Source of the DNA: a virus
Lineage: Duplodnaviria > Caudoviricetes
Direction: 5' to 3' (one strand)
Virus record (IMG/VR): IMGVR_UViG_3300037478_000472
Location: 1 to 38,028 of that record
Length of the DNA: 38,028 nucleotides
The notes below the pieces were generated by a model. It had not been told where the DNA came from. It saw only the letters and a list, made by a program, of their open reading frames with translations, and ran no database searches. This document shows positions 1-38,028 of this stretch, in pieces. Position 1 is the stretch's first letter. Every line of letters starts with the position of its first letter. Position numbers and translations under genes: made by a program.

Positions 1-127
1 ACCGCCGACGAAGAGGCCGGAGGGATCCCAGTTCCGGAGGCGATTGCGTCGCGCACTGGTATCCGCTCTGTCCCTGTGACTCCAGCCGGTATCGCGCACC
101 GCATCCGCACCGGACAGGGGCTCGAGC
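1..127. repeat. Terminal direct repeat, copy 1 (circular overlap)
   Basis: Identical to 37902-38028 (127 bp). Confidence 0.97.
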
Positions 128-1650
128 GCACGCGCGAGCAGGCCCGTGACGCCCAGCGTGCGCGCATGGCGGCCGACGCGGTGCCGTCCCGCGAAGCGCT
201 CGCGGTGCGCGCGCAGAGCGGTGGTATCGGCGAGCCCGGGCCGGGCGGAGCCTACGGTCTCGGACAGCTTGCGTCGGCTACGACGCTCGGCGCGCTCATC
301 CCGGTGCCCGGTGCAGGCACCGCGGGTTTGCGCGGCGTCCTTGCGCGCGTCGGCGGCCAGGCCGCAATCGGCGGCGGCATGGGAGCGATCCAGGGCGCTG
401 GTGAGGCTCCGACGGCTGCGGAGGTGCCGGACGCTGCACTCACGCGTGGCCTGCAGAGTGCAGCTCTTGCCGGTGGACTGAGCGCAGGGATGGAGGGCGC
501 CGGCGGACTGCTCTCGCGACTGGGGCCGTGGGCCGACCGCTTGCGCCTGCCAGCGGCCCGAGCTCGCATGGGGGCGTCCGGGATTCGCCAAGCGGCTGAC
601 GTCGACATGATCGACGATCCCGTTCGCGCTGCTGAGATTTTGCGCGAGACGGACATCTCACGCGGTCTGCGATCCACGCGCGCAGCGGGAGAACGCGCGG
701 AGCAGGTGCGCTCGGCCGCGAACGCTGGCATCACCGCGTTGCAGCGTGAGGCTCGCCAGGCGGGGCAGCGCGCCACTGCAGCTGGGACGTACCGGGGCGG
801 GCCGGGACAAGCGCAGCCGGGGATGGTTCGGATCGAAGATATCGAGCGGCGCCTGACGGGACTCGCCGGCGGAATCGAGGGTCAGGGTGCGCCTGCGGTT
901 GGCGCGCGGTCGGAGGTCGATGCGCTACTGCGTCGGTACACCGACGCGTACCCGCAGGGCGATGTACCGATCGATCCGATGATGGCGGACTGGCGTGCGT
1001 TCGGTAATCCGGAGAACTTCCGCGAAGGCCAACCGTGGAACGTGCTCGCAGGATCGCGCAGGGGGCTCCGTGGAGAGTTCCGCGGCCTGATGGAGCAGGC
1101 GATGGAGAGCGCGTCCGGACCTGGCGCGCGCGACCAGTTGGGGAGCGCGCTCGAGCGTGTGCACGTGGCGCGTACCGCACAGCGCGGCGCCCGCCGCGCT
1201 GCGCGGCGCGCGGGCGGTAACCGTCAGCTATCTCCGACTGACTACCTCGCGATGATGGCAGGCCTTGGAGGGGCGGGCGCGGGCGCGGCGATGGCCGACC
1301 CAGTGACAGCACTCGGTTCTGCTGCCGGCGCGGTGGTTATCAATCGTGCGGTGCGCGGCCGTGAGCACGCCATCAGCGCGACCGCCCTCGAGGGGCTCAG
1401 CGGCGCTCTGCGCGCGATGGGTCCTCGTGCGCAGGGCTGGGCAAACACGCTCGATGGTGCTGCTCGCAGAGGGCCCGTTGCGCTCGCGGCAGCACACGCG
1501 ACGTTGCAGCGCACCAGCCCCGAGTATCGTCAGACCTTGCAGCAAGTCGAGGAAGGCGGCGGCGAGCAACCGGAGCAGGACGCTGCAGCAGTCGACGCGC
1601 TCCTGCGTGAGCAGGGAATCGATCCGTCGCAACTGGAACAAGAGGAGTAG
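1..1650 (+). CDS. 3' part of a putative internal virion/DNA ejection protein (about 708 aa; begins at 37425 and crosses the join)
   Basis: The 76..1650 frame is open back to base 1 and continues the ORF starting at ATG 37425. Ala/Gly/Arg-rich; third large ORF after the nozzle gene. Confidence 0.7.
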   Translation, partial: TADEEAGGIPVPEAIASRTGIRSVPVTPAGIAHRIRTGQGLERTREQARDAQRARMAADAVPSREALAVRAQSGGIGEPGPGGAYGLGQLASATTLGALIPVPGAGTAGLRGVLARVGGQAAIGGGMGAIQGAGEAPTAAEVPDAALTRGLQSAALAGGLSAGMEGAGGLLSRLGPWADRLRLPAARARMGASGIRQAADVDMIDDPVRAAEILRETDISRGLRSTRAAGERAEQVRSAANAGITALQREARQAGQRATAAGTYRGGPGQAQPGMVRIEDIERRLTGLAGGIEGQGAPAVGARSEVDALLRRYTDAYPQGDVPIDPMMADWRAFGNPENFREGQPWNVLAGSRRGLRGEFRGLMEQAMESASGPGARDQLGSALERVHVARTAQRGARRAARRAGGNRQLSPTDYLAMMAGLGGAGAGAAMADPVTALGSAAGAVVINRAVRGREHAISATALEGLSGALRAMGPRAQGWANTLDGAARRGPVALAAAHATLQRTSPEYRQTLQQVEEGGGEQPEQDAAAVDALLREQGIDPSQLEQEE

Positions 1651-1655
1651 GAGAG

Positions 1656-2186
1656 ATGGCAATCGATAACCCTTCACTTGGCGGCACCGACGGTGCGAGT
1701 TCGCCGCTTCCGCAACCCGGCGGATGGATCAAACTGATCGACGCGGTCGCGCTCACCACCGACCCCTCTAGCGGTGTATCGGCAGTCATCGGCGTCGAGG
1801 CCGCACGACGTGCCACTCTGTGGATCGCCGCAGATGTTGGCGCAGCAGGCGCGTACGCGCAGATCTTTCCTTTCGTGTCTGCGCAGAGGACCGCGCCTGC
1901 CGTGGGCGATGACGTTTGGTTCTCGCCGGCGGTGCTCGACACCACGCCGACCGACACGCTTGTTACCGGCAGTTTTGCGTCTGGCTTCGACGCGACGATC
2001 GCGCCCGAATGGGGCGTGACAAAGGGTCGGCCGCAGGTGATCCGCACTCTCGACGGCGATGCCGGCACGGACAAGATCCGCATGTGCATCCCGCTCGATG
2101 TGACGCACGCACGATGGTTCCACATTCAGGCCGAGGAAGTCGTCGGCGCCATGGTTCTCACCGTTTACCTGAACATCTCTTTGTGA
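1656..2186 (+). CDS. Hypothetical virion-associated protein, beta-rich
   Basis: AGGAG upstream of the ATG; GTGA-coupled to the next gene. Confidence 0.65.
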   Translation: MAIDNPSLGGTDGASSPLPQPGGWIKLIDAVALTTDPSSGVSAVIGVEAARRATLWIAADVGAAGAYAQIFPFVSAQRTAPAVGDDVWFSPAVLDTTPTDTLVTGSFASGFDATIAPEWGVTKGRPQVIRTLDGDAGTDKIRMCIPLDVTHARWFHIQAEEVVGAMVLTVYLNISL

Positions 2187-2941
2187 TCTTCCGACCCACA
2201 TACGACCCCGTTTTCCCCGCGCTCTTCGATGCGCGCGCGGGCGGTGTTCCGTGGGAAGGCGAGAGCGGTGGCGGCGTCTGGACTCCGGAGGGCGTGTTCG
2301 GCGCCGCGCAGATCGTTTACTTCGACGCGCACGACTCGCCCTACTCAGGCGGTACGATCACCAACCTCGGGTCGCTCGGCGCTGCAGCGAACGCAACGCA
2401 GGCCACTGCAGATAAGCGCGCCGCGAAGAGCGTCGGTGGCGCACCGAGCGGTCGCGATGTGTGGTCCTTCGACGGTGTCGACGACACGTGCTCTACGGCA
2501 CAGCTGACGGCGGTTGGCCAATCGTACACAGCGTGCGCGGTGGTCCGCTCCGCGTCGACTGTCAATAGCGATTACGTGTGCGACGGTTTCGACGCAAACA
2601 ACCGTGTTGGGATTTCGGTCAACGACGCGTCTACGTACTACGGGTATTCGGGCGGCGCTTCGTTCCCGTTCACACCATCCATCACGGTACTCAACACGTG
2701 GCACATACTACTCTATGAGGCGAACGGTCCGGATTCGACGCTATACGCAAACAACATCGCGGGTACTCCTATGGACGCCGGCGCGCACGCGTACCGCGGC
2801 ACATCGCTGGGCTCGAGCTTCGACACGGCCGGCACGTACCTGCAGTGCCTGCTCGCGGAGTACCGCGTTATCAATCGCCTGCTCACTGCAGGCGAAAAAC
2901 AGGACTTGTACCTCTACCAGCGCGGTCGGTGGGGTGTCTGA
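2183..2941 (+). CDS. LamG/concanavalin-A-like domain protein, candidate receptor-binding or tail protein
   Basis: GTG 2183 overlaps the upstream TGA. The motifs YFDA, WSFDGVDD, NTWHILL and EYRVINRLLTAGEKQDLYLY...RWG resemble phage LamG-like proteins. Confidence 0.65.
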   Translation: MIFRPTYDPVFPALFDARAGGVPWEGESGGGVWTPEGVFGAAQIVYFDAHDSPYSGGTITNLGSLGAAANATQATADKRAAKSVGGAPSGRDVWSFDGVDDTCSTAQLTAVGQSYTACAVVRSASTVNSDYVCDGFDANNRVGISVNDASTYYGYSGGASFPFTPSITVLNTWHILLYEANGPDSTLYANNIAGTPMDAGAHAYRGTSLGSSFDTAGTYLQCLLAEYRVINRLLTAGEKQDLYLYQRGRWGV

Positions 2942-3363
2942 TGACGGCACTCGAGATCGTTCTGACCGCGGCTCTGCCGCTGCTCATGGCGGCGGGGGCC
3001 GGCATTCTCAAGATCGTGCAGTGGAATCAGCAGCGCAGAGAGCGAGTCGAGATGCGACGCATTGAAGCAGAGGAGCGCGATGGTGAGCGAGAGGATCGCA
3101 CCGTGGAGCGCCTGTGGGCGTGCCTCAAAGAGGATCGCCAGCGCATCCAGGAGCTCGAGGATACGTCGCACGAATGCTTGAAGCAGCTCGCCGAAGCGAA
3201 GGTCGAGATCGAGCGGAGCATGCGCGAGTCGGTTCGCGCTGAGACAAAGCGCGAGGTCAAGCGCGCGCTGTCGGATCCAAGGGGCATCCCCGTTCAGCGC
3301 GAAGTGCAGAAGCGGACGAACTTGCCTTCCGAACACCCATTTCCACCCCGGAAGAAGCCCTAG
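2941..3363 (+). CDS. Membrane-anchored coiled-coil protein (lysis-module candidate)
   Basis: ATG overlaps the upstream stop; hydrophobic N-terminus LEIVLTAALPLLMAAGAGILKIV followed by a charged helical region. Confidence 0.6.
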   Translation: MTALEIVLTAALPLLMAAGAGILKIVQWNQQRRERVEMRRIEAEERDGEREDRTVERLWACLKEDRQRIQELEDTSHECLKQLAEAKVEIERSMRESVRAETKREVKRALSDPRGIPVQREVQKRTNLPSEHPFPPRKKP

Positions 3364-3372
3364 GAGGCTCCC

Positions 3373-3585
3373 ATGATGTCAGCACTGCTAATCCTCGTTC
3401 TGTTTCTCGTGCTCGTAGGCGTAGGGCTATGGGCGCTCGGCCAGTTCCCCGCGATCGACCCGACGATCAAGAAAGTCATCAAGGTACTGGTCGTAGTCAT
3501 CGTGGTCGTGGTCGTGGTCCTTTTCCTCTTCCACTACGTCTTGGGCGTCGACCTTCCCGGCGGTCGCGGCGGGCTGCTGCGGTGA
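3373..3585 (+). CDS. Small two-TM membrane protein, holin candidate (resembles the Thivi_2564 family)
   Basis: AGGAGG RBS; two hydrophobic stretches separated by PAIDPTIKK; adjacent Met-Met start. Confidence 0.65.
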   Translation: MMSALLILVLFLVLVGVGLWALGQFPAIDPTIKKVIKVLVVVIVVVVVVLFLFHYVLGVDLPGGRGGLLR

Positions 3586-3586
3586 C

Positions 3587-3934
3587 GTGGCAAACACACG
3601 ACGACCGCCGCGCAAGCCGAGCTCGCAGAGCTGGTATCTGCCGCACTCAGAGCGGCGGGAGATGTACGTCGCCAGGCATTTGCTCGTGGAGGTCGACGTG
3701 ATCGAAGCGCACCTTGACGAGCTCTCCGCAGCGACGCCAGAAGAGCGCCGAGCACGTCTTGAAGTGCTGGCAGCGCGACTCATGCGCTCCACGTGGGACG
3801 AGGCAGCGAAATACGAGAGCGAGCTCCGCTCCGCGCTCGACGTCGCGCGCGCGGTAATCGCCAGGCTTGAGAGCGAGCTGCGTCAGCATGGACTGCCCGT
3901 GCCGACCGACCGGAAGGACTCGGAGCTGCCATGA
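3587..3934 (+). CDS. Hypothetical helical protein
   Basis: Fills the operon gap; ATGA overlap with the next gene. Confidence 0.55.
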   Translation: MANTRRPPRKPSSQSWYLPHSERREMYVARHLLVEVDVIEAHLDELSAATPEERRARLEVLAARLMRSTWDEAAKYESELRSALDVARAVIARLESELRQHGLPVPTDRKDSELP

Positions 3935-4284
3935 CGGACATCGTGCAGTTCGCCGTCGACGTGCTGCTGCTAGCGGGAGGACTCCTGCTGCTACGCAAGT
4001 CGCGCAAGGCGCCACCGAAGACAGACCTACTCGCGTCGCACGACGAAGTGGTCATGGCGCGCTCCGCGACGCTACGTGCGCGCGGTGCTCGCCGGCGTAG
4101 GAGGTCGGTGATGGAAACAGCAATCGTGGCGTTGATCGCGGCGATCGAAGCACTCCTCGATCGTGACAAGGCGAAGGCGAAGGAGGAAATCGCGAAGGCG
4201 AAAATCGCGGTCGCCGAGATCGAAGTGAAGGAGGACGAGGGTTCCTGGGATTCGGACCTGGCGGAAAGGCTGAAACGGGGATGA
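3931..4284 (+). CDS. N-terminal TM protein; possible second in-frame start at 4111
   Basis: IVQFAVDVLLLAGGLLLL followed by basic residues; AGGAGG precedes the internal ATG at 4111. Confidence 0.6.
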   Translation: MTDIVQFAVDVLLLAGGLLLLRKSRKAPPKTDLLASHDEVVMARSATLRARGARRRRRSVMETAIVALIAAIEALLDRDKAKAKEEIAKAKIAVAEIEVKEDEGSWDSDLAERLKRG

Positions 4285-4910
4285 GCTGGCTCATCGTCAC
4301 GCCCGACCGCAACTCCAAGGGCAAGCGCGACTACACGGGCGCCTTCAGACCCGAAGCGGCGGCGTTCCTGAAGCACCATGGGCGCACGGAAACGCCCGTG
4401 CGCGTCGCGCTCGACACGAGCCCACACATGCGCCAGGTGCAGTTGCTCGGCGCGATCAACGATAGCCCGCCACTCGAGCTGATCGCGCTCTTCACGCACG
4501 GCTTGCGCAGTCGGCTGCCCCAGTTCGGGTGGTCGCTGTCGGACGTCTCCGAGCTCGCGCTGATGATCGTGATGCACAGCGTCCCTGACGTGCGCGTGGT
4601 GCTGTACGCCTGCGACACGGCAGCAGGCACCGGGCCTGGCGGTGATGGCGGCTTCGCCGATGCGCTACGTGACGAAACAGTGCGGCTCGGCGCACTCGGA
4701 TGCCAGGTCGACGCGCACAAGACCGCGGGGCACACGACGCGCAATCCATACGTGCGGCGCTTCGACGCCAGCCAGCAAGGCAAGGGCGGCACCTGGCTCG
4801 TGGACCCTGACGGGCCGCTGTGGCGCCGCTGGGTGCGGGCGCTGCGCGAAACGCCGCTCCGCTATGACTTCCCCCTGCTGACGCAGGCGGAGATCCACGC
4901 GCGTCTCTAG
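4281..4910 (+). CDS. Putative clan CD (caspase-fold, DUF4347-like) cysteine peptidase
   Basis: LIALFTHG (His73) and VRVVLYACDTAAG (Cys111), followed by GFADAL. Confidence 0.6.
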   Translation: MSWLIVTPDRNSKGKRDYTGAFRPEAAAFLKHHGRTETPVRVALDTSPHMRQVQLLGAINDSPPLELIALFTHGLRSRLPQFGWSLSDVSELALMIVMHSVPDVRVVLYACDTAAGTGPGGDGGFADALRDETVRLGALGCQVDAHKTAGHTTRNPYVRRFDASQQGKGGTWLVDPDGPLWRRWVRALRETPLRYDFPLLTQAEIHARL

Positions 4911-5410
4911 GGCTCCCTGTCCCGCAGCGCGCGGATGATCGCCTCGCGGTCCACGCGGTGCGCGCAATGCTCCTCGACCACCGCGATCGCTTCGTCGAGG
5001 GCAGCGACGCGCGCCTGAGCTACTGCGCGTTCCATGTCGCGGTTCCACGCGTCGATGGCCTGCCGGTGCCCTTCGGCTTCATGGGCCGCCTCCTCGCGCG
5101 CTTCGTCGCGCTGCACAAGCAGCTCAGCGCAGGTGCTGCGCATGCTATCGAGCTCGACGCGAGTTTTGTCGCGCTGTTCCAGAGCGTTTCCGACATGGTA
5201 GTTCCGCGACTTCCATGCCTCCGCTGCCCGCGCTTCGGCCGCGTCGAGGGCGGTGCCGGCGGGCGCGGGCCACGGTCCGCCGCAAGAATCGCACGTGCCC
5301 GTCTCCGGCATTGGCAGCGGGCCGACGGCGCGGTCAAGCCCGAGCGAGCTGCACAGCGCGCACGTGAGCGTGTGGTACCTGGTGTCGGCCGCATCGTCGC
5401 TGTCGATCAC
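4907..5410 (-). CDS. Zn-ribbon plus coiled-coil accessory protein
   Basis: GTG after GGAGG; CALC...CDSC; stop overlaps the convergent gene at CTAG. Confidence 0.65.
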   Translation of the reverse strand: MIDSDDAADTRYHTLTCALCSSLGLDRAVGPLPMPETGTCDSCGGPWPAPAGTALDAAEARAAEAWKSRNYHVGNALEQRDKTRVELDSMRSTCAELLVQRDEAREEAAHEAEGHRQAIDAWNRDMERAVAQARVAALDEAIAVVEEHCAHRVDREAIIRALRDREP

Positions 5411-5607
5411 TTCTCGCCTCCGGGGTCGGGTGGGGTGGTGGGGAACCAAGTCAGGTCGCGCAGGCACGAGGAACACAGCGGCGCATAATCGATCACGGCA
5501 CCGTCGAGCGCGGTCACGATGACGCGTACTTCCGGCGCGAACCGCTGGCATCGCCAGCACAGCGCTTCGTCCAGGATCGGCTCGGCGATCAAACGCCCGT
5601 CACCCAT
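5407..5607 (-). CDS. Small CxxC...CxxC protein
   Basis: GGAGG RBS; CWRC and CSSC; coupled to the next gene. Confidence 0.65.
   Translation of the reverse strand: MGDGRLIAEPILDEALCWRCQRFAPEVRVIVTALDGAVIDYAPLCSSCLRDLTWFPTTPPDPGGEK
5413..5438. repeat. 26-bp G-rich direct repeat, copy 1
   Basis: ctcgcctccggggtcgggtggggtgg, identical to 5609-5634. Confidence 0.95.
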
Positions 5608-5608
5608 G

Positions 5609-5634
5609 CTCGCCTCCGGGGTCGGGTGGGGTGG
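5609..5634. repeat. 26-bp G-rich direct repeat, copy 2
   Basis: Identical to 5413-5438. Confidence 0.95.
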
Positions 5635-5637
5635 GGC

Positions 5638-5742
5638 TCATGCTGCACGCTCCTTCACTCGCGCTCGTCGCGCGATCTCGACCAGCCATTCCGCGAACGC
5701 CTGCGGCGTTCTCCGCCGCTGCTGTGCCGAGCAGACGGTCAC
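5638..5742 (-). pseudogene. 34-codon ORF, probable C-terminal remnant of a phage methyltransferase-like gene
   Basis: GTGA-coupled start; CSAQQRRRTPQAFAEWLVEIARR resembles a C-terminal motif that I recall from longer phage proteins. Confidence 0.35.
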
Positions 5743-6281
5743 GGCTCCCGATCCCGCAACTGGGCCACCAGCGCCAGTGTCGCTTCCGCCGGCATCTGCG
5801 CCTCGTGCGCCTCGCGCAGCTGCTCGGCCAGACGTCCCGCCTCCTCTGTCACGGCGTCGCACTGCGCGCGGTCCTGCGCGGCCTGGCGCAGCGCTTCGTC
5901 GCGCTCGCGCACGATCGCACGCACGCGCTCGGCCAGCGTCGCTTCGCTGCGCTGCTCGCCCTCTGCGCCGAGAGCGTCGTGTACCAGATCGAGCGCGCGC
6001 ATCACGACCGCCTGCCGCGCTTCGCCTGCGGCCGCTCCCTTCCGGTAGGCGCGAGCGGCTACGATGTCAGCCCGTCCAAGCGAGCCGTCCGCATGGCTGA
6101 CCTCTAGTGCCCGCTCTGCTTCCGCTGCCCGCGCTTCGGCCGCATCGAGGGCGGCGAGTAGGGCGCGTAGGTCTCCTGCGCAGACAGAGCGGTCCTCGTC
6201 GTCGAGGTCAGCAGGCGCCAGCGACCGTGCCGCCCAGCGGCGGACATTCGCCACCCGCCGCGCGCGCTCGTCGTCGGTCAT
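5739..6281 (-). CDS. Coiled-coil accessory protein, paralogous to 4907..5410
   Basis: ATGA-coupled start MTDDERARR; shares ALDAAEARAAEA, RDEA and the LRDREP C-terminus. Confidence 0.7.
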   Translation of the reverse strand: MTDDERARRVANVRRWAARSLAPADLDDEDRSVCAGDLRALLAALDAAEARAAEAERALEVSHADGSLGRADIVAARAYRKGAAAGEARQAVVMRALDLVHDALGAEGEQRSEATLAERVRAIVRERDEALRQAAQDRAQCDAVTEEAGRLAEQLREAHEAQMPAEATLALVAQLRDREP

Positions 6282-6592
6282 CGCTGGCCTCGTGCGGCGT
6301 CGTAGGCGTTGATAGCTCTCTCGACGGTGCAAATCGTGCACGGACACGCCCCTCGCGCACACAGGTAAGGCCGCTGAATCTGGAGAGTTGCATCCCGTAG
6401 CGCGTCCGCGGCGGCCACGATGGCGCGCAGGCGGGTGAGCTCTGCCATCAGCGTCCTGATGCGCAGTGCGTACGATGGGGGGCGCTCTTTCAGATGCTGG
6501 CATCCGCCGCTTGTCGTCATCCCCGAAGGGCGCTCGGTGCGCATGACGCAATCGCGGTCGGAGCACGGCGTACACCAGTCGTCTTCGCTCAT
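6278..6592 (-). CDS. Cys-rich hypothetical protein
   Basis: GAGGAG RBS before MSEDDWCTPC; CxxxxCxCxxC near the C-terminus. Confidence 0.65.
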   Translation of the reverse strand: MSEDDWCTPCSDRDCVMRTERPSGMTTSGGCQHLKERPPSYALRIRTLMAELTRLRAIVAAADALRDATLQIQRPYLCARGACPCTICTVERAINAYDAARGQR

Positions 6593-6946
6593 CGCTCCTC
6601 GCTTTCCTTGCGCAGCACATCGCGGCCGGCGGGGGTGATCGCCAGCCAGCCATTGCGGACGAGCACGTACAGCTCGATCGTCGAAACATGCTCGTACGTG
6701 AGCAATCGAATCGCCTCGAGCGCGCGCTACCCCCGTGGCCTCTACGACGTACGTGTCGATGTACTCCTGCACATCGCGCAGCGCGTGATGGAAGCGTTCG
6801 GCTTGTGCGATGAACGCGCTCATCCGGATGTCGTCGTCGCGCAGCGGGTTCGCGGGGATGGAGTAGCGCGCGTGCTCTCGCTCGGGCTGGCGGAAGTGCG
6901 AGGCGTTGAACCGAAGAAGGATCTCTCGCGCCTCATTGACCGTCAC
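6589..6946 (-). CDS. Hypothetical gene, possibly frameshifted near 6727
   Basis: Protein-like frame from GTG 6946; the protein-like, ATGA-coupled tail lies in the +1 frame. Confidence 0.4.
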
Positions 6947-6974
6947 GTGCCCGGCACGCGTGTGGTCTTCGCGC

Positions 6975-7204
6975 AGGTGTCGGTCCAAGTGTCGGTTTGA
7001 ACTGCAATCCGGCGCAATCCCGCGAGTCGCAGCGTCAGGATTCTCCGAGGATTGCAGTCCCGCACTGTCAGGCGAAGCCGGTGTGTCAGCTTGGGAAGCT
7101 GACACTCTACCAACTGAGTTACACCCGCGAGCGTTGATATCGTTATTCTTTTTCGCCATCGCCGTCAAGCTCTCCGGGGGAGGTGTCGGTCGAAGTGTCG
7201 GTTT
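6975..7204. other. attP: attP: arm-type repeats (6975-6998, 7181-7204) flanking a core (7083-7105)
   Basis: aggtgtcggtc(c/g)aagtgtcggttt occurs twice (23/24 identical). The core is gtgtcagc-N7-gctgacac within a tRNA fragment, and a tyrosine integrase lies 0.8 kb away. Confidence 0.85.
7086..7128 (-). pseudogene. 5' half of tRNA-Gly(CCC), att identity block
   Basis: GCGGGTG TA ACTC AGTTGGTA GAGT G TCAGC TTCCCAA GCTGA; no T-arm or acceptor 3' strand follows. Confidence 0.9.
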
Positions 7205-7388
7205 CATCGCGCAAAATGCGTCGGACCTGCCCGAGCGGCACGTTGTCCGGAGCGCTCAGATAGAAGCCGCCGAAATCGTTTTCAAGCAGCTGGTCAACCG
7301 TCGCGAGTTTGCGACGTAGCTCCGCTACTTCATCGAGCGCGTCATCGCCGTAGCAAAGCGGCGCGCTCCATTTCCAATCGTCGCTCAT
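7143..7388 (-). CDS. Hypothetical acidic protein; its 3' end overlaps an attP arm
   Basis: ATGA-coupled start MSDDWKW; TDTSTDT is encoded by the arm repeat. Confidence 0.55.
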   Translation of the reverse strand: MSDDWKWSAPLCYGDDALDEVAELRRKLATVDQLLENDFGGFYLSAPDNVPLGQVRRILRDETDTSTDTSPGELDGDGEKE

Positions 7389-7591
7389 CGCTCCATCCTC
7401 TCCGCGCTCGCGTCGAGCGCGTCCCTGGCCCATTCACTGAAATCCTGCTCCGCGAGCTCCGCCGCATGGCGCCACACCGCCACCGATTCGAGCGGCGCCA
7501 CGATGTGCAGGCGCACGCTGTCGCCCTGCCCCAGCCGGGGGCGGCCGGCGCCCTTGCGGGCGCCTCCGCGCCCTTGTTTCTCAGCGCTCAC
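7385..7591 (-). CDS. Ribbon-helix-helix-like DNA-binding protein with an RGGARKGAGRP leader
   Basis: GRGGARKGAGRPR, a strand SVRLHIVA, and helices ending FSEWARDALD. Confidence 0.7.
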   Translation of the reverse strand: MSAEKQGRGGARKGAGRPRLGQGDSVRLHIVAPLESVAVWRHAAELAEQDFSEWARDALDASAERMER

Positions 7592-7790
7592 CGGCCAGGT
7601 GCTCCGACACCATCGCGCGTAGGTCGCGCTTCTGGCTGGGCGAGAGCTCGCGGCCAAGCTGCTCAGCCGCAAAGGTGTAGTCCGCCGGGTAGAGGTCCTC
7701 GCTGTCCGTGAAATGCCGCGAGTCCGCGCCCTGTTCCGCCCACTCGCCCGCGATCTGTGCTGCCGCCTGTTCCAAAACCGTGATGTCCAT
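7581..7790 (-). CDS. Small acidic hypothetical protein
   Basis: GGAGG RBS; lies directly downstream of a sigma70-like promoter. Confidence 0.65.
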   Translation of the reverse strand: MDITVLEQAAAQIAGEWAEQGADSRHFTDSEDLYPADYTFAAEQLGRELSPSQKRDLRAMVSEHLAGER

Positions 7791-7809
7791 CGTCGCCTCC
7801 ATACCTCTG

Positions 7810-7837
7810 AATATAAGCACACGATTTCAGGGGTCAA
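7810..7837 (-). promoter_or_regulatory. Sigma70-like promoter
   Basis: TTGACC-N16-TATATT in a locally AT-rich intergenic gap. Confidence 0.7.
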
Positions 7838-7857
7838 GAGGGGTCTCTCATTTTCCC

Positions 7858-7875
7858 GTCACCAGCCGCACCACC
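7858..7875. repeat. 18-bp duplicate of the integrase 3' end
   Basis: gtcaccagccgcaccacc also occurs at 8012-8029. Confidence 0.9.
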
Positions 7876-7877
7876 AA

Positions 7878-7990
7878 GCCCCGGTCACAGGAATCGAACC
7901 TGTGCGTCGTCGGCGTCGATCCGCCACCAGGTGCGCGCTGAGGGAATCGAACCCTCGCGACGTACGCCGAACAGCCGACTGCACCAGCCC
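7878..7990 (-). ncRNA. Two tandem tRNA-like T-arm elements (not complete tRNAs)
   Basis: GAGGG-TTCGATT-CCCTC and ACAGG-TTCGATT-CCTGT hairpins. Confidence 0.5.
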
Positions 7991-7998
7991 GGGTCATT

Positions 7999-9138
7999 CT
8001 ACTTTGCTCCAGTCACCAGCCGCACCACCGCGGCGCTCGCCTCTCGTAGCTCATGCTCCGACACGCGCGAGTAATGCTTCGCGCCGACCTCCGCCGACGC
8101 GTGCCCGATCAACGTCTGCCGCACGAGCTCGCCGACGCGCAGCTGACGCAGCAGATTATTGTGCGACTTCCGAAAGCCCTTCGCCGTCGGAAAGCGCCCG
8201 TCGATCTTCAGTGCCTGCAGCGCCTTGCGCACGGGCTTATTGAGCGCCGAGTTGTGGTGCAGCGTGCAGCCACGCCCGACGAAGACGTACGGCGATTCGG
8301 CGTAGCGCTGCTGCTTCATCCGCGCGGTGCGGTGCTCACGCAGTATCGCCGCGAGCTCGGGTGCAAGCGGCACATCGCGCAAGCCGCACTTGCTCTTCGG
8401 GTGATCGACGCAGCCGCGCACCTGCGCACGCCGCACGCGGATCCAACCGCCCTCTTCGTCGAGATCGGACCACCGCAGCGCCGTTGCCTCGCCGAAGCGC
8501 AGTCCGGTAAGCGCGAGCGTGGCGACGAGCGGGTGCCACTGCCGCCACTGTTCGGAGAGCCGCAGCCACTCGAGCACGGCGCCGACCTCGACGGCGTCCA
8601 GGTAGCGCACGTCTTGCTCGCTGAGCGGTTCGCGCACGCTCGGCACGAGCAGCGTCCTCGGGTCAGCGCCAACGTCTTTCAAGATCTCTTTCAAGAGGCG
8701 CAACCTACTGTTGATTGTCGTCGGCGTGACGGGCCCTTCCTTGCGCGACTTCGACGATCGCGTCTGCGAGTCACGCCACGCCGCGACGTCATCGGCGGTG
8801 ATCGCGTGCACGTAGTAGCTACCGATCACGCTGTTTCGCACGTGTGCGTCGATGCACGACGCGTTCTGCTTCCGTGTCGATGGCTTCCAGCTCGGTTGCT
8901 TCATAGCGAACCAGGAGGTCGCGGCAGCTGCCAGCGTCCGGCGCGGCGCTAGCGGCCTTGCGCTGAGGCACTCTGCGCGCAGCTCTTCGCGCTGGCGCGC
9001 GGCGTCCTTCGCGCTCTTCGCGTCGATCGTTGCCTCCTTCTTCTTCGCCTTGCCGTCCTTCTCCGACGTCCAGTGCACCACGATCAGATAGCGGCCCTTC
9101 GCTAGCGACCACACTCCCGGATAGCTCGTCTTCTTCAT
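7999..9138 (-). CDS. int: Tyrosine integrase
   Basis: TGLRFGE, PKSK, KGFR (at the HxxR position), IGH, KHY; N-terminal arm-binding-like region from MKKTSYPGV. Confidence 0.95.
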   Translation of the reverse strand: MKKTSYPGVWSLAKGRYLIVVHWTSEKDGKAKKKEATIDAKSAKDAARQREELRAECLSARPLAPRRTLAAAATSWFAMKQPSWKPSTRKQNASCIDAHVRNSVIGSYYVHAITADDVAAWRDSQTRSSKSRKEGPVTPTTINSRLRLLKEILKDVGADPRTLLVPSVREPLSEQDVRYLDAVEVGAVLEWLRLSEQWRQWHPLVATLALTGLRFGEATALRWSDLDEEGGWIRVRRAQVRGCVDHPKSKCGLRDVPLAPELAAILREHRTARMKQQRYAESPYVFVGRGCTLHHNSALNKPVRKALQALKIDGRFPTAKGFRKSHNNLLRQLRVGELVRQTLIGHASAEVGAKHYSRVSEHELREASAAVVRLVTGAK

Positions 9139-9305
9139 GCAGCCCTCGTCGTAGGAATGCGTCCAGCGTCTCACGGCGCCAGCGGTGAGCGCCACCCGGC
9201 GTTGCGCCGTCGGGCCGCAGCTCGCCGCGCGCGATTGCTTTTGCGATGCCGCCTTTCGTTTCGTAGCCACAGTACGTCGCCGCCTCGGCGGTCGTCAGCC
9301 AGCGG

Positions 9306-9313
<8 letters not shown>
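8819..9313 (-). CDS. xis: Excisionase-like HTH protein; frame runs into int
   Basis: WLTTAEAATYCG...IARGEL...HRWRRETLDAFL, immediately upstream of int. Confidence 0.75.
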
Positions 9314-10239
<926 letters not shown>

Positions 10240-10264
<25 letters not shown>

Positions 10265-10545
10265 GCTTCAACTGCTGCCGGCGTGCACGTGAGTACGCTC
10301 GTGATGTCGAAGATCGTCATCTCTTCTGCTGGCGGACCCACGCGACAGCCCATCGACGGGCCGCGTTCGGCGAGTCCAACAAAACCGAGGACGTCTGCGC
10401 TCCAGTAGATGCAATTGCGTGCGCGCTTCAGCAGCACTTTCTCTTTCGCCGGCTCGCCGACGAGATAACCAAAGAACACGCCTCGGTGCTCTGTCGTCAC
10501 GAGCACCGGTCGCTCGCCATTCGTTGCTTTCGTCCTTGCCATCAT
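10240..10545 (-). CDS. Conserved small phage protein (DUF6948-like)
   Basis: VLVTTEHRGVFFGY...ARNCIYW...LAERGP; family name recalled from memory. Confidence 0.65.
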
Positions 10546-11219
10546 TCCTCCGTTCCAATCACTCTCGCCAAGTCAGCGAGCAGATTCTCTCGCGCCTTGC
10601 GGTCGACGATCTCAGCCGCCGCGCGTTCCACCATGGTGCGTAGCGCGTCCTGCAGCGCCACCAGTTCGCGCGCGCTCCGCAGCACTTCGGCGACCAGCTG
10701 CGCGCGCGCTTCGCAACTGGCGACATGGTCCAATATCAACGACTCGTGATCGTCTTGTAGCGCTCGCAGTGCGCCACGTGCGTCGTCGCGCTCGGCGACA
10801 ATCGGCCGAAGTCGTTCGGCCTCGGCTATCAGGGCGCGACGAGCCGCCTGGACGTTTGCGAGCTCGGCTCGTGCCTCGTCGCGCTCATGGCGGTAGTCGT
10901 CGCGTTGCCGCAGGTACAGCGCGCGCTCGCGCTCGGAGAGCTGCAGCGCTTCGCGGAGCTTGTCGCACTCGCGCCCAAGCTGGGCTGCGTGATAGTGGTC
11001 CTCGTCGTCCGACTCCGAACCACAGAGGTTAGGTGCCGCAGTCTCTCCCGACGCTGCGGCGCCGTCGTGCTGACCGTCCACCGTGGGTGCGCCCGACACG
11101 GCAGCCGGGGGAGTCTCTTGCTCGCGCGCGATCTCCAGCTCCTCGACGCGCTTCTCGAGCCCGAGCAGGCGACGAGAGATGCCGTCGAAGACTTCGTAGC
11201 GGACGTAGTGGAGGGTCAT
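10542..11219 (-). CDS. Coiled-coil hypothetical protein
   Basis: ERDEAR/ERDDAR repeats; coupled at both ends. Confidence 0.65.
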   Translation of the reverse strand: MTLHYVRYEVFDGISRRLLGLEKRVEELEIAREQETPPAAVSGAPTVDGQHDGAAASGETAAPNLCGSESDDEDHYHAAQLGRECDKLREALQLSERERALYLRQRDDYRHERDEARAELANVQAARRALIAEAERLRPIVAERDDARGALRALQDDHESLILDHVASCEARAQLVAEVLRSARELVALQDALRTMVERAAAEIVDRKARENLLADLARVIGTEE

Positions 11220-11293
11220 AGGGCCCGTTCCTTCCGCTGGAGGGCCAGGCCAGCGCGGACCCGCGCAGTCTCCTGAGCGAGTAGGAATGTCAT
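11216..11293 (-). CDS. 25-aa micro-ORF
   Basis: MTFLLAQETARVRAGLALQRKERAL; ATGA-coupled at both ends. Confidence 0.45.
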   Translation of the reverse strand: MTFLLAQETARVRAGLALQRKERAL

Positions 11294-11694
11294 GACCGCA
11301 TCCACTCCTTGAGCACGTCGGCGCTCACACCATGCCGCTCGGCGCACTTCAGCAAACGACGCCAGATGAACTGCCGATCGGAGCCTCTAAGGTCGTGATC
11401 GAACGTCGGGCCGTGATCAGCGCACCAGTCCTCGAGGGCTTCAATCGTGCCCGTCGCGCACAGCCGCTCGACGCTGGGTGTCAGAAGCTCGCGATGCTGC
11501 TTGCTGATCTCCGCCCACATGAACGCTTGTCTTGACTGCACGAGCACCGTGTCGTCCGAGCGGTACGCACTCGCCGCATGCCCTGACGGCTCGAGCGTAT
11601 CGAGGTACGCGAGCACCACCTCGAGCGCCGCTCGCTCCTCGCCCTCGAGGCGAGTGGCCAGCTTGCGCACCGTGTCGAGCGCGGCGGCGATCAT
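11290..11694 (-). CDS. Hypothetical protein
   Basis: ATGA-coupled start MIAAALD. Confidence 0.6.
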   Translation of the reverse strand: MIAAALDTVRKLATRLEGEERAALEVVLAYLDTLEPSGHAASAYRSDDTVLVQSRQAFMWAEISKQHRELLTPSVERLCATGTIEALEDWCADHGPTFDHDLRGSDRQFIWRRLLKCAERHGVSADVLKEWMRS

Positions 11695-11909
11695 TCCTTT
11701 CGCTCCCGCGCGCACTCGATCTGCGCCCAAATCTTGGTAACGGCCGCATCGAAGTTCTCGCGCGTCCACCGCGCACAGATTGCTTCTGAGATCGCGTAGC
11801 CGAGTGTAACGGCTACACGATCGTGCGGTGACCGGATCTGCATCATCGCGCGTACCGCGATGTCGGCGCAGATCCTGATCCGCTGCGCTTCGTCGTCTGT
11901 CGGTATCAT
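11691..11909 (-). CDS. Hypothetical protein
   Basis: Coupled at both ends. Confidence 0.6.
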   Translation of the reverse strand: MIPTDDEAQRIRICADIAVRAMMQIRSPHDRVAVTLGYAISEAICARWTRENFDAAVTKIWAQIECARERKE

Positions 11910-12097
11910 CGTTCCGGCTCCAGTGTGGCCATGGCGTGAACGAAGCTCATCATGTCCTCGGTGTCCATTGCGACCGTGTCGGCGCGGCAGTCATGGTCGG
12001 TGCCGAGAAGAGCGCCGCACGGACACCGTTCGCAATCGCACTCTCCGCGCATGGGGTCCGCGAACAGCGCACAGTCGATCTGGTGTTCTTCGATCAT
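11906..12097 (-). CDS. Small Cys/His-rich protein
   Basis: CDCERCPCG...HDC. Confidence 0.55.
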   Translation of the reverse strand: MIEEHQIDCALFADPMRGECDCERCPCGALLGTDHDCRADTVAMDTEDMMSFVHAMATLEPER

Positions 12098-12285
12098 GGT
12101 TCCCACCCTCTCGCCACCGCCTCACACGCGGTCCAGCAGTCAGCACACACGTAACAAAGCGACTGCTCGCGCCAGCGCACCGCGGGCACGCCGCAGCCGC
12201 ACTGCGGGTCGTCCTCGCCGTCGTCCGCGTGCGGATCGACGTCAAGCCAGCGCTCGTTGTCGTCGTCGAGTGCGTAGAGGCTCAC
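12094..12285 (-). CDS. Small Zn-finger-like protein
   Basis: CGCG...CYVCADCWTAC; GTGA-coupled. Confidence 0.55.
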   Translation of the reverse strand: MSLYALDDDNERWLDVDPHADDGEDDPQCGCGVPAVRWREQSLCYVCADCWTACEAVARGWEP

Positions 12286-12647
12286 GCCGCCGCCTTCATG
12301 ATGGCGCACACGTCGTCAGCCAGATCGGACGCACGCGCCGGCAACGGCAAATAGCCGTACGCCGACGTAGTAGCGTCGAGGATCCTGTTCAGGACACCGA
12401 GCCAGCAGTCGTCGGCCGTCATCGGATCGGCGGCGAGCTCGAGGCACGCGGTCACGATGTTGCGCGCGCGCTCCTCGCACGCGTCCCACGTGTGCACGCG
12501 CGTCACCATCGAGATCGGCTCGCTGTGCGCGCGCAGGAAGGCGCGGCAGAGCAGCGCCGCGATCTCGTAGCTCATCGCCTCCAGCTCCTCGTTCGAGCGC
12601 TCCCCGCCTCCGCTCTCGACCACCACGACCGCCATCGCAACTCGCAT
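12282..12647 (-). CDS. First gene of the leftward early operon, hypothetical
   Basis: AGGAGG RBS downstream of the PL-like promoter. Confidence 0.7.
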   Translation of the reverse strand: MRVAMAVVVVESGGGERSNEELEAMSYEIAALLCRAFLRAHSEPISMVTRVHTWDACEERARNIVTACLELAADPMTADDCWLGVLNRILDATTSAYGYLPLPARASDLADDVCAIMKAAA

Positions 12648-12670
12648 CGTCGCTACCTCCTACCTCCAAC

Positions 12671-12699
12671 CTTATAGTGTTGACGCTATAGCGTGTCAA
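12671..12699 (-). promoter_or_regulatory. PL-like promoter with a palindromic operator candidate
   Basis: TTGACA-N17-TATAAG; perfect palindrome ACGCTATAGCGT at 12683-12694. Confidence 0.8.
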
Positions 12700-12727
12700 A
12701 TGATTTTTGAATGGCTATCGTCGATTG

Positions 12728-13126
12728 ATGCGCAAATGGACTCCGTGGGCGGTGCTGGTGACGGTGGGATGTGGCGGACCGGTTGAGCCGGACGGGGGGC
12801 TACTCGACGCGGCAGCGGCCGCGGACGGGAGCTCGAGCTGCACGGCGGCAGTTGCCGCGCCCGTGCCCGGCGAGACGCACTTCTGTCCGTCGGTGCACGA
12901 CGCGGTCGAGCACTACTTGCGCGGCGAGCTCGACGCCGCGGTGCTGGACGCGGGCCCGCGCTCCTGCGAGGACGCCGGCGGCCCATGTACCCCGTTCACC
13001 GCCGAGTGGTCGTTGATCCTCGGCTGCCCCGAATGGGCCGTTTGTACCATTGGCCTACACGATCAGGACGGTGGCGCCGGCTGCTACCATTGCGCGACGT
13101 GGGGCTCGAGCCCTTGGGCGCTATGA
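12728..13126 (+). CDS. Cys-rich lipoprotein (moron / superinfection-exclusion candidate)
   Basis: MRKWTPWAVLVTVG-C15 signal/lipobox-like sequence; DGG/DAG linkers; several Cys; convergent with the repressor. Confidence 0.65.
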   Translation: MRKWTPWAVLVTVGCGGPVEPDGGLLDAAAAADGSSSCTAAVAAPVPGETHFCPSVHDAVEHYLRGELDAAVLDAGPRSCEDAGGPCTPFTAEWSLILGCPEWAVCTIGLHDQDGGAGCYHCATWGSSPWAL

Positions 13127-13549
13127 TTCCGCGGTTTTCTTAGTCATGCGAAGCGCGAGCAGCAGTGCGGTATACCGCTCCACGCTCGGCGGCTCGCCAT
13201 CGGTATAGCGTCCTGAACCGAGGATAACGCGCTCGTCGCGGCTCATCCCCCGGCCCATCTCGGTATCGAGAAAGCTTCCCCATTCTGCGTATTGTTCTTC
13301 CGTCACGGGCATATCCTCTCCGAGGATATAGGACGGAGAAACGCCTAGCACGACTGACAGGTGACGGAGAGTTTCGCCCTTCGGCGTGACCTCGTCTTCC
13401 TCCCAAGCGAGGATCGTCGTGTAGGCCATCCCGATGGCCCGCTGAAACTGCGAGCGGTTCCAGCCCTTGGCGTGGTACGCGGCGCGGATCCGCTCCCCAG
13501 GGGTCCTGGCCGAGCGCGGCGTTGGCTCGCGCTTGGGTCTTTTTGCCAT
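13121..13549 (-). CDS. CI-like XRE HTH repressor
   Basis: GERIR...GWNRSQFQRAIGMAYTTILAWE...LGVSPSYILG; divergent from cro. Confidence 0.9.
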   Translation of the reverse strand: MAKRPKREPTPRSARTPGERIRAAYHAKGWNRSQFQRAIGMAYTTILAWEEDEVTPKGETLRHLSVVLGVSPSYILGEDMPVTEEQYAEWGSFLDTEMGRGMSRDERVILGSGRYTDGEPPSVERYTALLLALRMTKKTAES

Positions 13550-13618
13550 GCAGAGCAGCGTACGCACCTCTGTAGCCCTTGTAATCTAGCGTAGGCACCA
13601 CAGGATAAGCATCGGGCC

Positions 13619-13648
13619 TTGACAGCGCTATATTGTGCAGGCTATAAG
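13619..13648 (+). promoter_or_regulatory. PR-like promoter with an operator-like sequence
   Basis: TTGACA-N18-TATAAG; the spacer starts GCGCTATA, as in the PL palindrome. Confidence 0.75.
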
Positions 13649-13654
13649 TGAGGC

Positions 13655-13879
13655 GTGAAGCTGCGGGACTGGTGCCAGCGCAACGGGCTCACGCTTTCGG
13701 ACGTGATGCGGCGCTCCGGCGTGGCGTACACGACCGTGCTCCGCGCGACTGAGGGGCGGCTCGGGCGCTACGACGTTGCGCAGAAGATCAGCGACGTCAC
13801 GGGCGGTGAGGTGTCGATTGCTGAGCTTTGCGGCGACACGGACGAAGAGGACCCGGCGGGAGATCAGGCGGCCGAATGA
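13655..13879 (+). CDS. Cro-like HTH protein
   Basis: MKLRDW...SGVAYTTVLRA...AQKISDVTGGEVSIAEL. Confidence 0.85.
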   Translation: MKLRDWCQRNGLTLSDVMRRSGVAYTTVLRATEGRLGRYDVAQKISDVTGGEVSIAELCGDTDEEDPAGDQAAE

Positions 13880-14058
13880 AGCGCGCGGTGGAACTGTCAG
13901 CCGTGTGGGCCGCTATGGCGGTTGTCGCGCTTGAGCGTGGGCAGATCGTCGATGCGCTGAGATTCGCGCTGCTCGCGTGGACGACACGCGCGACGGTCTA
14001 CGTCGATCATGACGAGCGTGTAGAGGAACAACCCAGCTTCGGGAGGTACGACGCATGA
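13876..14058 (+). CDS. Hypothetical protein
   Basis: ATGA-coupled at both ends. Confidence 0.55.
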   Translation: MKRAVELSAVWAAMAVVALERGQIVDALRFALLAWTTRATVYVDHDERVEEQPSFGRYDA

Positions 14059-14237
14059 CTCTGCAAGAAGGCGACACGGTGATCGGTCCGCGCTTCGGCA
14101 CGCGTTACAAAGTACTGCGGCGAGAAGCCACCGACGGCCACGACGACGTGCGCATCAGAGAGCGTGGCCGACCGGTCGAACGGTGGACCGTGCAAGGTCT
14201 TGAGCTACTCGGGTACCGCAAGGAAACGAGCGCGTGA
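14055..14237 (+). CDS. Hypothetical protein
   Basis: GGAGG RBS; coupled. Confidence 0.6.
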   Translation: MTLQEGDTVIGPRFGTRYKVLRREATDGHDDVRIRERGRPVERWTVQGLELLGYRKETSA

Positions 14238-14746
14238 GCAACCTTGCGCCGCTCATGTCTTCCGCGCGCACCGGTGTCGGTCGCGACGACTGGTGCACCC
14301 CCGAGTGCGTGCTCGAGCGCGTACGGAAGGTCGGCCGCATCGAGCTGGACCCGTGCGACAATGCGCAGTCCATTGTCGGCGCCGCATCGAGCTGGATGGG
14401 GTCGGGGCTCGAATGGACATGGCGCGGTCTCGCGTTCTGCAATCCGCCCTACTCTACGCTCCGCAGGTGGCTTGCGAAGTGCGCGGAGGAAGCGCGTGGT
14501 GGCGTAGAGATCATCGCCCTCGTGCCCGCACGCACCGACACGCGTGCCTGGCACGAATCAGCGACGACCGCGCGCGCGGTGTGCTTCTGGCGCGGTCGCA
14601 TCACATTCGTCGGTGCGCCACATCCAGCGCCGTTCCCGAGCGCGGTGTTGTACTGGGGGCCATCCGGCAAGCTCGGCGTCTTCACGTCGGCATTCGACGG
14701 CGCGGGCGCCATCTACACGCGACCGCTGTCGAGGCAGGACGTATGA
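14234..14746 (+). CDS. Phage DNA N6-adenine methyltransferase (Dam-type)
   Basis: DDWCTP, LDPC, FCNPPYS, ALVPARTDT, RGRITF and APFPS motifs. Confidence 0.92.
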   Translation: MSNLAPLMSSARTGVGRDDWCTPECVLERVRKVGRIELDPCDNAQSIVGAASSWMGSGLEWTWRGLAFCNPPYSTLRRWLAKCAEEARGGVEIIALVPARTDTRAWHESATTARAVCFWRGRITFVGAPHPAPFPSAVLYWGPSGKLGVFTSAFDGAGAIYTRPLSRQDV

Positions 14747-15138
14747 GCGCCCTCTCACGCGAGAAGGGCGCCCGGTGGCAAGCCGAGCTCGCCAGGCGAT
14801 GGAGAGAGTCGGGCGTCTTTCCAGACGCGCACTCGACGCAAGGCGATCAGAAGGAACTGCGCGCCAAGGTCCGGCGCTACCCGCCCGACGTGGAGGGCAC
14901 ACCGTTTTGGGTAGAGGCGAAGCACACGCGTGCAGCCAATCCGGTGGGGGCTCTGCGCCAGGCAGAGCGCGAGCGGCGTGCAGCCGAAGACCCGCGGCCT
15001 TGCATCGCGGTCGTCAAGCCGAATGGCGACAAGCTGGTGGGCCCGATCGTAGTGATGCGCCTCGAGACATTTGAAGCGCTGCTCCGAACGCTGCGCTTTC
15101 AATCACCAGAACCGGCGTTCGACCAAACAGATTTCTGA
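14743..15138 (+). CDS. PD-(D/E)xK Holliday-junction-resolvase-like nuclease
   Basis: SREKGARW...PPDV...WVEAK. Confidence 0.8.
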   Translation: MSALSREKGARWQAELARRWRESGVFPDAHSTQGDQKELRAKVRRYPPDVEGTPFWVEAKHTRAANPVGALRQAERERRAAEDPRPCIAVVKPNGDKLVGPIVVMRLETFEALLRTLRFQSPEPAFDQTDF

Positions 15139-15172
15139 GCCTCTATAGTAGGCGAAAAAGGAGAGTACAGTC

Positions 15173-15736
15173 ATGGGAAGCTGGGCAGAAGAACAGGCAA
15201 GGGCGAAGGAACACGCGGACACGGTGGCAGCCGGGGGGAACTTCGTCCGCATGAAGGACGACGGCGACAAGGTGCGCGTGGTGATCGTGGGCGAGCCGGA
15301 GGTGAGAAAGGTCTTTTGGGACGGGCAAACGTACCAGCGGTGGACGCCGGAGAGCAGTGCAAAGCCAAGCCTCCGGTGGCTGCTGAACGCGTACAACATC
15401 GACGAGCGGAAGATGCAGATCATCGAATGCAACCCGCAGCTGTTCCAGGCATTCGTTGCGGTCCGGGAGAAGTTCCCGTTTGCCGATTGGATCCTCGAGG
15501 TCAAGCGTCACGGCAAGGCACGCGACCCGAAGACTACTTACTCGGTGCTGCCCGATAAGCAGCTGAACGAGCAGGGCAAGGCAGCGATCGCCAAGGTCGA
15601 TACGCACGACCTGACGCAGTTCTCCGGCGGCGTCACCCGCATCGCGAGCAGCGGCAACGGCTCGAGCGCCGAGGAACACGCGGCACGCGCGAAGGCGCAG
15701 GCTGCGGAGTTCTCGGACGACGACTTGGGTTTCTAA
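15173..15736 (+). CDS. Single-stranded DNA-binding-like protein
   Basis: Acidic/aromatic tail DDDLGF; TTYSVLP; precedes the primase-helicase. Confidence 0.7.
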   Translation: MGSWAEEQARAKEHADTVAAGGNFVRMKDDGDKVRVVIVGEPEVRKVFWDGQTYQRWTPESSAKPSLRWLLNAYNIDERKMQIIECNPQLFQAFVAVREKFPFADWILEVKRHGKARDPKTTYSVLPDKQLNEQGKAAIAKVDTHDLTQFSGGVTRIASSGNGSSAEEHAARAKAQAAEFSDDDLGF

Positions 15737-15773
15737 TCGTGAACGGAAGACAACATAGTTCGGAGCGAATGCT

Positions 15774-17870
15774 GTGATGAGCGCGGTGTCGGACGCAGAT
15801 GAGGACGCGATCAGCCTATCGCTGTTTCGTAATGCGTTCGACAACGAACCGCGGCGCGTAGAGGTGTCCTGGGAATACCTGGTCGATCGCCTCTGCGCGC
15901 CGCCGGTTGTGCTCGCCAAGAAGGAATACGTGCTCTCGTACTCGCCTGCCATCTTTCGCGGCGAGCGCGGCAAGGAGACGGTCGAGCAGGTTTCGTTCCT
16001 ATCGTTCGATCTGGACGACATCCCTGCGGAAGCCTTCCAAGATGTTCGCAGGCGTATCGCCGGGCTTGCCGCGGTGGTCTACTCGACGTTCCAGCACGCC
16101 GATGCGCTGACGCGCAACGAAGGCCGCTATCGGCTCGTACTCCGCCTCTCTAGGGCCGTTCTTGCTTCGGAATGGGAACTGTTCTGGTACCGAGCTCGAG
16201 CGCGGTACGCGCCGGATGCGGACGAGCAGTGCACCGACGCCTCGCGGATCTACTTTCTGCCGTGCGTCCCATCGGAGGACGCGATCGCTCGGCACGAGGC
16301 GTTCGCGCTCGAGGGCGCGGCCATCGACGTTGACGAAATCCTACGCGAGCCGGAGCCAAAGCGCCGCGAACCTGCCACCGACGGGTGGAGCCGTGCGATA
16401 GCGATGATGGGTGCCACGCAAGCTCCCAACGGTGGGGAGCGATGGGCACGAACCGCGCTCGAGAACGAAGCGAACGTGCTGATCAATGCCGAGAAGGGCA
16501 CTCGAAACAGTCAGCTGAACAAGTCGGCTTTCAATCTTGGACAGATCGTCGCCGGCGGTGGGCTAACCGAGTCCGAGGTCGTCTATGCGCTCCTCGGCGC
16601 ATGCGCGCAGAACGGTCTGATCGCCGATGACGGCGAGCTCTCCGCGAGGCGCACGCTGCGCAGCGGTCTGGAGAAGGGCCAAAAGAATCCGAGGGCGCCT
16701 CGCCCAAAAGGCGATGAGCGGGTGAGCGGAGTGCACGTAGCACCAAAAGAAGCCGAGAAGCCCGCACCGGCGAGCACCGTCGCTACGCCCGCCACAGTGC
16801 TCGCCAGCTGGCTCACAAGCGGTCCGCTGCTGCACGAGCCCACCGGGCTCCCAAAGCTCGACGCCGCCACCGGTGGCGGGCCTGTGTACGGGCGCCTGTG
16901 GATCATCCCTGGTGCGCCCAACGCGGGAAAGACCTTCCTGCTCGTCCACATCGCTCACGAGTACGCGTTGCGCGGCGTCCTCGTAGGCCTGCTCGCCGTC
17001 GACGAAGAGGCTGACGACGTAGTCACCAGGCTTGCCCAACGTGTCGGCTTCTCTCGTGTTGCATGCGAGACCCGCGGGCTTGCCGAGGTCGAGTCGATGA
17101 CCCGACGGATCGGAGACCTGTTGATCCGCATCTACGATGAGTCGTGGACCATCGACGGCGCTGCCGACGACCTGGTGCAGCATGCAAAGGAGCTTGGACG
17201 CCGAGCCATGCTCGGTGTTGACTCGCTCCAGACGGTGCGGTGCACCGCCGAGCTCGCTACCAAGCGGGAGCTTGGCGAGCACCAGGCGATCGCCGCCCGT
17301 GTGCTGACGCTCAAGAGCAAGGCACGGTGCGGCGAGTTCGTGGCGATCGCCACCAGCGAGATGCCGCGTACACAGTACCGGTCCAAGAGCGCGAAGGCTG
17401 ACGCCAACCCGCTCGCGGCCGGCAAGGGCAGCGGTGCCATCGAGTACGGCGCTCGCGTCCAGCTGGGGATGACGTCGCTTCAGGGTGAGCCCGACGTGGT
17501 CCAGCTCGAGCTGGCGAAGAACAAGCAGGGGAAGGACCTGCTCGCCGACAACGACGAAGCGATCTATCTGCGGATCGACCGCGCGGCCCAGCGTCTCGAG
17601 GAGACGGAGAAGCCACAGGCTCAAAAGGAGCAGACGGCCGACGAGTCGATGGCTGAGGCGGCGAAGCACGAGAAGCTCAGCAACGAGCTCGTGTTGGCCA
17701 TCCTGAAGGCTCGGACACCTATCACGAGCCGTAAGGACCTCTGCCGCCTTGTCCGTGGGCGCCGCGAAGATATCGAAGCCGCGGTGTCTTCTCTTCTGTA
17801 CTCGGGACGGATCAAAGGTGGCCGTGGTGCCCCCTACCAGGTGTCCTACAACGGTGAGGAAAATGGGTAG
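15774..17870 (+). CDS. Primase-helicase fusion (primase-like N-terminus, DnaB/RecA-type helicase, C-terminal winged-helix-like region)
   Basis: SFDLDD and STFQH...RYRLVL; GTRNSQLN; Walker A GAPNAGKT; Walker B LGVDSLQ; GSGAIEY; LAKNK. Confidence 0.88.
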   Translation: MMSAVSDADEDAISLSLFRNAFDNEPRRVEVSWEYLVDRLCAPPVVLAKKEYVLSYSPAIFRGERGKETVEQVSFLSFDLDDIPAEAFQDVRRRIAGLAAVVYSTFQHADALTRNEGRYRLVLRLSRAVLASEWELFWYRARARYAPDADEQCTDASRIYFLPCVPSEDAIARHEAFALEGAAIDVDEILREPEPKRREPATDGWSRAIAMMGATQAPNGGERWARTALENEANVLINAEKGTRNSQLNKSAFNLGQIVAGGGLTESEVVYALLGACAQNGLIADDGELSARRTLRSGLEKGQKNPRAPRPKGDERVSGVHVAPKEAEKPAPASTVATPATVLASWLTSGPLLHEPTGLPKLDAATGGGPVYGRLWIIPGAPNAGKTFLLVHIAHEYALRGVLVGLLAVDEEADDVVTRLAQRVGFSRVACETRGLAEVESMTRRIGDLLIRIYDESWTIDGAADDLVQHAKELGRRAMLGVDSLQTVRCTAELATKRELGEHQAIAARVLTLKSKARCGEFVAIATSEMPRTQYRSKSAKADANPLAAGKGSGAIEYGARVQLGMTSLQGEPDVVQLELAKNKQGKDLLADNDEAIYLRIDRAAQRLEETEKPQAQKEQTADESMAEAAKHEKLSNELVLAILKARTPITSRKDLCRLVRGRREDIEAAVSSLLYSGRIKGGRGAPYQVSYNGEENG

Positions 17871-17895
17871 CTGATGGACCTCAAACATGAAGCCC

Positions 17896-18084
17896 GGGAA
17901 GCGCTTCCGGGAAGCGGCGGAGCACAAATCCGAGACCGCTTCCCGATCGCTTCCCGTGGTCCGGAGGACCACGGGAAGCGGGAAGCTGTCGAGGTTTGTG
18001 CATGTCCGCCGGAAGCGGTCCAATGCGGGAGCGGAGGCGGGAAGCGGGAAGCGATGGGAAGCGATCGGGAAGCGATGGGAAGCG
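17896..18084. repeat. GGGAAGCG iteron-like array with a 15-bp inverted repeat; candidate replication origin
   Basis: At least 10 copies in both orientations; perfect IR at 17948-17962 / 17966-17980. Confidence 0.75.
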
Positions 18085-18438
18085 ATGAACCCTGACCGCG
18101 AGCGCGTGTCCCGGTGGCGTCTCCTCGAGGGCGAGGAGCTGGCTCGCCTCCGAGCTCAGGCCGGCCACCTCGGGCACGTGGACCGAGCTCGTGTGTGCAT
18201 CGAGCTCGACCACACGACCGGAAAGACCAGCGAGCGCATCGACATGGTCTTCGCTCCACGCATGCCGATGGCTAGTAGCTCAACTGGAAGAGCGGCGGAT
18301 TTTGGTCCCGCAGGTTCGGGGTTCGAGCCCCCGCTAGCCAATGCTCCACGCACCGAGGCACGTCCGGACCTGACCACGACCACCCCCCTGGCAGATCCGT
18401 GCGTGCCTCGGTCTGTGGACCGAGAGGAGGGGCGATGA
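18085..18438 (+). CDS. Hypothetical ORF spanning the tRNA
   Basis: ATG at the end of the iteron array; ends ATGA-coupled to the next gene. Confidence 0.4.
   Translation: MNPDRERVSRWRLLEGEELARLRAQAGHLGHVDRARVCIELDHTTGKTSERIDMVFAPRMPMASSSTGRAADFGPAGSGFEPPLANAPRTEARPDLTTTTPLADPCVPRSVDREEGR
18269..18341 (+). tRNA. tRNA-Gln(UUG), no encoded CCA
   Basis: TGGCTAG/CTAGCCA acceptor stem, GCTC/GAGC D stem, loop TTTTGGT, T arm CGGGG-TTCGAGC-CCCCG. Confidence 0.85.
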
Positions 18439-18608
18439 GGCCGTGCACGACCACGTACGACGGTGACCTGATGCCACGTGGCAGGTACCACAGCTGCGGG
18501 CACGAGCTCGTCCACCGCGGTGGCACGCTCGTGATGCGGCGCGTCTGCCCGAACTGCCCACGCGAAGACAGGCGCTCAGGCCCGCGCGTGCCGGAGGAGG
18601 AGCGATGA
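18435..18608 (+). CDS. Small Zn-ribbon-like protein
   Basis: HSCGH...CPNC; GAGGAGG RBS. Confidence 0.6.
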   Translation: MRPCTTTYDGDLMPRGRYHSCGHELVHRGGTLVMRRVCPNCPREDRRSGPRVPEEER

Positions 18609-18943
18609 GCTTACGAGTCAGAACCTACGCGCTCCTTGAGCGTGCCATTGAGGACGGCGCTGAGCGTGGCTGGCTGCGAGCGCACAAGGACGTTGATTCG
18701 CCGGACGTGGAGGCGATCCACGAGGCGATACGGGAATGCGTCCTGTTCGAGGTGATGGAGTACTTCGAGTGCGATGACGACGCGATGCCGGTGAAGGCAG
18801 ACGCGTTCAAGTGCCGGAACTGCGGCAAGCATCACTCCGTTCCGCTGATCGACCACGCCGGCTACGTCTGCCTAGCGTGCGGCGATGTGGAGAGCCTGAA
18901 GGCGCGCGAGCTGCGCAAGTACAGGGAGGTACCAGGTGTCTGA
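18605..18943 (+). CDS. Hypothetical protein with a C-terminal Zn ribbon
   Basis: CRNCG...CLACG. Confidence 0.65.
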   Translation: MSLRVRTYALLERAIEDGAERGWLRAHKDVDSPDVEAIHEAIRECVLFEVMEYFECDDDAMPVKADAFKCRNCGKHHSVPLIDHAGYVCLACGDVESLKARELRKYREVPGV

Positions 18944-19178
18944 CCAAGTCTACGACCGAGCTCGGCTCGCTGCCGAGCTGAAGCACGTTGCGTTGCGCAA
19001 GGCGGCACGGAATTACATCGCACCGCGCTCTCTCGCCGCCCATCGTGGGCCGAAGACGCAGGGCCGCATCGCGCCCGCGCCGCCAGCGCAACGCTGCTCG
19101 AGCTGCGAGCGCAGCCACTGGCATCCGGCCGGCTGCGAGCAGTGCGTAGCCTGCGAGCTGCGGAGGGTGCGGCGATGA
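18936..19178 (+). CDS. Small Cys-rich protein
   Basis: CSSC...CEQCVAC; GGAGG upstream. Confidence 0.55.
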   Translation: MSDQVYDRARLAAELKHVALRKAARNYIAPRSLAAHRGPKTQGRIAPAPPAQRCSSCERSHWHPAGCEQCVACELRRVRR

Positions 19179-19375
19179 CCAAGCGGCGACGCGTACAGCT
19201 CGTGGACCGTGACGGGCAGCTGAAGGGCTGGGTGGAGCTAGATGGGCATGGGCACTTGCCGGACACCCTCCAACTCGTGGAAGGCGGCAGCCCGTACGAG
19301 AGCTACGAGCTCGTCGCTGAGACGTTCGTGCCTGTCTACCGTCGGTGTGCCCCAGGCGAAACGGAGCACCGGTGA
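19175..19375 (+). CDS. Hypothetical protein
   Basis: ATGA-coupled. Confidence 0.55.
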   Translation: MTKRRRVQLVDRDGQLKGWVELDGHGHLPDTLQLVEGGSPYESYELVAETFVPVYRRCAPGETEHR

Positions 19376-19614
19376 GCACGCCGATGGACGAGGTGCTCGA
19401 CATCATCGCCGAGCTGGTAATGCAGCATTGCAAAAAGCAGCCGGACGGCGGCTATCACTCCGGCTTCATCGGGGTGAACGGGTCAGCGATCCGGCTCCTC
19501 GGGGAACACGGTCGCGCGCGAGTAGTAGACGGCGCTGGCCGAGGCGCGACGGCGTATTTCAATCAGTACGCGCCACTGCTTGGCGGCGCAGTGACCAGGC
19601 CGGAGGAGCGGTGA
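19372..19614 (+). CDS. Hypothetical protein
   Basis: GTGA-coupled. Confidence 0.55.
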   Translation: MSTPMDEVLDIIAELVMQHCKKQPDGGYHSGFIGVNGSAIRLLGEHGRARVVDGAGRGATAYFNQYAPLLGGAVTRPEER

Positions 19615-19886
19615 GCGCTCCGAGGTGTAAGGTCTCTCTGCCGGATTTCGTGGCAGCACACGGCGAGCGCCTGCGTCGGTACCACGCGGTGCACTCGACA
19701 TGGGGCGTAGCCCTCCACGTCTGCCTTGACGATGGGAACTGGACGATGCTGGACGAGTCGAGCGCGCAGTACGCAGAGAAGTGCGGTGACCATGAGGGCG
19801 CCGAGCTTGCCCGGTTGGTGATGCAGCTCTCTCCTAGTCAGCGAAAGCGGCTGGAGCGCAAGCTGTACGAAAGGCCCAAGCGGTGA
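19611..19886 (+). CDS. Hypothetical phage protein (LHVCLDDGN motif)
   Basis: GGAGGAG RBS; coupled to TerS. Confidence 0.6.
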   Translation: MSAPRCKVSLPDFVAAHGERLRRYHAVHSTWGVALHVCLDDGNWTMLDESSAQYAEKCGDHEGAELARLVMQLSPSQRKRLERKLYERPKR

Positions 19887-20362
19887 GCGCAGCCATGGCC
19901 AAGCCCCCCAAGACCAGCGCACTCGACGCCCTGCCGCCGAAGCGGAGAGCGTTCGTGCTGGAGCTGGTCGGGAAGGCCGCCGGGAACGCCACAGAGGCGG
20001 CACGGAGCGCCGGGTACGCGAAGCCTGGCGAAGAGGGGTATCGACTGCTCAAGAATGCTCAAGTCGCGGCAGCGCTGAGTGAGCTCCGTTCGAAGCGCGA
20101 AAACGCGAAGATCGCGACCGCAGAGGAGCTCCGCCAGTTCTGGACCTCCGTCCAGCGCGGCGAGATACCGCCGGACGGTTCGGCGGCGTTGCGCGATCGC
20201 ATCAAGGCGAGCGAGCTCCTCGGCAAGAGCCAGGCGATGTTCCTCGATCGCGTGGAGCACAGCGGTCAGCCGCAGACGCAGATCGCAATCGTGGTGCACA
20301 CGCCCGAGGAGCAGGCGCGTGTGCTCGAGTTGGCCAAGCCAGGGAAGGGAGAAGAGCGATGA
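19883..20362 (+). CDS. terS: Terminase small subunit
   Basis: KRRAFV...GNATEAARSAGY...GYRLLKN...IKASELLGK. Confidence 0.9.
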   Translation: MSAAMAKPPKTSALDALPPKRRAFVLELVGKAAGNATEAARSAGYAKPGEEGYRLLKNAQVAAALSELRSKRENAKIATAEELRQFWTSVQRGEIPPDGSAALRDRIKASELLGKSQAMFLDRVEHSGQPQTQIAIVVHTPEEQARVLELAKPGKGEER

Positions 20363-20547
20363 AACACAGTGACATGGCGGAGAGATGGTTGGACGCCAAG
20401 CTCGGACCGGCACACACAGACGAGCTCGGCCGCAGATGGTGTGTGGTGCACGTGGAGTGCGATGGCGACCCGCGTGTCGAGGTTATGGAGCTGCTGGGCA
20501 GCGAGAAGCCCAAGCGCAAGCATGCGAAGGCGCTTCACGATGAGTGA
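20359..20547 (+). CDS. Hypothetical protein
   Basis: ATGA-coupled to TerS. Confidence 0.5.
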   Translation: MKHSDMAERWLDAKLGPAHTDELGRRWCVVHVECDGDPRVEVMELLGSEKPKRKHAKALHDE

Positions 20548-20974
20548 GTTCGCGTTCGAGCTCTCGGGCCAGCGCGTCCCGACACCGCAGAGCGACGGTG
20601 TGGTGCTGTGCGTGCTCGACAGCGAGGCGAGCATCGACAACCGCACTGGCATCGTGACGAAGACAGGTGACCGCATGCACAAGCGTGGCCTTGTGATCGC
20701 CGTCGGACCTGGCAAGCGTCACCCGCGCACTGACGCACTGCTGCCGATGGAGCTGCGCGTCGGTGACTGTGTGCTCTACGAGGAGTGGAGACTGCAGTGG
20801 CATTCTGGCGTGGGACCATGGCCTGCAGCGGGTGACCTCGTGCTGCTGCGTGAGGAAGCGGTCGTGATGGTGTTGGATGACCCCGAGACGCAGGTCGATG
20901 TCAGGTTCCGGCTCATGCCTGAAGCGCCTGACGACAACCTGCCGGCGAGCGGGATTCACAGGAGTAGCTACTGA
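20540..20974 (+). CDS. GroES/Cpn10-like co-chaperonin
   Basis: P..D.VV, TGIV, RGLVIAVGPG, PMELRVGDCVLY and LLREEAVV follow the Cpn10 motif order. Confidence 0.85.
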   Translation: MSEFAFELSGQRVPTPQSDGVVLCVLDSEASIDNRTGIVTKTGDRMHKRGLVIAVGPGKRHPRTDALLPMELRVGDCVLYEEWRLQWHSGVGPWPAAGDLVLLREEAVVMVLDDPETQVDVRFRLMPEAPDDNLPASGIHRSSY

Positions 20975-21345
20975 TGAGCGCAGCAAGCAAAGCAGTTAGG
21001 GCCGAGCGCCGCGCACAAGAGCGTGAAGAGGAACCGGTGAAGGAGGCGCGCATCCGTGCCATCGCGATCATCGCAGACGGTGGCGGCTACCGCGTAGCGC
21101 GGTTCTCGTTGCCTACGAGCGTGGCGCAGGAGCACTGTGACTCGATGTCCGAGCCGGAGATGCTGGACATCCGACTTGCGGAGGGCTCTGACGCTCTGCG
21201 CGACATGGTGACGACGCTCGATGGGCTCGATGCACAGCCGCGTGAGACGTGCCCGACGTGTGGGCACGCTGCACTCATCCGGCACCCGACCAAGACCGTG
21301 TGGATGTGCGCCGCGTGCGATGCGCGGCATGAGGTGAGCGCATGA
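20974..21345 (+). CDS. Hypothetical protein with a C-terminal Zn ribbon
   Basis: CPTCG...WMCAAC. Confidence 0.6.
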   Translation: MSAASKAVRAERRAQEREEEPVKEARIRAIAIIADGGGYRVARFSLPTSVAQEHCDSMSEPEMLDIRLAEGSDALRDMVTTLDGLDAQPRETCPTCGHAALIRHPTKTVWMCAACDARHEVSA

Positions 21346-21593
21346 TCGAGCTCAGTATCGCACTCGGCACCGTCGGCCTCGTGGCCATCATCGCAGCTCG
21401 GGATGTTGCGCTGCGCTACTTCGCAGCCAAGCTCGTGGGCAAGAGAGCTGACGACGTGGAAGCGCTCGCTGCGGTCGTGGAGCAGAACCGTGCCGAGCTG
21501 ACCAAGCGCCTGGACGATGTAGCAGTGGACGCGGCAGAGGGCGCACGAGCTGCACGTGAACAGCGTCTCAGGCGTGTAGGAGGCGGTCGGTAG
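21342..21593 (+). CDS. Small N-terminal TM protein
   Basis: IELSIALGTVGLVAIIAA followed by a coiled coil. Confidence 0.6.
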   Translation: MIELSIALGTVGLVAIIAARDVALRYFAAKLVGKRADDVEALAAVVEQNRAELTKRLDDVAVDAAEGARAAREQRLRRVGGGR

Positions 21594-23086
21594 TGACGCT
21601 CGACGACGCCATCGCGCAGTACGGTGAGGAGGCGTTGCGACCCGCAGCGCGTCACACCATGTGGCGTCAAGGTGACCTGAGCTACCTGCTTCACGACGGG
21701 CAGCTCGTAGCGCGAGAGCTCATTCTGCAAGCGAGAGCCGCTGGCCATCGCGCTGTCGTGAACACGGGCCGACGCTGGGGCAAGAGCAGGCTGTTCGTCG
21801 TGATGGCGGCGGAGCGGTGTCTGAAGCAGCCAGGCGCGCGCATCCCGTACGCGGCGCCGACTGAGACGCAGGTGCAGGAATTCGTGCTGCCGCATTGGCG
21901 GCTACTCGCTGAGCATGCACCGCCCGAGCTGCGTCCGGTGGAGAAGGGCGGCGACTGGGTGTTCCCCAACGGGAGCCGTGTCGTCATCTCCGGCTGCGAA
22001 GATCGACGCAAGGCAGACAGGCTGCGCGGACCATCGGCCGATGATGCCTACCTCGATGAGGCGGGCTTCGTGTCGATCACCGACTACGTCGTGCGCTCGG
22101 TGCTCGGCCCGCAGCTCTGGACGACCGGCGGTCAGCTGTGTGTGTCGTCCACGCCGCCGGAGAGCCCCGATCATCCCTTCGTGGCGCTCCTCGAGGAAGC
22201 GCAGGCGAACGGCTCCTACTTCCACGCTACGACGTCCTCTGCACCGCACATGACGCCGGCATTGCTCGCCAAGGCGATCGATGACTGCGGCGGCGTGGAC
22301 AGCATCACATGGCAGCGAGAGGGGCTGGCGCGCATCGTCGTCGACCCTGAGCGTACCGTGCTGCCCGAGCTCACGGAGTTCGAGACGATCACCGTGTGCG
22401 AGCACCAGCGGCCCGAGTACTACCTGCCGCATGCGATTGGCGATGCGGGCTTCGTCGACCTCGATGTGATTGCGTTCGGCTATCACGACTTCGTGCACGA
22501 CCTGGACGTGATCGAAGACGAGCTCGTGATGCGGCACGCGCGCAGCGACACGCTGGACGCGTGCGTCGCGCAGAAGGAGCGTGAGCTTTGGGGCAGTCCG
22601 GTAGGCCCGCCGCCGAAGGTGCACCGACGCAGGATCGACGCGCAGCCGAAGGTACGCGCGGACATGAGCCGTGAGGAGTGGCAGGCACAGGATCCGGCGG
22701 ACGCCGTCAGGCATTGGAACGCAGTCTCGCGTGACGGCGGACGTGGAGGCGGCAGGCTACCAGCGAGCGCGAACGCCGCGCGTGTGCGCATCAAGCGCGG
22801 GCGTGTGCGCATCAGCCCGAAGTGCAAGACGATCATCGCGCACAGCAAGTTCGCTCGATGGGACAGCACGCGGTCTGACTTCGAGCGGCCTGAGAACCGC
22901 GAGCACCACTACGACGGGTGCGCAGCGTTGCTGTACTTCCTGCGCGATCTCGACCGTAAGCAGAATCCGTATCCGGCGCTTCCGCCCGGCATCACCGAAG
23001 AGACGCATTACATCCCGCCCGACCTGACCAAGCATCAGCGCGCGGAGCGACTGGCGAAGATCTTTCGCAGGCAGGGGAGACGATGA
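21593..23086 (+). CDS. terL: Terminase large subunit
   Basis: Walker A GRRWGKS; Walker B AYLDEAG; coupling motif SSTP; C-terminal nuclease-like region (HYDG). Confidence 0.92.
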   Translation: MTLDDAIAQYGEEALRPAARHTMWRQGDLSYLLHDGQLVARELILQARAAGHRAVVNTGRRWGKSRLFVVMAAERCLKQPGARIPYAAPTETQVQEFVLPHWRLLAEHAPPELRPVEKGGDWVFPNGSRVVISGCEDRRKADRLRGPSADDAYLDEAGFVSITDYVVRSVLGPQLWTTGGQLCVSSTPPESPDHPFVALLEEAQANGSYFHATTSSAPHMTPALLAKAIDDCGGVDSITWQREGLARIVVDPERTVLPELTEFETITVCEHQRPEYYLPHAIGDAGFVDLDVIAFGYHDFVHDLDVIEDELVMRHARSDTLDACVAQKERELWGSPVGPPPKVHRRRIDAQPKVRADMSREEWQAQDPADAVRHWNAVSRDGGRGGGRLPASANAARVRIKRGRVRISPKCKTIIAHSKFARWDSTRSDFERPENREHHYDGCAALLYFLRDLDRKQNPYPALPPGITEETHYIPPDLTKHQRAERLAKIFRRQGRR

Positions 23087-25191
23087 CCGAACGCAACAGG
23101 CTTCCTTCCGATCGCTATTGGGTCACGCTCGATCCGGTCGACCTCGGTCCTGCGGTCGCGCACCGCTTCAAGTTATACCAAGACGAGCTCGAGGCGCGTG
23201 GCAAGATGGGCGTGCACCGCTTGGCGCGTCGACGCTACTACGGTGGCGACCATGCCGGCCAGAGCAATTCAACCAGCGTCGGCCACGGTGGCGAGCAGGG
23301 AGAATCGAGTGAGCTGACGATCAACCACTACGGCAGCATCATCACGTCCGTGCATTCGATGGTCACGCAGAACAGGCCCGCGTTCAGCGCGAGCGCGCGT
23401 GATGACTCGGCCAAGTCGCTCGCCAGCGTGCAGCTTGCCGATGAGATCCTCGAGTACGAACTACAGCGCGGCGCGGAGGCCGAGCTGATCGACGCTGTGC
23501 GGCGTTTCTTGATCTTCCAGGAGGTAGGCCTCGGAGTCTTTTGGCACGCGGAGTCTGGCGAGGTCGTGCGGCAGACGCCGGTGCTCGATGAGATGGGGCA
23601 GCCGGTCGACGTGCAGGAGGAGCGTTCGGGCGAGCTCCGCACCGAGTGCTTCTCGCCGTGGGACGTCGCACGTGATCTCAGCGCACGCTCGTACAGCGAT
23701 CTGACGTGGATCATTGTTCGGCGAAAGGCGAACAAATGGGACCTCGCCGCGCTCTACCCGGAGCACGAGGACGAAATCCTCGGGCAGCCGACGGCGGACC
23801 GCGTCGATCTCACGCGAGCCATCTCGATCGAGACATCGCGCTCGATGGGCTCTGCGTCTGACACCGTGTACGTGCTCGAGCTCTACCAGTTGCGCACGCC
23901 AGCGTGCCGCGAAGGACGCTACGCGCGCGTGTGCGGTGAGACGACGCTCGAGGCGGGCGATCTGCAGTACAAGCGTTTGCCGGTTGGGCTGCATGCGCCT
24001 GAGCGCACGGTGGACGAAGCGTCGGGCAGCTCACGCACGGTCGATCTGCTCGGGCCGCAAGAGGCCTACGACGCCGTGATGTCGAACCTGATGAGCAACA
24101 ACGATGCCTTCGGGCGCAACAACATCCTCGTGGCGGATGGGCAGGAGGTCGATGTCGATGACCTGAGTGGCCTTCAGCTCTTGACGTACAACATGGTCGA
24201 GGGCGCGCCACCGCCAGGCCCGATGGAGGTACCGCGCCTGAGCGACAGCGACATGCGCTTCGCGGAGATGTTGCAGGAAGACATGCAGTCGCTCAAGGCA
24301 ATCAGCGGCGTGGTACGTGGCGATCCTGAGGAGTCGCTCAAGTCTGGCGCCGCACTTGCGCTCGTCGCTGCGCAGGCCGCGCAACACAACAGCGGTGACC
24401 AGCGTGCGTCATCGGAAATGATCCGCGACTGGGGCAATCGTGTGATCGAGACCTACCGCACGTTCGCTTCCACCAAGCAGGTGATCGAGGTGACGGGCAG
24501 CGATGAGATCCGCACCGCGAAGGAGTTTACTGGCGCCGAGCTCGAGGAAGTGCTGTCGGTACACGTGGAGATCGGTAATCCCTACCTCCGAACGATCCCT
24601 GGCAAGAAAGAGCTCGCGGATTTCTACGCAGACCCGGCGCGCTTCCCGGCCGATCCGCCTCTGACGCGTGACCAGCACATGGCCTTCCAGGCCACGGGCA
24701 GGATCCAGCCGTTCTTCCGGCCAAGCCGTGGTCAGGCGATCGGGATCCGCGAAGAGAACGAAGCGCTCATGCGCGGTGAGCCGCACGAAGGTCTGCGTAC
24801 CGATCATCACGAGAACCACATTCGCGAGCACAAGGCGATGCTCGACGGGCGACGACGCACGGAGCTCTCACCCGAGGTGATCGCCGAGCTCGACAACGCC
24901 ATCCGATGGCACGAGGCGCAGTGGGTTCGAATGACGATCGAGGAGCCTTACACTCTTGCGGCAACGGGCCAGCGTCCTGCTCCGCTCCCGATGCAGGCGC
25001 AGCCGCCGCCGGGTCCTGACGGTCAGCCCGAAGCAGGCGGCGGACCACAGCCGCCGAACGGGAACGGAGGGCCGCCGGGGCCCCCGGAGCAGCCGCCGAA
25101 TGCGCTCGGCGCGCCGCCGAAGCAACCGAGCATGCCAATCAACCCGCAGACCGGTGAGCGCGCGCCGGCAGCTGGAGGAATGCCGCAATGA
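23083..25191 (+). CDS. Portal protein (podovirus/P22-like)
   Basis: Follows TerL; 702 aa; SPWDV, SGAAL, HIREH; Pro/Gln-rich tail. Confidence 0.85.
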   Translation: MTERNRLPSDRYWVTLDPVDLGPAVAHRFKLYQDELEARGKMGVHRLARRRYYGGDHAGQSNSTSVGHGGEQGESSELTINHYGSIITSVHSMVTQNRPAFSASARDDSAKSLASVQLADEILEYELQRGAEAELIDAVRRFLIFQEVGLGVFWHAESGEVVRQTPVLDEMGQPVDVQEERSGELRTECFSPWDVARDLSARSYSDLTWIIVRRKANKWDLAALYPEHEDEILGQPTADRVDLTRAISIETSRSMGSASDTVYVLELYQLRTPACREGRYARVCGETTLEAGDLQYKRLPVGLHAPERTVDEASGSSRTVDLLGPQEAYDAVMSNLMSNNDAFGRNNILVADGQEVDVDDLSGLQLLTYNMVEGAPPPGPMEVPRLSDSDMRFAEMLQEDMQSLKAISGVVRGDPEESLKSGAALALVAAQAAQHNSGDQRASSEMIRDWGNRVIETYRTFASTKQVIEVTGSDEIRTAKEFTGAELEEVLSVHVEIGNPYLRTIPGKKELADFYADPARFPADPPLTRDQHMAFQATGRIQPFFRPSRGQAIGIREENEALMRGEPHEGLRTDHHENHIREHKAMLDGRRRTELSPEVIAELDNAIRWHEAQWVRMTIEEPYTLAATGQRPAPLPMQAQPPPGPDGQPEAGGGPQPPNGNGGPPGPPEQPPNALGAPPKQPSMPINPQTGERAPAAGGMPQ

Positions 25192-26117
25192 GCGACGAGA
25201 ATGCACCGACCACACCCAATGCGGCGCCGACGTCGCCGACCGATGCTGCGCCTGATAGCGATGCTGCAGCTACACCGCCGCCCGAAGAACCGAAGTACGA
25301 GGCTACGGTCCGCGGTGAGAAGAAGGAGGTCCCGCTCTCGGAGTTGATCAAGCGGTACGAGAAGGCCGAAGGGCTTGAGGACGGCTATCGCGCCCTGAAC
25401 GCCGAAAAGAAGCGGGTGGAAGCCATCCTCTCGCGCGTGCCCGAAGATCCGATGGGCGCGATCGCTGCGCTCGTTGGCGACAAGAGCCGTGCGGCGAAGA
25501 CGGCGCTTGCGCAGATGATGAAGGATCCGGAGATCCGCGCCGAGGTCGAAGCCTACATGCTCGAGCAATACGAGTATGAAGGACTGCCGGTAGACGAGCG
25601 CAGGAAGGTGGACGAGACGCGCTCGCTGAAGGAGCAGGCCGAGGAGCTCAGGCGGATCAAGGCGGTAGAGCAGCAACGCCAGGAGCAGGAGCTGTCGGCG
25701 CGGTATCAGCAACAGCTTGGGCAGGCGTTCGAGCATGCGTTGACCGAGGCTGGGGCGCCGGTGAACAAATCGACGTTCCGGGCAATGGTCGCGCAGTTCG
25801 AAGGGGCGTTCGGGCAACAGCAGATCACAAGAGAGCTTGTGGCGGAGTTTGCGCAGGCGGCGAAGCAGGAGTACGAAGACGATCTACGCACACGGCTTGG
25901 GGGGCTCGACGTGGAGTCGCTCGCACAGCTGCTCGGTGACGATGCGCTAACCAACCTGCGCAAGCGGGACGTGGCCGCTGTCGAAGCGAAGAAGGGCCCG
26001 AAGATCGAGCGCATGCCCGCGCGCTCGGGCCCGAAGCCGAGCACCGAAAACGGCAAGAGGCAGAAGGGCGTCATCAATGTGGGCGACTACTTCGCCAAGA
26101 TCCGAGGGGAGCGATGA
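25188..26117 (+). CDS. Scaffolding protein
   Basis: Low-complexity N-terminus; ATVRGEKKEVPLSEL; long charged helices; lies between portal and capsid. Confidence 0.75.
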   Translation: MSDENAPTTPNAAPTSPTDAAPDSDAAATPPPEEPKYEATVRGEKKEVPLSELIKRYEKAEGLEDGYRALNAEKKRVEAILSRVPEDPMGAIAALVGDKSRAAKTALAQMMKDPEIRAEVEAYMLEQYEYEGLPVDERRKVDETRSLKEQAEELRRIKAVEQQRQEQELSARYQQQLGQAFEHALTEAGAPVNKSTFRAMVAQFEGAFGQQQITRELVAEFAQAAKQEYEDDLRTRLGGLDVESLAQLLGDDALTNLRKRDVAAVEAKKGPKIERMPARSGPKPSTENGKRQKGVINVGDYFAKIRGER

Positions 26118-26120
26118 CGA

Positions 26121-26423
26121 ATGGGCTACCGGCTCAAGATCGTCAGGTTCACGCGCGAGGCGGCCGCCGATGACGCGTTGTACTTCGGCACACGCGTGAC
26201 GATCTTCCGAGACGGGGAGCCGTACGACTGGATCCAGTTCGGCGAGTACGTCTCCGGCAAGATCCTCAGGCACGCGAAGTTCGTGCACGAGCTTGTGGCC
26301 GAGACGGTAGCTCGGCATGACGGCGCTTGCTACGGAGCAGCGCGGCGGGCCGTAGAGCTCTTGGAAGAGAGGGGTGCCTACAGCCGGGCAGACTTCCCGC
26401 ACTTGACGGGCGATTGCGACTGA
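26121..26423 (+). CDS. Hypothetical protein between scaffold and capsid
   Basis: 100-aa ORF filling the gap. Confidence 0.55.
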   Translation: MGYRLKIVRFTREAAADDALYFGTRVTIFRDGEPYDWIQFGEYVSGKILRHAKFVHELVAETVARHDGACYGAARRAVELLEERGAYSRADFPHLTGDCD

Positions 26424-26601
26424 CGGGGTAGGCATTGACTCGGATCTGTTCCTCGTAAATACTTCCTGCAAACCACCACTCGGCACTGGCGACGCAACCG
26501 TGTGAGCTCCTATCCCGCAAGGGACGCAGCCCCACGGCTCCTATCCGAAGCGCTGAGAGAAACCCAACCCGGCACTGGCCGGTTTTCTCTCGGAGACGGA
26601 T
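26424..26601 (+). promoter_or_regulatory. Structured leader of the major capsid gene
   Basis: Long non-coding gap with stems, a GCAA tetraloop and duplicated motifs. Confidence 0.5.
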
Positions 26602-27891
26602 ATGGCGATCGACGGCACGACTGGCGAAGGGCTCTGGAAGGACTGCTTCGGAGAGCTCGAAAACACGGTGCCCAACTGGGCGCTGGTGTCGAAAGACATC
26701 CCCTACAAGGAGCGAGCGAAGCTCGGCAAGAACTACCTCTTTCCCGTACGCCTGCGGCGCGGACACGGCGTCACGCTCGCGGGCGGCTCGACTGCGTTCA
26801 CCGCGTTCGCACTGAACGCAGTGAAGAGCGGGCAGACCGATGACGCGTCCGTCCAGGGCGCGATGTACGTGGGACGAGAGTCCTTCGCGTACAAGGCGGT
26901 CGCGGCGGGCCTGGCGAATGGCAAGCAAGCGTTCGTCGACGTCTTCGCGGACGGCGTGGAGGACCTCTACACGACTGCTTCCTTCTACGAGGAAGCGATC
27001 ATGCTGTACGGCCAGACGTCTTTCGGGACGTTCAACGAAGCTGGCCCGAACGCGACGACTGCGACGCTCGATCTCACCGTCGCATCGACTGCGCCTGGTC
27101 TCTGCGCGCAGCTCGAGGGAGCGTACATCGACGTCTACTCTGACACCGCCTTCGGCACGAAGCGCAACGCGACGAACCCCATCGAAGTAACGGGCTTCCT
27201 GTTCGATCCGGGCACTGGTGTCGGACAGCTCTCGCTCGCAGGCACGGCGTCTGACATCGACGCGATCGCAGTCGGTGACGTCTTCGTGCCGCGCGGCTGG
27301 TACAGCTCCGGCCACATGTCGTTCGCGGGCTTGGACAAGATCCTGACCACGACGAGCGGCACGATCTTCGGGATCGACGTCGGCACCTACCCCACGTGGG
27401 GCGGTACCACGTACGACTGCGGCACCGCGGCGGCGACCTTCCTGAAGATGATCAAAGCGGCCATCAGCATCGCGGTGCGTTGCCCGCCGATGGACGAGGA
27501 GATCACCGTCTACTGCTCGCCGATGACATGGACGGACTTCAACAACAACCACGCCGCACTTCGCCGCTTTGCGGAGAGCACGAAGGGCTCGCTCGATCTC
27601 GGCACAAAGAAGATCACCTACTACTCTAACGCGGGCGCGAGCATCTCCATCGTGTCGCACCCGATGGTGAAGGCTGGTGAGTTCTTCATGGGCTACACCA
27701 GCCAGGCTACGCGCGGCGGCGTGTCCGACCCGTCCTTCAACCTCGGCAAGGACACTGGCGGTGCAGAGCGCTTCCTGCGCGAGCTCGCCGAGAACGCGGG
27801 CTTTGAGATCCGCGTGTTCTGGGACCTGTTCATGATCCTTCGAAAGCCGAAGGCGTGGATCAAGGGCACAAACGTCGTCAACTCGCTCTGA
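26602..27891 (+). CDS. Major capsid protein
   Basis: 429 aa after the scaffold; GGAG RBS; strong C/G-ending codon use; LYGQ, FAGLDKI and IFGIDV..YPTW. Confidence 0.85.
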   Translation: MAIDGTTGEGLWKDCFGELENTVPNWALVSKDIPYKERAKLGKNYLFPVRLRRGHGVTLAGGSTAFTAFALNAVKSGQTDDASVQGAMYVGRESFAYKAVAAGLANGKQAFVDVFADGVEDLYTTASFYEEAIMLYGQTSFGTFNEAGPNATTATLDLTVASTAPGLCAQLEGAYIDVYSDTAFGTKRNATNPIEVTGFLFDPGTGVGQLSLAGTASDIDAIAVGDVFVPRGWYSSGHMSFAGLDKILTTTSGTIFGIDVGTYPTWGGTTYDCGTAAATFLKMIKAAISIAVRCPPMDEEITVYCSPMTWTDFNNNHAALRRFAESTKGSLDLGTKKITYYSNAGASISIVSHPMVKAGEFFMGYTSQATRGGVSDPSFNLGKDTGGAERFLRELAENAGFEIRVFWDLFMILRKPKAWIKGTNVVNSL

Positions 27892-27901
27892 GGAGCAAAT
27901 C

Positions 27902-28879
27902 GTGGCCGACTCCATCACTACGATTTCGATCTTTCAGCGTAAGCAGCCGGCGAACACGTCTGCCGCCATGGTGCCCTCGGTCAACGAGGGCAGTGCGGCG
28001 GTGATGTATGCTGCGAACAAGCTCTCGCAGATCGCCGGCGGCGTCGAAGGCGGCACCGTACAGGTGCGCGTCGACAGCGTCACCGGTGCAGCCGCTACGG
28101 GCTCGTTCACCTGCGTGCAGGCAAGCTGCACAGCGGGCGACAAGCTCATCTTCGTTGTGCCTGGCGCGGGGACCTTCACGCTCACCGCCGTCTCTGGCAC
28201 CCCGAACGCTCGTGCGGGCGAGTACGAAATCATCACCGGTGACACGGAAGTGGCGGTATCCGTCGTCGCGGCCATCACGGCGATGGACGGGCTGAAGGAC
28301 CACGTCACCGCCGAGAACGCCTCGGGGACCGTGACGTGGACCGCGAAGAAGGCCGGAGCAAACGGCAATAACATCGTCGTAAACAAAGAGCTGACGACGG
28401 CTGCAGCACACGTCATCACTGCAGCGAGCGGCGGCACCGACATCACGCAGAAGCCTACGATCCAGGTCGTCTTCGGGTCGGCGAACATTGTGGCCGACGA
28501 CACGATCTCGATCGGTGGCGTCAAGTACACGTGGAAGGCTTCCGCCGCGAGCGTGGACGAAATCACGCTGTCCACCACGGAAGCGACTGCCGCGGCGAAC
28601 TTTGCTGCGGCGATCACCGCCGATCCACGCTGGACTGGACTCATCACCGCGAGCGTGGTCACCGCAACTGTCACGCTCACGTGGGAAGGCGACCAGCGGC
28701 TGGGTCAGCACATCGTGATGGACTACACCGAGACGAACGCTACCTCTGTCGTGCTCACCGGGCGCGTAATCATCGGCAGCGGCGAGGCCTTCTCGATCGC
28801 AGCGGCGGGCACCGTGACGAACAAGGTCACGACCACCGGGCAGAGCGCTACGCGGCGCTACCAGCTTGGAGCTGTGTGA
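27902..28879 (+). CDS. Ala/Thr-rich structural protein with an internal duplication (decoration candidate)
   Basis: GAGGAG RBS; two similar modules, each ending AAITA. Confidence 0.65.
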   Translation: MADSITTISIFQRKQPANTSAAMVPSVNEGSAAVMYAANKLSQIAGGVEGGTVQVRVDSVTGAAATGSFTCVQASCTAGDKLIFVVPGAGTFTLTAVSGTPNARAGEYEIITGDTEVAVSVVAAITAMDGLKDHVTAENASGTVTWTAKKAGANGNNIVVNKELTTAAAHVITAASGGTDITQKPTIQVVFGSANIVADDTISIGGVKYTWKASAASVDEITLSTTEATAAANFAAAITADPRWTGLITASVVTATVTLTWEGDQRLGQHIVMDYTETNATSVVLTGRVIIGSGEAFSIAAAGTVTNKVTTTGQSATRRYQLGAV

Positions 28880-29106
28880 TGGACGAGACGCACACGCGTG
28901 CGATGAAATCGGCGCTCCGCAACCTCCGCCGCGAAGGCGGCAGTAAGCCGCGAGAGGCGCCGCGCACGCGCTATGTCATCGAGACGCCGACCTACCGCCT
29001 CGAGCACATGCCGATCGAGGAGTTCGAGGCGGAAGAAGCGCAGACCGAGCGTCGCGACGAAGACGAGAGGGCGCAGGAGCGCAAGCGCCGGCCGGGAGGT
29101 TACTGA
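28879..29106 (+). CDS. Small charged hypothetical protein
   Basis: TGATG coupling at both ends. Confidence 0.55.
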   Translation: MDETHTRAMKSALRNLRREGGSKPREAPRTRYVIETPTYRLEHMPIEEFEAEEAQTERRDEDERAQERKRRPGGY

Positions 29107-29852
29107 TGCCGCGCTCCATCGCGGATACGCGTGTCGAGCCTGATGGCCAGCACTGGGGCCAGTACACCGCTACGACGAAACTCCCGGGGACGGCCCTGGG
29201 AGTCGTCGCACCGCGGCTCACGGTCGGTGACGTCGCGGTGGTCAGCGGCCTGTTGTACGTGTGCGTATCGACTGCGCCTGCTGCGGCGGTGTGGAAGCAG
29301 GTGCTCCATCTTGACTCGAGTAACGCGGTCACGGTCTCTGCGCTCACGATCGCGGGAACCACAACCGTCGACGGAGACTTGAGCTCCACAGGGAACATCG
29401 ACGGCACGTTCATAGGCACGGTAGTGTCGAGTACCGACCTCGCTGCGTCAGGCGGCTTTCGGCAAACCGTCGGGCCGTTCACCGCGCCTGGTGCGGCTGG
29501 TGTGACCGCGGCATCGCAGACTAACCTCGATTGCCGTTACTCGCACACCGTGACGGCTGCCGCACTGAGCTACGTGGCGATGCGCGCAGGTTCGATCATG
29601 GGCATCAGCGGGCAGCTCAGCGCAGCGATCACAGGTGCGAGCACGACCATCACCATCAGCGCAACGGTCAATGGCACCGAGGTTGCGGCCACCGCCCAGT
29701 TCACTCAGGCGGGAGCGGAGACGACAAAGTTCGCGGTTGTTGCGAAGGACACATTGGCATTCGCGGCAGGAGACATCCTTGGTATCAGCTACACGAGCAC
29801 CGGCATCACGAATACGCCCGCGCTCGTAGCGGCACTAGAGATCGAACAGTAG
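29106..29852 (+). CDS. Structural protein (head fibre / decoration-like)
   Basis: Thr/Ala-rich; C-terminal beta domain with FAAGDILG. Confidence 0.6.
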   Translation: MPRSIADTRVEPDGQHWGQYTATTKLPGTALGVVAPRLTVGDVAVVSGLLYVCVSTAPAAAVWKQVLHLDSSNAVTVSALTIAGTTTVDGDLSSTGNIDGTFIGTVVSSTDLAASGGFRQTVGPFTAPGAAGVTAASQTNLDCRYSHTVTAAALSYVAMRAGSIMGISGQLSAAITGASTTITISATVNGTEVAATAQFTQAGAETTKFAVVAKDTLAFAAGDILGISYTSTGITNTPALVAALEIEQ

Positions 29853-29859
29853 GAGCCAT

Positions 29860-30828
29860 GTGGCGGTAACTGCTCTCACGACCGACGATCTCACGAGCGA
29901 GGTGAAGGATCTGTGCGTCCTTCCCGATGCCGACGCTCGCCTCGGCGCCACGACCGCCGCCGCAAATATCGCTATCTGCAAGCTCGCATCGCGCGTGCTG
30001 CGAACTGCGTGCGCTGACCTGCTGGTGAGCTCCCGTTCGGAGCGGCTGGTTACCGACATCATCGTCCCGAACGGCGGCAACTCGCAGACGATCGCCTCCG
30101 GCACGTACCTCTACGACGTGCCGGAGCGGGCGCTTGCAGCAGGCGTTGCCGATGTTCTGATCCTCGAGGTCGGCGCTACGACGTTGACCGAATGGAGCGC
30201 ACCGGAGGTACCAGCGACCGACGCGTGGCGCTGGACCAACTCCCACGGAGGCTGGGATTCGCCGTACGCCTATTGCTGGCGTGACCATCAGCTCGAGCTC
30301 CTGCCGCACCCGACCACGACGCAGTACCTGCTCCACATCTGGCATCCACGCGGCCTGATGCGGCTCGTGCCGACCGCATCGGCCGCCAAGGTCGCGAGCA
30401 AGACGGCCACGAGCATCACCACCGTGGCTACGGTGCCGAGCACATGGGCGAGCTCGGAGACGCTCGACATCATCCGCGCGAGCCGGCAGGGGCAACCACG
30501 CGGCATCGACCAGGCGGGCACGTCCATCAGCGGCACGTCCATCACCATCAGCGCTGGTGTTCCGACCGCTACCACGGCAGGCGACTACGTGTGCCTCGAC
30601 GGCGAGACGTGCGTACCGCCGGTGCCGGAGGTCGTGTGGCCGGTGCTCGTAGACGGCACCGCGCTCGAGGTGTTGCGCGTGGTTGGCGATCAGCAGTCGC
30701 AGAGCGACGGTATGGTGCGGCTACGAGAGAGCGTTGCGAGCGCGAAGAACCTGCTGACGCCGCGCTCGCGTGGAGCGAGCAAGAAGATCGTCGCACGCGG
30801 CTACGGCACGCGCAGGGGGTGGCGCTAA
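29860..30828 (+). CDS. Head-tail adaptor (tail tubular A-like)
   Basis: Position before the nozzle; helical ends around a beta-rich middle; YLYDVP, LELLPHP. Confidence 0.6.
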   Translation: MAVTALTTDDLTSEVKDLCVLPDADARLGATTAAANIAICKLASRVLRTACADLLVSSRSERLVTDIIVPNGGNSQTIASGTYLYDVPERALAAGVADVLILEVGATTLTEWSAPEVPATDAWRWTNSHGGWDSPYAYCWRDHQLELLPHPTTTQYLLHIWHPRGLMRLVPTASAAKVASKTATSITTVATVPSTWASSETLDIIRASRQGQPRGIDQAGTSISGTSITISAGVPTATTAGDYVCLDGETCVPPVPEVVWPVLVDGTALEVLRVVGDQQSQSDGMVRLRESVASAKNLLTPRSRGASKKIVARGYGTRRGWR

Positions 30829-33800
30829 TGGGCCACCCGACACGGAGCGTGCGCGCCGGCGGTTCGCTCGCCACCGACCCGAGCGCGCTGGAGACGCCGG
30901 AGAATCTCCGCACCGCGGATGATGTGCTGATGCATCGGCCGGGCGTCATCCAACCGCGGCCCGGCTTCGGCGATACGACGGGTATTGCGGCGCGTTCCAC
31001 CGCGTATCGCCCGATTGCGATCCGTGCATTCGACGGCGATCTAGTCGTGCAGTCGATCGACGGTGCCAACTATCGGCTGGAGAAGGGTTCCGCGAACGCG
31101 GTCTACACGGGAGACGTCACGCCGTTCGAGGTGGTCGTCAATCCGGTTGCCGGGTTTGCCGAGTCGCGCGAGTCGCTCTACCTGACGACGTCGACAGGCG
31201 TCAAGAAGCTCACCGGCGTAGCGGCCAGTGCGCTGGCCTTCGCGGGCGCGCGCACGTTCTACGTACCGCCGCTTCAGTTCGAGCAGACCAGCACCACTGA
31301 TCGTTACGCGAAGCTGTCCAACACGGCTGTTGCGTACAAGTATGCGTGGCGTTCAACGGATGCAAACGGTTACGTAAGGCGGTCAGCTTCGAGCTCGCGC
31401 TGGGTAGACGCCGCCGATCTACCGAAACATTGGACACTTTTTGATCGAATCTATCTGCCGTCGGGTATCGCAGCTGGCGATCATTTCGAGCTGTATCGCA
31501 CCGAGGCTGTCTCGCCGGAGACGGCAACGCCTGGCACGGAATACTTCCTCGTTGTCGATTACGCTGTGACTTCCACGGATGTTAGCAATGGCTACATCAC
31601 CGAGTGGACGATCGTCGACGACAAGCCGGACGCCATGCTCGGCGCCACGCTCTACACTTCGCCATCGCAGGGCGGCATCGGGCAAGCGAACGAGCTGCCG
31701 CCGTGTGCCAACGCGATCGCGGAGTGGGCAGGCGTGATGTGGTACGGCAACGTGCAGTCGCGCGCCGTCGCTCCGTTCGAGATCGTAGCTGTCTACGACA
31801 CCGCGAATCCTGATTGGGATTTCGTTGGGCTTCACTACAGCTCGCGGACCGGAGAGTTTTCGAGCGGCACAGATCTACTTACCAGCATCAGCGGCGTGGA
31901 CGGGATGAAGGTCGGTCAGTACGTGACCGACACCACCGACACTAACGGTGGCCCTCGCGTCGCCGGTACTCACATCCCTGCCAACACAACTCTCCTTACG
32001 CTGAACACGCGCAATTTGATCAACAACGCGTCGCTCGCCGACGGGAACACGCTCACGCTTTTTGGCGGCAAGAAGGTCTACACGTGGCGCACTACCGCAA
32101 CGCTCTCGGATGAGATCCAGATCGGGGCGTCCAGCGCAGCGAGCGCCACGAACCTGGTCAACGAGATCGACGGCGTCTCGTACGACACGACCGTTGGCGT
32201 CGATCTCACGTTGTCGGCCACGTCGGGTGGCGGGACCACGGTCGTCATCACCGAGACGCACGGGCATGGTGTCGAAGCGACGGTAAGCGGCGGTGGCGGA
32301 CAGACAATCAGCTACGACGGGACGATGAGCGCGAACGCGACTGCTACGGGCAGCGGCATCACGTTCACCGCCCGCGATTTTCTCGTCATCAATGGCGTGA
32401 CTTTCTGGACTGCCGCAAACCAGGGGGGCGAGTTCATCACGACGCTCAGCGGTCGAACGCCGGGAGGACGCCGCCAGCTATTCGGGCTCGACACGACAAC
32501 GTCCGGCGCGGAGACGAATACCGATCTTGCTGCCGAGGCCGCTGACCAGCTGATGCACGCGGTTGTGTCCTACGCGGTGATCACCGACACGACATGGGGC
32601 GTGCTCTGCTATCGCGATACGGATTTCTCCGCGGAGGACGACAGCGCCTTCGTGCTGCTCCGGCAGACGCCAGACCTCGGCACGTTCACGGTGTCGTGCA
32701 CTATTCGGCCGGAGGCGTTTCGGCCTAGCCTGCAATCGACGTTCACGACCGAGAGCACGCGTGCGCGGCACCGTCTGTTCTGGAGTAAGCCGCAGGAGCC
32801 CGAAGCCGTTCCACTCTTGAACTTCACTGACGTCGGGCGTCGTGACGCGGACATCCTTGCGCTTGTGCCGCTCGAGACGGCCCTGCTCGTCTTCAAAGAA
32901 GATGGGCTCTTCGCCGTAGAAGGCTACGCGCCCAACTCGTGGAGCGTGCGCGAGGTCGACCGCTCGTTGCGCCTGCTCGCTGCGCAGTGCGTATGCGTCC
33001 TCGGCAACGCTTGCTACGCGTGGACGAATCACGGTGTCGTCACGTGCACGCCGCACGGTACGCGGCCCGTCAGCCAGCCTATCGGCGTTACGTTGCGCGA
33101 TATCCAGCGGTTGCTCCCGCTTGATGAAGCGAACCACAAGCGCGGCTTTTGGATGGCCTCGCACGATCGGTTCGGGCTCGTGATCCTCGGCACTGGGTCG
33201 TCTACGACATCCACCAACTCGAACGCGCAGTACGTGTTTCACACGACAACTGGCCGTTGGGCGAAATGGAAGCTCTCGGCGCGGTGCCTGACGTACGACC
33301 CCGCGGAGGATAGAGCGGTCTACTCGGCCGCCATCGATGCATGGTCGGTGCTGTACGAGCGCATCGACGAAGACGCTGCAGCGACGTACGTGGACGCGTC
33401 ACTCGCGGGACTCACCGCATCGATCTCGGGCACGAGCGTTACCATCGCCACGAGCGCGTTCGGTGGACACACACCGCAGATCGGGGACGTAGTGGTGGAC
33501 GGTTCTTCCGTTGTGCGCCGTGTGACTGCGGTGCAAACGAGCGGTTCCGACAAGATCCTCACCGTCACGTCGTCGGGCATGTCGGGAGTGACTGCGGACT
33601 GGCACCAGCGTATTCGGTCCACACTCAAGTGGCAGGCGCAGACCATGCCGGGCCAATGTATGCGCTGGTTCGAGTGGCATGCACGCTGGGGCTCGAGCGA
33701 CTCGCAGTACATCTCCCCGTGGCCTGCGGAGTTTGGTGGTGCCTCAAGCGAGCGCGGCGGATCGGCCCTGAGCGCTGACGTGAAGCTTGCCACGGACCTG

Positions 33801-33965
33801 GGCGGCGAGTCTGTGGTTACCCGTGTCGGACCGCCGCGCGATCTGCTGCGCGTGACCGAGCTCTACCCTCAGATCGACATCCGCACTGCCGGTGTGTGGT
33901 GGGTGCTCTCGCAGTTCGATCTGCTCGCGGTGGCTCATCAGCAATCGCAGAGGGTGGCGCGATGA
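30828..33965 (+). CDS. Tail nozzle / stabilisation protein (tail tubular B / P22 gp10-like) with inserted domains
   Basis: TAATG-coupled start; RLFWSKPQEPEAVP, LLVFKEDGLF and YVFHTTTGRWAKW propeller-type motifs. Confidence 0.75.
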   Translation: MGHPTRSVRAGGSLATDPSALETPENLRTADDVLMHRPGVIQPRPGFGDTTGIAARSTAYRPIAIRAFDGDLVVQSIDGANYRLEKGSANAVYTGDVTPFEVVVNPVAGFAESRESLYLTTSTGVKKLTGVAASALAFAGARTFYVPPLQFEQTSTTDRYAKLSNTAVAYKYAWRSTDANGYVRRSASSSRWVDAADLPKHWTLFDRIYLPSGIAAGDHFELYRTEAVSPETATPGTEYFLVVDYAVTSTDVSNGYITEWTIVDDKPDAMLGATLYTSPSQGGIGQANELPPCANAIAEWAGVMWYGNVQSRAVAPFEIVAVYDTANPDWDFVGLHYSSRTGEFSSGTDLLTSISGVDGMKVGQYVTDTTDTNGGPRVAGTHIPANTTLLTLNTRNLINNASLADGNTLTLFGGKKVYTWRTTATLSDEIQIGASSAASATNLVNEIDGVSYDTTVGVDLTLSATSGGGTTVVITETHGHGVEATVSGGGGQTISYDGTMSANATATGSGITFTARDFLVINGVTFWTAANQGGEFITTLSGRTPGGRRQLFGLDTTTSGAETNTDLAAEAADQLMHAVVSYAVITDTTWGVLCYRDTDFSAEDDSAFVLLRQTPDLGTFTVSCTIRPEAFRPSLQSTFTTESTRARHRLFWSKPQEPEAVPLLNFTDVGRRDADILALVPLETALLVFKEDGLFAVEGYAPNSWSVREVDRSLRLLAAQCVCVLGNACYAWTNHGVVTCTPHGTRPVSQPIGVTLRDIQRLLPLDEANHKRGFWMASHDRFGLVILGTGSSTTSTNSNAQYVFHTTTGRWAKWKLSARCLTYDPAEDRAVYSAAIDAWSVLYERIDEDAAATYVDASLAGLTASISGTSVTIATSAFGGHTPQIGDVVVDGSSVVRRVTAVQTSGSDKILTVTSSGMSGVTADWHQRIRSTLKWQAQTMPGQCMRWFEWHARWGSSDSQYISPWPAEFGGASSERGGSALSADVKLATDLGGESVVTRVGPPRDLLRVTELYPQIDIRTAGVWWVLSQFDLLAVAHQQSQRVAR

Positions 33966-34315
33966 GCGTACTGCGCCGATACGTTTTCGACGACGCCAAG
34001 CTCTACCAGCTGGCGCAAGATCTCTATCAGGTTTTGAACGCGGTAGCCGGCGGCCTGCGCTGGAGTGATAACATCGCGCCGCTCATCACCTTTCGCTACG
34101 ACGGCGACCTTGTTCCGATCCAGGTACGTGGACCGCAGACAGCTCCGCTTGCGGTGCTGTGCCTTCGTGCCGTGAAGCTCACCGATCAATCGACCACCGA
34201 GAGCGGTGCGCGCGTGACGTGGTCACACAGCGGCACCGTGCTCCGCATCCACGCAATCGATCTGACCTCTTCCACCGAAGCCTACGACGTCCACTTGGGC
34301 GTCTTGATGGGATAA
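33962..34315 (+). CDS. Small tail-associated protein
   Basis: ATGA-coupled; LNAVAGGLRWSDNI. Confidence 0.6.
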   Translation: MSVLRRYVFDDAKLYQLAQDLYQVLNAVAGGLRWSDNIAPLITFRYDGDLVPIQVRGPQTAPLAVLCLRAVKLTDQSTTESGARVTWSHSGTVLRIHAIDLTSSTEAYDVHLGVLMG

Positions 34316-34321
34316 CAGACG

Positions 34322-35299
34322 ATGCCCACACGTCCGGGAGAAGGAAGCGAAGAAGAGCGGCGGCGGCGCTACGCGGAGGAGCGCGCGGATGAGCTCGAGG
34401 CTTACAGGGCACGAGCCACCCCGACTGGTGCGGATACGTACGGCGGGTACGGCGACCCTGAAACCGAGGTCAGTAGTTTCGATGAGACGAGCGCCGACAT
34501 TCCGATCTGGGGGTGGCTTAGCGGCGCAGGAGCGCGCCGTGACGCTGCTCGCAATCGTCAAGATCAGCTTGATGCGCAAGCGACGTGGCAGGGCATCGGA
34601 CAGGGGCCGAGCTGGGAAGAGCTCGCGCCGCAGTACCGTGAGGCGACCGGCGATGAGTTCGGTGAGCTCATTGGAGAGTCTGCGTTCGGCCAGGGCGAGG
34701 GCGCTGATGCTCGGTATCAGGTCGCGGCGCTCGACGCGCTGCAGAGCCTATACAACCAGGGCGGCTACACCGATGCGGATCGCGCGATGTCGCAGGCGAT
34801 GCGAGCGCAGCAAGCGCGAACGCTCGGGTCGGCGAATCAGGCGGCACTGCAGCAGGCGCAAGCGCGCGGCATGGGCGGAAGCGGTGCCGAGCTCGCCGCG
34901 CGCCTCTCCGGCTCCGAGGCGATGAACTACGCCAACTCTCAGAACGACGCCCAGATCCAAATGGCTGCGATGAACCGTGCCCTGCAGGCGATCCAGGGCG
35001 TGGGTACGCTCGGGACCGCGTACCAGAGTGGTCAGCAGAACCGCCGTGCCGCGCTCGACGCGTTCAACCAGAGCAATCTGGATTGGCGTCGCGGCCGCGA
35101 GACCCGCAACACGAACTGGGCGAATCAGGAAGGTACAGCGCGCCAGCAGGCGTACGAGAACGCCCAGAACTGGGCCGCCGGTATGACGAATCAGTACCAG
35201 GGCGCGCAAAGCAATCGTCGAATGGACGCAGGGCGACGCGACGAAGCGGACGAGCGCGGCGCCAATGCCATTGGCGCCATTCTAGGGGAGCTGTTCTGA
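34322..35299 (+). CDS. Putative DNA ejection / pilot protein
   Basis: Ala/Gln-rich helical sequence, AQARGMGGSGAELAA; follows the nozzle. Confidence 0.7.
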   Translation: MPTRPGEGSEEERRRRYAEERADELEAYRARATPTGADTYGGYGDPETEVSSFDETSADIPIWGWLSGAGARRDAARNRQDQLDAQATWQGIGQGPSWEELAPQYREATGDEFGELIGESAFGQGEGADARYQVAALDALQSLYNQGGYTDADRAMSQAMRAQQARTLGSANQAALQQAQARGMGGSGAELAARLSGSEAMNYANSQNDAQIQMAAMNRALQAIQGVGTLGTAYQSGQQNRRAALDAFNQSNLDWRRGRETRNTNWANQEGTARQQAYENAQNWAAGMTNQYQGAQSNRRMDAGRRDEADERGANAIGAILGELF

Positions 35300-37425
35300 T
35301 GACTGTTCAGCTCGATCCCGTGATCATCGGTCCGCCGGACGAGACGGACGAAGAGCGCGGCATGCGCGAGGCGCGCGAAGCTGCGGCGTCAGCTGCGCAG
35401 CAGGTCGGTGCTCAGCCGCTACCGTTGCCTGACCAGACGGCGCTGCCTTCCATGGCGGAGCTCGGCGGGCGCGCCGCTCCGGCGCCAGACCGACCGGCTG
35501 CTGCGCTCGGGCGCCCCGCTGGGCGCCCGCAGTTCTTCAGTCCCGACGAGTACCCCATTACCGAAGCGGAGCGCGCGGAGAACCGCCGCTATTCCGATGA
35601 GCGCGTACGCGAGGCGGAGGGATGGCTCGCCGATCCGTATGCCTTCGAAGGTCCAGGGGCACGGCCGCGAGCTGTGCCAGCTTCTACGCCTTCTCCTGTT
35701 CCTGTTCCTGCTCGTGTGCAGCCGCAGGCGCCGACTCAGCCCCCCCGACCGGCGCCTGCGGCTCCTCCTTTCCCGCGTACTGTCGATTTCGGCGAGCCTG
35801 TGGCGATCGGCGCTCAGCCGACACCGCCGGAGGCGCCTCCGCAGCCCGGTCTCGGGCGTGCATTGGAGCGTACGTGGAGCCCGGACGCGGAGGTGTGGGG
35901 ATACGCCGACGATAATGCGCCCACGCTGCCAGGCCGTGTCCGATCGCAAGCGTCTCCGGCTCCTTCGCGGCGCGATCAGCTGATTTCGTTGCTCAAAGCA
36001 CGTCAGCAGCGCGCGCAATCGGCTCAGCAGGCGTCGGGGCCCGATTATACCGGCGCAGACTGGTCAGATGCGCTCCGGCGGCCGCTCCACGCGGTCGGAA
36101 ATGCACTTTTGGCGGCTGGTGGACGCCCTGGCATCCCATTCCGGAGTGATCGGGCAGCGCTAAGGGAGCAGTCCGCGGGCGAAGCGCTCGAAACGCAGCG
36201 TCGGGCGCAGGGAGAGGCCGCTTCGCGGCTTTCCGACCGCCGTCTTGCGCTCGAGGAGCAGCAAATCGCCGGTGCGCAGGAAGCGCGCGAGGCTACGGCG
36301 CAAGATCGCGCCGCGGATCGCGAATCTCGCGAGCGTATCGCACAGATGCGTTCGCAGCCGCAGGGCAACGAGCTTCGCACCGTGCAGGCAGACCAGCTCC
36401 GGCAGCAGCTGGCGCGCAATGTGGCCATGCGTGATTCGACTTCGCAGGAGAGCCAGCTTTTGCGCGACGATTTCGGCCGCGAGATGGCCGTCATGCAGGG
36501 CCTGGGCTGGCGTCCGCCGCCGGCGCTCATGCAGGCGCTAACCAGTATGACCGGAGAGCAGCTCGAGCGTGTGCGCGGCAGCGAGGCGATGCAGTCTGTC
36601 TACCGGCGGTATGGGATCCGCGGTCGTGGTGGGCCTGGCGGCGGCGTAGGCGGCGGCCTTGGTGCAAGCGGTCCAAGTCGTGATGCCCTAGAGCGAGAGC
36701 TTACTGGGCACGACATCCCCTTGGCTGCTGTTGATCTGTCTACACCGCGCGGGCGCGAGCGCGCGCAACGGGAGCTACTCCAGCGCACGCGGCCGTCGAA
36801 TCGCGAGGAGGTCGGCGAGCGCACCGAGCGTTACGGCACCGCACGGCGTCAGAGCGGCGTGTCTGAAGGCCTTGCGGCGCTGCAAGGCGTCTATCGCGAG
36901 CTAGATCGTAACGTGCCGGGGTGGCGTCGCGGGAACGTCGACATCCCCGGCATCGGCGCCACCGGTATGGCTCCGAACTTCATGCTTTCGCGTGGTGGAC
37001 GCGACGTCAGCGGAGCGATGGAGCGGCTCCTGGATACGCAGCTGCGCGAAGCGACTGGCGCCGCTGCGCCGCCCACCGAGGTGGGAACGTTCCGGAGGAT
37101 CCTCGGCATCGGGACGATGTCGACCGACCAGGACATGATCCAGGCGCTCCGGCGGGCAGAGGGGATCCTTCAGAGCTGGGATTCCGAGCTCGTTCGTACG
37201 TTCGGCGAGGACGCTGCCAACGAGTGGCGATCGCGCGGCGCAAGCGCCGCGCAGCGTCAGCCTGGCCCGAGCGCCGCCAGTGCGCCTGAGCGTGCCCGAT
37301 CGCAGCCCGCCGCAAGCGGCCAGGTGCGCGTGCGCATCCCCGGGCGCGGCATGACGCCGCCAATGGATGCCGAGCGCGCGCGCACTCTCGCCGGTCGTAT
37401 TCGCGGGGCAGAGGTGGTGCCGTAA
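35299..37425 (+). CDS. Putative internal virion / ejection protein
   Basis: TGATG-coupled start; Pro-rich, then helical; 708 aa. Confidence 0.65.
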   Translation: MTVQLDPVIIGPPDETDEERGMREAREAAASAAQQVGAQPLPLPDQTALPSMAELGGRAAPAPDRPAAALGRPAGRPQFFSPDEYPITEAERAENRRYSDERVREAEGWLADPYAFEGPGARPRAVPASTPSPVPVPARVQPQAPTQPPRPAPAAPPFPRTVDFGEPVAIGAQPTPPEAPPQPGLGRALERTWSPDAEVWGYADDNAPTLPGRVRSQASPAPSRRDQLISLLKARQQRAQSAQQASGPDYTGADWSDALRRPLHAVGNALLAAGGRPGIPFRSDRAALREQSAGEALETQRRAQGEAASRLSDRRLALEEQQIAGAQEAREATAQDRAADRESRERIAQMRSQPQGNELRTVQADQLRQQLARNVAMRDSTSQESQLLRDDFGREMAVMQGLGWRPPPALMQALTSMTGEQLERVRGSEAMQSVYRRYGIRGRGGPGGGVGGGLGASGPSRDALERELTGHDIPLAAVDLSTPRGRERAQRELLQRTRPSNREEVGERTERYGTARRQSGVSEGLAALQGVYRELDRNVPGWRRGNVDIPGIGATGMAPNFMLSRGGRDVSGAMERLLDTQLREATGAAAPPTEVGTFRRILGIGTMSTDQDMIQALRRAEGILQSWDSELVRTFGEDAANEWRSRGASAAQRQPGPSAASAPERARSQPAASGQVRVRIPGRGMTPPMDAERARTLAGRIRGAEVVP

Positions 37426-38028
37426 TGGGACGTGGCCGGCGTAAGGCTTCGGTCGACGACACGCTGCGCGAGTTCGGCGTGAACCCCGCTGACATGCAGC
37501 CGGAGCCCGCGCCGGTTGCGCCGACCGGCATGGCCGAGACAGGGCGTCGTCAGCGGGTGATCGAGGTGCCGGGCTTTTCGTTCGAGGTAGATCCCACCGG
37601 ACGCCGCCGAGCGCGCACGACGCGCATGCCCGGAGAGGTGGAGACGGTCGAGCACCGTGAAGTCGCGCCGCGCGGCATGGGCGATCTGCACGCGGTCGAA
37701 CGCACGATGCCGACGCCGCCGCCCGAACCAAGCCTTGATCAGCTCATTCGGAGTTTTGATCCTGAGACCGGTCGTTTCATGCCGCGTCTCATCGGTGGTG
37801 ACCGCACGCCGCAGGAGCGCGAGCTGCGCGCCAGCGCGAATCGCGCGACGTCCAGGGTCAACGATGCCGCACTCCTCGGCATGCTTGAACCTATCCCGGG
37901 TACCGCCGACGAAGAGGCCGGAGGGATCCCAGTTCCGGAGGCGATTGCGTCGCGCACTGGTATCCGCTCTGTCCCTGTGACTCCAGCCGGTATCGCGCAC
38001 CGCATCCGCACCGGACAGGGGCTCGAGC
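37425..38028 (+). CDS. 5' part of the ejection-like gene that continues into 1..1650
   Basis: TAATG coupling; open to the window end and in frame across the overlap. Confidence 0.75.
   Translation, partial: MGRGRRKASVDDTLREFGVNPADMQPEPAPVAPTGMAETGRRQRVIEVPGFSFEVDPTGRRRARTTRMPGEVETVEHREVAPRGMGDLHAVERTMPTPPPEPSLDQLIRSFDPETGRFMPRLIGGDRTPQERELRASANRATSRVNDAALLGMLEPIPGTADEEAGGIPVPEAIASRTGIRSVPVTPAGIAHRIRTGQGLE
37902..38028. repeat. Terminal direct repeat, copy 2
   Basis: Identical to 1-127. Confidence 0.97.

What the first reader, a model, noticed from the sequence alone, without database searches (positions are those of the whole stretch)
4907..7837. Integration-dependent promoter swap between the host tRNA and a phage accessory operon
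Seen, on the minus strand: promoter (7837-7810), 69-aa ORF, RHH regulator, 81-aa ORF, tRNA 5' half, then co-oriented genes 6946-4907 with no promoter or terminator that I can recognise. Geometric consequence: crossover in the anticodon loop puts the intact tRNA-Gly downstream of the phage promoter and RHH operon. It also points the host tRNA promoter into the accessory genes, while cutting them off from phage PL. Inference: integration acts as a switch, giving the prophage control of a host tRNA and giving the accessory genes host (possibly stringent) control.
Basis: inference. Interest (0 to 1): 0.8.

Follow-up and report, generated by a model that had tools for sequence, protein, structure and literature searches.

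The report
Reversed tRNA-Gly attP with spare promoter
A phage, likely of myxobacteria, carries the front half of a glycine tRNA gene behind its own copy of a host-style promoter sequence at its likely integration site, so integration would probably swap one tRNA promoter for a similar one rather than act as a switch; this back-to-front layout is uncommon but already known.

Summary
The anatomy is real. The window is a circular 38-kb lambda-like phage. Its attP (6975-7204) has a 43-nt tRNA-Gly(CCC) 5' half (7128-7086) between paired arm repeats like those of its integrase family, which targets tRNA anticodon loops in Myxococcota. It ranks 1 of 75,992 window positions under a matrix from 29 native Polyangiales tRNA-Gly promoters. 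All 6 relatives with this 5'-half layout carry such a site at 41 nt, including integrated elements. The rebuilt tRNA would not depend on the 7837 promoter or the RHH-like gene, and the accessory genes already sit behind a tRNA-type promoter in the free phage. A homologue of the first accessory gene lies at the same distance beyond attP in an ordinary 3'-half phage. 5'-fragment islands are known (159 of 3919 in Islander), and this scan found the same kind at least eight times on other DNA. One possibility remains untested: the phage copy has an AT-rich discriminator, so stringent control might differ. Ordinary; low interest.

The parts
7999..9138 (-). Tyrosine integrase, 379 aa, of a Myxococcota family that targets tRNA anticodon loops
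   Evidence: PF00589 40 bits against a cut-off of 27.1; R214, K248, R323, H346, Y356 invariant in a 19-sequence alignment; relatives' tRNA targets
8819..9313 (-). Excisionase-like HTH gene; the frame runs on over the start of int
   Evidence: HTH_17 E 5e-5, below the Pfam cut-off; phrog_66 E 0.004; homologues beside int in many relatives
7854..8029 (-). 22-nt direct repeat that duplicates the last int codons (VVRLVTG), enclosing two tRNA T-arm-like hairpins (about 7963-7931 and 7910-7886); likely an insertion, not a second attP
   Evidence: tandem T-loop hairpins are common in viral contigs (about 290 stretches)
7810..7837 (-). Sigma-70-type promoter-like site of the three-ORF cassette, with short inverted repeats 7841-7804
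   Evidence: lacks the CGCTATA motif found at the PL and PR sites
7581..7790 (-). 69-aa ORF, unknown
   Evidence: no Pfam or PHROG family
7385..7591 (-). 68-aa RHH-like regulator (plausible)
   Evidence: ESM Atlas; no support from Pfam, PHROGs or Foldseek
7143..7388 (-). 81-aa ORF; its tail covers the arm repeat and the -35 box, and its TAA stop is the start of the -10 box
7181..7204 (-). Int-proximal arm-type site pair (CCGACAC twice, 12-bp period)
   Evidence: near-identical arm pairs in the same orientation in relative L092
7139..7168 (-). Phage-borne copy of a host-type tRNA promoter: TTGACG 7168-7163, 17 nt, TAACGA(T) 7145-7139; AT-rich discriminator; overlaps an A-tract plus TATCAA that resembles an IHF site (consensus recalled)
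7086..7128 (-). tRNA-Gly(CCC) 5' half = attP core; anticodon loop 7097-7091 inside an 8-bp inverted repeat (7105-7098 and 7090-7083)
7000..7059 (-). Imperfect palindrome or hairpin behind the half, no U-tract (accessory-protein sites or a pause/processing site; untested)
6975..6998 (-). Int-distal arm-type site pair
4907..6946 (-). Co-oriented small accessory genes; the first has a homologue 148 nt beyond the core of 3'-half phage L013

Best explanation
The region 6975-7204 is very likely the attP of the phage's tyrosine integrase: it holds the 5' half of tRNA-Gly(CCC) with a host-style promoter sequence 40 nt upstream, so integration into a myxobacterial tRNA-Gly gene would likely rebuild the tRNA behind a like-for-like replacement promoter rather than work as a regulatory switch. 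Shown in sequence: the arms, the core dyad, the tRNA half and the promoter motif, and the same layout in integrated relatives. Inferred: crossover in the 7-bp loop, activity of both promoters, and the host group. The 7837 promoter, ORF69, RHH-like gene and ORF81 are likely an accessory cassette inserted between int and attP, probably self-regulated. They could add read-through into the tRNA but not shut it off. The genes 6946-4907 are likely the distal end of the early-left accessory region. They are cut off from PL in the prophage as in 3'-half relatives, and they have a tRNA-type promoter upstream in both states.
For: Arm pairs of 12-bp period flank the core about 200 bp apart, as in the family, and match those of L092 in the same orientation to int. 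The family targets anticodon loops, often Gly. The motif TTGAC-17-TA at 39-48 nt precedes Polyangiales tRNA-Gly genes (29 of 35 unique upstream regions anchored). The window site ranks 1 of 75,992 and scores 13.8, inside the native in-sample range of 8.9-26.1. 6 of 6 relatives with the 5' layout have TTGAC at 41 nt, and 5 of 6 have TA after 17 nt. G017 holds a whole 5.3-kb integrated element: native promoter plus half at one end; int, arm, element promoter and intact tRNA at the other. G001 holds 6 copies of the 5' part, each with such a promoter, one of them intact. The homologue of the first accessory gene lies 148 nt beyond the core in 3'-half phage L013 (56% over 45 aa, E 2e-13). Genes lie between int and attP in 6 of 11 relatives examined. 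A co-oriented gene starts within 300 nt behind the half in only 3 of 8 integrated halves (rough calls).
Against: No lysogen of this phage was seen, and no transcript data exist. The 10 nt after the TA are 30% GC in the window, 42% on average in 8 element-borne promoters and 64% in 29 native ones (p 4e-5), so the swap may not be fully like-for-like. That comparison is confounded: 4 of the 8 come from one genome, whose presumed native promoter is as AT-rich. No terminator separates the 7837 cassette from the tRNA (only weak hairpin-plus-T sites). The matrix ranking is partly built in, since the matrix was anchored on TTGAC and TA and has a fixed 17-nt spacer. An unrelated 114-kb phage (L002) has the same 5' half without TTGAC in the 70 nt upstream, so the promoter copy is not universal outside this family.
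Confidence: 0.8

Rival explanations
1. Soft switch: both promoters work but are regulated differently. The phage copy, with an AT-rich discriminator and a possible IHF or integrase overlap, would free tRNA-Gly(CCC) from stringent control in the lysogen, while the host promoter would put the accessory genes under growth-rate control.
For: Window GC after the TA is 0.3, the lowest of 37 promoters scored; element mean 0.42 against native 0.64. GC-rich discriminators go with stringent control in enterobacteria (PMC8422995, passages). No terminator lies between the half and 6946.
Against: Within-genome pairs differ little: G017 0.6 native against 0.5 element, and G001 0.4 presumed native against 0.4 (counted by hand). 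A 60-nt hairpin follows the half. The same first accessory gene occurs without any tRNA promoter in L013. Only 3 of 8 integrated halves have a near co-oriented gene. GGG can be read by tRNA-Gly(UCC) through wobble (own knowledge), which limits the effect.
Confidence: 0.12
2. One reading: the rebuilt tRNA depends on the 7837 promoter and RHH-like protein, and the accessory genes get a promoter only on integration.
For: The 7837 site is a good sigma-70 match without the PL/PR operator-like motif, so it could be active in a lysogen. No terminator lies before the tRNA.
Against: A host-type promoter motif lies at 7168-7139, top-ranked in the genome and present in 6 of 6 same-layout relatives, none of which has such a cassette between int and the tRNA. 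No homologue of the three cassette proteins was found in any locus fetched up.
Confidence: 0.04
3. The site is a relic, and the integrase uses another site such as the repeat-flanked T-arm region 7854-8029, or the phage no longer integrates.
For: The 7854-8029 region has 22-nt direct repeats with a 12-bp internal period around T-arm hairpins right behind int. The tRNA half lies 871 nt from int.
Against: The 22-nt repeat is a copy of the int's last codons. It holds no anticodon arm, while the family uses anticodon loops. The arms at 6975-7204 match those of L092. Gaps of 330-1200 nt occur in relatives. The integrase frame and conserved residues are intact.
Confidence: 0.04

Closest known systems
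Islander genomic islands with a 5' tDNA fragment and anticodon-centred site A (Hudson, Lau & Williams, PMC4383910; passages incl. Table 1 seen)
   Same: Tyrosine integrase, about 250-bp attP holding a tDNA end fragment that restores the gene, anticodon-loop crossover, tandem arrays. 159 of 3919 islands have the 5' fragment.
   Different: Here it is a free phage of uncultured Myxococcota. The word 'promoter' does not occur in that paper's main text, so the replacement promoter is documented here from relatives. The layout has flipped several times within one integrase family.
Element that reverses the usual target-gene orientation (Zhao & Williams 2002, J Bacteriol 184:859; not seen: not held; the lead came from earlier scan notes)
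   Same: By those notes, an element that supplies the 5' part of a tRNA gene.
   Different: Content could not be checked; host and tRNA may differ.
Myxococcus phages Mx8 and Mx9 (review PMC6070905, passages)
   Same: P22-like temperate myxophages with site-specific integration; Mx8 is a true integration-dependent switch.
   Different: In Mx8 attP lies inside int and integration changes the Int C-terminus. Here attP is about 870 nt behind an intact int, and no known protein is altered.
Ordinary 3'-half members of the same integrase family (L092, L007, L013, L118)
   Same: Same integrase family, arm design and Gly targets; co-oriented accessory genes beyond attP.
   Different: The tRNA core is flipped relative to int, so the phage must bring the 5' half and a promoter.

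Membership tests
tRNA-targeting tyrosine-integrase attP, site A, 5'-fragment class | Tyrosine integrase encoded by the element | tested here: met
   PF00589 40 bits against 27.1; invariant R, K, R, H, Y
tRNA-targeting tyrosine-integrase attP, site A, 5'-fragment class | Fragment begins at the tRNA 5' end and matches a host gene | tested here: met
   43 leading nt identical to the tRNA-Gly(CCC) of G024; one mismatch in 17 of 401 Myxococcota genomes
tRNA-targeting tyrosine-integrase attP, site A, 5'-fragment class | Identity ends at the anticodon stem, with a 7-bp loop in a dyad | tested here: met
   identity ends at 7086; 8-bp inverted repeat around 7097-7091
tRNA-targeting tyrosine-integrase attP, site A, 5'-fragment class | Arm-type repeats on both sides of the core | tested here: met
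   24-nt repeats 206 bp apart, like those of L092
tRNA-targeting tyrosine-integrase attP, site A, 5'-fragment class | Integrated form with a restored tRNA and a displaced fragment | tested here: inconclusive
   seen for relatives (G017, G001), not for this phage; contigs of run X1 show no junction
tRNA-targeting tyrosine-integrase attP, site A, 5'-fragment class | Recombination by this integrase | not testable with these tools
   needs a bench assay
Integration-dependent genetic switches (Mx8 int; mycobacteriophage immunity, recalled) | Crossover gives or removes a promoter or a protein end, so the two states differ in kind | tested here: not met
   the same promoter type precedes the 5' half in attP and attB; the core lies in no recognised gene (one open frame without an RBS, 7207-6278, crosses it)
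Integration-dependent genetic switches (Mx8 int; mycobacteriophage immunity, recalled) | Different regulation of the swapped parts | tested here: inconclusive
   discriminator GC differs in the pooled set but is confounded by lineage
Ribbon-helix-helix regulators (ORF 7591-7385) | Beta strand followed by two helices; family profile match | tested here: inconclusive
   Atlas neighbours carry RHH_1 or RHH_3; model has two helices and no strand; no Pfam, PHROG or Foldseek match

The most novel reading that the evidence does not exclude
The phage rewires control of a host tRNA: its replacement promoter has an AT-rich discriminator overlapped by attP protein sites and is topped up by read-through from an RHH-regulated cassette, so lysogens would make tRNA-Gly(CCC) outside stringent control while the host's growth-regulated promoter drives the phage accessory genes.
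Probability: 0.12. Interest if true: 0.55.

Novelty: new member of a known kind. Interest (0 to 1): 0.2.

Why it matters
As it stands it matters little: it adds a myxobacterial phage to the known 5'-fragment class. It does show how the class solves its problem, by carrying a promoter copy between arm and core. In this integrase family the layout changed at least three times on well-supported branches, which suggests that flipping is easy. If the two promoters proved to be regulated differently, a prophage would be tuning a host tRNA simply by integrating, which would interest phage and translation specialists.

Tried and rejected
(1) A second attP at 7854-8029: rejected, as the repeat copies the int's last codons; Rfam gave only weak hits there. 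(2) A GGG-codon sensor: ORF 10264-9800 ends in a Gly-X repeat with 36 of 37 GGG codons, against 20% GGG in 30 other genes. But 115 of 120 such viral repeats use one codon at 90% or more, and GGG dominates in 13 of 120 (10 of 64 at GC 60% or more). 0 of 121 GGG-repeat loci held a Gly(CCC) tRNA piece in the flanks fetched (81 of them 5 kb or longer, after a faulty pattern). 0 of 12 viral records with related integrases or the same half had such a repeat. Rejected as coincidence. (3) Single-sequence search for close relatives in viral contigs: none; the nearest integrases (52-56%) have no DNA context here. (4) Sequencing runs: no RNA holder listed; contigs of X1, possibly the source, break at the tRNA and show no att junction. 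(5) RHH-like protein: only itself among 3 candidates; no Foldseek match. (6) Viral scan for promoter plus 5' half: 2 loci, both intact tRNAs. (7) Paper searches with 0 hits or nothing relevant in the listing. Zhao & Williams 2002 and PMC6103662 are not held. PMC11476347 and PMC13626063 (passages) did not address 5' fragments. (8) The careful tree did not finish; the quick tree was used.
Full report
Setting. The window is a whole circular phage genome: a 127-nt terminal overlap and 66% GC, classed as having direct terminal repeats. It has a P22-like portal, terminase, helicase, a repressor/cro-like pair and a tyrosine integrase. Promoter-like sites at 12699 (minus) and 13619 (plus) share a CGCTATA motif and are likely PL and PR. 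Integrase relatives in named genomes are mostly Myxococcota or unclassified deltaproteobacteria, including Polyangiales, so the host is likely a myxobacterium (inference).

Observation. The promoter at 7837-7810, the three ORFs, the tRNA-Gly(CCC) 5' half at 7128-7086 and the co-oriented genes 6946-4907 are all present. The RHH label is plausible only. The half is identical over 43 nt to a Polyangiales tRNA-Gly, and its loop sits in an 8-bp inverted repeat. Two 24-nt repeats 206 bp apart flank it.

Is it the attP of this integrase? Relatives fetched with a 19-sequence alignment target anticodon loops of Gly, Leu, Ala, Val and other tRNAs. Their sites have paired repeats of about 12-bp period on both sides. 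L092 (39% identical, Gly-CCC 3' half) has nearly the same arm sequence in the same orientation to int. One search listed 65 integrase rows. 18 were dropped: 5 lacked the C-terminus, 12 had no classed tRNA piece and 1 was short. Of the 47 left, 39 have the usual opposed 3' layout, 7 (with the window) have the co-oriented 5' layout, and 1 has a co-oriented 3' half. On a quick tree the 5' layout needs 5 changes, at least 3 forced by well-supported branches. The repeat-flanked T-arm region right behind int is a duplication of the int's last codons, not a second attP.

The missed promoter. tRNA-Gly genes of Polyangiales are preceded by TTGAC, 17 nt and TA, mostly 39-44 nt upstream. A matrix was built from 29 of 35 unique native upstream regions, 6 not being anchorable. 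It ranks the window's TTGACG(7168)-17-TAACGAT first of 75,992 positions, at 13.8 against native in-sample scores of 8.9-26.1. The matrix has a fixed spacer, so it does not score the 16-nt 7837 site fairly. A simple pattern fitted 11 of 16 further loci, 3 of them from genomes already used. All 6 relatives with the 5' layout have TTGAC at 41 nt, and 5 have TA after 17 nt. G017 shows a whole integrated 5.3-kb element: native promoter plus half plus arm at one end; int, arm, element promoter and intact tRNA at the other. G001 has six copies of the 5' part, one of them intact, each with such a promoter. Many of these promoters lack T at the sixth -10 position. In Rhodobacter such promoters depend on CarD, and M. 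xanthus has the homologue CdnL (PMC7703639, passages); whether that applies here is untested. One counter-example: the unrelated phage L002 has the same half without TTGAC in the 70 nt upstream.

Mechanism. Integrase and excisionase likely recombine the 7-bp loop of attP with attB. One junction would read host promoter, 5' half, hairpin, arm, accessory genes. The other would read int, cassette, arm, phage promoter copy, intact tRNA. Since attP already has a tRNA-type promoter in front of the half and the accessory genes, recombination would exchange similar parts. The 7837 cassette lacks the PL/PR motif and has no terminator behind it, so it could add read-through, which RNase P would trim (own knowledge). 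It could not silence the nearer promoter unless its protein bound there. The accessory layout does not depend on the tRNA. The first called gene beyond attP is co-oriented with int in 8 of 10 ordinary 3'-half loci, by a rough caller of my own. L013 has a homologue of the 6946 gene at the same 148-nt distance. Genes between int and attP occur in 6 of 11 relatives examined, one with an RHH-like sequence by eye (L084). Behind 8 integrated halves, a co-oriented gene starts within 300 nt in 3.

Against this reading. No lysogen or RNA data exist for this phage. The 10 nt after the TA are 30% GC here, 42% in 8 element promoters and 64% in 29 native ones (p 4e-5), and GC-rich discriminators go with stringent control in enterobacteria (PMC8422995, passages). 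But 4 of the 8 come from G001, whose presumed native promoter (L140, left out of both sets) is as AT-rich. The G017 pair differs by one base in ten (hand counts). The AT-rich patch may also be an IHF site (consensus recalled). A soft regulatory difference is therefore not excluded (about 12%).

Comparison with what is known. Islander lists 159 of 3919 islands with a 5' tDNA fragment, and describes anticodon-site crossover and tandem arrays (PMC4383910, passages). Earlier notes of this scan describe the same layout on other DNA eight times and cite Zhao & Williams 2002, which I could not read. Mx8 is a real integration switch, but through an attP inside int (PMC6070905, passages). My searches found no paper on replacement promoters in this class; the library lacks most subscription papers, and I read no supplements.

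Verdict. New member of a known kind; interest 0.2.

Noticed in passing
window 7854-8029 (-): Two tRNA T-arm-like hairpins inside a 22-nt duplication of the int's last codons; the second unit folds as a three-way junction (z -2.66). Tandem T-loop hairpins occur in about 290 viral stretches, often as small tRNA-like units.
   Followed up: partly
window 9800-10264 (-): Gly-X repeat ORF (phrog_18306) with 36 of 37 Gly codons GGG. Such viral repeats almost always use a single Gly codon (115 of 120 at 90% or more); no link to Gly(CCC) attP was found.
   Followed up: yes
window 8819-9313 (-); L117 4034-4582: The excisionase-like frame runs about 320 nt over the start of int in another frame, also in L117; some homologues are HTH_17-integrase fusions (P0043, P0052).
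   Followed up: no
L135-L181, upstream of tRNA-Gly: Polyangiales tRNA-Gly promoters mostly have T at the seventh, not the sixth, position after the TA (20 of 29 against 6 of 29), which may mean dependence on CdnL/CarD.
   Followed up: partly
G001 C9, C37, C109, C165 (L138-L143): Six copies of the tRNA-Gly(CCC) 5' part with promoters: a stack of 5'-type islands with different arm sequences in one genome bin.
   Followed up: partly
L002 3001-3043 (-), integrase 3239-4525 (+): An unrelated 114-kb phage has the identical 43-nt Gly(CCC) 5' half, divergent from a different integrase and without the TTGAC motif.
   Followed up: partly
window 7207-6278 (-): A 309-codon open frame crosses the whole attP into the accessory genes; no RBS, probably chance.
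   Followed up: no
window 18269-18341 (+): An intact phage tRNA-Gln(TTG) gene.
   Followed up: no
window 20369-20974 (+): A GroES/Cpn10 domain just before the terminase large subunit region.
   Followed up: no
window 5216-5253 and 6117-6154; 5411-5440 and 5607-5636: Direct repeats shared between accessory genes (901 and 196 bp apart), suggesting local duplications.
   Followed up: no
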